Positions 1 through 64,000 are shown, numbered from the stretch's first letter. The stretch: DNA of 64,000 nt from Crocinitomicaceae bacterium (GCA_002709305.1 PAQM01000012.1:90701-154700), one strand, 5' to 3'. Notes: generated from the sequence alone by a model not told the origin. Numbers and translations are program-made.

Positions 1-582
1 ATTGGTACACAAATGATAACAAAAGGATTAGATTTTGACAACGTAAATTTAGTAGGAATATTGGATGCAGATATGCTTTTGAATAGACCTAATTTCAGAG
101 CTTTTGAAAAATCTTTTCAACTAATGACACAGGTGGCAGGAAGAGCTGGGAGAAGAAAAAAACGTGGAAAAGTAATAATTCAAACAGGCGATCCTAACCA
201 TTGGGTTATTAACAAAATCATTAACCATGACTTTATTTCTTTCTTTAAAAATGAAATTGTTGAAAGAAATAACTTCTTCTATCCACCTTTTTATAAAATA
301 ATTGAAATCAATCTTAAAAATAAAAATGAAAATATACTTCAAAATTCATCCGAAAGATTAGCCTCAGATTTACGCGAAATATTTAAAGAACGCGTATTAG
401 GTCCAGAACACCCAATTATAAAGAGAATTTACAACTACTATTTAAAAAGAATCACACTAAAAATAGAACGCAATACCAATGATAAAAAAGTTAAAGATCG
501 AATACTTGAAGTAATTGATAACTTTTATAGTGACCCTTACAATAAATCCACAAGAATAAATATTGATGTTGATCCGGCTTAA
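1..582 (+). CDS. priA: Primosomal protein N' (PriA helicase), C-terminal fragment; the 5' end lies outside the window
   Basis: The frame is open from nt 1 ([12 protein letters not shown]...). It contains the helicase motif 'QVAGRAGRR' and a PriA-type C-terminal domain. Stop at 580-582. Confidence 0.9.
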
Positions 583-1448
583 CCTAAATATGGTTTTAAC
601 ATGCTACTCCTAGAATTTTGTTTTAATCTACGAATAGCTTTTTCCTTTATCTGTCTAACCCTTTCTCTTGTTAAATCAAACCTCAAACCTATTTCTTCTA
701 GTGATAATGGAGATTTTTGACCTAATCCGAAATACATTTTAACAACTTCTCCCTCCCTAGCTGTTAAAGTTGAAAGTGAACGATGGATTTCTTTTCTTAG
801 AGAATCATCTATCAAACCTTTTTCTGGGCCAGGAAGTGAATCATTTGGTAACAAATCATACAGACTAGATGATGAATCATCTCCATCAACTAAAGGTGCA
901 TCCATAGATACATGCCGACCATTACTTTGTAACAACTGATGAACATCATTGACAGATATTTCCATATATTCTGCAATTTCTTGAGCCAACGGAGGTCTCT
1001 CTAGACGTTGTTCTAACTCTGAAAATGCTCTATTAATCTTATTAATTGAACCTATCTTATTTAAAGGTAAACGAACCACTCGTGCTTGTTCTGCCAAAGA
1101 CTGTAAAATAGATTGTCTAATCCACCATACAGCATATGATATAAATTTAAAACCTCTCTTTTGATCAAAACGTTTTGCAGCCTTAATTAAACCTAAATTT
1201 CCTTCGTTAATTAAATCTGGTAATGAAAGACCTTGATTTTGATATTGTTTGGCTACTGAAACAACGAACCTTAAATTTGCTTTCGTTAATTTTTCTAATG
1301 CACACTTATCTCCAGCTTTAATCCTGATAGCTAAATCAACCTCTTCTTCAGGACTAATAAGTTCTACTCGACCAATTTCAAGTAAATATTTATCTAAAGA
1401 TGCTGATTCACGATTCGTTACCTGTTTAGATATTTTCAATTGTCTCAT
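579..1448 (-). CDS. rpoD: Primary RNA polymerase sigma factor (sigma-70/RpoD family, short Bacteroidota type)
   Basis: Sigma regions 2-4 are present ('[10 protein letters not shown]', '[15 protein letters not shown]', '[14 protein letters not shown]'). The ATG at 1448 (MRQLKISKQ) is preferred over the ORF-track start at 1457. Confidence 0.9.
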
Positions 1449-1588
1449 ACACACCAAGTTTTATGTCCCACTATATATATAACGTAAAAAAAAAAAAATG
1501 GTTGGGAATTTATTTAAATTTTGTAATTAAAATTGAACATTTATCTTAAAATCAATATGTATTTTAGGCATTTAATTAAACATGTAAT

Positions 1589-2047
1589 ATGAAAATTTTA
1601 ATGGTTTGTTTAGGCAATATTTGTAGATCACCCTTAGCTCATGGAATTTTAAGAGAAAAAATTAAGCTAAATAATATAAACGCAAGTGTAGATTCTGCAG
1701 GAACATCCAACTATCATATTGGAGATCCTCCTGACTTTCGTATGATAACAACTGCTAAGCTAAATAACATAATGATTGAAGACTTAAAGGCTCGACAATT
1801 TACAACAAAAGACTTCTATGACTTTGATATAATTTATGTTATGGATAAAAATAATTACGATAATGTAATCCAACTTGCTAAAAACAAAGAACAAAAAGAA
1901 AAAGTCAAAATGATTCTAAATGAAATAACACAAGGAATGAATCACAATGTACCCGATCCATATTATGGTGGTAATAAAGGATTTGAAGAAGTTTTTAATA
2001 TGTTAGATCAAGCAACTGATAAGATTATAAAAAATCTACTAAAATGA
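1589..2047 (+). CDS. Low-molecular-weight protein-tyrosine phosphatase
   Basis: N-terminal P-loop 'CLGNICRSP' (C-X5-R-S), a 'DPYY' Asp loop, and the expected 152-aa size. Confidence 0.88.
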   Translation: MKILMVCLGNICRSPLAHGILREKIKLNNINASVDSAGTSNYHIGDPPDFRMITTAKLNNIMIEDLKARQFTTKDFYDFDIIYVMDKNNYDNVIQLAKNKEQKEKVKMILNEITQGMNHNVPDPYYGGNKGFEEVFNMLDQATDKIIKNLLK

Positions 2048-2766
2048 AAAAAGGAATAATATACTTAATACCAAACACACTTGGAGATGACTCAATCGAG
2101 AAGAGCACCCCTGTTTTTGCCATAAAAAAAATAAGTAATATTCGTTTTTTTATTGTAGAAAATGTTAAATCAGCACGACGTTATTTAAAAAAAATAGATC
2201 GATCATTTCCTATTGATACATGTGAATTCTATGAATTAAAGAAAAAAAATGATATACACAGTATCCATACATATATAGATAATAATATTAGCGGAAACGA
2301 TATCGGTCTTATTTCCGATGCTGGATGTCCATGTGTTGCAGATCCTGGATCTCAAATTGTTTCAATCGCTCATGAAAAGGGCATTAAAGTTCATCCATTT
2401 GTTGGCCCATCCTCTATACTCCTAACATTAATGGGTAGTGGTTTTTCAGGTCAAAAATTTTCTTTTCATGGATATCTGCCAAAGAATCGAAAAAATAGAA
2501 TTCTTGAAATTCAAAATTATGAGAGAGATAGTAGAAAGAATGGCACTACACACTTGTTTATGGATACTCCATATAGAAATATGAATGTTTTAGATGACTT
2601 ATTAAATGAGCTATCTGACAAAACACACCTTTGCATTGCTTCAAATATTACATTAGCTAAAGAATCTATTAAAACAATGGAAATTAAAGAATGGAGAAAA
2701 AATGCATATGATTTAAATAAGAAACCTACAATGTTTGCAATTGGAAGAATACAAAGTTTTATTTAA
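2044..2766 (+). CDS. SAM-dependent methyltransferase with tetrapyrrole-methylase fold (RsmI-related)
   Basis: N-terminal 'GIIYLIPNTLGD', 'SDAGCPCVADPG' and 'GPSS' motifs typical of the TP-methylase/RsmI family. Its ATGA start overlaps the preceding gene's stop. Confidence 0.7.
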   Translation: MKKGIIYLIPNTLGDDSIEKSTPVFAIKKISNIRFFIVENVKSARRYLKKIDRSFPIDTCEFYELKKKNDIHSIHTYIDNNISGNDIGLISDAGCPCVADPGSQIVSIAHEKGIKVHPFVGPSSILLTLMGSGFSGQKFSFHGYLPKNRKNRILEIQNYERDSRKNGTTHLFMDTPYRNMNVLDDLLNELSDKTHLCIASNITLAKESIKTMEIKEWRKNAYDLNKKPTMFAIGRIQSFI

Positions 2767-3538
2767 TTCCTCTTCTTTTTTTTATGGCTTCATATGAATC
2801 TTGAATTTTCTGAAATTTTTCTTTCGCTCCTTTTTGATATTCAGGCCCCATTTGTGAAACTTTATCTGGATGAAATTTTATAGCCATTTTACGATATGCT
2901 TTTTTAATTTCATCATCTGTAGCGGTTTTTTCAATCCCCAAAACCTTATAGTCAGAATCTACATTTCTATAAAACATATTCTTAACACTAGTAAAATCAG
3001 TTTGAGAAACCCCTAGCATGGAAGCAATTTTATTTATCACATCAATTTCAGATGGAGATACATCTCCATCTGCTTTTGCAATACCGAACATATAATGTAA
3101 TAATTGTACCCTAACTTCGGGACGCATTCTTAATTTTATATCTTGACAAATTTGATGTAAAGGAATGTTACCTGAATCTAAAAATCTTTTTAAAACTTGA
3201 AGATGTTGTGTGGAAAAACGATTACCAAACTGCTGAATTAAAAAAGTCTTAACATATTTTAACTCCGACTTCAAAACTTTGCCATCAGCACGCATAACAG
3301 CTGCAGACAAAGCCATTAACATAGTAGGGATATCACTTTGTGAAGATCTCTGTTGATAATAATTAAATATATCTTCTGGCGAAAAAGTGCGACTTCGTTG
3401 TCTGCCTTGAGATTGAGATTTATTTTTTATTTCGTTATAATTATCTATCGATGAACCAATAACAAAACCTATAAATCCTCCCAAAAAACTTCTACCAAGC
3501 AATAGAAAACCTGCAATCGCTAATACCCACTTAAACAA
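2759..3538 (-). CDS. djlA: DjlA-like membrane co-chaperone (N-terminal TM, TerB-like domain, C-terminal J-domain)
   Basis: Hydrophobic N-terminus. C-terminal J-domain 'DYKVLGIEKTATDDEIKKAYRKMAIKFHPDK' with the HPD tripeptide. The architecture matches E. coli DjlA. Confidence 0.75.
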   Translation of the reverse strand: MFKWVLAIAGFLLLGRSFLGGFIGFVIGSSIDNYNEIKNKSQSQGRQRSRTFSPEDIFNYYQQRSSQSDIPTMLMALSAAVMRADGKVLKSELKYVKTFLIQQFGNRFSTQHLQVLKRFLDSGNIPLHQICQDIKLRMRPEVRVQLLHYMFGIAKADGDVSPSEIDVINKIASMLGVSQTDFTSVKNMFYRNVDSDYKVLGIEKTATDDEIKKAYRKMAIKFHPDKVSQMGPEYQKGAKEKFQKIQDSYEAIKKRRGIK

Positions 3539-3580
3539 TATCTTAAAATTTTAAAAAAATATTATAGAACCTAGAATATA

Positions 3581-5470
3581 TTAAACTAAATCAATACTCC
3601 TTTCAATAAAATTATTTAATTCTTCTCCTTTTAATAAACCTTGAGAAAGTAATGCAATATCTATTAATTGCTTTACTTTTTTCGTCTTAGTTTTAGATGT
3701 TTTTACATTTAAAATTTCTTCTATCTTATTATGATTAGAATTAACTAAAACATTGTATGTTTCAGGAAAAGCACCATAAAATCCTGCACCTCCCATCTTT
3801 TGTTGCTCTTTCATTCTGCGAATAAATTCAGGTTGCGTTATTATTATTGGAGCATCATCTGAACTCATACTTTCAAATTGAAGCTTATACTTATCACCAT
3901 TTAATTCAGACTCGAAAATAGGTTTAAGGGTTTCCTCATCCTCTTTCGATAATTTAGATGGAATTTCTTCATCTTTTTGTATTAATTTATCTAATGAATC
4001 AGAATCAACACGAGCAAACATAACATTTTCTAATGTTTGTTCTAAGTTAGCAATCCAGTGTGAAGCTAGTGGACTATCAATATGTAACACATCATATCCT
4101 CTATCTTTTGCTTTTTGAACAAATCCATATTGTTCTTCAACACTATTAGTATACAATAATACTACTTTTTTATCTTTATTAGTTTGAAGGGTTTTAACCT
4201 TTTTTTGGAATTCATCTAAAGTGAAATATTTACCCTCGCTATTTTTAACTAAAGTGAAATTTTTAGCTTTTTCTGTAAACTTTGTATCCGATAACATCCC
4301 ATATTGAACAAATATTTTAAGATCTTCCCATTTAGACTCAAAATCTTTACGATCTTTCTTAAACATCTGAGCTAACTTATCCGAAACTTTTTTTGTGATA
4401 TGAGTTGATATCTTTTTTACATTTCCATCACTCTGTAGATATGATCTAGAAACATTTAATGGAATATCTGGAGAATCAATTACACCATGAAGTAAAGTTA
4501 AAAATTCAGGTACTATCTCTTCAACACTATCAGTAATAAAAACTTGATTAGAATATAAATTAATTTTATTTTTTTGAATCTCTAAATTTTCTTTTATTCT
4601 TGGAAAGTATAATATTCCTGTTAGGTTGAAAGGATAATCAACATTAAGATGAATATGAAATAAAGGTGGTTCAAATGTCGAAGGATATAATTCTCTATAA
4701 AAAGAACCATAATCGTCTTCTTTAAGTTCTGATGGAGCTTTTGTCCAAGCAGGAGAAATATTATTTACTTGGTTGATACTATCAACAGCAACACGCTTTA
4801 TATTTCCATCCTTGTCTTTTTCACCTGAAGGATCATCAACATATTCTGTCTTAGTTCCAAAAATGACAGGAATAGGCAAAAATTTACAATACTTATCTAA
4901 GATACCTTGAATTCTTGATTTTTCTAAAAACTCTTTTGAATCTTCATTTATGTATAAAACTATATCCGTACCTCTATCCTCTTTTTTAATATCAGTAATA
5001 GAATACTCTGGTGATCCATTACTTTCCCATTGAACAGCCTTTGATCCTTTGCTTCTAGATAAAGTTCGTATTTGAACTTTTTCTGAAACCATAAATGCCG
5101 AATAAAAACCTAATCCAAAATGCCCTATAATTTGTTCTGCACCTTCTTTCCCTTTATATTTTTCAACAAATTCTTCTGCACCTGAGAAAGCAATTTGATT
5201 AATATATTTATCAATTTCATCAGCAGTCATACCTACACCTCGATCTCTAATAGTTAATGTTTTTTTATCAGAATCTAAGATTATTTCAACTTTTAAATCA
5301 CCTAATTCTCCCTTAAATTCTCCATTACTAGATAAAAACTTTAATTTCTGTGAAGCATCTACTGCGTTTGAAACCAACTCTCTTAAGAAAATTTCATGAT
5401 CTGAATACAAAAATTTCTTTATGATTGGGAAAATATTTTCCGTTTGTACATTAATTTGACCTTTTTTCAT
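3581..5470 (-). CDS. htpG: Molecular chaperone HtpG (Hsp90)
   Basis: GHKL ATPase N-domain motifs 'LRELVSNAVDA' and 'IGHFGLGFYSAFMV'; 629 aa full length. Confidence 0.95.
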   Translation of the reverse strand: MKKGQINVQTENIFPIIKKFLYSDHEIFLRELVSNAVDASQKLKFLSSNGEFKGELGDLKVEIILDSDKKTLTIRDRGVGMTADEIDKYINQIAFSGAEEFVEKYKGKEGAEQIIGHFGLGFYSAFMVSEKVQIRTLSRSKGSKAVQWESNGSPEYSITDIKKEDRGTDIVLYINEDSKEFLEKSRIQGILDKYCKFLPIPVIFGTKTEYVDDPSGEKDKDGNIKRVAVDSINQVNNISPAWTKAPSELKEDDYGSFYRELYPSTFEPPLFHIHLNVDYPFNLTGILYFPRIKENLEIQKNKINLYSNQVFITDSVEEIVPEFLTLLHGVIDSPDIPLNVSRSYLQSDGNVKKISTHITKKVSDKLAQMFKKDRKDFESKWEDLKIFVQYGMLSDTKFTEKAKNFTLVKNSEGKYFTLDEFQKKVKTLQTNKDKKVVLLYTNSVEEQYGFVQKAKDRGYDVLHIDSPLASHWIANLEQTLENVMFARVDSDSLDKLIQKDEEIPSKLSKEDEETLKPIFESELNGDKYKLQFESMSSDDAPIIITQPEFIRRMKEQQKMGGAGFYGAFPETYNVLVNSNHNKIEEILNVKTSKTKTKKVKQLIDIALLSQGLLKGEELNNFIERSIDLV

Positions 5471-5593
5471 ATAATCTTTTTTTATATCTCTCTATGTCAA
5501 TCTTTATGCCATATAATATTTTATGACAAACTGTCGTAGAGAAGCAATTAAAATAAGACAGAACGTCTTAAATATTTTGTTTATGTAAAAAAT

Positions 5594-6199
5594 TTAAATT
5601 CCATAGACATTAAAAACTTCATTTATTGAACCATAAGTATTTAATTTCACCTCAGAAATTTCTTTTTTTGAAAACCATTTGACTTTGGAAATATCCTCCT
5701 CTAATTGAGGTGATAAAACATCGTTACCTAAATAATTGAACTTATACCAATAGACCTTCTTAAGTATCATTATTCCTTTAAACATATAGGTATGATAGGT
5801 AATTGTCAATAACTTTTCTATAGTGTGCCCTGAAATACCACATTCCTCATTTATCTCTCTTTTTGCGGCATGTTCTGGACTCTCATTTTTTTCAATTTTT
5901 CCTTTTGGAAGATCCCATAAACCATTTCTTTTAATTATCAAAAACCCAGATTCCGATTCAACTAGACCTCCAGCAGCTTCAACTAATTTATATTCTGAAA
6001 ATAATCTTTCAAAATCACTATCAATATTATTAGAAAATATAAACAAAGGATTTTCTATTGTAATATCATGCAATAAACATTCAATATCTTTGGGAAAAGC
6101 TATTAATTGACTTGCATTAATGGTATATTTTAAGTTTTCTGAAAAATTTGAATCATCTAAAATGATTATTGGTCTGTGATCTATAAAAACTTTGTACAT
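5594..6199 (-). CDS. NUDIX hydrolase
   Basis: Nudix box 'GKIEKNESPEHAAKREINEECGI' (GX5EX7REUXEEXGU). The ATG at 6199 is preferred to the GTG at 6232, which would overlap the pyrE 5' end. Confidence 0.8.
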   Translation of the reverse strand: MYKVFIDHRPIIILDDSNFSENLKYTINASQLIAFPKDIECLLHDITIENPLFIFSNNIDSDFERLFSEYKLVEAAGGLVESESGFLIIKRNGLWDLPKGKIEKNESPEHAAKREINEECGISGHTIEKLLTITYHTYMFKGIMILKKVYWYKFNYLGNDVLSPQLEEDISKVKWFSKKEISEVKLNTYGSINEVFNVYGI

Positions 6200-6207
6200 T
6201 TGCAACA

Positions 6208-6849
6208 ATGATTTTAAATGAAGATAAAGCACTAAAAGTAGCAGAATTTCTATTACAAGCCAAAGCTATTAAACTTAATCCAAAAAATCCATTCATTTGG
6301 GCTTCTGGAATTAAATCTCCCATATATTGCGATAATAGAATAACACTTTCATATCCACAAATAAGAACATTTATTCGTCAAGCATATACTGAAAGTATTA
6401 TTGAACGATATGGAAAACCTGATATTATTGCTGGTGTAGCAACTGGGGGTATTCCTCAAGGGGCTTTAGTTGCTCAAGAGCTTGGTATTCCATTTATATA
6501 TGTCCGTAATAAAACAAAATCTCACGGTATGGGAAATCAAATTGAGGGTTATTATGAAGAGGGTCAAAAAATTATAGTAGTTGAAGATTTAATATCTACA
6601 GGTCAGAGTAGTTTAAATGCAGTTAAAGCACTTCGTAAAGCTAAACTAGAAGTTAAAGGATTAATTGCAATATTTACATATGGTTTTAAAATTGCAGATG
6701 ATAATTTTAAGAATAAAAAATGTGAATTTATTACACTAACAAATTACGATATTCTATTAAAAAAAGCATTATCAAACAACTTAATTTCTGAGAGTGATAT
6801 ACGGTCACTAGAGGAATGGAAAACATCACCGAAAAATTGGCTTAAATAA
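6208..6849 (+). CDS. pyrE: Orotate phosphoribosyltransferase
   Basis: 'FIWASGIKSPIYCDNR' and the PRPP-binding loop 'IIVVEDLISTGQS'; 213 aa. Confidence 0.92.
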   Translation: MILNEDKALKVAEFLLQAKAIKLNPKNPFIWASGIKSPIYCDNRITLSYPQIRTFIRQAYTESIIERYGKPDIIAGVATGGIPQGALVAQELGIPFIYVRNKTKSHGMGNQIEGYYEEGQKIIVVEDLISTGQSSLNAVKALRKAKLEVKGLIAIFTYGFKIADDNFKNKKCEFITLTNYDILLKKALSNNLISESDIRSLEEWKTSPKNWLK

Positions 6850-6855
6850 TTAAAC

Positions 6856-7254
6856 ATGCAATTAGATAGCACTAAAGTGATTATTAATGCTTCAAAAAAA
6901 GAAGTAAAAACATTTCTATCTGATTCTAATAATTTAATCCATCTTTTGCCACAAAATGCTATATCTGAATTTCAATCAAGCAAAAAAGAATGTTCATTCA
7001 AAGTACAAAAAGGAATTTTTATCTCTCTAGCTCAAGATGGAATTGATAATGAAAATATCTTTCTAAAATCAGGTGAAAAATCACCTTTCCCTTTTAAACT
7101 TAAAATAAAACTTAAAGAAAAAGATTTATCAACACAAGCTTATATTAATTTCAATGGTGAAATTAATTCATTTTTAAAAATGCTACTTGAAAAACCGTTG
7201 AGCAATTTATTTGACTTTATGTCAAAAAAACTACAAGACCATTTTGCTAAATAA
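6856..7254 (+). CDS. Hypothetical protein, possibly SRPBCC-fold
   Basis: Intact 132-aa ORF packed between pyrE and birA. It has no diagnostic motif, so the fold guess rests only on size and pattern. Confidence 0.5.
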   Translation: MQLDSTKVIINASKKEVKTFLSDSNNLIHLLPQNAISEFQSSKKECSFKVQKGIFISLAQDGIDNENIFLKSGEKSPFPFKLKIKLKEKDLSTQAYINFNGEINSFLKMLLEKPLSNLFDFMSKKLQDHFAK

Positions 7255-7972
7255 ATTCTATTTCTTTCATTCCATATTCAATTCGAGTATTATCTTTTTC
7301 AATTAACAATTTACCGGAAGATTTAACTCCCCTTATAATACCGGAAAATACACCAGAATTATCCTTGTAATTTGATTTAACATCTTTTAAGTATAAATAA
7401 TTAAAATATTCTCTATCTAAAAGATTAACTTGATGAAAATACTGATTCCAAACTTTATTAAATGAATGTATAAATACATAAAGAAAATCATTAATACTTT
7501 CAAATTTGCCTGTTTTTTTTTTCACACTAGTAGCTATAAAATCTTCAAAATGAATTTGATTTACATTTAAACCAATACCTATAATTGAACTTTTAATAAC
7601 AGATAATTTTATTTGATTTTCAATTAATACGCCAGCAATTTTTTCACCATCAACATAAATATCATTAGGCCATTTTATTTTGGATTTTATTTTAAATCTT
7701 TTTAACAGATCAACCAGAATCAAAGAGACAATCTTTGTCAAAACAAACTGATTTTTCACTGACAAATTGACGTTATCTAAAAACACAGAAATAGTAAGAT
7801 TTTCACCAGGATTAGAAACCCATCTAGAAGACCTATAACCTTTTCCTGAGAATTGTTCTTCTGCCAATATTACCGTACCATGATCAATTAGACCTTCATT
7901 TAATAATTTGGCAGTATAATTGTTAGTAGAATCTACATGATTTAAATGAATTACTTTTTGACCAATTTCCAT
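7247..7972 (-). CDS. birA: Biotin--[acetyl-CoA-carboxylase] ligase (group I, no HTH domain)
   Basis: 'AEEQFSGKGYRSSRWVS' (GRGRxGRxW-like biotin-binding loop), 'KWPNDIYVDGEKIAGVLIE' and 'IGIGLNVN'. Confidence 0.88.
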   Translation of the reverse strand: MEIGQKVIHLNHVDSTNNYTAKLLNEGLIDHGTVILAEEQFSGKGYRSSRWVSNPGENLTISVFLDNVNLSVKNQFVLTKIVSLILVDLLKRFKIKSKIKWPNDIYVDGEKIAGVLIENQIKLSVIKSSIIGIGLNVNQIHFEDFIATSVKKKTGKFESINDFLYVFIHSFNKVWNQYFHQVNLLDREYFNYLYLKDVKSNYKDNSGVFSGIIRGVKSSGKLLIEKDNTRIEYGMKEIEFI

Positions 7973-8029
7973 AGTAAATAAGAATGTTTGCTATTATATA
8001 AATTTAAGTATTTATTTAAATTATAAGAT

Positions 8030-8037
8030 TAATTTTG
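8030..8037 (+). promoter_or_regulatory. Candidate Bacteroidota -7 promoter element (TAATTTTG) for rsfS-ftsH
   Basis: Exact match to TAnnTTTG about 20 nt upstream of the rsfS ATG. No clear -33 TTTG was seen. In AT-rich DNA the motif is expected by chance roughly once per kb. Confidence 0.35.
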
Positions 8038-8057
8038 TAATGTATTAAAAAAGCTGA

Positions 8058-8435
8058 ATGAATAAAAAATCAAATGATAATGAAACGCAAATTTTAGTTG
8101 ATACTATCGTTGAAGGGATGCAAGAAAACAAAGCAGAAAACATTGTTATCCTTGACTTAAGAAAAATTAAAAATTCAATTTGCGATTTTTTTATTATTTG
8201 TAGTGGTGAATCATCAACCCAAGTAGATGGAATAAGTAAGTCAATTAAACGTTATACAAGAGAAGAAATTATAGAAAAACCCTGGAGAGTTGAAGGTGAA
8301 AAAAATAGTGAGTGGATTCTTTTAGATTATTGTAATGTGGTAGTCCACGTTTTCCACAAAGAAAAAAGAAAATTTTATGACCTCGAAGATTTATGGGGTG
8401 ATGCAAAAAGAACTGATATATCAAATTTGAATTAA
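8058..8435 (+). CDS. rsfS: Ribosome silencing factor RsfS
   Basis: RsfS/iojap pattern 'DFFIICSGESSTQV', 'GEKNSEWILLDYCNVVVHVF'; 125 aa; sits upstream of ftsH. Confidence 0.88.
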   Translation: MNKKSNDNETQILVDTIVEGMQENKAENIVILDLRKIKNSICDFFIICSGESSTQVDGISKSIKRYTREEIIEKPWRVEGEKNSEWILLDYCNVVVHVFHKEKRKFYDLEDLWGDAKRTDISNLN

Positions 8436-8440
8436 ATAAA

Positions 8441-10516
8441 ATGACAAACAAAAAAAATAAAAAGAAAATACCATTCTCGGTATATTGGATTTACGCAATA
8501 ATCGCAGTTGGTATTATTGTATTTCAAATATTCATGTCGAATAGTTCTAATACAACTATTAAGTCAGAAGATGCTTTTTATGAATTAGCAAAACAAGGAT
8601 TCATTGATGAAGCATTTTTGGTAAATAAAGTACGATTAGATTTCTCATTAAATAGTGATGGAAAAGATTATATTAGAAGTTCTGATGACTCAAATTATAG
8701 CATCATTAAAGATGCTCTAGATAGAGGGTCCTCATTTGGTGGAAATCAATCTTTTTCTGTTGACATACTGGATGCAAGTGCTTTCACTATGGAAATAAAT
8801 AAAATTAAACTAGAGTTAAAAGAATCTGGTAAAAATCCAATCCAAGTTACATCCAAAGAAGAAATAAATTATATAAGCAATATAATAGGTTTCTTATTAC
8901 CAATAATAATTTTAATAGCAATTTGGTTGTTTGTTATGAGAAGAATGTCTGGAGGAGGTGGTGGTCCTGGTGGACAAATATTTAATATTGGAAAATCAAA
9001 AGCTAAAATATATGAAAATGGGAAAACAACTAATGTAACATTTAACGATGTAGCTGGTTTGGAGGGAGCAAAAGAAGAAATTGAAGAGATTGTAGAATTT
9101 TTAAAAAACCCAAAAAAATACACCCAATTGGGAGCAAAAATTCCAAAAGGAGCTTTACTCGTTGGACCTCCTGGAACAGGAAAAACATTACTTGCAAAAG
9201 CAGTTGCTGGTGAAGCCAAAGTTCCTTTCTTTTCTTTATCAGGATCAGATTTCGTTGAAATGTTTGTTGGAGTTGGAGCATCAAGAGTAAGAGATTTATT
9301 CAAACAAGCCAAAGAAAAATCTCCTTCAATCATATTTATAGATGAAATTGACGCTATAGGTCGCTCAAGAGGTAAAAATAACAGCTTTGGTTCAAACGAT
9401 GAACGTGAGAATACATTAAATCAACTTTTAACAGAAATGGATGGCTTTGGGACGAATTCTGGAGTAATCATTTTAGCTGCAACTAACCGTGCAGATGTTT
9501 TAGACAAAGCACTAACTCGTGCGGGTAGATTTGATCGTCAAATATACGTTGATATGCCCGATATTAATGAACGAAAAGGTATTTTTGAAGTTCATTTAAA
9601 ACCTATTAAGTTAACAAGTGATATAGACATAGATTTTCTATCTCGTCAAACACCTGGATTTTCAGGCGCAGACATAGCTAATCTTTGTAATGAAGCTGCA
9701 CTTATCGCTGCGCGTCAAAATAAAAAGTTAGTTGAAAAACAAGATTTTCTTGATGCAGTAGATAGAATTGTTGGGGGACTTGAGAAAAAAAATAAAATAA
9801 TTACACCTCAAGAAAAAAAATCTATTGCTTTTCATGAGGCAGGTCATGCTACAGTTTCTTGGATGCTTGAACATGCCAATCCACTTGTTAAGGTAACAAT
9901 TGTACCTCGCGGTCGTTCACTAGGAGCAGCCTGGTATCTTCCGGAAGAAAGAAGTATTACGACAACAGAACAAATATTAGATGATATCTGTGCTGCATTA
10001 GGTGGTCGAGCATCCGAAGAAATTACTTTTGGTAAGATAAGTACTGGAGCATTAAGTGACCTTGAAAAGGTTACAAAACAAGCTTATGCAATGGTATCTA
10101 TATATGGTCTAAATGAAAAAGTTGGAAATATATCTTTTTACGACTCTCAAGGTAATAATCAATTTACAAAACCATATTCTGATGATACTGCTGCAATTAT
10201 TGATGAAGAAGTCAGTAAATTAATTGAATCTCAATATAAAAGAGCTAAAAAAATCCTTAAAGAAAATGAAAGTAAATTAAAATTACTTGCTGAAAAACTA
10301 CTTGAAAAAGAAGTAATCTTTAAAGAAGACTTAATCTCTATCTTTGGCCCAAGAAAATGGGAAAAACCAGATGAAAAGGAATCTATTAAAAAGAAGGAAG
10401 AGAATAAGAAAACAGAAGAATCAGCTAAAAAAACTAGTGTGACAAAAAATAAAAGTAATGATGAAGCTCCTCCAAAAATGGAAAAAACTTCAAAAAAAAG
10501 TGAAAAAAAAGCCTAA
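8441..10516 (+). CDS. ftsH: ATP-dependent zinc metalloprotease FtsH
   Basis: Walker A '[11 protein letters not shown]', Walker B 'IIFIDEIDA', SRH '[19 protein letters not shown]', zinc site 'HEAGHA'. Lys-rich C-terminal tail. Confidence 0.97.
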
Positions 10517-10712
10517 TTGGGTAACCGTATTTCAAACTACAGATGAATATATGGTCCACATTTACAAATTGAAATTAGAAGACAATAATATTCCTGTCTC
10601 TATTTTTAATCAAATTGATTCATCCTATAATGCTTTCGGTTACATATATTTAAGTGTTCCTTTAAAAGACGAAAAAAATGCACTTGAATTAATTAATAAT
10701 GAAAATGAATAA
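10458..10712 (+). CDS. DUF2007-like small protein (putative signal-transducing-protein fold)
   Basis: 'WVTVFQTTDEYMVHIYKLKLEDNNIPVSIFN...YLSVPLKDEKNALELI' fits the DUF2007 pattern. The start is uncertain: ATG at 10458, GTG at 10500 or ATG at 10551. Confidence 0.6.
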   Translation: MMKLLQKWKKLQKKVKKKPNWVTVFQTTDEYMVHIYKLKLEDNNIPVSIFNQIDSSYNAFGYIYLSVPLKDEKNALELINNENE

Positions 10713-11541
10713 TATTTTAACACGATCTTTAACAGGAGCTATATTTATTTCTATAATATTAATACCATTATTTTTTTCTGAAATAATTTCAATCTTAGTG
10801 TTGGGATTATTTATGTCAATAGGTATAATAGAATTCTATAAATTGTTTAACAAAGCTGAATTTGTTAATACAAATTGGGTAGCTGGTTTGTTTTTTTCTG
10901 TTTTATCATATGTAATTATATCTTCTATTCTATTTTCACTTTTACCACTAGAGACTTTTTATATATTATTTCCAACACTGTATTCCTTGATAATTATAGA
11001 AATATGGAGAAAAAAGACAAATCCATTAATTAATAGCGCTTCATTAATATTTGGAATTATCTATATCACATTACCTTTTATTCTAATGGTATCTATTCTA
11101 AAAATAGATATGCAAAAAGACAATAATACAATACCAATACTTGCGGGAATGTTTATACTAACATGGATTAATGACACATTTGCATATTTATTAGGTTCTA
11201 TTTTAGGTAAAAGAAAATTATTCAAACGTATATCTCCAAACAAAACATGGGAAGGGACATTAAGTGGTGCTTTTTGTAGCATAATATTTGGAATTATTAT
11301 TGGTTACTTATTTGATCCAACAAATATGTTCTTTTGGTTTATAACAGGAGTAATAATTCCACCGTGTGGAGTTCTTGGAGACTTAATGGAATCTATGTTT
11401 AAAAGAGATGTTGATATTAAAGATACTAGTAATATTATGCCTGGACATGGGGGTATCTTAGATAGATTCGATTCTACATTTTTTGTTGTTCCATTTTTCT
11501 TTACTTGGACAATAATCTATTTTTTATTTAACATATATTAG
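10699..11541 (+). CDS. cdsA: Phosphatidate cytidylyltransferase
   Basis: Polytopic membrane protein with the CDS signature 'SPNKTWEGTLSG' ... 'GDLMESMFKRDVDIKD...PGHGGILDRFDS'. Confidence 0.92.
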   Translation: MKMNNILTRSLTGAIFISIILIPLFFSEIISILVLGLFMSIGIIEFYKLFNKAEFVNTNWVAGLFFSVLSYVIISSILFSLLPLETFYILFPTLYSLIIIEIWRKKTNPLINSASLIFGIIYITLPFILMVSILKIDMQKDNNTIPILAGMFILTWINDTFAYLLGSILGKRKLFKRISPNKTWEGTLSGAFCSIIFGIIIGYLFDPTNMFFWFITGVIIPPCGVLGDLMESMFKRDVDIKDTSNIMPGHGGILDRFDSTFFVVPFFFTWTIIYFLFNIY

Positions 11542-11587
11542 TTCAATAAATTCCTTTATCGTAAATTAGATTAAAATAATTTAAATT

Positions 11588-11842
11588 ATGAAAAAAGTTT
11601 TTTTAATACTCTCTTTATTTTGTTTTATAGGAACATCTAGTTTTGCTTCAGTTGAAGTTAACACAAATGTTCAAACTGAATTAAATAAAGATGACGACAG
11701 AAAAAAGAAGAAAAAGAAAAAATGTAAAAAATCAGCTTGTTCCAAAGACACTAAGTCAAATTGTAGTGACACTAAAGCTGAAACTAAAAGCTCTTGCTCT
11801 TCTGCAACAACAAAAAAGTCTTGTTGTTCAAAGAAAAAATAA
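11588..11842 (+). CDS. Small exported Lys/Ser/Cys-rich protein of unknown function
   Basis: Signal peptide 'MKKVFLILSLFCFIGTSSFA'. The mature ~63 aa carries a K7 run and 8 Cys (CKKSAC, NC, SC, SCC). A hairpin terminator follows. Confidence 0.6.
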   Translation: MKKVFLILSLFCFIGTSSFASVEVNTNVQTELNKDDDRKKKKKKKCKKSACSKDTKSNCSDTKAETKSSCSSATTKKSCCSKKK

Positions 11843-11860
11843 ATAATTCTTTTTATTATA

Positions 11861-11893
11861 AAAAAGCGGAAAAATTAATTTTTCGCTTTTTTT
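11861..11893. terminator. Bidirectional hairpin between the convergent small ORF and xth
   Basis: AAAAAGCGGAAAAATT/AATTTTTCGCTTTTTTTT: an imperfect stem with one bulged G, flanked by A- and T-runs. It abuts the xth stop. Confidence 0.55.
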
Positions 11894-12657
11894 TATCCTA
11901 TTTTTAATAAAACCGGACAATGATCAGATCCCATAATTTGATTTAATATGTTAGCTTCTTTAATAGATAATTGTAAAGAATTAGAAACCAAAAAATAATC
12001 AATTCTCCAGCCTATATTTCTATACCTTGCCCCTCCTCTATAACTCCACCAAGAATATTTAATTTCATGATTATTCTTTAATCTAAATGTATCTACAAAT
12101 CCATTTTCTATATATGCATCTAACCCATCTATTTCCTCTTGCATATAACCTGCTGATTTATTATAATTTGCTTTTGGTCTAGCTAAATCAATAGATTTAT
12201 GTGCAACATTTAAATCTCCACAAATAATAACTGGTTTGCTCTTCTCAAGATTTTTAACATATTTTAAAAAATCCATATCCCACCTTTGACGATAATCTAA
12301 TCTTTTCAATTCACTCCCAGAATTTGGTGTATAAACTGTAATTAAAAAATAAGAATCAAATTCTGCACAAATAACTCTACCTTCAGAATCATGTTCTTCA
12401 ACACCAATATCATAAGAAACAGAAATTGGTGACACCTTTGAAATTATTGCCGTACCTGAATAACCCTTCCTCTCAGCTTCATTAGCATAAATTTCATAGT
12501 CACTAAATGCCTCTGAAACTGTTTCTTTCACCTGTTCTACAGTAGCCTTTGTCTCTTGTAAACAAATAACATCAGGATTTAACTTATGCATATCTTCAAA
12601 AAAAGTTTTTTTTGAAATTGCTCTTATTCCATTTACATTAAAAGATAGAATTTCCAT
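11893..12657 (-). CDS. xth: Exodeoxyribonuclease III (AP endonuclease)
   Basis: 'SFNVNGIRA', 'DVICLQETK', 'ICGDLNVAH', 'WWSYRGGARYRNIGWRIDY', 'GSDHCPV' are canonical ExoIII/APE1 motifs. Confidence 0.95.
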   Translation of the reverse strand: MEILSFNVNGIRAISKKTFFEDMHKLNPDVICLQETKATVEQVKETVSEAFSDYEIYANEAERKGYSGTAIISKVSPISVSYDIGVEEHDSEGRVICAEFDSYFLITVYTPNSGSELKRLDYRQRWDMDFLKYVKNLEKSKPVIICGDLNVAHKSIDLARPKANYNKSAGYMQEEIDGLDAYIENGFVDTFRLKNNHEIKYSWWSYRGGARYRNIGWRIDYFLVSNSLQLSIKEANILNQIMGSDHCPVLLKIG

Positions 12658-12676
12658 AAAATCATATTAAAAAAAT

Positions 12677-12706
12677 AAAAAAGAGTCTAATAAATAGACT
12701 CTTTTT
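12677..12706 (-). terminator. Rho-independent terminator closing the seven-gene exported-protein operon
   Basis: On the minus strand: GAGTCTA-TTTAT-TAGACTC followed by TTTTTTATTTTTTT, about 27 nt after the stop of 12733-13230. Confidence 0.7.
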
Positions 12707-12732
12707 AAAATTACTTATTATTAATAAATAAT

Positions 12733-13230
12733 TTATCTCATTATACCATCTTTAAGTAACTTCTTTTTTAATTCACTACGAAGTACTCTTATAACTACAC
12801 CATGTGTAACACTCTGTGAACCTCTTTTTCTACTTCTCCAAACCTTGGCAAAAAATATTCTTTCATCCTTAAGATTAACAAAGTTTAGATATGGTCCTTC
12901 GTCAACAAAAAATTTATTGAAATAGTCACTATACTTATCTAATGCATTTGGTTCAGAAATTAATGGTCTTCTATCACACTCATCTCTTCCATAACTTATA
13001 CCTTTAAAAATAACATCTCGAATACCATTTTTCTTTGCTTGTTCAACAGCATCCCATCGATGTCTTCCATTACCCCATGCTTTAAGTGTTAAAGACCCAT
13101 CAAGTTCAGTACCATAACATTCAGTATTATACTCGAAATTACCTGCTACCTTATTTTGAGAGCCACAAGAAAAAAATAAGGGACTTAAAAATAATAGGGA
13201 CAATACTGAGTAATATTTCATTTTTTTCAT
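12733..13230 (-). CDS. Exported lipoprotein of unknown function (module 2, divergent third copy of the ~145-aa domain)
   Basis: Lipobox 'LSPLFFSC|GSQ'. It shares 'EQAKKN..IFKG', 'FF', 'Y.NFVNL' and 'LRSELKKKL' blocks with 13257-13760 and 17593-18129. Confidence 0.85.
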   Translation of the reverse strand: MKKMKYYSVLSLLFLSPLFFSCGSQNKVAGNFEYNTECYGTELDGSLTLKAWGNGRHRWDAVEQAKKNGIRDVIFKGISYGRDECDRRPLISEPNALDKYSDYFNKFFVDEGPYLNFVNLKDERIFFAKVWRSRKRGSQSVTHGVVIRVLRSELKKKLLKDGIMR

Positions 13231-13256
13231 AACTATAAATTTATATTAAATTAAAA

Positions 13257-13760
13257 CTAAAAACCATTGGATAAACCTTTTATAACTCCAGCTGATTCTA
13301 AATATTTTCTTAATGCTGCTACTTGGACTGAAACAACAACACCCACCTTATATTCTCTACCAATTTTTATTCTATCACCAGGGAGAATAGTACCATCAGT
13401 AGTTAAACTAACAAATTGCATATATCTACCATTTTTCCCAAAAAACTGATCAAAAAAAGATTTTTGTTGCTCATCTAAAATAGGATTCCTTGCTAATGGT
13501 GGTTGTCCTATTACACCTTTACTGGATGGATAACCCTTAAATATTATACCATGTACAGCATTTTTTTTAGTTTGCTCAAGAGCTATTCTTGGCTTTTTTG
13601 AATATTGCCATGACTTAACTAAATAAGTACCCATAGAACCTTGACCAACACCTTCTATTTCATACCTCCAATTTCTAGTATCCTTATTAGCTTTTTTTCT
13701 AGTCTGAGAAAAAGATGAAAAAGTAAAAATCAAAAAAAGTGGAAGAATAAAATGTTTCAT
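13257..13760 (-). CDS. Exported protein of unknown function (module 2 copy of the ~145-aa domain)
   Basis: Signal peptide '...FSSFSQ|TRKK'. By eye it is about 50% identical to 17593-18129 (WRYEIE, KKNAVHGIIFKG, DRIKI, LRKYLE.AG, C-terminal GLSNGF). Confidence 0.88.
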   Translation of the reverse strand: MKHFILPLFLIFTFSSFSQTRKKANKDTRNWRYEIEGVGQGSMGTYLVKSWQYSKKPRIALEQTKKNAVHGIIFKGYPSSKGVIGQPPLARNPILDEQQKSFFDQFFGKNGRYMQFVSLTTDGTILPGDRIKIGREYKVGVVVSVQVAALRKYLESAGVIKGLSNGF

Positions 13761-13777
13761 ATATTAAAAATAAATAT

Positions 13778-15547
13778 TTATATGTGAATTCTTAAGGAAA
13801 TAGTATTAATAAAATTAAAACGTGATCTTTTTATATCCTCTCCCATTTCACTAATTGTCCTAAATTCAGATTCAGATTCATCGTCATCATCATTTGCATT
13901 ACTTTCCCATGCAGCAATATTAACTCCTATAGAAGGTTTATAAAAAATTGATACACTAGGTACAATATGAAAGCCTAAACCAATACCAAATCTAGTATCA
14001 ACAATTACAGGAGATGGTTCATACTCCTCGTCTTCAAAATCTTGATCTTCGCCATCCTTATTTGAAAAAGATAAAAATCCAGCATTAACTGAAAAATTAG
14101 GATAAAGAAAAAGATTCCCTCTTTTTGTTAAATAAATTGCTCTTGCAAATTCTAAACCAACCAATAATGAATATCCATCAGGGGAAATTGTAACTCTTGT
14201 CGCTGTATCAGCATCATAATTTCCACCATAATTATATACATAATTTAAATCTTGAAAGGTAGATGCCCCTATAGACAAACCTACATAGGCTGCACTTCTT
14301 TTTCCAAAGGGACCAAATCCAATAGACAAACTATAAGAACTTAGATTTAAGGGGGCTGTACTAAGATTATAATTAAAATCGAAATTAATTTTTTTATCTA
14401 ACTCTTCATAAATCATCATTCCGTTATATAATGAACGACCACCTCTCTGTAAAAAATTTGATGCTAGAGAATTATCTTTTTCATTATTTACTACTGAATT
14501 CACATATAATACCCCCTTTCTTCTTAATAGTGTTTCACCATCTCTTTTTTGAATTTTTTCGTAAGCAAAATACCTATCGTTATTTCTAATTCCTTCTTTA
14601 GTTCCAATTTTAGATTTACATGGATATGTAGAAGATAAAACATTAAATATTTTAAATTCAGGTACATTTTGTACGATTGATTTATTAGTTTGATTAATAA
14701 TTCCAAGGGGCAAAGATGAAGTTAAAATTTTATTCATTTGCTCTTGAGTTGGTTCTATAAATCTTCCATTGCGTTTTGATTTTGACTTGCCAACTGATAC
14801 ATCTAATTGTAATTCTTCCCATACAACTTTTGAAGATAATTGTAGATTAGAAAAATTATCGATTTTTTTTACTCTCTCACTCTCTGGAGTATTTTCATCA
14901 ATCCAGCAATTTGTATAAAAATAGTTCAACATTTCAGGTGTCCAATTAACCTGCCTTAATTTAAAACCAAAATCACATAAATAGCCATATAATTTTCTTT
15001 CTATAGGTTTTTGATTTGATTCAGAAACCTCACCACCTAACTTTCTAGTTCTTTCGTTTCGTGCTTTTCTTTTTGCTTCCTTTCTATCGTAATAATCCTT
15101 ATATGTTTCAACCTTCTTTAAATCTATAGTCAAAATATAAACTTTACCTAACATCTCAGTAGCAATCTGAGTAAGAATTTGATCTTTATCTGCAGAATTA
15201 TTACTTATGAATGATTGAACGTCAGAGGATGCATATTCTGAAAATTCTAAAATTTTTCTAACATTAAATAGGTTATTTGAATCTTTATTAAAAAGATATG
15301 ATGTTATATCTTTAGCATATTCTGAAAAAATAGTATCTGATGCTATCGGTTTTTTAATTGGAATTATGTTTACCCTCTTTAATGTATTTTTAAAATTGAG
15401 TGTTGCTATCGAATTATTTATAACTTGAAAAAAGTTACCCTCTTTTTCAATGGTAGAAATTGACATACAAGGTCTAACATAAGTGCTAATTTGACTTTTA
15501 CTAGACCAAGATAAAATCAAAAAAAATAAAAAAATATAATACTTCAT
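13778..15547 (-). CDS. Exported protein of unknown function with an outer-membrane beta-barrel-like C-terminal third (module 2 large subunit)
   Basis: Signal peptide '...SWSSKSQ|IST'. The C-terminal ~200 aa has alternating hydrophobic strands (YSLSIGFGPF, RFGIGLGFHIV, FNFINTISLRIHI) and acidic loops. It shares motifs with 18141-19466. Confidence 0.85.
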   Translation of the reverse strand: MKYYIFLFFLILSWSSKSQISTYVRPCMSISTIEKEGNFFQVINNSIATLNFKNTLKRVNIIPIKKPIASDTIFSEYAKDITSYLFNKDSNNLFNVRKILEFSEYASSDVQSFISNNSADKDQILTQIATEMLGKVYILTIDLKKVETYKDYYDRKEAKRKARNERTRKLGGEVSESNQKPIERKLYGYLCDFGFKLRQVNWTPEMLNYFYTNCWIDENTPESERVKKIDNFSNLQLSSKVVWEELQLDVSVGKSKSKRNGRFIEPTQEQMNKILTSSLPLGIINQTNKSIVQNVPEFKIFNVLSSTYPCKSKIGTKEGIRNNDRYFAYEKIQKRDGETLLRRKGVLYVNSVVNNEKDNSLASNFLQRGGRSLYNGMMIYEELDKKINFDFNYNLSTAPLNLSSYSLSIGFGPFGKRSAAYVGLSIGASTFQDLNYVYNYGGNYDADTATRVTISPDGYSLLVGLEFARAIYLTKRGNLFLYPNFSVNAGFLSFSNKDGEDQDFEDEEYEPSPVIVDTRFGIGLGFHIVPSVSIFYKPSIGVNIAAWESNANDDDDESESEFRTISEMGEDIKRSRFNFINTISLRIHI

Positions 15548-15565
15548 TTCATTTTCTTATTTATT

Positions 15566-15601
15566 AAAAAACGGTTATCTATAAATAGACAACCGTTTTT
15601 T
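15566..15601 (-). terminator. Intra-operon hairpin with U-run (partial terminator, attenuator or RNA-processing site) between modules 1 and 2
   Basis: On the minus strand: AAAAAACGGTTGTCTA-TTTA-TAGATAACCGTTTTTT. The 12-bp stem includes one G-U pair that exists only on this strand, and T6 follows. Confidence 0.6.
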
Positions 15602-15619
15602 AAAAATTAATTTAATTTT

Positions 15620-16594
15620 TTACCACCAACCGACAGTATTATATGTAACATTTATATCTGGTTGATTGTTTCCATATGCTACTCCTATATCTCTAGCAGC
15701 TTTTATAGTGGCTTTTTGAATATTAACATCATCCTGTTGTTGTTTCAATTTAAAATCCCACTCACGCTTATCTAATTGTTTAATTCTAGTAGCTATCATA
15801 GAAGTAAGTTTCTTTGCATCACCAAAACATGAAGCGTTTGGATCTATTTCTGCAAGATAAGCGCTAGCATTTTTTGCTGCATCTGCATCTTGACCAGCAC
15901 TCCAAGCATTTTTTGCTTCGGCTAATTTACTTTTACATTCACGATCAATTTGTTTTTGATAAATTGGTGCTACTGCATCCATACACTTATCATAACATTC
16001 CTTACATACATCCGGCACAGAAGTCAATTTAAGAATTGCTTCTTCAAATTTATTTTGTCCTTCTAAAGTTTTTGCTTCTTTAATGAAGAAATCACATTGA
16101 GCATTATAGAATTCTATAATTTTCTCTTTACCCTCAGTAATAAGATCTTTCAAAGCAGGGTTTTTTGGATTTAATCTTTTTAAAGCAGCGATATATGCCT
16201 TATTCTCATTTTGACCAACTCCCTTAACCTGCATTGATGAATTAGCAAATAATTTTCCGTCTAATCCATCACCAATATAAAAAGTAACTTCCAAAGTTAA
16301 TGCATGCATTGGAGGTGCAGTAGGTGTTATATCTTTTGTTAAAACAGTTATGTTTGGAGTCAAAATAAATCTAGGATTTAAAGAACTCCCACCCATACCA
16401 TTTGCAGATGTAATCTGTGATAACTTATTAAGCAACATTCTTTTTGCATGAGAAGGAATTGCTTCTGCTTGAGGTGCTATATATGAATTAAGAACAATTC
16501 TTCCTAAATCATCTGACTTACCTTTCTTATTTTGTGCATTTACATTAGAAAATATAAATCCAACAAATAAAAGTGAAAATATTAATTTATACAT
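15620..16594 (-). CDS. Exported protein of unknown function (module 1), with a Cys-rich helical C-terminal half
   Basis: Signal peptide '...FSNVNAQ|NKKG'. Six Cys in the C-terminal half (CDFF, CKECYDKC, EC, SC). Ala/Lys-rich helices. C-terminus '...TVGWW'. Confidence 0.85.
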   Translation of the reverse strand: MYKLIFSLLFVGFIFSNVNAQNKKGKSDDLGRIVLNSYIAPQAEAIPSHAKRMLLNKLSQITSANGMGGSSLNPRFILTPNITVLTKDITPTAPPMHALTLEVTFYIGDGLDGKLFANSSMQVKGVGQNENKAYIAALKRLNPKNPALKDLITEGKEKIIEFYNAQCDFFIKEAKTLEGQNKFEEAILKLTSVPDVCKECYDKCMDAVAPIYQKQIDRECKSKLAEAKNAWSAGQDADAAKNASAYLAEIDPNASCFGDAKKLTSMIATRIKQLDKREWDFKLKQQQDDVNIQKATIKAARDIGVAYGNNQPDINVTYNTVGWW

Positions 16595-16611
16595 ATCTTT
16601 TTTATTTATTA

Positions 16612-17574
16612 TTATTTACCACCAAGGTATATAGTAGCTCTACCTAAACCTTTAGTTGTTACTTTACTAATAATTTCGAATTCATCCTTTAAATACTTAC
16701 TAAGATTTTTAGCAAAACGTCTTGTATCCATAGCTCTTTGCTTTCCGTTTCTTTCGTAATATAAAGGAATTCTTACTTGTTCAAACAACATCATGTTTTC
16801 TGTTGCATCTGTAGTATTAAATCGACCTTGAACAGTGTTATCTGCCATCCAATCTTCGATTAGAACACCTAGTTCTTCTTCATCATCACCATACTCTGTC
16901 TCTAAATCCTCATACCAATCGTCCCATTTTTTAATTCGAACTATTACTTCTCTACCATTAGCAAATAAATCTTCAAAATGAGTCATTAATAATGCATTAA
17001 AATTATCGATATGAGCTAGTACTGCTTCCTCTAATAATACTGCTAAAGTAGCTGAAAATGATGAGGGTCCAGTTCCTGTTGCACCTGCAATTTGTTTGTC
17101 TGTATATGCATCAATACCTTCTAAAATAAAAGTAACTGATTTTTCTGGTCCATTTTGGTTAACAGTCCAAGACATACCTATTATTATATCTGCTTTTGCT
17201 ACAGCCTTTAATTTATCAATTGGACTTTCACTAGCTCCCATTCCAGAATCTTTAGATGACATCATAGCATCTTCCGCACTATTTGATTCCAATGTCTTAA
17301 TAGCTTGTTCCATCAATTTTAGTGGGAAACCTCTTTCTGCCATCATATTACCAATAGTGGTAATAACTAATTTTAAGTCAGCATTTTCTTGAAAAGCTTG
17401 TTTATAATTAGGGATTTTCATTTTTGTTCCCTGATTATCAAACTCCATCATAAAACCATTTTGATTACACCAATTATCACTTGGCACAACCATTATAGTT
17501 GGTTTTTTTGCTTGAGAAAAAGCAACTAAACTAAAAACTAAGAAACCTAAAACTAAAAATATATTCTTTTTCAT
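16612..17574 (-). CDS. Exported protein of unknown function (module 1), acidic (possibly DUF6175-like; from memory only)
   Basis: Signal peptide '...LVAFSQ|AKKP'. Acidic stretch 'WDDWYEDLETEYGDDEEELGVLIEDW'. No catalytic motif recognised. Confidence 0.85.
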   Translation of the reverse strand: MKKNIFLVLGFLVFSLVAFSQAKKPTIMVVPSDNWCNQNGFMMEFDNQGTKMKIPNYKQAFQENADLKLVITTIGNMMAERGFPLKLMEQAIKTLESNSAEDAMMSSKDSGMGASESPIDKLKAVAKADIIIGMSWTVNQNGPEKSVTFILEGIDAYTDKQIAGATGTGPSSFSATLAVLLEEAVLAHIDNFNALLMTHFEDLFANGREVIVRIKKWDDWYEDLETEYGDDEEELGVLIEDWMADNTVQGRFNTTDATENMMLFEQVRIPLYYERNGKQRAMDTRRFAKNLSKYLKDEFEIISKVTTKGLGRATIYLGGK

Positions 17575-17592
17575 AATTTAAATTTTTATTAA

Positions 17593-18129
17593 TTAAAAAC
17601 CATCTGATAAGCCTCTAACAATACCAGCTTTTTCGAGGTATTTTCTTAGTTCAGACTTATTTACTGATACAACAATACCTATCTTATATTCCTTTTTACT
17701 AATCTTGATTCTATCTTGAGGAGCAATTTGTCCATTATTGGCTAATGTTACAAATTTCATATAATCTCCTCCACCTGTCTTGAAGAACTCTTCAAAAAAA
17801 TCTTTGTTTTGCTCATCTATATTTGGATTAGTAGCTATAGGCTTTTGACCTTTAACATCTCCTTTATCTGGAAATCCTTTAAATATGATTCCATGAACTG
17901 CATTTTTCTTTGCTTGTTCCATAGCAGTCTCTACATTTCGAGAATAAGACCATACTTTAACTTGATAAGTACCAGAAACACCTGTTGCTACAGCCTCAAG
18001 TTCATAACGCCAAGCTACTGTTTCTTTATCTGCTTTTTTCTTTCCTCTCTGAGCATTAGCATTGAAAGTAAAAGAGAGAAAAGCAAGTAGCACTATGCTA
18101 CCTGCTTTAAATATATTAGTAATATTCAT
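17593..18129 (-). CDS. Exported protein of unknown function (module 1 copy of the ~145-aa domain)
   Basis: Signal peptide '...FTFNANAQ|RGKK'. Paralog of 13257-13760 and ends in GLSDGF. Confidence 0.88.
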   Translation of the reverse strand: MNITNIFKAGSIVLLAFLSFTFNANAQRGKKKADKETVAWRYELEAVATGVSGTYQVKVWSYSRNVETAMEQAKKNAVHGIIFKGFPDKGDVKGQKPIATNPNIDEQNKDFFEEFFKTGGGDYMKFVTLANNGQIAPQDRIKISKKEYKIGIVVSVNKSELRKYLEKAGIVRGLSDGF

Positions 18130-18140
18130 ATTCTTTTAGT

Positions 18141-19466
18141 TTATTTTAATTGCTTTAATAACATTCCAACTTGAATCTTTTTAGATCCTTTAAATTGTGA
18201 AGCACTAATTGGATTTCCTTCTGCATCCGTTGCAACTTCACCATCAGGACCATTACCTGCATTGTATCTATTATCCCAAATTGGGGCTTTCTTATCAACA
18301 CTACATTTTCCTACTGACTTCCATGTTGTTGTTCCTGCTTTTTCATCCCAAGTCATTTCTAATACTTCGAATTTATCACCAGGTGAAATCCCTTCTTTCA
18401 TACCTATTTTAGCCATTATTGGGCCTGTTGAAGAAACTGGAATTTTTGGTTTAAATACATCATTTTGTTTTTGAAGTTTAGCGAACGCATTATCAATGTT
18501 ACGAACAGTTGCCTTATCAATTATGTTTTCAAGATCCTTTCCACCAAGGACAATACTTGTATTATATTGATTACCTACAAACTCTAAACTAAAAGCATCA
18601 GAAGCAAGTATGTCACTAGTAATATCTTCGCTATTATACATTTTATAAACTGCATCAAGCTCTACTTCAGACCATTTTAATTTATACAACCAAGTCTTTG
18701 AAACTAAAGAATATCCTTCCTTAGCTTTTTCATAGGCTAACTCTGCAGCTTTTATTGCAGCCTGTTGTTGCATAGGTGTTTTCAACTCCCCTGCTGCAAC
18801 TTTAGCAGCCTCTAGTATTAGTTTTGCTGCAGGCTCATTTTCAAAATAATTAAGTTTTGTAAAAGTTACAAATGTGTTCTGAATTAATTCTTTCCCTGCA
18901 TCCATGATAGAAGCTGAACTCATAACATTACCTGATGCAATACTAGCACTCATCTCAGAAGCATTGTACATACCTCTTTCAGCAACTAAATCCATTGAAA
19001 ATTTACCATCTTTTACAAACCATGATGCAACAAGTTGGTTAACAATTTTTTGATCTTTAATTATTTTATCAATTTTCATTTGATATTTCTGCTTTTCTGA
19101 TGGTAATTCAAATGCTAAAGTTTTTTCATCATTTAAATATCTAACAGGTCTAATAGCTTCAGCTTTAGTTATTTGGAGAACATTGCTTAATGTATCTTTA
19201 AGAAATCCAGCAGCTTTTAAATCTTCATCTGTTAATTTTATCCCATCTATATCAATAGATTTTGAACTGATGTCGTGCTGATTATACTTATCTGGAAAAG
19301 GATAGTTATTCCAAGATTTCATAACATAATCTTTTTGTGGAAAATTATCTGATTCCAATAAAATCATAGAAAGAGAACTTCTACGATACTTCATCTCGTC
19401 TGTTTGCGCGAACAAATTCATTGTTCCTAGTAGACATACTAGCATTAAAATAGTTGTTTTTTTCAT
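18141..19466 (-). CDS. Exported protein of unknown function (module 1 large subunit)
   Basis: The ATG at 19466 gives a classic signal peptide 'MKKTTILMLVCLLGTMNLFAQ|TDE'; the ORF-track TTG at 19520 is rejected. It shares 'KIG.KEGI' and 'FKL...W..E.L...Y' motifs with 13778-15547. Confidence 0.85.
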   Translation of the reverse strand: MKKTTILMLVCLLGTMNLFAQTDEMKYRRSSLSMILLESDNFPQKDYVMKSWNNYPFPDKYNQHDISSKSIDIDGIKLTDEDLKAAGFLKDTLSNVLQITKAEAIRPVRYLNDEKTLAFELPSEKQKYQMKIDKIIKDQKIVNQLVASWFVKDGKFSMDLVAERGMYNASEMSASIASGNVMSSASIMDAGKELIQNTFVTFTKLNYFENEPAAKLILEAAKVAAGELKTPMQQQAAIKAAELAYEKAKEGYSLVSKTWLYKLKWSEVELDAVYKMYNSEDITSDILASDAFSLEFVGNQYNTSIVLGGKDLENIIDKATVRNIDNAFAKLQKQNDVFKPKIPVSSTGPIMAKIGMKEGISPGDKFEVLEMTWDEKAGTTTWKSVGKCSVDKKAPIWDNRYNAGNGPDGEVATDAEGNPISASQFKGSKKIQVGMLLKQLK

Positions 19467-19517
19467 TGTTGTGTAATTAGTTAGAATTAAGCCATTTATA
19501 AATTTTAAATGGGAGGA

Positions 19518-19525
19518 CAAATTTA
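19518..19525 (-). promoter_or_regulatory. Candidate -7 promoter element (TAAATTTG) for the seven-gene operon
   Basis: Exact TAnnTTTG on the minus strand about 50 nt upstream of the ATG at 19466, inside the 100-nt gap after the lptF/G-family gene. Confidence 0.45.
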
Positions 19526-19566
19526 ATAAATTTTTCTAGAAAAAACATATTATTCAGACTGAAAAT

Positions 19567-20643
19567 TTATGCTTTTACCTTTCTGTATAAAATATATGCT
19601 ATAAAGCCGAATATTACATTTGGAATCCAGACAGAAATTAAAGGGGAAAAACCTAGCTTTATAGCAGCGACTGTTGTGACCTTCATAGCAAAGATATACA
19701 TGAATATAATTGCTAAACCTAGTGCTATATTAATACCTACACCACCGCGTTTTTTTCGACTAGCCACAGCAATACCAATTAATGTTAAAACATATGTTGC
19801 AAATGGATAAGATGTTCGTTGATATAATTCAACTTCATACATTGGAACCATAGAAGAACCTTTTAATCTCTCCCGTTTAATAAAATCTTTTAATTCAAAA
19901 TAATTCATTGCTTCGGCAATATTTTCTCGGGTAGCCATCTCACTTATACTAAATTTAAAAGTAGTGTCTAAATTAGCACCTTCAAATATTTTATCTTTTG
20001 GATAACCTACCTCTCGTTTATAATAATTCCTAAGTTTCCATTCGTATGAATCAGGTTTATTTTCAGCAAATTCAGCATTTATAAATGAAACTATTTCTCC
20101 TTTATCATTCCACTTTTCAATAACCAAATTATGAATTAAATGATTGGAAGCAGAATATGATTTAAAATATACAGCCTCATTCCCTGGGAATTCAGCATGA
20201 TAATCTTGAACAGTAATTACTGTTCTGTAATACTTCTCTTCAAAAGCTAATCTAACTTTATTGGAAGGTGGGATGATAAAATGGCTGAAAACCAATGAAA
20301 TTAGCATTAAAATTGTTGCTGCGATCATATATGGACGAACAAATCTGCCAAACTTTATTCCACTATTCCATATAGGAATAATTTCAGTCTCTTGAGCCAT
20401 CTTTGCAGTAAACCAAATAACAGACACAAAAATAATCATGGAGGAAAACATATTTCCATAAAAAATTATGAAGTTTAAATAATAGTCAAAAACTACTGAA
20501 TAAAAACTAGCATCATTTTCAAGAAATTCAGTTAATTTTTCAGCTAAATCAAAAACTGAAGCTAATACCATAATCACAACTAACATGAAAAAGAAAGTTG
20601 AAAGAAACTTACGAATGATATATCTATCAATTATTTTTAGCAT
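19567..20643 (-). CDS. LptF/LptG-family (YjgP/YjgQ) LPS export permease
   Basis: 358 aa with the YjgP/YjgQ layout: 3 TM, a periplasmic beta-jellyroll-sized loop, then 3 TM. It starts at 20643, directly abutting the tgt stop (20644-20646). Confidence 0.8.
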   Translation of the reverse strand: MLKIIDRYIIRKFLSTFFFMLVVIMVLASVFDLAEKLTEFLENDASFYSVVFDYYLNFIIFYGNMFSSMIIFVSVIWFTAKMAQETEIIPIWNSGIKFGRFVRPYMIAATILMLISLVFSHFIIPPSNKVRLAFEEKYYRTVITVQDYHAEFPGNEAVYFKSYSASNHLIHNLVIEKWNDKGEIVSFINAEFAENKPDSYEWKLRNYYKREVGYPKDKIFEGANLDTTFKFSISEMATRENIAEAMNYFELKDFIKRERLKGSSMVPMYEVELYQRTSYPFATYVLTLIGIAVASRKKRGGVGINIALGLAIIFMYIFAMKVTTVAAIKLGFSPLISVWIPNVIFGFIAYILYRKVKA

Positions 20644-21774
20644 CTAAAGTCGATTCTCCAATTTTTGTACCATTTCATTTTTCCAGGATGAAAAAGTTCC
20701 GTCTTTAATTTTCAAACGTGCTTCACGAACTAACCAAAGATAGAAGGCAAGATTATGAATTGTAGCTATCTGAATAGCTAAATGTTCTTTAGAACGCATC
20801 AAATGTCTTAAATAAGCTTTACTATATTTTGAATCAACAAATGAAGTTCCATTTGAATCTAAGGGAGAAAAATCTTTCTCCCATTTCTTATTTTTTATAT
20901 TAATAATTCCCTCTGAAGTAAATAGCATACCATGTCTAGCATTTCTAGATGGCATTACACAATCAAACATGTCTACACCAAGAGCTATACATTCTAGAAG
21001 ATTAGCAGGTGTACCAACCCCCATAAGATACCTTGGCTTTTCTTTTGGTAAAATATTACATACAACATCCGTCATTGCATACAATTCATCCGTAGGTTCA
21101 CCAACAGAAAGTCCTCCTATTGCATTACCAACAGCATCATGCGAAGCAATTACTTCAGCGGATTCCATTCTTAAATCTTTATAAACACTACCCTGCACAA
21201 TAGGAAATAATAATTGTTCATAACCATATTTCATATCATTAATTTCCATTTGAGAAAAACATCTTTTTAACCAACGGTGTGTCATATGCATAGATTTCTT
21301 AGCATAATCATAATCACATGGATATGGAGTGCACTCATCAAAGGCCATGATAATATCAGCACCAATTGATCTTTGAATATCTATAGCTACTTCTGGAGAA
21401 AAAAAATGATAACTTCCATCTATATGTGACTGAAATGTAACTCCTTCTTCTTTTATTTTTCTAGATGAAGACAAAGAATATACTTGATAACCTCCACTGT
21501 CTGTTAAAATTGGTTTATTCCAATTCATAAATTTATGTAATCCCCCTACTTTCTCTATTACTTCTAAACCAGGTCTTAAGAACAAGTGATATGTATTTCC
21601 TAAAATAATCTGTGCTTTTATTTCATCTTCAATTTCATGCTGATGGACCCCTTTGACACTCCCAGCTGTTCCTACAGGCATAAATATTGGTGTCTCAATA
21701 ACACCATGGCTAGTAGTCAATTCACCCGCTCTTGCATTTGATTGACTATCAGTGATTTCCAGTTTGAAGTGCAT
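20644..21774 (-). CDS. tgt: tRNA-guanine transglycosylase (queuine tRNA-ribosyltransferase)
   Basis: 'ARAGELTTSHGVIETPIFMPVGT', 'ILTDSGGYQV', 'LFPIVQGS', 'GLSVGEP', Zn site 'CDCVMPSRNARHG'. The start at 21774 (MHFKLE) is supported by a -7 motif 24 nt upstream. Confidence 0.95.
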   Translation of the reverse strand: MHFKLEITDSQSNARAGELTTSHGVIETPIFMPVGTAGSVKGVHQHEIEDEIKAQIILGNTYHLFLRPGLEVIEKVGGLHKFMNWNKPILTDSGGYQVYSLSSSRKIKEEGVTFQSHIDGSYHFFSPEVAIDIQRSIGADIIMAFDECTPYPCDYDYAKKSMHMTHRWLKRCFSQMEINDMKYGYEQLLFPIVQGSVYKDLRMESAEVIASHDAVGNAIGGLSVGEPTDELYAMTDVVCNILPKEKPRYLMGVGTPANLLECIALGVDMFDCVMPSRNARHGMLFTSEGIINIKNKKWEKDFSPLDSNGTSFVDSKYSKAYLRHLMRSKEHLAIQIATIHNLAFYLWLVREARLKIKDGTFSSWKNEMVQKLENRL

Positions 21775-21797
21775 AATTTTGTTAATAAGTAAAAAAA

Positions 21798-21805
21798 CAA
21801 AGATA
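21798..21805 (-). promoter_or_regulatory. Candidate -7 promoter element (TATCTTTG) for tgt-lptF/G
   Basis: Exact TAnnTTTG on the minus strand, 24 nt upstream of the ATG at 21774. Confidence 0.45.
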
Positions 21806-21849
21806 AATCTATTTAATAAAGCATACGATATTTGTAAAAAACTATATAA

Positions 21850-22455
21850 GTGATGAGTAAAAGTCATTTATCAGAAAAAGCACAGAAAGATTTAGAGCTT
21901 GTTGAATCTGCAATCAAAGGTGACCAATCAGCTTATGCTGAACTTATGGATCGCTACCGTGAATCAATTTACTTTATGATGCTTAAAATGGTAAATAATA
22001 CAGATGATGCTGACGACTTAACTATTGAAGCTTTTGGAAAAGCATTCAATCGCTTAAAACAATATTCACCAAGCTATGCATTCTCAACATGGCTTTATAA
22101 AATAGCATCCAATAACTGTATTGATTTTATTCGTAAAAAAAGAATTAAAGTAACATCTATGGATACAGGAATAACAAATTCAGAAGGTGAAAAAATTTAT
22201 ATAGATGCAAAAAGCGACAATAAAGATCCTGAAGAAGTTGCAATTCATAAACAAAAAGTACTTTTAATGCGAGAACTTGTTGGAAAACTAAAACCACGGT
22301 ACAGACTATTGGTAGAAAAAAGATACTTTGAAGAATTAAGCTACGAAGAAATTTCACAAGAATTAAACCTTCCCCTAGGAACTGTAAAAGCTCAATTGTT
22401 CAGAGCAAGAGACTTTTTGTCAAATATGATTGCTAAAACGAAAGATACCATTTAA
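21850..22455 (+). CDS. ECF-type (group 4) RNA polymerase sigma factor
   Basis: Region 2 'TWLYKIASNNCIDFIRKK' and region 4 'LSYEEISQELNLPLGTVKAQLFRAR'. No adjacent anti-sigma ORF. Confidence 0.85.
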   Translation: MMSKSHLSEKAQKDLELVESAIKGDQSAYAELMDRYRESIYFMMLKMVNNTDDADDLTIEAFGKAFNRLKQYSPSYAFSTWLYKIASNNCIDFIRKKRIKVTSMDTGITNSEGEKIYIDAKSDNKDPEEVAIHKQKVLLMRELVGKLKPRYRLLVEKRYFEELSYEEISQELNLPLGTVKAQLFRARDFLSNMIAKTKDTI

Positions 22456-22456
22456 A

Positions 22457-23086
22457 ATGAATAGTATTGACAGTTTAATAAAATACTTTCCTAAACTAAC
22501 AGAATATCAAATAGAACAATTTAGCAGACTAGAAAATATTTATAATATATGGAATGCTAAAATAAATGTAATATCAAGAAAGGATACTGAAAACTTTCAA
22601 GAAAGGCATCTAATGCATTCCTTAGCTATAGCAAAAGTTATAAATTTTGTAGACAAAACAAAAATCATGGACGTTGGAACAGGTGGTGGTTTTCCAGGTA
22701 TTCCACTTTCTATTATTTTCCCAAATTGTAATTTTTTTCTAGTTGACTCTATAGGTAAAAAAATCAAAGTAGTAAAAGAAGTTATAAATGAGTTAGATTT
22801 AAAAAATGTTTCAGCAACTCATAATCGAGCTGAAAAAATTAATGACAAATTTGATTTTATAGTTAGTCGTGCAGTTACCAAGATGCCTAAATTTATTAGT
22901 TGGACAAAAGGAAAATTTCTTAAAGAAAACAAGAACAAATTAGAAAATGGAATCTTATACTTAAAAGGAGGTGATCTAAGAGAAGAAATGGCTTCAATAA
23001 AAAAAGAAGTTGAGTATTTTAATATTAATAAGTTTTACTCAGAACAATTCTTTGAAACAAAAAAAGTAGTGTATATTAAAAATTAA
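22457..23086 (+). CDS. rsmG: 16S rRNA (guanine527-N7)-methyltransferase
   Basis: 'WNAKINVISRKD', SAM motif 'IMDVGTGGGFPGIPLSI', 'FDFIVSRAV'. The ATG at 22457 follows directly after the sigma stop. Confidence 0.9.
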   Translation: MNSIDSLIKYFPKLTEYQIEQFSRLENIYNIWNAKINVISRKDTENFQERHLMHSLAIAKVINFVDKTKIMDVGTGGGFPGIPLSIIFPNCNFFLVDSIGKKIKVVKEVINELDLKNVSATHNRAEKINDKFDFIVSRAVTKMPKFISWTKGKFLKENKNKLENGILYLKGGDLREEMASIKKEVEYFNINKFYSEQFFETKKVVYIKN

Positions 23087-23622
23087 TCTAAACGATATTT
23101 TTTTAGAAAAGCACCCCAATCCCAAATAAAATTTTCAACTATTTCATCCATTCTTTTTAAGAATAATGGATTTGGAACTTGCATACGTTTAAAATATTCA
23201 TCTTGATAATCGTAAAGAGCATATTTATCAAAAATACCTTTTGACATAGCATATATCATATTTTTAGATGGACGATTTAATCGGCAAATTAAACTTTTAT
23301 AATTCTTTAATAAAATTATAAAATCATTAGTAGGCATCTCATAAGCTTTTGCTAACTTATTGTATACAATTAATTTTAGTCTATCAACCTGATCCGAATG
23401 AAATGAATTTTCTAAAAATGATAAATTACCAACAATAATTATTAGTGAAAACTCATAATTATTACTCTTCAAAATATCAGGAGAATTAACAAATACTGGA
23501 TCATCATTAATGAATTCAGCAACTATGGGAAAACCTTTATCAATAGAATTGAATAATCCATTGACAAATACATTTGCTAACTTTTCATCGCTAACCTTCT
23601 TTTTCAGAATAGTTCCAAACAT
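23083..23622 (-). CDS. Hypothetical cytoplasmic protein
   Basis: Intact 179-aa ORF with no signal peptide and no motif I recognise. A -7 motif lies upstream. Confidence 0.6.
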   Translation of the reverse strand: MFGTILKKKVSDEKLANVFVNGLFNSIDKGFPIVAEFINDDPVFVNSPDILKSNNYEFSLIIIVGNLSFLENSFHSDQVDRLKLIVYNKLAKAYEMPTNDFIILLKNYKSLICRLNRPSKNMIYAMSKGIFDKYALYDYQDEYFKRMQVPNPLFLKRMDEIVENFIWDWGAFLKKYRLD

Positions 23623-23652
23623 TTATTTGAGGTTAATTCAAGTAGTTATATA

Positions 23653-23660
23653 CAAATATA
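23653..23660 (-). promoter_or_regulatory. Candidate -7 promoter element (TATATTTG) for 23083-23622
   Basis: Exact TAnnTTTG on the minus strand, 31 nt upstream of the ATG at 23622. Confidence 0.4.
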
Positions 23661-23837
23661 AGAAAGCCATAAAGAGCTATAATAGTAGCTTTTTTTAGGT
23701 TATTAACATTCTTTTCAACACTTATTAACATTTTTTTTATGTTTTAAACATATTAATTAGATTAATTTATTATTCATTTAAACTATTATTTATACTTGCA
23801 AATAGTATTTTTATGTTATAAATCAGATTACTATAAA

Positions 23838-24956
23838 ATGAAAAAAAGTCAAATAGTTTTAGCACTTATATTTCTTATACTAACAGGTACTATTTATTTA
23901 GCTCTAATAAATAATAAAAAAGATTATTCAAAAACTATAAAAAATGAGCAATCTATCCTATATGTTCCTGTAAGAAAAGTGAAAAATGAACTAAAAGAAA
24001 TGAAACTAATCTCTTATGGACAAATAACAGCAAATACAGAAATAATTGTATCCTTTGAAGTTCAAGGAAAACTAGAAAAAGGTTTCACTAAGATGAAACC
24101 TGGGACAAAATTCAAAAAAGGACAAGTTCTTTTTAAAGTTAACAGTAAAGAAGCATTTTATTCTCTCAGTGCTAGGAAAAGTTCTTTATCTAATCTAATA
24201 TTAAATAGCTTACCAGACATAGAATTAGATTATCCTTCAGAAAGATCAAAATGGATTCAATTTATTGATGGTTTAGTTCCAAGTAAAATGATGCCAGAAC
24301 TTCCAAAATTTAAAAATAATAAAGAACGACTATTTATGACTAGTAGGAATATAATATCAGAATATTATAATTTAAAAAGTCAAGAAGCAAGAATGGAAAA
24401 ATACTTATTTATTGCACCATTTTCCGGAACTATAACCGATTTATACGCTGAACCTGGTGCAATAGCAAACCCTGGAGCTCAGATAGCCAAAATAGCCAAA
24501 ACAGGTGATTTTGAAGTGAAAGTTCCTATATCTATAAATGACTTAGAAACCTTTAAAAACATCAAAAATGCCGAATTCCAAAACCCTTCAGGAAAAACAA
24601 TAGCTAAAGGTCAAATAATTCGAGTTTCCAATGTAATAAATCAATCAACTCAGTCAACAGATGTTTACTATAGTATAAGAGCAATAAATAGTGAAAAATT
24701 ATATAATGGAATGTTTGTTAATGTGAGTATCAATAAAAAGTCAACAAAGGAAACTATGACGCTACCTAGAAATGCAGTGAAAAACAATGAAGTCAGAATA
24801 ATACAAGAAAATGTCTTAAAACCTATAAATATAGTAATCGTAGGTTCAAAACCCGATTCAGTTTTTGTTACAGGATTAAAAAATAATCAACTTGTTTTAC
24901 TAGAGCAAGTAGAAAAAGTAAATAATAAAATTAAATACAAAGGAATTACTAGATAA
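23838..24956 (+). CDS. RND efflux periplasmic adaptor (membrane fusion protein)
   Basis: N-terminal anchor 'IVLALIFLILTG', a lipoyl/beta-barrel-like pattern, and a position directly upstream of the RND permease. The ATG at 23838 is preferred to the TTG at 23796. Confidence 0.7.
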   Translation: MKKSQIVLALIFLILTGTIYLALINNKKDYSKTIKNEQSILYVPVRKVKNELKEMKLISYGQITANTEIIVSFEVQGKLEKGFTKMKPGTKFKKGQVLFKVNSKEAFYSLSARKSSLSNLILNSLPDIELDYPSERSKWIQFIDGLVPSKMMPELPKFKNNKERLFMTSRNIISEYYNLKSQEARMEKYLFIAPFSGTITDLYAEPGAIANPGAQIAKIAKTGDFEVKVPISINDLETFKNIKNAEFQNPSGKTIAKGQIIRVSNVINQSTQSTDVYYSIRAINSEKLYNGMFVNVSINKKSTKETMTLPRNAVKNNEVRIIQENVLKPINIVIVGSKPDSVFVTGLKNNQLVLLEQVEKVNNKIKYKGITR

Positions 24957-24962
24957 TTTAGA

Positions 24963-27900
24963 ATGGAGAAAATCATTAAATTTTTCATTAATCGTCCTGT
25001 ATGGGGTAATGCTGCAATCGCTGTAGTAATAATGTTTGGATTATTTTCAATATTTAATATGAAAAGTTCATTCTTCCCGGAAATGCAACCTAGAAAAATA
25101 TTTGTTTCTGTATTCTATCCTGGTGCATCTCCTAAAGAAATGGAGGAAGGGGTAACTATTAAATTAGAACAAGCTGTAAAAGGCTTGTCTGGTATTGAAG
25201 AAATCAACTCAACTTCTTCAGAAAATTTCTCACAGGTTTCAATTAAAGCTTACACTGACACTGATATAGATGAATTGCTTGATAATATCAACAATTCTGT
25301 TAATTCTATAAATTCATTTCCTCAAGGTGCAGAAAGGCCTATTTTAAAAAAACAACAAACAGGGGATATGGGTTCTGTAGCTGCATTTATTGGGATTTCC
25401 TCAAAAAACAGTTCAACAAAAATAACCGATCTTATAGATATATCATCTGAAGTAGAACGCGACCTCCTTAACACTAAAGAAATTACTCAAATAACCAAAA
25501 ATGGCTTCCCTGAAAAAGAAATTATTATTAATGTTCGAGATCAAGATTTGCTTAGATATAAAATATCAATCCAAGAAATTGGTTTAGCAATTGGAACTAA
25601 AAACATTGATGTAACAACAGGGGTAATTCGAGGAGGAGCTCAAGACATGAACATACGTTCAAATAATCGAGGTACATCAGAAGAAGATATATCTAAGATA
25701 ATTGTAAGAACATCAAAATCTGGAGATAAAATTACTGTTGGTGATCTAGCTGACGTGAAAATTGGTTACTCGGAAAGCTCACAAAGAGTTAAATATAATG
25801 GTAAACCTGCTGTCTCATTTCAAATTGAAAAAACAATCGGGGAAGATCTAAACCTAATTACTGCAGAAATATACAAATACAAAGAAAAATTCGAGAAAGA
25901 AAATCCTAATTATCAATTTAATATTTTTTATGAATTCAATAGTATGATTAAAGAACGCATTGATCTATTAACAAAAAATGGTACAATGGGTTTAATTTTG
26001 GTGCTATTATTCCTTGGAATATTTTTAAATCTTAAATTATCTGCTTGGGTTGCTTTTGGTATACCATTTTCATTTTTAGGAATGTTCATTTTCGGAATGC
26101 CTTATGGTATGTCAATTAATATGATTTCTTTATTTGGAATGATATTAGTTGTTGGGATATTAGTTGATGATGGTATTGTAATTGCTGAAAATATATATAC
26201 TCACTTTGAAAAAGGAAAATCCCCCCATAAAGCTGCATTAGATGGAACGATGGAAGTACTACCTTCTGTCTTCTCTTCCGTTATAACAACTATCGTTGCA
26301 TTCTCTATTTTACTTTTTGTTGAGGGACTTGAAATGATGAGAGAAATGGCTTTTGTTGTAATAGCTTGTCTAGCATTCTCACTATTTGAGGCTTTTATTA
26401 TTCTACCTGGACATGTAGGGCACAAAAAAATACTCAATAAAGATACAAAGCCTTCATTCTCTTTTTTAAAAGGAACCTTATTCATTATTGTCGGATTAGT
26501 AATAATCTTTATAGGTACACAGATTATTCCAGAGGAAAATAATTTAGCTGTTATGCTTTTTCCTTTTACCTTAATTAGTATTGGAGCATTATTATTTTTC
26601 AATGGTTTTATAAAGTCACCAATAGAAGTTTTTATTAGGCAAGGAGCAGATAGAGGAATTAAATATATTCGTGACAATTGGTTTCAATATTCTATAGAAA
26701 ATATTATTGGAACTAAAAAAACCAAATGGTATAGATTAGGTTTTATTTTTCCTTTAATATTCACATCTCTGACAATTTTTTGTTTATATAATGGGACTAT
26801 TTCAGCTACTTTTTTCCCCAATATTCAACCTGATTTTTTCACAATTGAAGCTGCGTATAAACCAGGAGATAAAAAAACCAAATCAGAAGAATTTGTTCAG
26901 CAAGCTACAAGAATTCTTTTTGAAGAAAACAATAAAATAATTCAAGAAAATGGTGATTCTCTGCTCACCTATTTTTCTAGTAATATTGGTTTTGCAATGA
27001 ATATTGGACAAAATGGTGATCATGCATCTATGGTTCAAGTGTTTTTTAATGGTGAAGAAAGTAAAACCCCAGTAGATACATTGATTAACAGGATTATTAA
27101 ACGTATAAACTCCATCCCTGAAGGAAGATTAGCACAGGACACATATGTTGGTGGGTTTAATCGATTTGGTAAAGAAATTGAAGTGGGGTTAACATCTCAA
27201 AATGCAACTAATTTATTAAGTGCTAGAGATCTGTTTAAAAAAGAATTATCACAAATGGATGGCGTAATTAATATTAAAGACAATATGCCATCTGGGAAAA
27301 ATGAAATTTACCTTAATCTAAGACCTGAGGCCGATATATATGGAATCTCTAAAAATGAAGTATTAACACAAGTAAGGCAGGGCTTCTTTGGACAAGAAGC
27401 ACAAAGAATTATTATTGGAACTGATGAAGTAAAGATTTGGGTTAAGTACCCTAGCGGAGATAGAAAATCAATTTCTGATCTTGAAAATATGAATGTAAAA
27501 TCAACAAATGGTTTAGCTATACCTTTAAAAGAAATCTGTGACTTTACCTTAGGTCGTGCACCCGAATCATTAAAGAGGTTGAATGGTCAGCGTATAGTCA
27601 AAGTAGATGCTGAATGTGTGGATCCAGATCAGGTTGGAAAAATAAATAAAATTATTGCTGATTCACTATTACCCAAAATAATTCAAGCATACCCTGATAT
27701 TGAGACTAAACGTTTGGGCCAATATGAACGCAGTCAAAAAACAGGAAGTTCAATGCAATATGTAGGAATTATTGGAATAATAATTATGTTTATTATACTT
27801 ACGCTTCACTTTAATAGTTTTGGTAGTTCAATGTTAATTATGCTGGTAATCCCTGCAGGAGTTGGAGGAGCTATCTTAGGACATGGATTAGTTGGAATAC

Positions 27901-28328
27901 CAGTATCAATCCTTTCTGCATTTGGAATGATAGCATTAACTGGAGTTTTAATAAACGATGCTATTGTCTTCCTAGATAGATATAATGATTTATTAATTAA
28001 AGGACAAGATATCAAAACTGCATCTATTGGTGCAGCAAAATCTCGTTTCCGACCAATCATACTAACATCACTTACAACAGTTGCAGGATTACTTCCAATT
28101 ATTGCAGAAAGTAGTATGCAAGCACAATTTTTAATCCCAATGGCTGTTTCAATAGCATTTGGAGTATTGTTTGGTACAATTTTCATCTTATTCTTTTATC
28201 CTTCTGCTATCTTGATGTGGAATGGTTTTAGGAGAAATCTAAAGAAAATTTACACAGGAGAAAAAACCATCGAACCACGTTCTGTTGAACCAGTTCTAAA
28301 AATTGAAAAAAATAAATATGAATACTAA
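24963..28328 (+). CDS. RND-family efflux permease (AcrB/AcrD/AcrF superfamily), unusually long at 1121 aa
   Basis: Duplicated halves of TM plus a large periplasmic loop. TM4 'ILVVGILVDDGIVIAENI' and TM10 'LTGVLINDAIVFLDRY'. Extra hydrophobic pair at nt 26421-26640. Confidence 0.9.
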   Translation: MEKIIKFFINRPVWGNAAIAVVIMFGLFSIFNMKSSFFPEMQPRKIFVSVFYPGASPKEMEEGVTIKLEQAVKGLSGIEEINSTSSENFSQVSIKAYTDTDIDELLDNINNSVNSINSFPQGAERPILKKQQTGDMGSVAAFIGISSKNSSTKITDLIDISSEVERDLLNTKEITQITKNGFPEKEIIINVRDQDLLRYKISIQEIGLAIGTKNIDVTTGVIRGGAQDMNIRSNNRGTSEEDISKIIVRTSKSGDKITVGDLADVKIGYSESSQRVKYNGKPAVSFQIEKTIGEDLNLITAEIYKYKEKFEKENPNYQFNIFYEFNSMIKERIDLLTKNGTMGLILVLLFLGIFLNLKLSAWVAFGIPFSFLGMFIFGMPYGMSINMISLFGMILVVGILVDDGIVIAENIYTHFEKGKSPHKAALDGTMEVLPSVFSSVITTIVAFSILLFVEGLEMMREMAFVVIACLAFSLFEAFIILPGHVGHKKILNKDTKPSFSFLKGTLFIIVGLVIIFIGTQIIPEENNLAVMLFPFTLISIGALLFFNGFIKSPIEVFIRQGADRGIKYIRDNWFQYSIENIIGTKKTKWYRLGFIFPLIFTSLTIFCLYNGTISATFFPNIQPDFFTIEAAYKPGDKKTKSEEFVQQATRILFEENNKIIQENGDSLLTYFSSNIGFAMNIGQNGDHASMVQVFFNGEESKTPVDTLINRIIKRINSIPEGRLAQDTYVGGFNRFGKEIEVGLTSQNATNLLSARDLFKKELSQMDGVINIKDNMPSGKNEIYLNLRPEADIYGISKNEVLTQVRQGFFGQEAQRIIIGTDEVKIWVKYPSGDRKSISDLENMNVKSTNGLAIPLKEICDFTLGRAPESLKRLNGQRIVKVDAECVDPDQVGKINKIIADSLLPKIIQAYPDIETKRLGQYERSQKTGSSMQYVGIIGIIIMFIILTLHFNSFGSSMLIMLVIPAGVGGAILGHGLVGIPVSILSAFGMIALTGVLINDAIVFLDRYNDLLIKGQDIKTASIGAAKSRFRPIILTSLTTVAGLLPIIAESSMQAQFLIPMAVSIAFGVLFGTIFILFFYPSAILMWNGFRRNLKKIYTGEKTIEPRSVEPVLKIEKNKYEY

Positions 28329-29646
28329 AACCTTCTTAATCACATTTATTTTTATTTTCTTTTGTTCAATAAACTATGGACAAAAGGAACTATCCGCGAA
28401 ACAAGCTGTTTTTAAATCATTAGAAAATAATTATCAAATATTAATTTCTAAAAAACAATTAAATATTTCAGAGAAAAATAATAAATGGTCAGAAGCAGGA
28501 TTATTTCCAACAGTTGAGTTAAATAGTACTCAAAGTAATACTATTCAAGATAACACTAATAACCCTTTTACATTTACTCCAGGAATAATTCTATCACAAA
28601 GTATAAACCCTTCCCTCAACTTAAATTGGAATATATTTAGTGGATTCAGAGTCAAAATGTCTAAAAAACAACTAGAGCAATTAAAAGAGCAGAGTGCAAA
28701 TAATGTAATTGCTGTTATAGAAAATACAATTCAAGATGTTCTAAAAGCATATTATACAGTTCAGCTCCAAAAATATCGAAAAAATTTATTTAAAGATATC
28801 ATGGCGATTTCTAGAAAACGTTATGAATATAACAAATCAAAGGAGATTTACAGCGGATCAAATTCTCTTGAATCAATGCAATTTAGAAATCAGTACTTAA
28901 CTGACAGTACAAACTATTTAATGCAAAATATTTCTTACAATAACTCAATGCGTAATCTAATTCTATTAATGAATGATACATCAGAAACTAATTTCATTCT
29001 AACAGATGACATTGATATAGCTGTAAAAAATGTCGATTTTATTGATGCTGAACAACAAATGTTTGAAAATAATCAAAATTTAAAAAATCAATACATATCT
29101 CTTGAGCTCCAAAAAACTGAGACTAATTTAAAACGTTCATTCTTATATCCTACAATAAGTTTTCAAGCAGGTGTAAACCCAAGATGGTCAAATATTAGAG
29201 ATGTGAAAAATTCAAATTTAGATTTAAGTACACAGACTCTATCCTACTATGGTAATTTTAATCTTCGCTATACTCTTTTTAATAATTGGAAAAATAAACG
29301 CGCTATTGAAATTTCAAAAATACAAGAACAAATAGTAGAATTAAATATAGAAAACATAAAAAAATCATTATCTAATACCCTTAAAAACTTAATAGATATT
29401 TATAGTGTCAGGACACAATTAGTAGCTATTTCACAAGAAAATGTAACATATGCAGAAATAGCATACAAATTAGCTGAAGATAGATATAATTTAGGCACAA
29501 TAAATTCTATTGATTTAGCAAATTTTCAAACTAATTATCAGAACACTATGATTCAACATTACGAAAACTTATTTAACAGAATGGATACATATTTAGAAAT
29601 TTACAAAATGTCCGGTAAAATTGGCTTATCTTATAAAGACAACTAA
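28303..29646 (+). CDS. TolC-family outer membrane efflux protein
   Basis: Signal peptide, two repeated coiled-coil/beta halves, and the third position in the MFP-RND-OMF operon. The start could be 28303 or 28318. Confidence 0.8.
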   Translation: MKKINMNTKTFLITFIFIFFCSINYGQKELSAKQAVFKSLENNYQILISKKQLNISEKNNKWSEAGLFPTVELNSTQSNTIQDNTNNPFTFTPGIILSQSINPSLNLNWNIFSGFRVKMSKKQLEQLKEQSANNVIAVIENTIQDVLKAYYTVQLQKYRKNLFKDIMAISRKRYEYNKSKEIYSGSNSLESMQFRNQYLTDSTNYLMQNISYNNSMRNLILLMNDTSETNFILTDDIDIAVKNVDFIDAEQQMFENNQNLKNQYISLELQKTETNLKRSFLYPTISFQAGVNPRWSNIRDVKNSNLDLSTQTLSYYGNFNLRYTLFNNWKNKRAIEISKIQEQIVELNIENIKKSLSNTLKNLIDIYSVRTQLVAISQENVTYAEIAYKLAEDRYNLGTINSIDLANFQTNYQNTMIQHYENLFNRMDTYLEIYKMSGKIGLSYKDN

Positions 29647-29663
29647 TTGATTAACTAAATCAG

Positions 29664-30851
29664 ATGAATGAAAGTCCAATTTCATATTTAAATAGCAATG
29701 ATGGAAATTCTATTTTAGCTTTTGGAGATGGACCAAAAGTTAAAATTTACAAAGAAAATTCAATAGAAAAAATTCAAGAATTCATAAATCAACAAAAAAA
29801 TAAACACATATTTTTCTGTTTAAGCTATGATTTAAAAAATGATATCGAACCATCACTAAAATCACAAAATTTTAATCCTATAATTTTTCCAAAAGCAATT
29901 TTATGGGCTCCCGAAACCGTAGTCAAGATAAATTCAAAAAATATTAATTTCATTCAAGGGAGTAAAACAAAAGAATCTGATAGTTTCATCGAAAATTTTT
30001 TAAAAAAAGAAAATAATAAAAACTATTCGAAATTTAAGTTCCACCCTCGAACATCAAAAGAAAGTTACATTAAAAATGTGATTCAACTGCAAGATCACAT
30101 TCAACAAGGTGACATTTATGAAGTAAATTATTGTCAAGAATTTTTCGCAGAAAATGTAAAAATAGACGATCCGTTAAATACTTATTTTAAATTAAATGAT
30201 ACAACAAAAGCTCCATATTCTTCATACACAAATATTGATGATTTCATACTTTTTTGTGGAAGTCCGGAGTGTTTTCTCAAAAAAAAGAAAAATCGTATTA
30301 TTTCTTCGCCTATTAAGGGAACTAGAAAAAGAGGTGAAACAAAACAAGCAGATGATGCCTTAAAGACAGAATTATTGAAGGACCCAAAAGAACAATCTGA
30401 AAACATTATGATTGTTGACTTAGTAAGAAATGATTTGTCTAGAATTGCAATACCTGGATCTGTTAATGTAGACGAATTATTTGGCATCTACTCCTTCAAA
30501 ACTGTTCATCAAATGATTTCAACCATCTCATGCGAAGTTCCTGAATCTATAAGATTTAAAGATATTTTAAGAGCTACATTTCCAATGGGATCTATGACTG
30601 GAGCACCAAAACATAGCGCCATGAATCTAATTGAAGGTTATGAAGATTTTCAACGTGGAATCTATTCAGGTTCAATAGGATATATAAAACCAAATGGAGA
30701 TTTTGATATGAATGTAGTAATTCGAACTTTGATCTATAATAAAAAGGAAAAATACTTATCCTGCCCAGTTGGCAGTGCTATAACCATTAATTCAGATCCA
30801 ATATCAGAATATGAAGAATGTTTAATTAAAATTAAATCTATTTTAGATTAG
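29664..30851 (+). CDS. pabB: Aminodeoxychorismate synthase component I / chorismate-binding enzyme
   Basis: 'GDIYEVNYCQ', 'PIKGTRKRG', 'DPKEQSENIMIVDLVRNDLSRI', 'FPMGSMTGAPK', 'RGIYSGSIGY' chorismate-utilising motifs. Confidence 0.82.
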   Translation: MNESPISYLNSNDGNSILAFGDGPKVKIYKENSIEKIQEFINQQKNKHIFFCLSYDLKNDIEPSLKSQNFNPIIFPKAILWAPETVVKINSKNINFIQGSKTKESDSFIENFLKKENNKNYSKFKFHPRTSKESYIKNVIQLQDHIQQGDIYEVNYCQEFFAENVKIDDPLNTYFKLNDTTKAPYSSYTNIDDFILFCGSPECFLKKKKNRIISSPIKGTRKRGETKQADDALKTELLKDPKEQSENIMIVDLVRNDLSRIAIPGSVNVDELFGIYSFKTVHQMISTISCEVPESIRFKDILRATFPMGSMTGAPKHSAMNLIEGYEDFQRGIYSGSIGYIKPNGDFDMNVVIRTLIYNKKEKYLSCPVGSAITINSDPISEYEECLIKIKSILD

Positions 30852-30856
30852 TAAAT

Positions 30857-32092
30857 ATGCTTAACATTAGCAAACATATTGATAATAAATGGAGCCATCT
30901 AAAAGATAAAAATATTTTTGTTTCTTGTAGTGGAGGTGTTGATTCTATTGTGCTAGCATGGATATTAAATAAAATAAATTTTAAAGTTAAAGTCATTCAT
31001 ATTAACTATAAACTTAGAGGTAAAGAATCTGACTTAGATGCCCTTTTTATTAAATCGTTTTGTAAAAAGAATGAAATCACTTGTCTTGAAAAAACTATTA
31101 ATCTACAAGGGAAAAAAAATATTCAAGAAACAGCCAGAAATTATAGATACAAATGGTTTAGACATATTATAGCCTATAACCAAGATAATTATATCGCATT
31201 AGGACATCATAAAGACGATCAAATTGAAACTTTTTTTTTAAATATAAGTCGAAATTCAGGAATCATGGGTTTAGCATGTATGTTAAAGGATCATAATAAT
31301 ATTATTCGACCTTTATTAGATTATAACAAAAATCAAATTATTGAATATGCTAAATTCAACGAAATAAAATGGAGAGAAGATTCTTCAAATAAATTAAATA
31401 AGTATCGTAGAAACATATTAAGAAATATAATTATACCCCAACTTAAATCAAGCAATATATATGTTGAAGATAGCGTCATGACTCTTATTCAAGCTTTTCA
31501 AAAAACACAGAAAGAACTAGAAAAAAAGATAACTCCTATAAGTAGTAATTTTATTGAAAAAGGATACATTAAAATAAATAAATTAAAAACGTTAAACACT
31601 TTCGAATTAATTGAATTTTTAAGACAACTAAACCAACCAGCTTCACATATAGACGAACTAATTAAACTATATAATACTCAAAAAGGAAAAAAAATTAAAT
31701 GGGGTAATAATTGGTTAATTAATGAAGGTGATATATTATTAGAAAAAAAAGAGTTTAACAAAGAACTAAAATTCAATTTTAAAGTAGAAAAAATAAAATT
31801 ACTGCCAAATAAATTTAATAAAGATGAGATATATCTTGATAGCAATAAAATATCTGGATTACTCCAATTAAGAAAATGGGGTATTGGTGACCGAATTTTT
31901 CCAATAGGTATGAATGGTTCTAAACTTATTTCAGATATTATTTCAGATGCAAAACTTACAAGTCAAGAAAAAGAATCTGTATTCATCTTACATGATGATA
32001 AAAATATACATTGGTGCGTTGGGCTAACAATAGGAAAAAAAGCTATTGCAGAAGAGAACTCTAAAAATATTCTAAAAGTAACTATTTCTTAA
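30857..32092 (+). CDS. tilS: tRNA(Ile)-lysidine synthase
   Basis: PP-loop 'VSCSGGVDSIVLAW', 'ALGHHKDDQIETFFLN', 'IIRPLL'. Confidence 0.9.
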   Translation: MLNISKHIDNKWSHLKDKNIFVSCSGGVDSIVLAWILNKINFKVKVIHINYKLRGKESDLDALFIKSFCKKNEITCLEKTINLQGKKNIQETARNYRYKWFRHIIAYNQDNYIALGHHKDDQIETFFLNISRNSGIMGLACMLKDHNNIIRPLLDYNKNQIIEYAKFNEIKWREDSSNKLNKYRRNILRNIIIPQLKSSNIYVEDSVMTLIQAFQKTQKELEKKITPISSNFIEKGYIKINKLKTLNTFELIEFLRQLNQPASHIDELIKLYNTQKGKKIKWGNNWLINEGDILLEKKEFNKELKFNFKVEKIKLLPNKFNKDEIYLDSNKISGLLQLRKWGIGDRIFPIGMNGSKLISDIISDAKLTSQEKESVFILHDDKNIHWCVGLTIGKKAIAEENSKNILKVTIS

Positions 32093-33719
32093 AAAGCTCT
32101 AAAATAGGTTTACCTGTTAATGAATTAGGGTTTTGTATATACAAAATATGAGCTAATGTTGCAGAAATATCAGAGATAATAATTTTTCTAAAAACTTCTC
32201 CAACTGGAATATTTTTACCATACCACAATAAAGGAACATGAGTGTCATAACTATAAGCAGAACCATGACTTGTACCCCTTCTAGCTAAATAAGAATCTGT
32301 TGATTTTGGCAAGTAACCAGGCTCTAATGTAAAAATCACATCACCACTTTCTCTATAGTGATAACCCTTACTTACCATGTCTAATATTTCATTTGAAAAA
32401 GGATTACTATATAGTTGATCTGCTGTATAAACAGATTTTACAGCATCAAATTCTTGAATTAATTTAGCAACAAATTTTGAAACTTCTATCCTATCTAATT
32501 TCAAATCATTGATACGATTATGATTTAAATATATATTTAAATTCTTTTGAATTAAAACTAAATCTTCACCATACTTTCCAATAACTGAATCACGAAGTGT
32601 TTTTATACATTCATCTATAAAGAAATAACCACCTGGCAATTTATTGTCAATTAAATATTGAGGTACTGGAACCACTGCATGATCTGCCGTAAGAAATAGT
32701 ACAAAGTTATCTTCACCAACTTTCTTATTTAAATTGTCAATTAATTTTTTTATTTCTAAATCAAGTCGAATATACATATCTTCTATTTCAACTGAATAAG
32801 GGCCAAACGCATGTCCTAATATATCTGGTGTTGAATAACTAATACATAGCATGTCGGTTTGTCCATCTTTCCCTAAACCTTCATTATCTATCGACTCAAT
32901 TGCAAAATCTGTTAAATAATTATTAGCAAATGGCGTGTATACAAATAATTCATATTTATTTCCGATTTGAGACATAAAGTTTAAATCATAAGGAAATGTG
33001 GGTGTTTTTTTACCTGGTAACAAATGCTCATATTTTGAATTATCAGAACGACTTTCAACATATTCTTTCATATCCAAAATTGTATTCCACTCCCCTTTCA
33101 TTTGTTTTTCAATAAAATCATCTTCATTAAACTTTTTAACCCAATCTGGCATTTGTTCTTTAAAAAAAGTACTTGTAATAAAATCGCCAGTATCATAATC
33201 GTACCAATATGAACCATCACTTAAATGACCACCAGGTAAAATAGCACCTCGATTTTTAATTGACATTGAAATTACTTTTGAATTTGGATATGTCATCTTT
33301 AATTGATCCGTAATAGTATTTGTTTTCAAATTTATTGGTGAACAAAAACCATATATAGAACTAGTTCCAACAGGTTTAACTGCGGAATCTTCAACACAAT
33401 TAATCAATTTATTCTTATCTCTATCATACCAATCATTTCCAACTATCCCATGATTACTTGGTGTCGTACCAGTATAAATTGAAGCATGCCCAGGACCAGT
33501 GTATGTAGGTATATAATTATATTGCGTATTTCTACAATTAAAACCATTCAGTATAAGTTCTTTGAAACCTTTATCACAAAACTTATTTGAATAACGATAA
33601 ATATAATCATAGCACATTTGGTCAATCACAATACCAACAACTAATTTTGGAGAATTTATTTGTTGTGCGTTTGTAGAAAATAATAAACCTAAAATCAGAA
33701 CAAAAAATATGTTTTTCAT
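32082..33719 (-). CDS. pafA: PafA-type alkaline phosphatase / nucleotide pyrophosphatase family enzyme (exported)
   Basis: Signal peptide; 'KLVVGIVIDQMCYDYIYRY', 'YTGPGHASIYTG', 'FLTADHAVVP', 'GTSHGS'; 545 aa, as for Chryseobacterium PafA (from memory). Confidence 0.8.
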   Translation of the reverse strand: MKNIFFVLILGLLFSTNAQQINSPKLVVGIVIDQMCYDYIYRYSNKFCDKGFKELILNGFNCRNTQYNYIPTYTGPGHASIYTGTTPSNHGIVGNDWYDRDKNKLINCVEDSAVKPVGTSSIYGFCSPINLKTNTITDQLKMTYPNSKVISMSIKNRGAILPGGHLSDGSYWYDYDTGDFITSTFFKEQMPDWVKKFNEDDFIEKQMKGEWNTILDMKEYVESRSDNSKYEHLLPGKKTPTFPYDLNFMSQIGNKYELFVYTPFANNYLTDFAIESIDNEGLGKDGQTDMLCISYSTPDILGHAFGPYSVEIEDMYIRLDLEIKKLIDNLNKKVGEDNFVLFLTADHAVVPVPQYLIDNKLPGGYFFIDECIKTLRDSVIGKYGEDLVLIQKNLNIYLNHNRINDLKLDRIEVSKFVAKLIQEFDAVKSVYTADQLYSNPFSNEILDMVSKGYHYRESGDVIFTLEPGYLPKSTDSYLARRGTSHGSAYSYDTHVPLLWYGKNIPVGEVFRKIIISDISATLAHILYIQNPNSLTGKPILELFKK

Positions 33720-33759
33720 ATATAGTTATTGAATTTTTTTTTAAAATAAGGATTTATTA

Positions 33760-36138
33760 CTAGTGCAACACTATTAATTTAGATGGTGTAATTAAAAAAT
33801 CATCAGCTTGGATTTGAACAGTATAAATACCTTCACTCAAATTAATAGTATTAATTTTAATTGAATTTCCTTCATTCACAAATTTCGTCCAAACTAACTT
33901 CCCTGATTGATCATATAAAGAAGCAACACCATTTGAAATATTTTCAGAAAGAAGTATAGTAGTAATGTCATCAGATGGATTTGGGAAAATTTTAGTTATT
34001 AATTGATTCTCTATTAAACTAGCATTGTTATCATCTTCATTAAAAGAGATGGTAAAATCATCAAAATAAAAACCGTCTTCTCTAACACCACCATCAGATT
34101 CCAATAAAAATCTGACTCTTATAATTTGACCTAAATAATCAGACAAATTAACTTCATCCTGAACCCATGAAGTTTGAAAACCTTCATAAACAGGTTCTCC
34201 ATCTGGTTGAACACTAGAATTAGCATCTGTTCCAATGTTTGTATAATTTGTACATTGACCTACCCATGAGTTACCTCCATCTGTCGATACTTGAAATTGA
34301 CAATAATCATAATTCGATTCAATTTCCCATTTTGCATAAAAAGAAATCATTGCTGCAGTAGCATCAGTTAAATCAATATCTTGATTATATTCAAATGCTT
34401 CGCTAGTATTGTTGGAATAATTATTTGGACTATCTGTAAAACTTCTTGAAGGAGACACATATTCTAATGCAGTTGTCCCCCAAGGTCCAGTCCAATTAGT
34501 TGTGTTAGAGGCATCATCTGAAAACTGTGGTGTTAAATACCCATATGTTTTTATAATTGTGTCATGTTTTGTCCATAAACCATATTCTGTATTCAATATA
34601 TATTTTACTTCATCTCCAAATTGAATAGCTGGATCTAAAACAAAAGAAATTGTTCCAGAAGATGTCTCTCCAAGATTAATATCATAGATTACACTGTTAC
34701 CAATATTTTGAATATTATTTATAGGTGTAGCTGAAACTGATATTGGTCCATCTTCTCTACCCAATCGCTGAACCTCATGATTGAAATCACCACTCATTGA
34801 AGAGATAGTAGAGGGATCAGTCTCATTGACAACTAAATATTTATGAGACATATGAGATAAAACTAAATTAGGAAAAACCATTGATTGACAAGTAGGAATA
34901 ACTTCTGAAGCTGGAGGCCAAAAGGCACTTCCTACCTCAGGTGTCATAGCAAAAATAGTATCTTTCATCCCTACACCATTATCTACTTTGTACATATAAT
35001 CATCTGAATCACCAGAAGCAGGATATAAACCAGAACTTTTCATAGGATTATATCCATTTAAAGAACACATATGTACAGTTAAATCAGTAAAGTAGTCATG
35101 ATGATCAGCATATTCCGCACTAGTTGTCCCAATTGGATGTAGCAACAAATTACCATGTGAATGAGCATTGAATGCTGATGTGAAGCCTATATTTTCTGAT
35201 AACCATTGCATAGCTTGAGTTTCAGGTTCAGAGAAGTCAGAAACACCAGGGTAAACATCACTTGAAGCGTCACTGCTTACACCAGTAGTATTCCAACCGT
35301 ATGAATAATTTCGATTTAAGTCTACACCTGGATTATTTCCAGAGTTAGCTCCCAGATTTGGATTCATATTCTTTCTATGCATTCCATATCCATTTGGATC
35401 TTCAATTTCATTATATATGTAGCCATCAGGATTAATACAGGGAACAAAATACATTTCTGTATTATCTACAAGATATTGAACTTCTGAAATATTATTATAA
35501 TTCTCTAATAAATACCACATGTAAAATATTGTCTGAGACATACTCATTGGCTCACGAGCATGATGAATAGCTGAATATAAAACTTTTGATTCTGAAGGTT
35601 CATCTATAAGTGGATTATCAGAAATTTTAACAAAATAAATTGGTCGTCCTTCCCAAGTTTGAAAATTTGAAATCGGACTTTTAATTGTAATTAAATTTGG
35701 ATACATAGAAGCCATAGCATCTAGTGCATCTAGCATTTGTTGATATGTATAAAACCCTGCATAAGAGTTTGAATTTGTCTCAAAATTAACGGGAATAGAA
35801 GGCACAAAATCTCCACTACCAGAATTTTGATCACAATCAATGTTTTTTTCTAAAGATTTAGAATTTAAATTTTGTTGTTGGTAATATGATTTAACATCCT
35901 CAATTAATACTTCAAACATAAAACCATTACCTGCAATTATTTCAATCTCATGTTTTGAAAAATCACTAATAAAAAAAGTGTTTTTTTTTCGAACACCATG
36001 ATCAACTGGAACACCTAGTTCTGCAAGCTTTTGAAGTCCTTTAGAGTCAGTATAGATTTTAACCTTTGAATATTCTTGTGCGTAAGAAAAATTAAAACAC
36101 AATAAAATTATAATTGTAAAAATATGTTTCATTTCCAT
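33760..36138 (-). CDS. M14 zinc carboxypeptidase with extra domains and a T9SS C-terminal sorting domain
   Basis: Signal peptide; Zn-binding 'HHAREPMS'; 'NRNY'; C-terminal 'KIFPNPSDDITTILL...GIYTVQI...LIVLH' (T9SS type A CTD). Confidence 0.85.
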   Translation of the reverse strand: MEMKHIFTIIILLCFNFSYAQEYSKVKIYTDSKGLQKLAELGVPVDHGVRKKNTFFISDFSKHEIEIIAGNGFMFEVLIEDVKSYYQQQNLNSKSLEKNIDCDQNSGSGDFVPSIPVNFETNSNSYAGFYTYQQMLDALDAMASMYPNLITIKSPISNFQTWEGRPIYFVKISDNPLIDEPSESKVLYSAIHHAREPMSMSQTIFYMWYLLENYNNISEVQYLVDNTEMYFVPCINPDGYIYNEIEDPNGYGMHRKNMNPNLGANSGNNPGVDLNRNYSYGWNTTGVSSDASSDVYPGVSDFSEPETQAMQWLSENIGFTSAFNAHSHGNLLLHPIGTTSAEYADHHDYFTDLTVHMCSLNGYNPMKSSGLYPASGDSDDYMYKVDNGVGMKDTIFAMTPEVGSAFWPPASEVIPTCQSMVFPNLVLSHMSHKYLVVNETDPSTISSMSGDFNHEVQRLGREDGPISVSATPINNIQNIGNSVIYDINLGETSSGTISFVLDPAIQFGDEVKYILNTEYGLWTKHDTIIKTYGYLTPQFSDDASNTTNWTGPWGTTALEYVSPSRSFTDSPNNYSNNTSEAFEYNQDIDLTDATAAMISFYAKWEIESNYDYCQFQVSTDGGNSWVGQCTNYTNIGTDANSSVQPDGEPVYEGFQTSWVQDEVNLSDYLGQIIRVRFLLESDGGVREDGFYFDDFTISFNEDDNNASLIENQLITKIFPNPSDDITTILLSENISNGVASLYDQSGKLVWTKFVNEGNSIKINTINLSEGIYTVQIQADDFLITPSKLIVLH

Positions 36139-36280
36139 TCTTAATTTAAAGATTAATAATACAGTTCATTGCAATTTACAAACTTTTTACCAATAAAAAT
36201 ATTAGAAAGAAATAAGATTATAAAAGATATATATAAAACTTATTTAATTTAAATAAATTATACCTTTAATTATTAAAAGG

Positions 36281-36288
36281 TAAATTTG
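36281..36288 (+). promoter_or_regulatory. Candidate -7 promoter element (TAAATTTG) for sppA
   Basis: Exact TAnnTTTG 13 nt upstream of the ATG at 36302, which implies a very short leader. Confidence 0.4.
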
Positions 36289-36301
36289 AAAAAAAAGAAT
36301 A

Positions 36302-38092
36302 ATGAAAGAAGATAAAATATCATTTGGGAGAATATTTTGGCCAAGCTTTTGGTCAGCTATTATTGTATCTATTATAGGTATAATTATATGGATATTTGTT
36401 TTAGGTGGATTAATTAATATTTTCGATAATTCTGCTGTTTTTGAGATAAAAGAAAATAGTGTATTACATATGACTCTTCAAGGAAAAATTGTCGAAAAAA
36501 GAACAACTTCATTTGATCCTTCAACATTTCAAATTGAAAAAACACTTAGCTTATCTGAAATTATTCATGGTCTTGAAGAAGGAGTTACTGATGATAAAAT
36601 AAAAGGATTATTTATTGAGCTAGATAACGTGTCTTGTGGTTTTGCAACAGCAACTGAATTAAGAAATGCTATCAACGAATTTGAAAAATCAGGTAAATTC
36701 GCAATAGCATACAATAATGGTGAGTTAATAACTCAAACAGAATATTACATTGCATCTGCAGCTAATCAAAATTATGGATTTCCAACATCCTCTTTCTCTT
36801 TTTTAGGTCTAGGTACTGAATTATCTTTTTTTAAAAACACATTCGATAAATTAAATTTAGAAGTTGAAATTATTAGGGGTTCAAATAATGACTTTAAAAG
36901 TGCTGTAGAACCATTCTACAGAGAAAAAATGAGCGATTCATCTCGCCTTCAAATTAATCGATATATTACAAGTCTTTGGTTAGATTATAGAAAATCAATT
37001 GCAAAAGATAGAAAAATTACAATTGAAGAATTAAATGAAATTGCAAATAATTTTCTTATTCAAAATATAAATGATGCCGTTAAGTATAAACTAATTGACA
37101 AAGCAATATATAGAGATGAAGTACTAAAAATAATAGCTAATAAAATTGGTTTAAAAAATTTAGAAAAATTAAATCTACAAGCGTTTAATAAATATGCTAA
37201 AAAACGATTCTACCAAAACCAGACACTCACTAAAATTGATAATCCAAACATTGCTGTTATACTAGCCGAAGGTGCGGTTGAAAAGAATGGGGAAGAATTA
37301 AGTTCCAAAGAAATTTGTGAACTTTTCAAAAAAGTAAGAAAAGAAAAATCAATCAAAACTGTAATATTCAGAATTAATAGCCCAGGTGGATCTGCGCTTG
37401 CTAGTGATGAAATTTGGAGAGAAGTCAAATTGACAAATGAAAAGAAAAAAGTAATAGTATCTATGGGAGATGTTGCTGCATCTGGAGGTTATTATATTGC
37501 TTCCCCTGCATCAACAATATTTGCTAACTCTACAACTATTACAGGCTCTATTGGTGTGTTTGGTATAATTCCATACACTGAAAAAATGCTTAAAAATAAA
37601 TTAGGGATTACATTTGACCGAGAATCAACAAATAATCATTCTGTGATGACAACTAATCGTAAATTAACTAAAAAAGAATTAAGTATAATACAAAAAAGTG
37701 TAGATGACATTTACACAAGATTCAAAGAGGTTGTCTCTGAAGGAAGAAATATATCTAAGGAACAAATTAACAATATTGCTCGTGGAAGGGTATGGACAGG
37801 TAAAGATGCGAAAGATATTGGTTTAGTAGATCAATTAGGTGGATTAAAAGATGCTATTAATTTTGCTGCTGAAAAGGCAAACATAAAAAATAAAAAAGTA
37901 CTTTATTATCCAAATATTGAAGAAGACCCAATAGCTGAATTAATTGAACAGTTTAATGAACAAGAAATTAAAACTAAGAATAATCATTTTGAAGTTCCTG
38001 AATCAATATTAAAATACTATCATGAATTAAAGAAAGTTGAATCTATGCAAGGAATTCAAATGCGTTTACCATACGAAATTAATATTAAATAA
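36302..38092 (+). CDS. sppA: Signal peptide peptidase SppA, 67K type
   Basis: N-terminal TM and two S49 domains; the catalytic region 'VSMGDVAASGGYYIA' holds the Ser nucleophile. Confidence 0.9.
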   Translation: MKEDKISFGRIFWPSFWSAIIVSIIGIIIWIFVLGGLINIFDNSAVFEIKENSVLHMTLQGKIVEKRTTSFDPSTFQIEKTLSLSEIIHGLEEGVTDDKIKGLFIELDNVSCGFATATELRNAINEFEKSGKFAIAYNNGELITQTEYYIASAANQNYGFPTSSFSFLGLGTELSFFKNTFDKLNLEVEIIRGSNNDFKSAVEPFYREKMSDSSRLQINRYITSLWLDYRKSIAKDRKITIEELNEIANNFLIQNINDAVKYKLIDKAIYRDEVLKIIANKIGLKNLEKLNLQAFNKYAKKRFYQNQTLTKIDNPNIAVILAEGAVEKNGEELSSKEICELFKKVRKEKSIKTVIFRINSPGGSALASDEIWREVKLTNEKKKVIVSMGDVAASGGYYIASPASTIFANSTTITGSIGVFGIIPYTEKMLKNKLGITFDRESTNNHSVMTTNRKLTKKELSIIQKSVDDIYTRFKEVVSEGRNISKEQINNIARGRVWTGKDAKDIGLVDQLGGLKDAINFAAEKANIKNKKVLYYPNIEEDPIAELIEQFNEQEIKTKNNHFEVPESILKYYHELKKVESMQGIQMRLPYEINIK

Positions 38093-38141
38093 ATTTTATT
38101 GATTTAAATAAAAAAGTGTTTTAATACTTAAAAAAAGTTTC

Positions 38142-39911
38142 ATGTATTCAATAAGAAATATAGCCATAATTGCACATGTTGATCATGGTAAAACAACCTT
38201 AGTTGATAAAATAATTGAAGAATGTAAGGCACTTGATGATAGAAAAGAAAGAGTAGATTTATTATTAGATAATAATGAGTTAGAAAGAGAGAGAGGTATC
38301 ACTATACTTTCAAAAAATGTATCTGTTAATTATAAAGGAGTAAAAATAAATGTAATTGACACACCTGGACACTCTGATTTTGGTGGAGAAGTAGAACGTG
38401 TATTAAAAATGGCAGATGGAGTATTATTACTTGTAGATGCCTTTGAAGGAGCAATGCCACAGACTCGATTTGTTTTAAGTAAAGCGATTGAACTAGGATT
38501 AAAACCAATTCTTGTAGTTAATAAAGTAGACAAAGAAAATTGTACACCCGATATAGTAGTAGATGAAATTTTTGATTTAATGTTTAATCTAAATGCAAAT
38601 GAAGATCAATTAGATTTTGTTACTCTATTTGGCTCTTCAAAAGAAGGTTGGATGAGCCTTGATTGGAAAAATAGAACAAAGAATATATTACCATTATTGG
38701 ATGCTGTTATTAAAAATATTCCTGAAGCACCATATAATCCGGGGACTCCTCAATTACAAATTACATCACTAGACTATTCAAGGTTTGTCGGGCGTATTGC
38801 CATTGGTCGAATTTTTAGAGGAGAATTAGTAGAAGGTAAAGATTATATGCTATGTAAGAAAGATGGTGTACAAAAAAAAGTACGGATAAAAAAAATAAAT
38901 GTTTTTGAAGGAATGGGTACAGTGCAAGTAAAATCAGTATCTTCTGGTGATATCTGCTCACTAGTAGGTGTTGATGATTTTGAGATAGGAGATACTATTT
39001 CTGATCTTGATAAACCAGAAGCATTACCTAGAATATCTATTGATGAACCTACAATGAGCATGCTTTTTACAATAAACAATTCTCCATTTTTTGGGAAAGA
39101 AGGAAAATACTGTACATCCAGACACTTAAGAGATAGATTATATGGAGAACTTGAAAAAAATCTAGCATTAAGAATTGAAGATGGATCATCGGAAGATAAA
39201 TTTAATGTTTTTGGCAGGGGTATTCTTCATCTTTCGGTTCTCATTGAAACTATGAGAAGAGAAGGTTATGAATTCCAAGTTGGTAAACCTATAGTTTTAT
39301 TCAAAGAAATTGATAATGAAAAGTATGAGCCAATGGAGACATTAGTTATTGATGTCCCTAATGAATTATCAGGTAAAGCAATTGAACTTATAACACAAAG
39401 AAAGGGAGATCTTTTAGTAATGAAAGAAAAGGGAGATTTACAACATTTAGAATTTGATATACCATCAAGAGGGTTAATTGGACTGCGAAATAATATTTTA
39501 ACCGCTACCTCGGGTAATGTTATTATGACCCATAGATTCAGAGAATATGCTCGATATAAGGGAGAAATTGCAGAAAGAAATAAAGGCTCTCTTATTTCCA
39601 AAGAATCAGGAGTATCAACAGCGTTTTCAATTGGAAAACTTCAAGATAGAGGACGATTTTTCATCTCACCTGGAGAAAATATTTACAAAGGGCAAGTTAT
39701 TGGAGAAAACACTCGTGATAATGATTTAGATATTAATGTGATAAAAGGAAAACAATTAACTAATATGAGAAAATCAGGTTCAGATGCTGCAATTCAAATA
39801 TCTCCTAAAGTTGAATTTTCTTTGGAAGAAAATATGGAATACATTCAAGCTGATGAATATTTAGAAATAACACCAGTTTCATTAAGGATGAGAAAAATTA
39901 ATTATAGATAA
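38142..39911 (+). CDS. typA: Translational GTPase TypA/BipA
   Basis: G1 'AHVDHGKTT', G3 'DTPGHSDFGGEV', G4 'NKVD'. EF-G-like domains without domain IV. Confidence 0.95.
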   Translation: MYSIRNIAIIAHVDHGKTTLVDKIIEECKALDDRKERVDLLLDNNELERERGITILSKNVSVNYKGVKINVIDTPGHSDFGGEVERVLKMADGVLLLVDAFEGAMPQTRFVLSKAIELGLKPILVVNKVDKENCTPDIVVDEIFDLMFNLNANEDQLDFVTLFGSSKEGWMSLDWKNRTKNILPLLDAVIKNIPEAPYNPGTPQLQITSLDYSRFVGRIAIGRIFRGELVEGKDYMLCKKDGVQKKVRIKKINVFEGMGTVQVKSVSSGDICSLVGVDDFEIGDTISDLDKPEALPRISIDEPTMSMLFTINNSPFFGKEGKYCTSRHLRDRLYGELEKNLALRIEDGSSEDKFNVFGRGILHLSVLIETMRREGYEFQVGKPIVLFKEIDNEKYEPMETLVIDVPNELSGKAIELITQRKGDLLVMKEKGDLQHLEFDIPSRGLIGLRNNILTATSGNVIMTHRFREYARYKGEIAERNKGSLISKESGVSTAFSIGKLQDRGRFFISPGENIYKGQVIGENTRDNDLDINVIKGKQLTNMRKSGSDAAIQISPKVEFSLEENMEYIQADEYLEITPVSLRMRKINYR

Positions 39912-39921
39912 TATTTAGAAT

Positions 39922-41283
39922 CTATGATTTCTCAGAAGCTAGCTTAACAAAATCATCATAAGACACTTCTTTATTTTTCAATTTAACAGTTTCCTTAAAA
40001 AATGTTGTTAATTTTTCTTCTGATAACATATCATAAATACGATTAGCTTCTTCTTTGTTTTGAAGAACTTGTTGAGCAGACTTCAACAATTCTTTATCTT
40101 CAGGAGCGGGCATTCCATATTGAGAATAATTTTTAATTAATAACCCTTTTGTAAACTCAATAATCTCTTCATGTCCAAACTTAATATCATTTTCTTTAAA
40201 AATATTACCCTGAATAATTTGCCACTTAATTCCTTTAGCATAATTATCATAATCAGCGTCTATTTGTTCATTCGAAATTTCTTTTTCATTTGATAATTTT
40301 ATCCAACGTTTAAGAAAATCATCCGGTAATTTAACTTTCGTTTTTTCAATTAAATTTTCATAAACATTTTTGGTGAATAGACGATTAGAATCAGCTAAAA
40401 ACATTTTCTCTAGATCTGACTTAACACGTTCCTTTAATTCTTCCTCATTGTTAACTAATCCCTTCCCAAATAACTTGTCAAAAAGCTCATTGTTCAATTC
40501 CGCGGGTTGCATTACTTTAATTTCATTAATAGTAATTTGAAAATTCTCTGAAATCTCTTCTAGTTTAGATTGATCAATACCCAACATACTAGCAGTATCA
40601 ACTCCTCCTTTTGAAACAGAATATGGATTAACAATTAACTTATCTCCTACCTTCTTACCAACTATTTGTTTTTTAACTTTTAAGTCTTTAACAAACTCCA
40701 TGGAAATTGTAGATGAATGCATAATCCCACCTTCCTCTATGACATTATTGTCTTTATCTAACTCAACAAATTGAACTAAAATCATATCTTTCTCTCCTAC
40801 AACATCACCAGAAACTAATTTGCCATATCGACGGGATAAATCTTCAATTTGCTGACTAATTAATTTATCATCAACCTTAACTTTAATAAATTCAAATTTA
40901 CTTTTAGAAGAAAGTGGAACTTTAATTTTAGGAGCTAGACCCAATTGATAAACAAATTCAAAATCTTTAGGTTTATCAAAGTCACCTTTAAACCCATCTT
41001 TTTCAACCGGAATAGGATTACCAAGAATTTCTATTTTGTTGTCCAAAATATACTTATTTAATGCCTGACCTACTATTTTATTCAATTCTTCAGACAAAAC
41101 TGATGCACCATATTTTTTTTGAATCATTCCAAAAGGCACTTTACCTGGACGGAAACCAGGTATCTTAGCAGTTTTACAATACTTATTTAATTTCTCTTTT
41201 ACACTTTTTTCATAATCAATAGGATTGATTATAACCTTCAAATTTGAATTTAGAGCATCAATATCTTCTCGTACAACATTCAT
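39922..41283 (-). CDS. tig: Trigger factor
   Basis: N-terminal ribosome-binding 'GFRPGKVP' and a central PPIase-like region. The ATG at 41283 is used because the longer ORF-track start runs into the tRNA gene. Confidence 0.9.
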   Translation of the reverse strand: MNVVREDIDALNSNLKVIINPIDYEKSVKEKLNKYCKTAKIPGFRPGKVPFGMIQKKYGASVLSEELNKIVGQALNKYILDNKIEILGNPIPVEKDGFKGDFDKPKDFEFVYQLGLAPKIKVPLSSKSKFEFIKVKVDDKLISQQIEDLSRRYGKLVSGDVVGEKDMILVQFVELDKDNNVIEEGGIMHSSTISMEFVKDLKVKKQIVGKKVGDKLIVNPYSVSKGGVDTASMLGIDQSKLEEISENFQITINEIKVMQPAELNNELFDKLFGKGLVNNEEELKERVKSDLEKMFLADSNRLFTKNVYENLIEKTKVKLPDDFLKRWIKLSNEKEISNEQIDADYDNYAKGIKWQIIQGNIFKENDIKFGHEEIIEFTKGLLIKNYSQYGMPAPEDKELLKSAQQVLQNKEEANRIYDMLSEEKLTTFFKETVKLKNKEVSYDDFVKLASEKS

Positions 41284-41355
41284 CGCATTTATTATTAAGT
41301 GTTTCTTTTCAAATAAAAAATGGTATAAGGTTGTCTTATACCATCTTTTTAGTAG

Positions 41356-41437
41356 TGCGGATGGAGAGACTCGAACTCTCACACCTCACGGCACTAGATC
41401 CTAAGTCTAGCGTGTCTACCAATTCCACCACATCCGC
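41356..41437 (-). tRNA. tRNA-Leu (anticodon UAG), class II with a long variable arm; no encoded CCA
   Basis: Hand-folded. Acceptor GCGGATG/CATCCGC, D stem GTG/CAC, anticodon stem CTAGA/TCTAG with loop CTTAGGA, 13-nt variable arm, T arm GAGAG-TTCGAGT-CTCTC, discriminator A. Confidence 0.9.
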
Positions 41438-41639
41438 TCAACTATATTTATATTTCAATACGCTTATCTTGATATTATTCAAGATTATTACGTTCAAAAT
41501 GGTGGGCAAAGTTATTGATTTATTTTAAAATCAGAAACCTACATCACTTTTTTTTAAAATTTAAATAAATACGTTAATATCTATTTAAAATTGTGAATAA
41601 AACATTAAAAATCATACTATTACTTTTAAAGAATGAAAG

Positions 41640-41647
41640 TAACTTTG
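41640..41647 (+). promoter_or_regulatory. Candidate -7 promoter element (TAACTTTG) for the flavin reductase gene
   Basis: Exact TAnnTTTG 33 nt upstream of the ATG at 41681. Confidence 0.4.
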
Positions 41648-41680
41648 TAATCCATCTATAAATAGAGAATATTTTGTTTT

Positions 41681-42577
41681 ATGTTTACAATTGATCCAAA
41701 GCAAATACCCGTTCCTAAATTACACCATTATTTATTAGGAGCTATTGGCCCTAGACCTATTGCTTTTGCATCTACAATAGACAAAAATGGCAATAATAAC
41801 CTTGCTCCATTTAGCTTTTTTAATGTTTTTAGTGCCAATCCCCCTATACTTATTTTTTCACCAGCTCGAAGTGGAAGAACAAATAAAACTAAAGACACAT
41901 ATAATAATATTAAAAGCCATCAAGAGGTTGTTATTAATGTCGTAAATTATAATATAGTTCATCAAATGAGCCTTGCAAGCTCACCTTTCCCTTCAGATAT
42001 TAACGAATTCAAAAAAACTGGACTTACCGAACTAGATTCTGAATCTGTTTTACCTAAAAGAGTTGCGGAATCTCCTGTTCAATTTGAATGTAAAGTGATC
42101 GAAATTAAAGAATTAGGAAAAGAAGGAGGAGCAGGAAATCTTATAATTTGTGAAGTTTTAAAAATACATATAAATCAAAACATTCTAAATGAAAATGAAA
42201 TGATTGATCAAAAGAAGATTGATTTAGTTTCTAGGATGGGAGGAAACTGGTACTGTAGAGCAGATAATAATTCAATGTTTGAAATTAAGAAACCTATTAC
42301 TTCAATTGGAATTGGTGTTGATAAAATCCCAAATGATATTTTAAACAGTAAAATTCTTTCTGGAAATGATTTAGGTCAACTTGGAGGTATAGAAGAATTA
42401 CCTAATGAGAATGATGTTAATGATTTTAAACTTATAGAATTAAGTGACTTATTTGTAACTTTGGAAGATGACCCAAATAAATTAGAAGAAGAACTCCACA
42501 AACAAGCAAAAGAACTTTTATTAGAAAATAAATTAAAAGAAGCATGGATGACACTTCTCGCATTCAATAATGGATAA
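41681..42577 (+). CDS. Flavin reductase-like (FMN-binding split-barrel) protein with a ~100-aa C-terminal extension
   Basis: 'GPRPIAFASTIDKNGNNNLAPFSFFNVFSANPP' is typical of the flavin reductase domain family. Confidence 0.75.
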   Translation: MFTIDPKQIPVPKLHHYLLGAIGPRPIAFASTIDKNGNNNLAPFSFFNVFSANPPILIFSPARSGRTNKTKDTYNNIKSHQEVVINVVNYNIVHQMSLASSPFPSDINEFKKTGLTELDSESVLPKRVAESPVQFECKVIEIKELGKEGGAGNLIICEVLKIHINQNILNENEMIDQKKIDLVSRMGGNWYCRADNNSMFEIKKPITSIGIGVDKIPNDILNSKILSGNDLGQLGGIEELPNENDVNDFKLIELSDLFVTLEDDPNKLEEELHKQAKELLLENKLKEAWMTLLAFNNG

Positions 42578-42606
42578 AGTATAAATTAATATAATAGAAA
42601 AAGTAT

Positions 42607-42984
42607 ATGTTTAAATTAACAGGATCAATAAAAGTAATTAAAGACACAGTTCAAATATCAGAGAAATTTGCAAAAAGAGAATTTGTTGTTAGCGATACAT
42701 CTAATATGTATCCCCAAGATATTCTATTCCAATTAGTTCAAGATAAATGCTCTATTCTAGATCAATATAGTGAAAATGATCAAGTTGAAGTTTCTTTCAA
42801 CTTAAGAGGACGTGAGTGGACTTCCCCTCAAGGTGAAGTGAAATATTTCAACACATTAGATGCTTGGAGAATTGAAAAAGTTGGTCAAGGAATACCACAA
42901 AGTGGTCCTTCAGAAATGAATTTAGATTCTAAGCCAACAGGAACTACCGAGAGTGATGAAAGTGATGATGATTTACCTTTCTAA
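42607..42984 (+). CDS. DUF3127-like small OB-fold-type protein with an SSB-like acidic C-terminal tip
   Basis: 'KREFVV......YPQDILFQL..DKC...D.....D.VEVSFNLRGREW' pattern (DUF3127, from memory). Disordered tail ending in DDDLPF. Confidence 0.7.
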   Translation: MFKLTGSIKVIKDTVQISEKFAKREFVVSDTSNMYPQDILFQLVQDKCSILDQYSENDQVEVSFNLRGREWTSPQGEVKYFNTLDAWRIEKVGQGIPQSGPSEMNLDSKPTGTTESDESDDDLPF

Positions 42985-43066
42985 TTTATAGATATAGAAA
43001 AATTAAATTCTAAATAGCTTTTTTCAAAATAAATAAACTTATTTATTTAATCAAGATTATGACTCT

Positions 43067-43612
43067 TTATTCCATTTGAGACAGAGCCATTACTTGCCCC
43101 ATAACTTCCGGGCAATCTATCATTGCTTTTAAGGTTATTTTTTCGCCTTCTTCATCTGAAATTAAATCAATCCATTCACACCCATCTGGTGTATCATCTA
43201 TATTCGGATTCTCAAGAGCTAACTCCATACATTCACACATTGATAAATCTTCTATTATAGAGTCACTTTCTGTTTCCAATGAATCAGATATATCATTTTG
43301 CTCATATGCTTCAATCGCTGATAAAAAGTTTTCATCAACAATATTCCATTTAAAAGTATCACCATCATAAATAACCTCTATATCAACTTTAAAACTTTCT
43401 CCCTCAGCATCAAATTCTAAAATACCTGAATACTCATTCCCGCTCTTATTAGCAAGTAATAAATCTGTTATCTTAAATTCATCAAATATATTTGCCTCTT
43501 CCCAAGACTCCTTAATATTCTGTTGAACTTCTTTCGCTAATTGATTAGTTGACATCGAACATGATGTAAATAAAAATGTTGTAAATAAAAAAAGTGGCAC
43601 AAAAAGTTTCAT
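43067..43612 (-). CDS. Acidic lipoprotein of unknown function
   Basis: Lipobox 'FLFTSC|SMS'. Very acidic mature protein with 4 further Cys. Confidence 0.7.
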   Translation of the reverse strand: MKLFVPLFLFTTFLFTSCSMSTNQLAKEVQQNIKESWEEANIFDEFKITDLLLANKSGNEYSGILEFDAEGESFKVDIEVIYDGDTFKWNIVDENFLSAIEAYEQNDISDSLETESDSIIEDLSMCECMELALENPNIDDTPDGCEWIDLISDEEGEKITLKAMIDCPEVMGQVMALSQME

Positions 43613-43742
43613 AATTTTTGGTTTTTGATAAATGTAATAATATTAAATAAAAATTTAATTAAATATTAATTAAAAAAAGAACAATAAAACATGAATATTT
43701 ATCAGTTATAATTTCTCTATTTTTTTTATATAAATTTATATT

Positions 43743-44303
43743 ATGCTTAAAGATAAAATTATTTTAGGTATTGACCCTGGAACAACAATTATGGGATATG
43801 GGATTATTCATTTAAAAAATAATAAGATGAGTATGATAAATTTTGGTATTATCAAACTATCAAAAATCTCATCACATCCTGATAAATTAAAACGAATTTA
43901 TGATCGACTAGATGGTATAATAAAGGAATATAAACCTGATGAAATGGCTATTGAAGCTCCTTTTTTTGGTAAGAATGTTCAATCAATGTTAAAACTAGGA
44001 AGAGCTCAAGGTGTATGCATCGCAGTGGCACTAGCCAATAATGTTCCTTTTGAGGAATATACCCCCAGAAGAATTAAACAAGCAATAACTGGAAAAGGTT
44101 CAGCTTCAAAAGAACAAGTTGCAAGTATGTTAAAGAATATGCTCAATTTTAAAGAAATACCAAAACATTTAGACGCAACAGATGGTTTAGCTGTTGCAAT
44201 TTGTCATCATTTTTCAAAAGGAATAGGTGAACATAACAAATTGAATAAATCAAGTTGGGAATCATTTATAAAAAATAATCCTAAAAGAAACATAACAAAA
44301 TAA
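43743..44303 (+). CDS. ruvC: Crossover junction endodeoxyribonuclease RuvC
   Basis: 'ILGIDPGTTIMGYGII' and 'MAIEAPFFGKNVQSMLKLGRAQG' with RNase H-fold catalytic acidic residues. Confidence 0.9.
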   Translation: MLKDKIILGIDPGTTIMGYGIIHLKNNKMSMINFGIIKLSKISSHPDKLKRIYDRLDGIIKEYKPDEMAIEAPFFGKNVQSMLKLGRAQGVCIAVALANNVPFEEYTPRRIKQAITGKGSASKEQVASMLKNMLNFKEIPKHLDATDGLAVAICHHFSKGIGEHNKLNKSSWESFIKNNPKRNITK

Positions 44304-44311
44304 CTTTGATT

Positions 44312-44686
44312 TTATAATGAATCAAGAGTCTCTTTATTTTCTATACTTAATTCACCCAATTCTCTATTATAATCATCTAAAATTTTATCATGAATTCCTT
44401 TCAATAAATCCTGGTGAGTAGCATAATATTCTAAAGATTCTTCAAATTGTTCTTTCGTAATATTAAAGCTTCTCATTAATGAATCACCTGAATTAATCAT
44501 CACCATATTATATTGAGCTACAGAATTATATTCACCTTGAATATAACATTCAAGTTTATTTAATTCATTCATTACCTTAGCCATCTTATCACTAGGAATT
44601 AAATTATTAGGCTTAACCTTACCTTCAATACTATCAGAACATGAAAAAATAAAACCAATAAAAAATATAATAAAAAAATATCTCAT
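44312..44686 (-). CDS. DUF4296-like lipoprotein
   Basis: Lipobox 'GFIFSC|SDS'. 124 aa, helical. The start overlaps the pyrC stop by 1 nt (TAATG). Confidence 0.65.
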   Translation of the reverse strand: MRYFFIIFFIGFIFSCSDSIEGKVKPNNLIPSDKMAKVMNELNKLECYIQGEYNSVAQYNMVMINSGDSLMRSFNITKEQFEESLEYYATHQDLLKGIHDKILDDYNRELGELSIENKETLDSL

Positions 44687-46026
44687 TATCTATCAAATAA
44701 TAAACGTTGACCATTTGTACCTTCAACTATTAATCCATTGTCATAAACGAGGTTTCCATTTACATATGTAGAATGAATAATATTATCAAATTCAATACCC
44801 TCAAAAGGAGACCAACCACACTTATACAATATATTTTCTTTAGTAACAATATTTGACTGATCTGGATCTATAACAACAAGGTCTGCATAATATCCCTCAC
44901 GTATATATCCTCTATTATCAATCTGAAATAAAATTGAAGGTGCATGAGCCATTTTTTCAACAACACGCTCTATCGAAATCATTCCTTCTTTGACCTTCTG
45001 TAACATAGCAACTAAAGCATGTTGGACCAATGGACCTCCAGATGGTGACTTAAAATACGATTGTGATTTTTCTTCTATTGAATGAGGAGCATGATCTGTT
45101 GCGATAACATCAATTTTATTATCTAAAACAGCCTGAAAAATAGCATCTCTGTCAGATTTTTTCTTGACTGCTGGGTTCCATTTAATGAATACACCTCTTT
45201 GAGAATAATTTTCTTGAGTAAACCACAGATGATGAATACAAGCCTCTGCTGTAATTCTCTTTTCAAATAGAGAAATATCATTATCAAATAATTCCAGCTC
45301 TTTAGCCGTTGATATATGTAAAATATGTAATCTAGTTCCATATTTTTTCGCTAAACCAACAGCCATAGAAGAAGATGCATAACAAGCTTCTACACTTCTT
45401 ATATTGGGATGCTCGTTAATAGGAACATTCTCACCATATTTTGCTTTAGCATCTATTATATTATTACGAATAATTTGTTCGTCTTCACAATGTGTAGCAA
45501 TAAGCATAGAAACACGAGAGAATAAATTATTCAAAGTTTTTTCATTGTCTACTAACATATTTCCGGTTGAAGAGCCCATAAAAATTTTAATTCCACAAAC
45601 ATTATTTTCATTAGTCTTTAATACCTCTTCAACATTCTCATTTGAAGCCCCCATAAAGAAAGAATAGTTAGCTATAGATTGTTTTGAAGCAATGTCATAT
45701 TTATCTTGAAGCAATTCTTGAGTTAGCACATTTGGAATTGTATTTGGCATTTCCATAAACGAAGTAATACCACCAGCAACAGCAGCTCTAGATTCAGAAT
45801 AAATATCACCCTTATGTGTTAAACCCGGTTCTCTAAAATGAACTTGATCGTCAATACACCCTGGAAGAACTAATTTACCTTCAAGATTGACTACCTTCCA
45901 ATTGTTCTCTGGTGTAATATCTTTTTCTAATTTTTTAATACGTCCATTACTAATCAAAATATCTTGTGATATTTTACAACCTTCATTAACAGTAATTCCA
46001 CCTTTTAATAAAATAATATTACTCAT
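44686..46026 (-). CDS. pyrC: Dihydroorotase (amidohydrolase superfamily)
   Basis: 'PGCIDDQVHFREPG' metal-binding HxH, 'HCED', 'HILHIST', 'ATDHAPH'. The ATG at 46026 forms an ATGA overlap with the upstream GT2 stop. Confidence 0.88.
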   Translation of the reverse strand: MSNIILLKGGITVNEGCKISQDILISNGRIKKLEKDITPENNWKVVNLEGKLVLPGCIDDQVHFREPGLTHKGDIYSESRAAVAGGITSFMEMPNTIPNVLTQELLQDKYDIASKQSIANYSFFMGASNENVEEVLKTNENNVCGIKIFMGSSTGNMLVDNEKTLNNLFSRVSMLIATHCEDEQIIRNNIIDAKAKYGENVPINEHPNIRSVEACYASSSMAVGLAKKYGTRLHILHISTAKELELFDNDISLFEKRITAEACIHHLWFTQENYSQRGVFIKWNPAVKKKSDRDAIFQAVLDNKIDVIATDHAPHSIEEKSQSYFKSPSGGPLVQHALVAMLQKVKEGMISIERVVEKMAHAPSILFQIDNRGYIREGYYADLVVIDPDQSNIVTKENILYKCGWSPFEGIEFDNIIHSTYVNGNLVYDNGLIVEGTNGQRLLFDR

Positions 46027-46733
46027 AATTTCATACGTCTCATTTTCCAAACACCAAAAAATGCTTCCTTAAAAATCCCTATACTCATTTTGGATTCACC
46101 AACTACGCGATCTATAAAAGTTATTGGAACCTCATCAATTTTGAATCCATTTTTCTTAGCTGCATACTTCATATATATTTGAAAAGCATATCCTTTGAAT
46201 GTAACAGCATCCAAATTAATTTTTTCTAAAACTTCTCTTTTATAACATTTAAACCCAGCTGTCGTGTCTTTAACGCCAATCCATAAAATCATCCTAACAT
46301 ATACACTTGCAAAATAAGACATCAAAATTCTTTTTATAGGCCAATTTTTAACCTTACCACCACTAACGTATCTAGAACCAACACTTAAATCAGCACCATC
46401 AATACAAGATTGATATAAACGAATCAAATCTTCAGGATTATGTGAGAAATCACAATCCATTTCAAATATAAAATCATAACTCTTCTCTAGACACCATTTA
46501 AAACCATGCACATATGCTGTCCCAAGGCCTAATTTACCTACTCTAACTTCTAAATGAATACTGTCGGGGAATTTTTTTTGCATAGTTCTTATAACATTAG
46601 CTGTTCCATCAGGAGAAGAGTCATCTACAAATAAAATATGAACTTTTTTGTCTAAAGACATAACCTTTTGAACCATTTTCTCAATGTTATCTCTTTCATT
46701 AAATGTTGGTATAATTACTATAGAATCGGACAC
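46023..46733 (-). CDS. GT2 polyprenol-phosphate mannosyl/glycosyl-transferase (Dpm1-like)
   Basis: 'VIIPTFNERDNI', 'FVDDSSPDGT', 'MDCDFSHNPED', 'GSRY' GT-A motifs. Confidence 0.85.
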   Translation of the reverse strand: MSDSIVIIPTFNERDNIEKMVQKVMSLDKKVHILFVDDSSPDGTANVIRTMQKKFPDSIHLEVRVGKLGLGTAYVHGFKWCLEKSYDFIFEMDCDFSHNPEDLIRLYQSCIDGADLSVGSRYVSGGKVKNWPIKRILMSYFASVYVRMILWIGVKDTTAGFKCYKREVLEKINLDAVTFKGYAFQIYMKYAAKKNGFKIDEVPITFIDRVVGESKMSIGIFKEAFFGVWKMRRMKL

Positions 46734-46845
46734 TTATTTATTTTAAAAGAGACTAAAATAAGTATTATTAAGCAATCATATCAAACTTATAATTAAATCA
46801 ACCCAATCTTTTATCTTTACAACAACTTTTTTATGAATTCTATAA

Positions 46846-48228
46846 GTGAAAATATTTAATGTCATATTACTGTTATTAGTTCAATTCTCCTTAATTGGAC
46901 AAATTTCTTACAATATTGATTTTCTAGATAATTGGAATAATGATACTCTAACAGCTAATTCTTCTCAAGTTAGATATAATGATTGTTGGGGATTTGAATT
47001 AGAAAATCAAGAATATGCAATTGCAGGATCAACAGAAGGAATTCATTTTTTTAAATTAACAAATGAGAATAAATTATACCATGTTGATTTCATAGAAGGG
47101 CATTTCAATGATATGTCTGTAATTCATCGAGACATAAAAACCTATCAAAAATATGCATACGCTGTTTGTGATGAGGGTGAAAGTAGTCTGCAAATTATAG
47201 ATTTATCCTACTTACCAGATTCTGTGCATTTAGTTGGAAATAATGATTCTACTTTCGCACGAGTACATAATATTTTTATAGATACACTAAATGGTTTATT
47301 ATATGCTGGTGGAATAACCCCTAGAGAGAATGGAATAATACAAAATACTATTTCAATGCAAATTTTTTCTTTATCAAACCCTATAAATCCAAGTTTAATA
47401 TATACTGGACCTAATGATATTAATGAAGTACACGATATGTATGTAAGAAATAATATTGCCTATTTAAATTGTGGATTTGATGGATTAAGAGTCTATGATT
47501 TTTCTGATATTTCTAATCCTATTTTTCAACAAAATATCAATTTCTATCAGGATCAAGGATATAATCATCAAGGTTGGTTATCGCCAAATGGAGAGACATA
47601 CGTTTTTTCAGATGAAACTAGTGGCAAAAAATTAAAAAAATGTAAAATAACATCAAATAATATCACAATTGAATCATTATTTGGAACTAATTATGAAAAT
47701 AATAGTGTTCCTCATAATGTAATGATTAGTAATGAATTTGCTTATGTAGCATATTATAATGAAGGCTTAAGAATATACGATATCAGAAAGAACATTCCAT
47801 TTGAAATTGCCTATTATGATACATACCCAGAAAACTCTTTTTTCAATATGCAAGGTGCATGGGGAATATACTCTAAGCTACCTTCTAAAAGAATTCTAGT
47901 CTCTGACAGACATAATGGATTATTCTTACTGAAATTTTCAGAAAACATCTTTTTAAATAGTAATGATAATGAAATATTACAAATTTACCCAAACCCAATC
48001 TCAAATAACGATAGTCTCACATTAATTTTAAACGATGAGAATATTTCTTCATTTAACATATTATTATTCGATATAAAAGGTAAAAAAGTTTTTGATCAAA
48101 AAGTTTTTGATCAAAGCTATGTAAAAATAAAACCTACACTAAAATCAGGAATTTATTATCTATATGTTAGTTATATAGACTATAAAGAAGAATTAATAAG
48201 CATTGGTAAAAAGATTATTCTAAATTAA
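46846..48228 (+). CDS. Choice-of-anchor-B / LVIVD-repeat beta-propeller protein with a T9SS C-terminal sorting domain
   Basis: GTG start with signal peptide. LVIVD-type repeats ('DGLRVYDFSD', 'EGLRIYDIRK', 'ILVSDRHNGLFLLKF'). C-terminal 'QIYPNPISNN...GIYYLYV'. Confidence 0.8.
   Translation: MKIFNVILLLLVQFSLIGQISYNIDFLDNWNNDTLTANSSQVRYNDCWGFELENQEYAIAGSTEGIHFFKLTNENKLYHVDFIEGHFNDMSVIHRDIKTYQKYAYAVCDEGESSLQIIDLSYLPDSVHLVGNNDSTFARVHNIFIDTLNGLLYAGGITPRENGIIQNTISMQIFSLSNPINPSLIYTGPNDINEVHDMYVRNNIAYLNCGFDGLRVYDFSDISNPIFQQNINFYQDQGYNHQGWLSPNGETYVFSDETSGKKLKKCKITSNNITIESLFGTNYENNSVPHNVMISNEFAYVAYYNEGLRIYDIRKNIPFEIAYYDTYPENSFFNMQGAWGIYSKLPSKRILVSDRHNGLFLLKFSENIFLNSNDNEILQIYPNPISNNDSLTLILNDENISSFNILLFDIKGKKVFDQKVFDQSYVKIKPTLKSGIYYLYVSYIDYKEELISIGKKIILN
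48085..48114 (+). repeat. Perfect 15-nt tandem duplication (AAAGTTTTTGATCAA x2) inside the T9SS C-terminal domain
   Basis: Read directly from the sequence. It encodes KVFDQ-KVFDQ in frame. Confidence 0.95.
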
Positions 48229-48697
48229 GGTGTCTTTTAACACAATCCTTAATCAAATCCATTTCATATCCTTTAGAATATAAAAATCGATATATTTTAA
48301 TTTTCTTAGTATAAGAATCGATTTCATCTTTTAATAAGAATTCTTTTTTATTAGCTAGATTAATAAGATTTTCTTTATAAACTTTTATATCAATTGATTC
48401 TATATTTTTACTAATCAGGTCTTCAGAAATAAACTTTTGTTTCAATTGCTTTCTTATTTTGATTCTACCCCATCTTTTGATATTAATTTTACCTGAAATA
48501 AATGTTTGTACGAATCTCTCTTCATCTAAATAATTATTAGAAATTAAGTGGTCTAATAAAATCATTTGATTGGCTTCATTCACACCCCATTTTATCATTT
48601 TTTGTTGAAGCTCAAAAGAACAACGTTCTTGATAAGCACATAAAGATTCAAGTTTAAATTTAGCTTCTAAGAAAGTATATTTACATCCTCGATTCAT
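48215..48697 (-). CDS. recX: Recombination regulator RecX
   Basis: 'CAYQERCSFELQQKM..WGV' followed by three-helix repeats ('LDEERF', 'GR.KI...L..K.I'). The ATG at 48697 follows directly after the rng stop. Confidence 0.8.
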   Translation of the reverse strand: MNRGCKYTFLEAKFKLESLCAYQERCSFELQQKMIKWGVNEANQMILLDHLISNNYLDEERFVQTFISGKINIKRWGRIKIRKQLKQKFISEDLISKNIESIDIKVYKENLINLANKKEFLLKDEIDSYTKKIKIYRFLYSKGYEMDLIKDCVKRHLNLE

Positions 48698-48698
48698 G

Positions 48699-50246
48699 TT
48701 AGAGGGTAATCTCTTTTTTGTTCTTATCAATAAATGTATATTGAAGTAAATTTTGAGATGATAATCCACGAACTGGAATCCACTTTTTATACTTAAACAA
48801 CCACTTCATTTGACGAGATAATATACCTTTTTTAAAGTATGCTTCTAGATACGGATGAACTACTAAAGAAAATCTTTTATCAAAGCTCTTGTTAATCAAA
48901 TAATTTAAATTATTCTCAATTTCATCGGCGACAAGTATTGAAGCCTGAACTTCTCCTTTACCACTACAGGCAGGACACTTCTCAGATGTTACAATGTCTG
49001 TTTGAGGTCTAACTCTTTGGCGAGTAATTTCAACAACACCAAACCTAGATGGAGGAATAATATTGTGTTTAGCACGATCATTACTCATAGATTCTTTCAT
49101 TTTAATATATAAAGCTTTATTATTAGCCTTATCATGCATATCAATAAAATCAACACAAACAATCCCTCCCATATCTCTTAATTGAAGAACACGAGCAATT
49201 TCTTCTGCAGCTTCAAGATTTGTAGCCAAAGCGTTACTTTCTTGACCATCAGCACCTTTTCTATTACCACTATTTACATCAACAACATGCATAGCTTCAG
49301 TATGCTCAATAATCAAATAACCTCCACTAGGAAGAGGTACTTTTTTACCAAAAAGAGCCTTAATTTGACGGTTAACATCGAAACGTTCAAATATTTCAAT
49401 CTTACCATCATAATTCTTAATTATTTTTTCTCTTCCTGGAGCAATATCAGAAACATATTGCCTTAAATTTTCGTGCAGGTTTTTATCATTAACATGTATA
49501 TTAGTAAATTCTGCATTTAATAGGTCTCGAAGTATTGATGAAGTTTTATCAATCTCACTTAATACGCGCATTGGTGGCTTTATACCTAATAAATTTTCAT
49601 GAATTTTCTTCCACTTTTCCAATAGGTTTTTTAAATCTTGTTCTAATAACTTGATTTTTTTTCCTTCAGCTACAGTTCGGATAATAACACCAAAATTCTT
49701 TGGTTTTATTTTTCTTATTAATGTCTTTAATCGGTCTCTCTCTCCATGAGACTTTATTTTCTGAGAAATAGAAACCTTATTAGAGAAAGGAACTAACACT
49801 AAAAACCGTCCAGCTAAAGTTATCTCAGCAGTTAAACGAGGACCCTTAGATGAAATAGGTTCTTTAGTAACCTGGACCAATATAGGTGCAGAAGAAGAAA
49901 TAGTTTCTTCTATTTTTCCATCTTTTGAAATTTCATCTTCAAACTTAAAATATTGAAGATCCGATACATTTTGCTTGCCACGTAACGTGTCTCTAGAAAA
50001 CTTATTAAGTGATTTAAACTGTGGACCTAAATCTAAATAATGTAAAAAAGCATCTTTATCATACCCTACATTAACAAATGACGCATTAAGACTTGGTACT
50101 ACTTTTCTAACTTTTCCTAAGTAAATATCTCCTACAGAAAACTCATTATTACCTTCTTCTTCATGCAACTCAATAAGCTTTCCATTATTAAGTAGAGCAA
50201 GCCTGATGCTTTTTTTTCTAGCATCGACTATTAATTCTAAACTCAC
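48699..50246 (-). CDS. rng: Ribonuclease E/G family endoribonuclease (RNase G-like)
   Basis: S1 domain 'GDIYLGKVRKVVPSLNASFVNVG', 'GGYLIIEHTEAMHVVDVNSG', 'RDMGGIVCVDFIDM', Zn-link 'CPACSGKG'. Confidence 0.92.
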   Translation of the reverse strand: MSLELIVDARKKSIRLALLNNGKLIELHEEEGNNEFSVGDIYLGKVRKVVPSLNASFVNVGYDKDAFLHYLDLGPQFKSLNKFSRDTLRGKQNVSDLQYFKFEDEISKDGKIEETISSSAPILVQVTKEPISSKGPRLTAEITLAGRFLVLVPFSNKVSISQKIKSHGERDRLKTLIRKIKPKNFGVIIRTVAEGKKIKLLEQDLKNLLEKWKKIHENLLGIKPPMRVLSEIDKTSSILRDLLNAEFTNIHVNDKNLHENLRQYVSDIAPGREKIIKNYDGKIEIFERFDVNRQIKALFGKKVPLPSGGYLIIEHTEAMHVVDVNSGNRKGADGQESNALATNLEAAEEIARVLQLRDMGGIVCVDFIDMHDKANNKALYIKMKESMSNDRAKHNIIPPSRFGVVEITRQRVRPQTDIVTSEKCPACSGKGEVQASILVADEIENNLNYLINKSFDKRFSLVVHPYLEAYFKKGILSRQMKWLFKYKKWIPVRGLSSQNLLQYTFIDKNKKEITL

Positions 50247-50276
50247 GAAAGCCTAATTTTTAAATGTACAACAAAT

Positions 50277-50300
50277 GAAAAACTGTGAATACTGTTTTTC
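50277..50300 (-). terminator. Weak hairpin after the 29-aa ORF (possible attenuator/terminator)
   Basis: On the minus strand: GAAAAACAG-TATTCA-CAGTTTTTC, with 8 of 9 positions pairing. The stem is A/U-rich and the downstream U-run is poor. Confidence 0.25.
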
Positions 50301-50315
50301 AATAAAAACGTAAAG

Positions 50316-50405
50316 CTACTTCTTTTTATGTCGATTTTTTCTCAATCTTTTTTTACGTTTATGCGTAGACATTTTGTGTCTTTTTCTTTTTTTACCACTT
50401 GGCAT
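50316..50405 (-). CDS. 29-aa hyper-basic protein (MPSGKKRKRHKMSTHKRKKRLRKNRHKKK), a bS22/AURKAIP1-COX24-like candidate ribosomal protein; absent from the ORF track
   Basis: Hand-translated: ATG at 50405, TAG at 50316-50318. 19 of 29 residues are K/R/H. It lies in an otherwise empty 286-nt gap with a TAnnTTTG motif upstream. Confidence 0.65.
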   Translation of the reverse strand: MPSGKKRKRHKMSTHKRKKRLRKNRHKKK

Positions 50406-50479
50406 ATTCTAAATATTTTATTATTTTATATTATTTATAATTTTTCTCAAAAACTTAATTTCTTAATTAAATTGAGTTG

Positions 50480-50487
50480 CAAAGATA
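50480..50487 (-). promoter_or_regulatory. Candidate -7 promoter element (TATCTTTG) for the 29-aa ORF
   Basis: Exact TAnnTTTG on the minus strand about 75 nt upstream of the ATG at 50405. Confidence 0.35.
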
Positions 50488-50532
50488 AACAATTAGATTA
50501 AAATATAAACTACTATACAATAGTAATTAATC

Positions 50533-50823
50533 CTATTTAACTTTCACTTTAGTTTTAACATCTTCAACAAAGGTTTTTGATGGTTTAAATACAGGAATAT
50601 TATGAGCAGGAATAATAATAGAAGTATTTTTAGAAATATTTCTTCCAGTCTTCTGTGCTCTTTCTTTAATTATAAAACTACCAAATCCTCTTAGATAAAC
50701 ATTCTCTCCATTTGTTAATGATGATTTTATAGTTGTCATAAAAGCTTCAACTAATCTAAGTACCTCTGCTCTTTCCAATCCTGTTTGTTGAACAATATCT
50801 GAAACAATTTCTGCCTTTGTCAT
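50533..50823 (-). CDS. HU/IHF-family DNA-binding protein
   Basis: 'MTKAEIVSDI...', 'VYLRGFGSFIIKERAQKTGRNISKNTSIIIPAHNIPVFKPSK' with the HU beta-arm; 96 aa. Confidence 0.9.
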   Translation of the reverse strand: MTKAEIVSDIVQQTGLERAEVLRLVEAFMTTIKSSLTNGENVYLRGFGSFIIKERAQKTGRNISKNTSIIIPAHNIPVFKPSKTFVEDVKTKVKVK

Positions 50824-50862
50824 ATATAATTTATTTATAATTTATATTAATTATTACGGGCG

Positions 50863-50870
50863 CAAAATTA
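50863..50870 (-). promoter_or_regulatory. Candidate -7 promoter element (TAATTTTG) for the HU gene
   Basis: Exact TAnnTTTG on the minus strand, 40 nt upstream of the ATG at 50823. Confidence 0.45.
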
Positions 50871-50929
50871 GAGTTTCTAATTTAATTTATTGTGTATTTT
50901 TATAATTAAAATTATACTTTTTTCCCTTA

Positions 50930-51946
50930 ATGAATAATTTTAGCCGACTAATAGTTAATTGGTATAGACTAAACAAAAGATCTCTACCTTGGAGAGAAGA
51001 ATTAAATCCATATTATATTTGGTTATCAGAAATTATTCTTCAACAAACAAAAGTAGATCAAGGTATTCCATACTATTTTAAATTTGTCCAAAAATATCCT
51101 ACAATTATTAAACTAGCTAATGTAGAGGAAAAAGAAGTACTTAATGATTGGCAAGGTCTAGGTTATTATAGTAGAGCAAGAAACTTACATTATTCTGCAA
51201 AACATATTCGAGATAAATTAAATGGAGAATTTCCGAAAAATTATAACGAAATATTAAAACTAAAAGGTGTTGGAAAATATACTGCTGCTGCAATTTCATC
51301 TTTTGCATTTAATGAAAAAAAAGCGGTTGTTGACGGAAATGTATATCGTCTACTGAGCCGTTATTTTGATATATCCACTCCTATTGATTCAAGTTCTGGT
51401 ATTAAAGAATTTCAGGAAATCGCTGATAGTCTTATTAATAATGAAAATCCTGGAGAGCATAATCAAGCAATAATGGAAATAGGCGCTCTTATTTGTATAC
51501 CAAAAAAACCAAAATGTACCTATTGTCCTTTAGCTGAAAAATGTATCTCCTTTATAAAAGGTAATATTCAAAATCGACCAATAAAAAAAACTAGACTAAA
51601 AAGAAAAAAGCGTTTTTTTCATTATTTAATATTCAATCATAATGAAGAATTAATAGTAGAAAAAAGAACAAAAAAAGATATTTGGAAGAATATGTATCAA
51701 TTTCCTCTAATTGAGGCGAAAAATATTGATGAAAAAATCGACTTAAACATGTTCAAAAATAAATTATTTGAATCTTCAATAAGGAAGCATATATTGAGTC
51801 ATCAAATTATCTACGTGAAATTTCATCATTTTAATTCAACATATAATTTTAATAAGAATTGTTTTAAAATTAAAAAAAGTGAAATAGGAAATTATCCAAT
51901 ACCAAGAATCATAGATAAATACTTAGAAGAACAAACACTTTTTTAG
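50930..51946 (+). CDS. mutY: A/G-specific adenine DNA glycosylase
   Basis: 'WREELNPYYIWLSEIILQQT', HhH-GPD 'LKGVGKYTAAAI', FeS loop 'CIPKKPKCTYCPLAEKC', C-terminal MutT-like domain. Confidence 0.92.
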   Translation: MNNFSRLIVNWYRLNKRSLPWREELNPYYIWLSEIILQQTKVDQGIPYYFKFVQKYPTIIKLANVEEKEVLNDWQGLGYYSRARNLHYSAKHIRDKLNGEFPKNYNEILKLKGVGKYTAAAISSFAFNEKKAVVDGNVYRLLSRYFDISTPIDSSSGIKEFQEIADSLINNENPGEHNQAIMEIGALICIPKKPKCTYCPLAEKCISFIKGNIQNRPIKKTRLKRKKRFFHYLIFNHNEELIVEKRTKKDIWKNMYQFPLIEAKNIDEKIDLNMFKNKLFESSIRKHILSHQIIYVKFHHFNSTYNFNKNCFKIKKSEIGNYPIPRIIDKYLEEQTLF

Positions 51947-51987
51947 GTTATTTTTATGTAAATTTAAGCTGAACAAACATCAATTAA

Positions 51988-52437
51988 ATGGCAGGAAGTG
52001 TAAATAAAGTTATATTAATCGGTAATGTAGGCAAAGATCCTGAAGTTAGATACTTAGAAAATGGATCCGTAGTAGCTAATTTTCCCATAGCTACTTCTGA
52101 AGTATATAAAGATAAGAATACAGGGAAAAAAATTGAAAATACAGATTGGCATGATGTTGTTATGTGGAGAGGCTTAGCTGAATTAGCGGAAAAATATGTC
52201 AAAAAAGGACATAAAATTTATATTGAAGGTAAATTGAAAAAACGATCTTGGCAAGATAAAGAGAATAATACTAGATATACAACTGAAGTAATTGCTGATG
52301 TAATGACAATGTTATCTAGACCAACAGAAAATTCAAATAAAAATTCTAATCCACCTTATTCTAATGAGGGCACACCAAATAAACCATCAAATATGGACAA
52401 AGAAATCGATAAAGAAAATAGCGATTTACCATTTTAA
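51988..52437 (+). CDS. ssb: Single-stranded DNA-binding protein
   Basis: '[18 protein letters not shown]', '[14 protein letters not shown]' OB fold. Disordered tail ending in DLPF. Confidence 0.95.
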
Positions 52438-52445
52438 TTATAAGA

Positions 52446-53792
52446 ATGAATTTGACAGTACCTCCGAACACCCTTACAAATCAAGAAATCATAAAGACAG
52501 GATTTGAAAACATAGACATAGTATTTATTATCATACTCATATGTTTATTACTTATCTCTGCTTTAATATCAGGTTCTGAAGCCGCATTTTTCTCATTAAG
52601 CCCAGATGATAAAGAAAAACTCAAAAAATATTCTACCAAAAATGCTTCTCATGTCAAAAAATTACTGCAAAAACCAAAAAATCTTCTTGCAACAATATTA
52701 ATTACAAACAACTTTGTGAATGTTGGAATAATAATCTTATCATCAACTATTATCTCAAAAATATTAAACCCATCACAATCCAATAGTACTCTTGTTTTTT
52801 TTGTTGAAGTAATAATAATAACTTTCATATTACTATTACTTGGAGAAGTAATACCAAAAATTTATGCAACTAAAAATGCATTAGGTTTCTCAAGTTTTAT
52901 GTCTAGACCTCTTCATTTATTGAAAAGAACACCACCATTATCATGGATACAAAAAGGACTAGTAAAAAGCATTGAATTGATACAAGGAAATATTGGTAAA
53001 GGGAAAATCAATATTTCTTCTGATGAACTTGAAAAAGCGCTAGCACTAACTAAAGAATATAATGAAAATGATGACCACAAGATTTTACAAGAAATTGTAA
53101 AATTTGGGAATACAGAAGTTAGACAAATAATGACGCCTAGAATAGATGTTCATGCTATTGAATCAGAAACACCATTTAATGAAATACTAAAAATCATATT
53201 AGATTGTGGACACTCTAGAATACCAGTATATGAAAAAAACTTTGATAATATATTAGGTATTCTTTTTATTAAAGACTTGTTGCCCGTTTTAAGCAATGCA
53301 AAAAATTATGATTGGTTATCACTAATTAGAAAACCATTCTATGTCCCTGAAAACAAAAAAATCGATGATCTTTTAAAAGAATTTCAAGAAATGAAATTAC
53401 ATATCGCTCTTGTTGTAGATGAATATGGTGGCACAAGTGGATTAGTTTCTCTTGAAGATATTCTAGAAGAAATTGTAGGTGATATTACAGATGAATTTGA
53501 TGATGATGAAATTGCATACACAAAAATTAATGATAAAACCTACCTATTTGAAGGAAAAACAACAATTATAGATTTCTTGAAAGTATTAGAACTTAATAAT
53601 AATGATATAAATTTCAATACTAAAAACGCTGAAACACTTGGAGGATACATTATTGAACACGCTGGAAGAATTCTTAAAAATAATGAATTTATCCAACTAG
53701 GAAATATAAAACTAATCATTGAATCTAGTGATAAAAGAAAAATTAAAATGATAAAAGCAGTGAAACTAAATACTAAAGATGAAGTTAATTAA
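52446..53792 (+). CDS. gldE: Gliding motility-associated protein GldE (CNNM/CorC-HlyC family with CBS pair)
   Basis: DUF21 TM domain, CBS pair and CorC_HlyC C-terminus. The order mutY-ssb-gldE-gldD matches the Flavobacterium johnsoniae locus (established literature, recalled from memory). Confidence 0.85.
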   Translation: MNLTVPPNTLTNQEIIKTGFENIDIVFIIILICLLLISALISGSEAAFFSLSPDDKEKLKKYSTKNASHVKKLLQKPKNLLATILITNNFVNVGIIILSSTIISKILNPSQSNSTLVFFVEVIIITFILLLLGEVIPKIYATKNALGFSSFMSRPLHLLKRTPPLSWIQKGLVKSIELIQGNIGKGKINISSDELEKALALTKEYNENDDHKILQEIVKFGNTEVRQIMTPRIDVHAIESETPFNEILKIILDCGHSRIPVYEKNFDNILGILFIKDLLPVLSNAKNYDWLSLIRKPFYVPENKKIDDLLKEFQEMKLHIALVVDEYGGTSGLVSLEDILEEIVGDITDEFDDDEIAYTKINDKTYLFEGKTTIIDFLKVLELNNNDINFNTKNAETLGGYIIEHAGRILKNNEFIQLGNIKLIIESSDKRKIKMIKAVKLNTKDEVN

Positions 53793-54351
53793 TTTTATAA
53801 TATTAATAATCTTGCTATTCACATCATGCAAAGAAGAAACATTATTTATTCCAAAACCCTCAACTTACTTGAGACCAATATTACCGAGTCATCATTATGT
53901 AAAATACAATGATGAATGTCCATATGTACTTAGTTTACCAAAAATATTTAAAATAAAAAAAATAACTAGTGAAGAAGGATCTACTTGCCATAAAGATATT
54001 GAACTAGGACCACTAAACGGTATTATCCATTTTTCATATATTGATATGAATGAACCTTTGTCCACCTATGTAAATTTTACAAATAATCAAATTGACAATC
54101 ACAAAATAAAAGCTACAAATATTAATGATTATACAATAATAAATGACAGCAATGATGTTTATTGCACATTTTTTGAACTCCAAGGAAATGTAGCATCTCC
54201 ATTTCAATTTTATATTACTGATTCTATATCAAATTTTGTGCGTGGTGTTGTATACTTCAATTCAACTCCAAACTACGATTCTTTAAAACCATCACTTGAC
54301 TATCTTAAAATAGACTTAAAACATATGATTACAAATTTCAAATGGAAATAA
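53779..54351 (+). CDS. gldD: Gliding motility lipoprotein GldD
   Basis: Lipobox 'LLFTSC|KEE'; ~190 aa; immediately downstream of gldE with a 14-nt overlap. Confidence 0.8.
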   Translation: MKLINFIILIILLFTSCKEETLFIPKPSTYLRPILPSHHYVKYNDECPYVLSLPKIFKIKKITSEEGSTCHKDIELGPLNGIIHFSYIDMNEPLSTYVNFTNNQIDNHKIKATNINDYTIINDSNDVYCTFFELQGNVASPFQFYITDSISNFVRGVVYFNSTPNYDSLKPSLDYLKIDLKHMITNFKWK

Positions 54352-54866
54352 ATCAATTAGTTCTTAGCTTAGGTTCTAACATTAATAGTAGATCATTATA
54401 TATTACCAAAGCTTGTAAGGAAATAATAAATGAAATTGGAGAAATAATAAATTTTTCAAGCGTATACTCAACACCTCCAATAGAATTTGAAAGTCAAGAT
54501 TACTTTCTAAATTGTTGTTTAATAATAAATACAAAACTAGATAAGAATTATGCTCTTTCAAAAATTGAAGAAATAGAGAAGAAACTTGGTAGAACAAAAA
54601 AATCAATTAAAAAAAATTATATTTCAAGAGTAATTGATATTGATATTATCTTTTTTAACAAAGAGCGGTTTAAATCATCAAAATTAATTATTCCTCATTC
54701 CTCATTCAGAGAGAGAAAATTTGTGCTAATACCATTAAATGAGATAATTCCAAATTATATTGATCCGATTAGTTATTTAACAGTCAGACAGCTTTTAGAA
54801 AATTGTAGAGACAATTCTATTGTAACTATTCATAAAAATCAATTCTTAAAGACTTTATTACAATAA
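54342..54866 (+). CDS. folK: 2-amino-4-hydroxy-6-hydroxymethyldihydropteridine diphosphokinase
   Basis: 'LSLGSN', 'SSVYSTPP', 'RVIDIDIIFF', 'LIIPH..FRERKFVLIPLNEI' HPPK motifs. Confidence 0.88.
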   Translation: MEINQLVLSLGSNINSRSLYITKACKEIINEIGEIINFSSVYSTPPIEFESQDYFLNCCLIINTKLDKNYALSKIEEIEKKLGRTKKSIKKNYISRVIDIDIIFFNKERFKSSKLIIPHSSFRERKFVLIPLNEIIPNYIDPISYLTVRQLLENCRDNSIVTIHKNQFLKTLLQ

Positions 54867-54939
54867 ATTAGGGAAAAGATACAATTCTTTTTTGTATAAT
54901 TGCAATTGAAAATGTATTTGAAATTATTATAACTAAATT

Positions 54940-56637
54940 ATGAAAAAGCAAAGCATAAAGTTAATAGCAATTATAGCTATACTTGGAACATTAACAACAG
55001 GGTGTGATTTATTAAAAGATCTTGAGTATACAGTTACACCAGATCCATTAGAAATGCATGGAGATTCTGTTCGAGTGAAAGTAGATGTAACCTTCCCAGA
55101 GAAAGGAATACATAAAAAAGCATCTGCTGATATTATTCCTGTAATAGGAGACACTAAACTAAAGTCAATCCGAGTTCAAGGCGAAAAAGCAACTGGTAAT
55201 GGTGAAGTAATTGCCTATAAAACTGGAGGTAAAATTACTTACAACGACATCATAGCTTATACTCCAAATATGGAAACTGCTGACTTAATGATAACTGGTA
55301 AAGTGTTTAAAGGTGATAAGGAAAAAGATGAAATAATTCCTGTTAAAATTGCTGATGCTACTATAATTACTCCCTATCTAGTAAATAAAGATTTTCAAAT
55401 TATTATAGCTAAAGATCAATTTAAAAGAATTACACAAGAAACTTTTTCAGCACAACTTAACTATGCTAAAGGAAAATCAAATGTCACATCTTCAGAGATT
55501 AGACAAGAAGACATTAAGTCATTCAAAGAATTCTTAGAAAATTCTACAACCGACCCAAGAGTTAATTTAAAATCTATTGATTTAACTGGTTTTGCTTCAC
55601 CAGAAGGTGAAGAAGATAAAAACAATTCTTTATCTATTGATAGAGCTGAATCAGCTAAAAAATCTATAATAGGAATAGCGAAAAGACTTAAAATGGACGC
55701 TACACAATTAAGATTTAATGAAAAAGGTTCTGGTGAAGATTATTCAGGTTTCAAAAAAGAATTATCTGATGATAATAAAATGAACGAAGACGATAAAAAT
55801 TTGGTGCTTCGTGTATTAGAAACAATTAGTAATGGTGATGAGCGTGAAAGAGCAATGCGTGATATGGGAAAAACTTTCAGTTATTTAGATAAAAAAATAT
55901 TTCCACAATTACGCCGTACTGAAATAACTGCCAATTATGATCAAACTGGTTTTTCTGATGAAGAATTGATGGCATTATCTAACTCTAATCCTGACACATT
56001 AAATATAGAAGAATTACTCTTTACCGCTACTCTATATACAGACTTAAATGAACAATTGAGAGTATATAAAATTGCTGAGTCAAAATTCTTAAATGATTAC
56101 AGACCATCAAATAATGTCGGTGCTGTATTATATATGCAAAATAAATTATCTGAAGCAAAAAATCAATTTGAAAAAGCAAATAGTATTCAAGATAATTCAA
56201 TCTCTAAAAACAATATAGCTGCAATTTTAGGCATTGAAGGAGATAGAATTAAATCTATGAAATTACTTAATCAATCAAGTGGAGCGGGTAAAGAAGTGAA
56301 TTATAACAAAGGAATCCTAAACATTCAAAATGGAGATTATAAATCTGCTATTTCAAATTTAGGTTCTAATGACTCTTATAATAAAGCTTTAGCTCAATTA
56401 TTAAATGGAGATGCCTCTACTTCTTTAAAAACAGTAAATAGTTCTGATGAAGCTGAAACTGCTATAGGATATTATTTAAAAGCCATTTCCGCTGCTCGTC
56501 AAGATAAATTACAAGATATAATTAGTAACCTAAAAAGTGCTTTTTCTAAAGATGGTTCACTAAAATTAAAAGCCTCTAAAGATAGAGAGTTTTTAAAATT
56601 CATGGAAAATGCTTCTTTCACTAATCTTGTAAAATAA
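54940..56637 (+). CDS. Lipoprotein with an OmpA-like peptidoglycan-binding segment and C-terminal TPR-like repeats
   Basis: Lipobox 'LTTGC|DL'. 'LTGFASPEGEEDKNNSLSIDRAESAKKSI' resembles the OmpA_C motif. Helical repeats in the C-terminal part. Confidence 0.65.
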   Translation: MKKQSIKLIAIIAILGTLTTGCDLLKDLEYTVTPDPLEMHGDSVRVKVDVTFPEKGIHKKASADIIPVIGDTKLKSIRVQGEKATGNGEVIAYKTGGKITYNDIIAYTPNMETADLMITGKVFKGDKEKDEIIPVKIADATIITPYLVNKDFQIIIAKDQFKRITQETFSAQLNYAKGKSNVTSSEIRQEDIKSFKEFLENSTTDPRVNLKSIDLTGFASPEGEEDKNNSLSIDRAESAKKSIIGIAKRLKMDATQLRFNEKGSGEDYSGFKKELSDDNKMNEDDKNLVLRVLETISNGDERERAMRDMGKTFSYLDKKIFPQLRRTEITANYDQTGFSDEELMALSNSNPDTLNIEELLFTATLYTDLNEQLRVYKIAESKFLNDYRPSNNVGAVLYMQNKLSEAKNQFEKANSIQDNSISKNNIAAILGIEGDRIKSMKLLNQSSGAGKEVNYNKGILNIQNGDYKSAISNLGSNDSYNKALAQLLNGDASTSLKTVNSSDEAETAIGYYLKAISAARQDKLQDIISNLKSAFSKDGSLKLKASKDREFLKFMENASFTNLVK

Positions 56638-56653
56638 TTCTTTATAATTATTG

Positions 56654-56687
56654 AAAAAAGGTCTAGTTTAAACACTAGACCTTTTTT
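56654..56687 (+). terminator. Rho-independent terminator after the 54940-56637 gene
   Basis: AAAAAAGGTCTAGT-TTAAAC-ACTAGACCTTTTTT: 8-bp GC-containing stem plus T6, starting 17 nt after the stop. Confidence 0.8.
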
Positions 56688-56790
56688 ATTATAATAACTA
56701 TTTAATTTTAAAATAAATTCTCTCAATTTAATTTGATTGTCATTATCAACTTTTTATCTTTAACATCATTAAAAATGAAATTTGAAAAAA

Positions 56791-57459
56791 ATGTTGAATG
56801 ATAATGAATTTAAGAAATACGCAACCAAGCATCTTGGAATAAACAGTATGCATTTGGATAGCTATATTGAGTCATCAGTAACTCCATATATAATTGAAGA
56901 AAGACAAATGAACATGACTCAAATGGATGTCTTTTCTCGTCTAATGATGGATAGAATTATTTTTTTAGGAACAGGTATAAATGATCAAGTAGCTAACATA
57001 ATTAATGCACAATTATTATTTCTAGAATCAGTTGACTCAAAAAAAGATATTCAAATATATTTAAATTCACCAGGAGGATCTGTTTATGCAGGTTTAGGGA
57101 TTTATGACACGATGCAATACATAAATCCTGATGTAGCAACAATTTGTACAGGTATGGCTGCATCTATGGGTGCTGTACTTTTATGTGCAGGTGCAGAAGG
57201 AAAACGTTCTGCACTAAAACATTCTAGAGTTATGATACATCAACCATTAGGTGGTGCCTCAGGTCAAGCTTCAGATATTGAAATCACTGCTCGTGAAATT
57301 CAAAAATTAAAAAAAGAGCTTTACAATATTATTGCTACACATTCAAAACAAAAATATGATAAAGTTTGGAAAGACTCAGATCGTGACTATTGGATGACAT
57401 CTGAGGAAGCAAAAAAATATGGTATGGTTGACGAAATTTTGCTTCGAAACCCTAAGTAA
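56791..57459 (+). CDS. clpP: ATP-dependent Clp protease proteolytic subunit
   Basis: 'RIIFLGTGINDQVAN', 'INSPGGSVYAGLGIYDTMQ', 'GMAASMGAVLL' (active-site Ser), 'MIHQPLGG'. Confidence 0.95.
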   Translation: MLNDNEFKKYATKHLGINSMHLDSYIESSVTPYIIEERQMNMTQMDVFSRLMMDRIIFLGTGINDQVANIINAQLLFLESVDSKKDIQIYLNSPGGSVYAGLGIYDTMQYINPDVATICTGMAASMGAVLLCAGAEGKRSALKHSRVMIHQPLGGASGQASDIEITAREIQKLKKELYNIIATHSKQKYDKVWKDSDRDYWMTSEEAKKYGMVDEILLRNPK

Positions 57460-57513
57460 ATTATTTGTTTAGCAGAATATTAAAATCTCAAATAGAATTT
57501 ATTTAAAAATAAT

Positions 57514-58731
57514 ATGACTAAAAAAGAAGCTAATTGTTCCTTTTGTGGTAAACCAAAAGAAGATGTATCAATTTTAATTGCGGGTATTTCAGGTCATATC
57601 TGTGAAAATTGTATTAATCAAGCACATTCAATAGTTGAGCAAGAAAACATTAATGAAGAAGTTGAAGATATAATAAATATTTTAAAGCCTGCGGAAATTA
57701 AATCAATGTTAGATGAATATGTAATAGATCAAGATGAAGCTAAAAAAGTTCTTGCTGTTGCAGTATATAATCACTACAAAAGATTAAATCAAAATTCTAT
57801 TAAAGATGAAATTGAGATTGAAAAATCTAATGTTATTTTAGTTGGTAGAACTGGTACTGGAAAAACATTATTAGCTAAAACAATTGCTAAAATGTTAAAT
57901 GTTCCATTTTGCATTGCCGATGCTACTGTTTTAACTGAAGCAGGTTATGTTGGAGAAGATGTAGAAAGTATTTTATCTCGGCTATTACAAGCATCTGACT
58001 TTAATGTTTCAGCAGCAGAAAGAGGAATTATTTTTATTGATGAAATTGATAAAATTGCAAGGAAAAGTAATAATCCATCGATTACTAGAGATGTTTCTGG
58101 TGAAGGTGTTCAACAAGCATTATTGAAGTTATTAGAAGGGACTACAGTAAATGTCCCGCCACAAGGAGGACGAAAACATCCTGAACAAAAAATGATTCAA
58201 ATAAACACAAAAAACATTCTTTTTATTTGTGGAGGTGCATTTGATAATATTGAACAAATAATTGCAAATAGAGTCAATCATCAAACAATTGGTTTCTCAT
58301 CTCAAGATGGAGAATCTATTGACAAAGAATCTTTATTAAGATACATTAATCCAACAGACATCAAAACTTTTGGACTAATTCCAGAATTAATTGGTAGATT
58401 TCCAGTTCTATCATACTTAATTCCTTTAAAAGCTGAAGCTCTTAGAAGAATTTTAACAGAACCTAAAAATGCACTAATAAAACAATATATACGTCTATTT
58501 GAAATTGATGGAATTGATTTAAAAATCGATTCTAGTGTTTTAGATTTTATAGTTGATAAAGCAATTGAATTTAAATTAGGTGCTCGTGGTTTAAGATCTA
58601 TTTGTGAAGCAATATTAAACGAAGCAATGTATAATCTTCCATCTAAAAAAGTCAAACACTTTAAACTAACTAAAGAGTACGCAGAAACACAATTTTCAAC
58701 CTCAAAATTAGCAAAATTAAAAGTTGCATAA
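57514..58731 (+). CDS. clpX: ATP-dependent Clp protease ATP-binding subunit ClpX
   Basis: Zn finger 'CSFCGK...CENC', Walker A '[11 protein letters not shown]', '[10 protein letters not shown]', 'GARGLRS'. Confidence 0.96.
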
Positions 58732-58749
58732 AACGCTGCTTATTTCAAT

Positions 58750-59418
58750 TTAACTAATTTTGAATTTACAATATTTAATCTTTGCTCCTTTTTTGGTAAA
58801 AATTTTTTCATAATGTGTTTTTATATTTAAAATTTCACCCATTACTCCATTAATCTGATTTATATAGTCTCCATAAAGATCCCATGTCAAGGACAAACAT
58901 TTATATGGAGCTGATTTTATTTGTTGTTCAGTATATTCAAATAATAAATCGCTATCTGTCTTCATATGTATAATACCACCCTCTTTTAAAATTTTTTTAT
59001 ATCGATTAATAAAAATAGGTGATGTTAAACGTTTATTGTTTTTTTTAGGTTGAGGATCAGAAAAAGTTAACCAAATCTCATCTACTTCATTTTCTTCAAA
59101 ACAACACTCAATAAAATCAATTTTTGTCCTTAAAAAAGCAATGTTTTTAACCTTTTGATCTATTGCTTGTTTAGCACCAACAAACATTCTTGCTCCTTTA
59201 ATGTCAATACCAATAAAATTCTTTTTTGGAAAATAATGTGCCATACCAATAGAATACTCTCCTTTACCGCACCCAAGCTCTAATACAATAGGATTATTAT
59301 TCTTAAAAAAATGTGTGCGCCATTTACCTTTAAATAAACAATCTTCTTTAAGGATAGGTTCAATAAAATTATCAAACTCTTTGACTGCTTTAAATCTTCT
59401 AATCTTATCTTTTCCCAT
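58750..59418 (-). CDS. trmB: tRNA (guanine46-N7)-methyltransferase
   Basis: 'VLELGCGKGEYSIGMA', 'NFIGIDIKG', 'EIWLTFSDPQPKK' TrmB motifs. Confidence 0.9.
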   Translation of the reverse strand: MGKDKIRRFKAVKEFDNFIEPILKEDCLFKGKWRTHFFKNNNPIVLELGCGKGEYSIGMAHYFPKKNFIGIDIKGARMFVGAKQAIDQKVKNIAFLRTKIDFIECCFEENEVDEIWLTFSDPQPKKNNKRLTSPIFINRYKKILKEGGIIHMKTDSDLLFEYTEQQIKSAPYKCLSLTWDLYGDYINQINGVMGEILNIKTHYEKIFTKKGAKIKYCKFKIS

Positions 59419-59437
59419 TTTTCAAATCCTTAACCTA

Positions 59438-60232
59438 TTAAATTTGGGTAAATTCAATATGATAACTTGTATGTTTTCTAATATTTAAAACTTCTCCACC
59501 CTCAAAAATTAAGTATTGTCCCTTTATACCAATAAGTAAACCTTCGATTACAGGTGTTTTATCAAAAGAAAGACTCTTTACTTTATTGGGATACTTATTT
59601 ACAGGATAATTAATTTCTGTTATATTATCATCTGAAGAAAAAGATTCAATAATATCTATAGGTAAATGTTCCTCTAAAGACCATTTTTCTTCTTCTAAAT
59701 CTACACTATGATCTAATTCGTTCTTTAACATACGTTGCCAATTAGTTTTATCGGTAAAAAAATCCTTTAATGCTACTTCTATTCTACCGGCGTGAAAACG
59801 ATTTTTAGTTTCTGCTAATTTAATTGCAAAAGAAGCACCTTGATCAATCCAACGTACAGGAATCTGGTCTGACCTAGTTACACCTACTTTAACCGCACTT
59901 GATAAAGCCAAATATACTATATGTGGTATATTATGATTTTTCTGCTCCCATTCTGGATCTCTTCCTTCCCCCAAATGTGCACGACACAATTCTGGACGCA
60001 AAATACATTCTGAAGCTTGAGGAGATTTAACAAAACAATTATAACAGAACCCTTGACCAAAAGACTTTTTTGTCAATCTACCACAAACCAAACAATTAAT
60101 TCTTCCATTCCATTCTAAACGAATTTGTGTTCCAATAAATGAATTCATTGGAATAAGCTCATCTAAAGCTAAAGTATATTGAACTTTAGATTCAAGTTGA
60201 ACACTCATTTTTCGTAAATTCCCCTTAATCAT
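59438..60232 (-). CDS. DUF2797-like protein with a Cys4 zinc-ribbon motif
   Basis: 'CLVCGRLTKKSFGQGFCYNCF' plus 'CILRPELC'; 264 aa. The start abuts the gldC stop with 0 nt between them. Confidence 0.7.
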   Translation of the reverse strand: MIKGNLRKMSVQLESKVQYTLALDELIPMNSFIGTQIRLEWNGRINCLVCGRLTKKSFGQGFCYNCFVKSPQASECILRPELCRAHLGEGRDPEWEQKNHNIPHIVYLALSSAVKVGVTRSDQIPVRWIDQGASFAIKLAETKNRFHAGRIEVALKDFFTDKTNWQRMLKNELDHSVDLEEEKWSLEEHLPIDIIESFSSDDNITEINYPVNKYPNKVKSLSFDKTPVIEGLLIGIKGQYLIFEGGEVLNIRKHTSYHIEFTQI

Positions 60233-60580
60233 CTATTTTTCAGGTAAAATTTCCATTTTCTCAGCAAAGTGATAACAATAATCTCTTAAATCGTCACAAA
60301 TACGATTTTCTCCTGTCGCTTTTTCAAATGAATCAGCCATAGTCAAAAGTGTTTGATGAAAAAATTGTTTCATCTCTTCAACAGACATGTCTTTTGTCCA
60401 AAGATCAATCTTCATAGTGTTTTTTTGAACATGGTCCCACATTGATAATATAAATGCTTTTGCTGGTGAATCTATAATATCACCATCTTCAGCACTCCAT
60501 TTAATGCCAACAGGTAAATTATTTATATCAAGTCCAACATTGACTTTAATCTCAGATGATTTTACAATTTTATGCTCCAT
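60233..60580 (-). CDS. gldC: Gliding motility-associated protein GldC
   Basis: ~115-aa soluble protein 2 nt downstream of gldB, matching the conserved gldB-gldC arrangement. 'IKWSAEDG' and 'MKIDLWTKDM' resemble GldC (from memory). Confidence 0.78.
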   Translation of the reverse strand: MEHKIVKSSEIKVNVGLDINNLPVGIKWSAEDGDIIDSPAKAFILSMWDHVQKNTMKIDLWTKDMSVEEMKQFFHQTLLTMADSFEKATGENRICDDLRDYCYHFAEKMEILPEK

Positions 60581-60582
60581 AA

Positions 60583-61593
60583 TTATTTTTCTATTTTAAA
60601 TGCTTGAAGTATTTCATTATAAGATAAATCTAACATATCTAACAACTTTATTTCGTGACTATTCATATAATTATTTACCATACGATACCCCAAAAATTGA
60701 CCTAATCTGTCCGGACTATCTCGGTCTGGTATACCAGTTGTATAGGGTCCTGCTAAAATCATATTAGCAATTATTTTTTCATCCGTTTTAAATAACAACT
60801 CCTGATCAACTAAATATTTCCAATACCGAAATTCATTATCTAGAGCCCATTGATAATCTTCTTTTGAATATCGAAGTATTATGCTAGGATGAAAATCAGG
60901 ATAAGCTGCTTGAGTCAAATATAACACCTTCCCATAATGTATTATTTGTTCTACTAGAGACCCATTCACAGAATCAAAATAGTGTGTTTGGATCCAGCTA
61001 TTAATAACGTCTCTTTCAAGATAACAATGATCCATTTCTTCTTTCATCCAATTATAATATGATGGAGGTAAATTTTTAATTATACGATTAGAATCTCCAA
61101 GAAAGCATTCCAAACCAACAGCTATTTCATTCTTTGTAGAGAAAACATTCGCTCGAAATATACTATTTAAAAAAACAATGTTTTTAGGTACCTTCTCATT
61201 TGGAAAATGGAACTTCAAATGACGAAATCCGTCTGTTATAATATCTTTATATTTTGAAAGATCTGAAAATTGAGAACTAATATCAGACTCCAATTGATTT
61301 ATTAAAGTATCACCTCGATACTTAATAATACTATTATAGAATATCGTATCATCTACATCACCTATTCCTAAACAATCAGTAATTTGAAAATGATAAATTT
61401 CTTTCATCTGATTTTTAAAAAACTGATGCTTTTTCATTAATACTATAGAATCCGAATTAAAAATAACATCATCCATGTTAGTATAATTAATGTTAACGTT
61501 AATATTAGATGTATTTACTTTAAGACGATTATACTGACAAGAACCAATATGGAAAGTAATAATTATTAATATTAAGCTATTTCTTAGAATCAT
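60583..61593 (-). CDS. gldB: Gliding motility lipoprotein GldB
   Basis: Lipobox 'FHIGSC|QYN'; 336 aa. It is followed by gldC and sits divergent to nadE, as I recall for F. johnsoniae. Confidence 0.8.
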   Translation of the reverse strand: MILRNSLILIIITFHIGSCQYNRLKVNTSNINVNINYTNMDDVIFNSDSIVLMKKHQFFKNQMKEIYHFQITDCLGIGDVDDTIFYNSIIKYRGDTLINQLESDISSQFSDLSKYKDIITDGFRHLKFHFPNEKVPKNIVFLNSIFRANVFSTKNEIAVGLECFLGDSNRIIKNLPPSYYNWMKEEMDHCYLERDVINSWIQTHYFDSVNGSLVEQIIHYGKVLYLTQAAYPDFHPSIILRYSKEDYQWALDNEFRYWKYLVDQELLFKTDEKIIANMILAGPYTTGIPDRDSPDRLGQFLGYRMVNNYMNSHEIKLLDMLDLSYNEILQAFKIEK

Positions 61594-61649
61594 TTATATT
61601 CTTTAATTTCGTATTTAAATTTAGTTAAAATATAGGATTTATAATTCAC

Positions 61650-61683
61650 AAAAAAGGAAAACGAACTAATACGTTCACTTTTC
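61650..61683 (-). other. Terminator-like hairpin with U6 in the gldB 5' region (attenuator or sRNA 3' end candidate)
   Basis: On the minus strand: GAAAA-GT-GAAC-GTATTA-GTTC-G-TTTTC, then C, then TTTTTT. It lies about 57 nt upstream of the gldB ATG and downstream of a TATGTTTG -7 motif at 61729-61736. Confidence 0.35.
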
Positions 61684-61774
61684 GCATTAAATAATAAAAC
61701 TGAAGATAATTTATTGACAAATAAGAACCAAACATAAAAATAGTTCCAAATAAAAGTTTAAATATTACTCTAAG

Positions 61775-62551
61775 TTGAAAACTAAAAAAATCACGAAATA
61801 TATTATTAATTGGCTAAATAATTATTGTAAAAAAAATAACTTATCCGGTTTTATAGTTGGTATTTCAGGAGGAATAGACTCTGCCTTAACATCAACATTA
61901 TGTGCAATGACTAATAAAAAAGTGATTTTAGTGAGTATGCCAATTCGTCAAAATAAAACGGAATATAAAAGAGCAATTAAACATATTGATACTTTAGAAA
62001 AACATCATAAAAATGTTAGCTCTTATGATATTGATTTATCAAATGCCTTCCTTGAAATAGAAAAAGTAATGCCTTTTGATATATCAAAGAACAATTTAGC
62101 TATGGCAAATTCTAGATCTCGTTTACGAATGACTACATTATATTCATTAGCTCAAGCAAATAATTGTCTTGTAGTAGGTACAGGAAATAAAGTTGAAGAC
62201 TTTGGAATTGGTTTCTTTACTAAATATGGTGATGGTGGAGTTGATATAAGTCCAATTGCTGATTTGAATAAAACAACAGTATGGGAAATCGCTAAAGAAT
62301 TAAATATTATTGAAGAAATAATTTTAGCATCACCAACAGATGGTTTATGGGATGATAACAGAACTGATGAAGAACAAATAGGAGCATCATATAAAGAATT
62401 AGAGTGGGCAATGGAATATAAAGATGATGAAACTAATATAAACAAAAGAGAAAAAGAAGTGCTTAAAATATATAAAAAATTAAATAAAATGAATGAGCAT
62501 AAAATTAAACCAATTCCTATTTGTATAATTCCAGAAAAATTAAAAAAATAA
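61775..62551 (+). CDS. nadE: NH3-dependent NAD+ synthetase
   Basis: PP-loop 'VGISGGIDSALTS', 'NSRSRLRMTTLY', 'GTGNKVEDFGIGFFTKYGDGG'. Apparent TTG start, with no in-frame ATG upstream. Confidence 0.9.
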   Translation: MKTKKITKYIINWLNNYCKKNNLSGFIVGISGGIDSALTSTLCAMTNKKVILVSMPIRQNKTEYKRAIKHIDTLEKHHKNVSSYDIDLSNAFLEIEKVMPFDISKNNLAMANSRSRLRMTTLYSLAQANNCLVVGTGNKVEDFGIGFFTKYGDGGVDISPIADLNKTTVWEIAKELNIIEEIILASPTDGLWDDNRTDEEQIGASYKELEWAMEYKDDETNINKREKEVLKIYKKLNKMNEHKIKPIPICIIPEKLKK

Positions 62552-62552
62552 T

Positions 62553-62873
62553 TTACGATTCAGGGGCCAAACGTAAAACTATACCATTAATAGATTCTTC
62601 AAGTGGTATTTGACAAGCTAAACGACTATTATCTTCAACAAAAAAAGCTTGATCTAACATATCTAGTTCATCATCACTTTGTTCATTTAATTTAGTGTCT
62701 GATTCAAGGTAACATTGACATGTAGCACACATCGCCATTCCGCCACATTCACCTAAAACAGGAAGCTCGTATGCTTTACAAAGCTCCATAATATTCATAT
62801 TCATATCTGTAGGACCAATTAATTCATGAGATAACCCATTTCGATCAATAATTGTTACTTTAATATCTGACAT
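62553..62873 (-). CDS. 2Fe-2S ferredoxin (adrenodoxin/putidaredoxin type)
   Basis: 'CGGMAMCATCQC' (C-X5-C-X2-C) plus the distal 'RLACQ' Cys; 106 aa. Confidence 0.88.
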   Translation of the reverse strand: MSDIKVTIIDRNGLSHELIGPTDMNMNIMELCKAYELPVLGECGGMAMCATCQCYLESDTKLNEQSDDELDMLDQAFFVEDNSRLACQIPLEESINGIVLRLAPES

Positions 62874-62902
62874 TTTATTTATATTAAATCAAAAATAAGT
62901 AA

Positions 62903-63331
62903 TCAATTATAAATACGTAATGATTGATTTCCATCCCACACTGCTTGATATGATCTTAAACCATATTCAGAATTAGAAATTGGAGAACCGTCGTAAAGAG
63001 AAAAGACAGCATTATAACAGGTATCGTTTAATTGTAAATAATTATCTTCATCAGGGAATAATGGAGTTGGACAATCACCGTTTATATCAGCTGGAGAGTG
63101 TCGATCAAACGCAACAAAATCATTAATACCTCGACGATAAACAATTATACCTCTTGAGCCACCATTAACATAGGCCCAGCCACTAACCCCATTTAAGTCT
63201 GAATAACTAGGTAGAGTCAAGTTAATTGAAAAATCAAATGGAATATTAGGTACAGGATGATTTGAATTCTTATTACAACCTATTAATAAAATTATCAAAA
63301 TCAAAAGTATATGTATCTTCATTAAATTCAC
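62903..63331 (-). CDS. Lipoprotein of unknown function
   Basis: Lipobox 'LLIGC|NKN'; 142 aa; 29 nt upstream of the ferredoxin gene on the same strand. Confidence 0.65.
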   Translation of the reverse strand: MNLMKIHILLILIILLIGCNKNSNHPVPNIPFDFSINLTLPSYSDLNGVSGWAYVNGGSRGIIVYRRGINDFVAFDRHSPADINGDCPTPLFPDEDNYLQLNDTCYNAVFSLYDGSPISNSEYGLRSYQAVWDGNQSLRIYN

Positions 63332-63452
63332 GGTACTTATAAAATAACTTATAATGTAAATTTATTAAGTTTAAAACGATTTACACAATAGTTTTATTAC
63401 AAAATAATCCTAAATTATATGAGTTTCAATAAAAAAAACTCAAAATTTATAC

Positions 63453-64000
63453 TCATTTTAATTTTTGAAGATTATCTGTTGTTTCTTCCCAAATCAACAT
63501 CTGATTATCTAACTCTAATTTTAGCTTATCATAAGCTAAAATAAGTTTTTTTGCTTCGGAAGTAGAATAATCTAAACTAATCATTTTTTTATTCATATTA
63601 GAAATTTCTATTTCTATTTCTTCAATCTTTTTTTCAGATCGATTAACTTGATTTTGAAGTTTATTCTTTAAACGTTTGATCTCTTTTTTTTGCTCATAAG
63701 ATGATATACCTGATTTCTTATTCTCTAGATTTTTTTTTGAATTAATATTTAAAATTGGATTAATTAACTCTAATTTACGTTTTAAAAAATTCTTAACATC
63801 AAAATGATGCACTTTAAGCATTTTATCTTCAATATCCCAAATTCGATTTGTCAGACCATCTAGAAACTCTCTATCGTGAGAAACTACAATAAAAGTACCT
63901 TCATAATTTTTTAAAGCACTTTTAAGAACTTCTTTAGATTGAATATCTAAATGGTTAGTAGGTTCATCAAGAATTAAAAAATTTGAAGGACTCAACAGCA
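63453..64000 (-). CDS. ABC-F family ATPase, C-terminal part (the gene continues beyond the window end)
   Basis: Walker B 'FLILDEPTNHLD', H-loop 'VVSHDREFL', then a Lys/Glu-rich coiled-coil tail. The frame is open to nt 64000. Confidence 0.85.
   Translation of the reverse strand, partial: LLSPSNFLILDEPTNHLDIQSKEVLKSALKNYEGTFIVVSHDREFLDGLTNRIWDIEDKMLKVHHFDVKNFLKRKLELINPILNINSKKNLENKKSGISSYEQKKEIKRLKNKLQNQVNRSEKKIEEIEIEISNMNKKMISLDYSTSEAKKLILAYDKLKLELDNQMLIWEETTDNLQKLK

Follow-up and report, generated by a model that had tools for sequence, protein, structure and literature searches.

A Widespread Four-Family Cassette of Exported Proteins in Bacteroidota as a Candidate Envelope Complex

Introduction

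PqiC, LptE, PelC, CsgG, LpoB, FlgT and GNA1162 are grouped in a single fold class of proteins that form rings or plugs at the outer membrane (PMC13631591). Most members of the class are lipoproteins; its rings are homo-oligomers of 8, 9 or 12 subunits, and its plugs lie within a partner barrel. PqiC and LptE, lipoproteins of the ring or plug kind, serve the Pqi and Lpt envelope transport systems and act with a tube or a barrel on the inner side of the outer membrane. The lipoprotein PelC serves Pel export beside PelB, a TPR protein plus porin, and the products of pelA and pelD-G. In curli (type VIII) secretion, CsgG is accompanied by CsgE and CsgF and by CsgA and CsgB; every component is exported and none of them uses ATP. 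FlgT is a flagellar H-ring protein of Vibrio, and Neisseria has the single-domain lipoprotein GNA1162 (DUF799), whose gene shares a small operon with those of a DUF4810 protein and a CsgG-like lipoprotein, all of them exported and of unknown function.

Here, we describe a locus in which a protein modelled with this same core is encoded among exported proteins of no recognisable family. It lies in a window of 64,000 nucleotides from a Crocinitomicaceae bacterium (GCA_002709305.1, PAQM01000012.1:90701-154700), and the cassette it represents occurs in hundreds of Bacteroidota species, yet has gone unstudied.

Layout of the Locus

The initial annotation of the window reported seven tightly packed minus-strand genes, and both the open reading frames and their inter-gene gaps of 11, 18, 17, 72, 17 and 26 nt were reproduced. 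The features of the block are as follows, with families named A to D.

19518-19525, minus strand: TAAATTTG, agreeing with the -7 promoter motif of Bacteroidota (TAnnTTTG); it precedes the g1 ATG (19466) by 52 nt
18141-19466, minus strand: g1, family A, open reading frame of 441 aa; SPI signal peptide, Gln at +1
17593-18129, minus strand: g2, family B, 178 aa; SPI signal peptide
16612-17574, minus strand: g3, family C, 320 aa; Pfam DUF6175; SPI signal peptide, not a lipoprotein
15620-16594, minus strand: g4, family D, 324 aa; N-terminal domain plus helical C-terminal domain, from alignment
15564-15603, minus strand: terminator-like 18-bp hairpin with U-run, inside the 72-nt g4-g5 gap
13778-15547, minus strand: g5, whole gene, open reading frame of 589 aa; SPI signal peptide
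14411-15328, minus strand: g5 residues 74-379, divergent family-A domain (A'), from a profile A match
13781-14401, minus strand: g5 residues 383-589, C-terminal extension with alternating hydrophobic strands
13257-13760, minus strand: g6, family B, 167 aa; SPI signal peptide; profile B E 5e-61
12733-13230, minus strand: g7, family B', 165 aa; lipobox LFFSC; bears the cysteine pair of the family
12678-12706, minus strand: intrinsic-terminator-like hairpin and T-run after g7, from a terminator scan and the sequence itself

By sequence rules, all seven proteins carry an export signal with a basic N-terminus and a hydrophobic core, and the same features recur in 73-80 of about 80 homologues per family, in agreement with the earlier view that every product is exported. 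The lipobox ascribed to g7 is present, as are the six SPI signal peptides; the cleavage positions given for the latter are probably one residue off, however, as a cut before the Gln would satisfy both the -3/-1 rule and the Q-rule of Bacteroidetes (PMC5837995; PMC10653852). This Gln at +1 is kept in every family.

The -7 motif that had been placed about 50 nt upstream of the first ATG was found there and, judging by its match to the consensus, TAAATTTG may be the promoter of g1; no clear -33 TTG was seen in the sequence near it. The hairpin and U-run described after the last stop were likewise recovered (12706-12678). The hairpin in the g4-g5 gap folds at a dG of -20.9 kcal/mol (z -5.75), a value equalled in 0 of 200 shuffles; it is kept in three relatives, and a C-to-T change there preserves pairing as G-U. 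Given this hairpin and its conservation, it may be that the block is not transcribed uniformly as a single unit.

The flanks are housekeeping genes, as annotated, and comprise TGT, LptF/LptG, an exonuclease-III-type nuclease and CdsA. Within the block, the initial annotation had recognised no catalytic or nucleotide-binding signature and no assignable function. The first point stands: neither these nor other enzymatic domains were found in the seven proteins by profile searches including Pfam and NCBIfam. The second does not hold for g3, which is a full-length DUF6175 protein. That match was the only significant result of Pfam, NCBIfam, PADLOC and PHROGs searches, and no member was assigned to a characterised system. 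Among anti-phage defence systems (PADLOC-DB), a single spurious match of 30 residues was returned (E 0.0095). No type IX secretion CTD (Por_Secre_tail) was matched by any of the seven proteins; CTD proteins occur only among unrelated flanking genes in the loci of relatives.

Four Protein Families in a Recurrent Cassette

The seven proteins represent only four families: A (g1 and g5), B (g2, g6 and g7), C (g3) and D (g4). In all 80 of the loci fetched, the genes follow the order A-B-[B']-C-D, and the cassette is present in at least 565 Bacteroidota species. A, B/B', C and D are four unrelated families of exported proteins, co-inherited in fixed order, and since that order is so constant and all seven genes are under purifying selection (dN/dS 0.06-0.19 against a relative), the arrangement is far beyond chance. 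The genes flanking the cassette are not conserved between loci; close relatives retain all seven genes, but their flanks differ. From the recurring order and the changing flanks, it follows that the window holds a full cassette (g1-g4), a hairpin and a partial second copy (g5-g7). The supposed seven-gene operon is thus seven close genes indeed, but these divide into a four-gene core and, beyond a hairpin resembling a terminator, a partial duplicate of the form A'-B-B'. Neither plasmids nor IMG/VR viral contigs contain the cassette, and the tree of C follows taxonomy for the most part. A DUF3575-like gene lies directly after D in 14 loci, and most loci (about 65 of 80) have no barrel gene adjoining the cassette.

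Family C offers the clearest structural clue. The g3 protein matches the whole profile of Pfam DUF6175 (PF19672; positions 1-293 of 293) with 411 bits, the gathering cut-off being 23 (E 2.9e-123), a family of which we found no mention in the literature, and C is 59-79% identical across Bacteroidota classes. Of the structure modelling suggested in the initial annotation, g3 yielded a fold and g1 no significant match. The AF2 model of g3 (pLDDT 84.9) consists of an N-terminal alpha/beta domain resembling PqiC, PelC, CsgG and LpoB (about residues 27-206) and a second alpha/beta domain. Its Foldseek matches, which concern the N-terminal domain only, are modest in E-value (7e-4 to 2e-2 for 4hrv, 4uv2, 5t0z, 5t11, 4q6l, 2iqi and 3w1e) at probabilities of 0.69-1.0, with 0.9-1.0 for GNA1162, CsgG, PelC, LpoB and FlgT and 0.7-0.96 for XCC0632; normalisation to the target gives TM-scores of 0.46-0.61 for GNA1162 and PelC. 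As modelled, C carries the alpha/beta core common to PqiC, LptE, PelC, CsgG, LpoB and FlgT. Unlike most members of that class, it is not a lipoprotein: the N-terminus of g3 and its homologues (...FSQAKKPT) lacks a Cys, and a lipobox-like motif occurs in 2 of 80 sequences of the family, the lipobox being found instead in the partner B' (g7).

Family A comprises 1303 homologue clusters, every one of them named "hypothetical" and none with a Pfam domain; a single homologue has a faint FlgT_C match (E 0.097). The g1 model (pLDDT 79.4, pTM 0.76) combines an alpha/beta core of three to four long strands and helical hairpins with a small C-terminal beta-barrel, and Foldseek returned no match in PDB or BFVD at E<=0.001. 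The best, non-significant matches were CsgG and TraT, a surface-exclusion lipoprotein that forms decamers (E 0.07-0.09; probabilities of at most 0.2, TM-scores of 0.1-0.16); for TraT (9fs5, 9e2v), E was 0.07, the probability 0.2 and the TM-score 0.09-0.16. With this non-significant fold match, and with an SPI signal instead of a lipobox, g1 was rejected as a TraT. The g5 protein is a divergent paralogue of g1 (profile A E 9e-22, profile positions 109-412 of 416) that also matches A homologues with E down to 1e-19. The relatives found for it were close ones only, plus one protein at 34% identity, P0289, which occupies the A position of an A'-B-B-C-D cassette and has an OMP-like C-terminus (...SLRIQF). 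The alternating strands of the g5 extension and this end of P0289 are suggestive of an outer-membrane beta-barrel; the tail has no Pfam match, OMP_b-brl and DUF3575 types included, and no profile similarity to the DUF3575-like neighbour genes by hhalign (5% probability).

Family B (1273 clusters at 50% identity) has no detectable relatives in Pfam or PDB. Its members here are paralogues, with identities of 56% (g2-g6), 32% (g2-g7) and 28% (g6-g7), and one to three copies are found per locus. The sequence is globular and conserved, without amyloid-type repeats, and its cysteine pair co-varies perfectly (both in 55 sequences, neither in 10, one in none). Fusions of B to C, lacking an internal signal peptide, occur in six independent clusters, and B'-B tandem fusions also exist. 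A lipobox-like motif is present in 25 of 47 B' homologues. In Bacteroidota, acidic residues directly after the lipobox Cys are the export signal that leads to surface exposure of lipoproteins; g7 has none at that place and is therefore predicted not to be surface-exposed. Family D, for its part, has no recognisable fold and no detectable relatives, apart from weak TPR/ARM matches in some homologues. Cys167, Cys200, Cys220 and Cys256 of the g4 C-terminal domain are conserved in 35-37 of 37 sequences, and the protein ends in a conserved GWW. The conserved cysteines of B and D are expected to form disulfides.

The Proposed Complex and Its Alternatives

That the block encodes a multi-protein envelope assembly and not a metabolic pathway, as was first suggested, is supported by the fixed order, the B-C fusions, the cysteines, the fold of C and the lack of enzymatic domains. 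Our tentative but quite plausible reading is that the cassette encodes an uncharacterised envelope complex, widespread in Bacteroidota, at the periplasmic face of the outer membrane or within it. As for its type, we favour, with moderate confidence, an outer-membrane-associated ring or plug plus barrel. By analogy with PelC, PqiC and CsgG, C would form a ring or plug under the outer membrane, to which B and B' may bind, while lipidated B' (g7 here) would hold the complex at the membrane. Scaffold or adaptor roles could fall to A, by way of its small C-terminal barrel, and to D, by way of the disulfide-stabilised helical domain. The membrane-spanning part would be an outer-membrane beta-barrel, supplied in this genome by the predicted g5 tail and in Vicingaceae-type loci by a separate DUF3575-like gene. 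Read-through of the g4-g5 hairpin would probably set g5-g7 expression at a different level. Because the cassette includes no inner-membrane or ATP-using component, any translocation would be passive, as in curli and PelBC, or else the role is structural.

Barrel-like partners appear to have been recruited variously (the g5 tail, P0289 ending in F, the DUF3575-like gene), an observation in favour of a complex. LpoB, a member of the fold class, is a monomeric regulator and does not sit in a ring, which speaks against the ring view, and no genomic partner hints at a moved substrate, which speaks against translocation. A bolder form of the proposal, possible if doubtful, sees in the cassette an unrecognised outer-membrane nanomachine of Bacteroidota, either an energy-independent ring-plus-barrel translocon or a surface-anchoring device, of a new class in both cases, with A, B and D as new folds or families. 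If true, the cargo of such a nanomachine would lie beyond current models of the Bacteroidota envelope.

The alternative that survives best, though we judge it rather improbable, is a periplasmic structural or regulatory complex without translocation, which could, for instance, tether the outer membrane to peptidoglycan, stiffen the envelope as a scaffold or regulate peptidoglycan synthases as LpoB does. LpoB, the N-domain of TolB and FlgT share the fold of C and are regulators or scaffolds, not channels; the usual lack of a barrel gene beside the cassette points the same way, and the high conservation of C across classes would suit many fixed contacts. On the other hand, the seven proteins contain no peptidoglycan-binding (OmpA, LysM, SPOR) or PBP-related domain, some lineages recruit barrels repeatedly, and the spread over at least 565 species, if patchy across the phylum, would speak against a housekeeping role.

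A scheme in the manner of curli, in which the B paralogues are small substrates that are secreted or polymerise, and A, C and D export and assemble them, is unlikely. The one to three B paralogues per locus do recall CsgA and CsgB, C has a CsgG-like core, and no cassette component needs energy. Against this stand the fusions of B to C in six clusters and the lipoprotein nature of about half of the B' proteins; B is globular and conserved, with an expected disulfide and no amyloid-type repeats, and C has neither the lipid anchor of CsgG nor evident transmembrane hairpins in its model. We regard as very unlikely a device of surface protection or exclusion, TraT-like or a barrier against phage or predators, in place of a transport machine. 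It draws on the TraT and CsgG matches of A, and these are too poor in probability and TM-score to carry it; no PADLOC match, plasmid or viral contig supports it, the C tree tracks taxonomy in a way that mobile defence islands do not, and g7 is predicted to face away from the surface. Lastly, the missing functional annotation is the only point in favour of unrelated exported proteins adjacent by accident, a notion refuted by the order fixed in every locus amid unrelated flanks, by the gene fusions and by shared paralogy, so that the random juxtaposition weighed in the initial annotation is next to impossible.

Comparison with Known Systems

The proposed envelope complex resembles several described systems in part. 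FlgT (3w1e, 8z5n) matches the fold of C over about 298 aligned columns (E 1.6e-3), but has no significant sequence match to it; no flagellar genes were seen in the fetched loci, and Bacteroidota are not known to have flagella. PqiC/XCC0632 (DUF330; 2iqi) and LptE (4kwy) share the fold class with C, whereas the cassette lacks MCE, LptD or other partner genes of their systems and C is not lipidated; the lptF/G neighbour in this window is not conserved beside the cassette elsewhere.

Curli resembles the cassette through the CsgG-like alpha/beta core of C (4uv2, 4uv3, 6l7a; E 1e-3, probability 0.93-1.0), the export of every component without use of ATP and the small paralogous proteins of both systems. 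It differs in that C has no lipobox and no evident transmembrane hairpins, and in that B, a globular protein, also occurs fused to C. The locus was rejected as a curli system: neither the seven proteins nor 65 B homologues gave a Pfam or NCBIfam match to curlin repeats, CsgG, CsgE or CsgF. Of all structures, C is matched best by GNA1162 (4hrv; E 7e-4), which differs from C in having no sequence similarity, a lipid anchor, a single domain and other partner families, and which likewise belongs to a small operon of exported proteins.

Pel export was also considered and rejected, as there is no sequence match to its proteins and its genes are not conserved in the flanks; no glycosyltransferase or synthase gene, of pel or other type, is conserved around the 80 loci. 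In contrast to PelC, C has no lipid anchor and includes a second domain; D and the barrel are two distinct proteins, neither of them homologous to PelB, and A and B have no Pel counterpart. Nevertheless, the N-terminal domain of C superposes on PelC in the PelB-PelC structures (5t0z, 5t11, 9h80) with a probability of 0.93-1.0 and a TM-score to the target of 0.47-0.61, and the cassette has similar parts to offer, with C as the PelC-like member, D as the TPR-like helical one and a beta-barrel present in some of the loci.

Organization and Expression of the Locus

The seven minus-strand open reading frames (ORFs) of the initial annotation, which had described them as an operon of exported proteins of unassigned function forming a dedicated envelope assembly, are present at exactly the coordinates given there. 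They are designated g1 to g7 in the direction of transcription and are separated, from g1 to g7, by 11, 18, 17, 72, 17 and 26 nt.

Features of the gene block (window coordinates; protein families are lettered A to D)
19525-19518, minus strand: TAAATTTG, 52 nt upstream of the g1 ATG
18141-19466, minus strand: g1, ORF, family A
17593-18129, minus strand: g2, ORF, family B
16612-17574, minus strand: g3, ORF, family C (DUF6175)
15620-16594, minus strand: g4, ORF, family D
13778-15547, minus strand: g5, ORF, divergent family A (A')
13257-13760, minus strand: g6, ORF, family B
12733-13230, minus strand: g7, ORF, family B', lipobox LFFSC
12706-12678, minus strand: hairpin and T-run, 3' of g7

The block is flanked by genes for TGT, LptF/G, an exonuclease-III-type nuclease and CdsA. 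In the source of the window, a marine Crocinitomicaceae metagenome-assembled genome (MAG), each of the seven proteins was deposited under the label "hypothetical". Compared with a relative sharing 69-92% protein identity, all seven genes have dN/dS values of 0.06-0.19, indicative of purifying selection, and they are real genes. Synonymous divergence from the related locus L081 is 0.26-0.37 for g5 and g6 and 0.8-1.3 for g1-g4 and g7; the low values suggest recent recombination or exchange of this part of the second unit (g5-g7). Elsewhere in the window, positions 11588-11842 of the plus strand hold an 84-aa ORF, without a Pfam match, in which a signal peptide is followed by a low-complexity tail rich in Lys, Cys, Ser and Thr (…KKKKKKKCKKSACSKD…CCSKKK).

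The 72-nt gap between g4 and g5 contains a perfect 18-bp hairpin ending in a U-run (dG -20.9 kcal/mol, z-score -5.75), and none of 200 shuffled sequences folded as well. The hairpin is retained in three relatives, where a C-to-T change preserves pairing. Because its spacing to the g5 ATG is only ~22 nt, g5-g7 would probably be expressed either by transcripts that in part read through it or from a promoter located within g4.

Signal peptides were called by sequence rules, and the export signals reported for all seven products were borne out: the N-terminus of each is basic and followed by a hydrophobic core, and g7 has in addition the lipobox LFFSC. The same hydrophobic core recurs among homologues (A, 73/81; B, 76/76; B', 45/47; C, 80/80; D, 79/79). 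Each of the six SPI proteins has a small residue before a Gln (A|Q or S|Q), and this Gln is nearly invariant across families A, C and D. The initial annotation had placed cleavage after this Gln, which is one residue too far, since the -3/-1 rule and the Bacteroidetes Q-rule lead one to expect cleavage before it (PMC5837995, PMC10653852).

Four Families Rather Than Seven

Considerable paralogy exists within the block. The products of g2, g6 and g7 are mutually paralogous (56%, 32% and 28% identity) and constitute family B. The family-A profile matches g5 over residues 74-379 (profile positions 109-412 of 416, E 9e-22) and many g1 homologues are also matched by g5 (best E 1e-19); judged by these alignments, g5 is a divergent g1 paralogue. 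It carries an extra tail of ~205 residues (383-589) composed of alternating hydrophobic strands, for which a comparison with the DUF3575-like neighbor genes of other loci found no relation. The g3 product matches Pfam DUF6175 over its full length (E 3e-123). When A, B, C, D and their sub-domains were compared profile to profile, signal peptides alone aligned, and by this measure the four families are unrelated in their remaining sequence. From this paralogy and the gene order found elsewhere, it follows that the block comprises four families, not seven, arranged as one complete ABCD cassette and then a partial second unit, A'-B-B'.

Distribution and Inheritance in Bacteroidota

The cassette is both widespread and rigidly ordered. 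DUF6175 comprises at least 7,999 clusters at 90% identity, and relatives were present in at least 565 species when a single genome of each species was scanned. C is 59-79% identical to the window protein across the classes Flavobacteriia, Bacteroidia, Saprospiria, Chitinophagia and Cytophagia, an uncommonly high level for an exported protein without an assigned function; the other families show 30-59% (A), 42-60% (B) and 36-61% (D). The order A-B-[B']-C-D on one strand holds in all 80 loci compared, of which 37 are ABB'CD and 32 ABCD, the rest being truncated at contig ends or furnished with additional A or B copies. Chance adjacency of the seven genes is refuted.

Conservation does not extend to the surroundings. 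Each flanking gene family is found in at most 19 of the 80 loci, and recurrent flanks are lineage-specific; histidine kinases, a B12-type ABC transporter, an S41 peptidase and RmuC follow this pattern. Only in this window does lptF/G adjoin the cassette. All seven genes are retained in close relatives of the window organism, where they lie in a different genomic neighborhood. Two accessory exported genes do join the cassette in Vicingaceae-type loci (L013, L014, L020, L027, L047, L055, L057, L068, L080 and related loci): one encodes a 150-aa Lys-rich helical protein 7-90 nt upstream of A (9 loci), the other a DUF3575-like outer-membrane barrel directly downstream of D (14 loci). The only distant g5 homologue, P0289 (34% identity), takes the place of A in an A'-B-B-C-D cassette, and its C-terminus reads ...SLRIQF. 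At locus L084 (JGI Ga0633382_0001046), an A'-B-B-C-D cassette lies amid many tiny ORFs (41-84 aa) and a DUF6943 gene. Several Flavobacteriaceae (L016, L024, L045, L051, L053, L059, L067, L076) have family-A proteins of 735-927 aa, and all four of those scanned (L016, L024, L045, L053) carry an additional N-terminal region with sub-threshold DUF2846 matches (E 1e-6 to 5e-4).

The tree of C largely tracks taxonomy, with a few exceptions. Rather than a mobile island, the cassette therefore resembles an ancient module of the Bacteroidota that has passed mostly by vertical inheritance. No copies were found in plasmids or in IMG/VR viral contigs. The sole "phage" match, a 9-kb contig from human faeces with a GC content of 40.6% and a full A-B-B-C-D set (GenBank MT836698.1, "UNVERIFIED: Bacteriophage sp."), is probably a gut Bacteroidales contig mislabeled as phage, and the hypothesis of a mobile element was accordingly set aside. 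The DUF6175 protein of a "Chlorobiota bacterium" MAG (JAADHG010000278.1) nests within the Flavobacteriaceae ABCD clade; MAG taxon labels may be wrong, and this contig is either mis-binned or a product of horizontal transfer.

Structural Predictions

DUF6175 was the sole match when all seven proteins were scanned against Pfam, NCBIfam, PADLOC and PHROGs. Searching Pfam with homologues one by one returned nothing but noise, for B (65 homologues; a recurrent HTH_CodY-like C-terminal motif) as well as for D (37 homologues; weak TPR/ARM matches). Comparison of single sequences and family profiles with all PDB sequences found no credible relative, leaving B and D without relatives in Pfam or PDB.

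The AlphaFold2 model of C (pLDDT 84.9, pTM 0.76) has an N-terminal alpha/beta domain (~residues 27-206). This domain is matched best by Neisseria GNA1162 (4hrv, Foldseek E 7e-4) and also by CsgG (4uv2), FlgT (3w1e) and the flagellar LPHT ring (8z5n), PelC (5t0z, 5t11 and 9h80, with a TM-score to target of up to 0.61), LpoB (4q6l, 4q6z) and XCC0632/DUF330 (2iqi), all with Foldseek probabilities of 0.7-1.0. Nearly the same list was reported for a PqiC-like protein in a 2026 JBC paper, which describes these proteins as outer-membrane lipoproteins with a common alpha/beta core; PqiC assembles as an octameric ring, CsgG as a nonameric and PelC as a dodecameric one, and LptE serves as a plug in a barrel (PMC13631591). 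From this group C is set apart by a second alpha/beta domain (residues 208-320) and by having no lipobox. A loop at g3 residues ~100-120 (window ~17215-17277), SAEDAMMSSKDxGxxASESPID, is nearly invariant across classes yet has a pLDDT of ~47-61; it might serve in interaction or as a constriction and acquire order only in the assembled complex.

The model of A (pLDDT 79.4, pTM 0.76) consists of long strands, helical hairpins and a small C-terminal barrel. Foldseek searches of PDB and BFVD returned nothing at E<=0.001, and the weak top matches (TraT, CsgG and MACPF-type proteins) were not counted as evidence.

Evidence for an Extracytoplasmic Complex

The three B paralogues of the window, used as queries in an exhaustive HMMER search, yielded 1273 family-B clusters. 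Six of these are B-C fusions, in which the B domain continues into the mature DUF6175 N-terminus (...K-P-[ST]-I-M-V...) with no internal signal peptide, and two further clusters are B'-B tandem fusions. An apparent A-B fusion (L060:7770-9530) still contains the B signal peptide and most likely arose by loss of a stop codon or through misassembly. Two cysteine columns of B co-vary perfectly (both present in 55 sequences, neither in 10, one alone in 0), a pattern that reads as a disulfide signature, and D has four cysteines, each conserved in 35-37 of 37 sequences. Because of the fusions and these cysteines, the proteins are placed by their sequences in an oxidizing compartment, with a physical link between B and C.

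The analysis thus establishes a conserved, co-inherited set of four exported families with B-C fusions, cysteine evidence for disulfides and a PqiC/PelC/CsgG-type core in C. Our favored reading is an outer-membrane ring/plug-plus-barrel complex, to which we assign a little less than an even chance. In this reading C would assemble as a ring or plug below the outer membrane and be bound by B and B', of which the lipidated B' would serve as membrane anchor; A and D would act as scaffolds or adaptors. The membrane-spanning element would be a beta-barrel, supplied by the g5 tail in the window and by the DUF3575-like gene elsewhere. As no component of the cassette resides in the inner membrane or uses ATP, any transport would be passive. 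A periplasmic scaffold or regulator with no transport role is the strongest competitor, albeit an unlikely one. Decidedly improbable is a curli-like system with B as its secreted subunits, a reading weakened by both the B-C fusions and the B' lipobox, and a surface exclusion or defense device seems slightly less credible still.

Relationship to Known Systems

To the PelBC, CsgG, PqiC and LptDE class of outer-membrane ring or plug devices, the cassette bears a resemblance in one fold only, the core of C. C lacks the lipid anchor of the PqiC/PelC/CsgG/LptE-type lipoproteins, none of the partner families of these systems occurs in the cassette, and no synthase, MCE or flagellar genes of known systems accompany it. 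Tested against the defining features of each named system, the cassette belongs to none of them. No paper in the literature searched mentions DUF6175, and the literature on CsgG-like proteins in Bacteroidetes, GNA1162, PelC-like proteins and DUF799/DUF4810 holds nothing on this cassette. Three of the four families (A, B and D) are absent from Pfam and PDB. From the failed tests, the lack of a DUF6175 paper and the three families outside Pfam, we therefore rate the cassette as outside every known kind of system, where "new" denotes uncharacterized and unassignable, with no new mechanism demonstrated.

What makes the cassette noteworthy is the combination of these three families, absent from Pfam and PDB, with an occurrence in at least 565 species of five classes and on a human-faeces contig. 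Bacteroidota dominate gut and marine particle niches, and in one case after another (T9SS, SusCD, gliding, type V pili) their envelope machines have proved phylum-specific. The features of the cassette make it a well-defined target, through which models of the Bacteroidota outer membrane could gain a new component. Should the cassette encode a routine scaffold, DUF6175 still gains a fold, a partner set and a cellular compartment.
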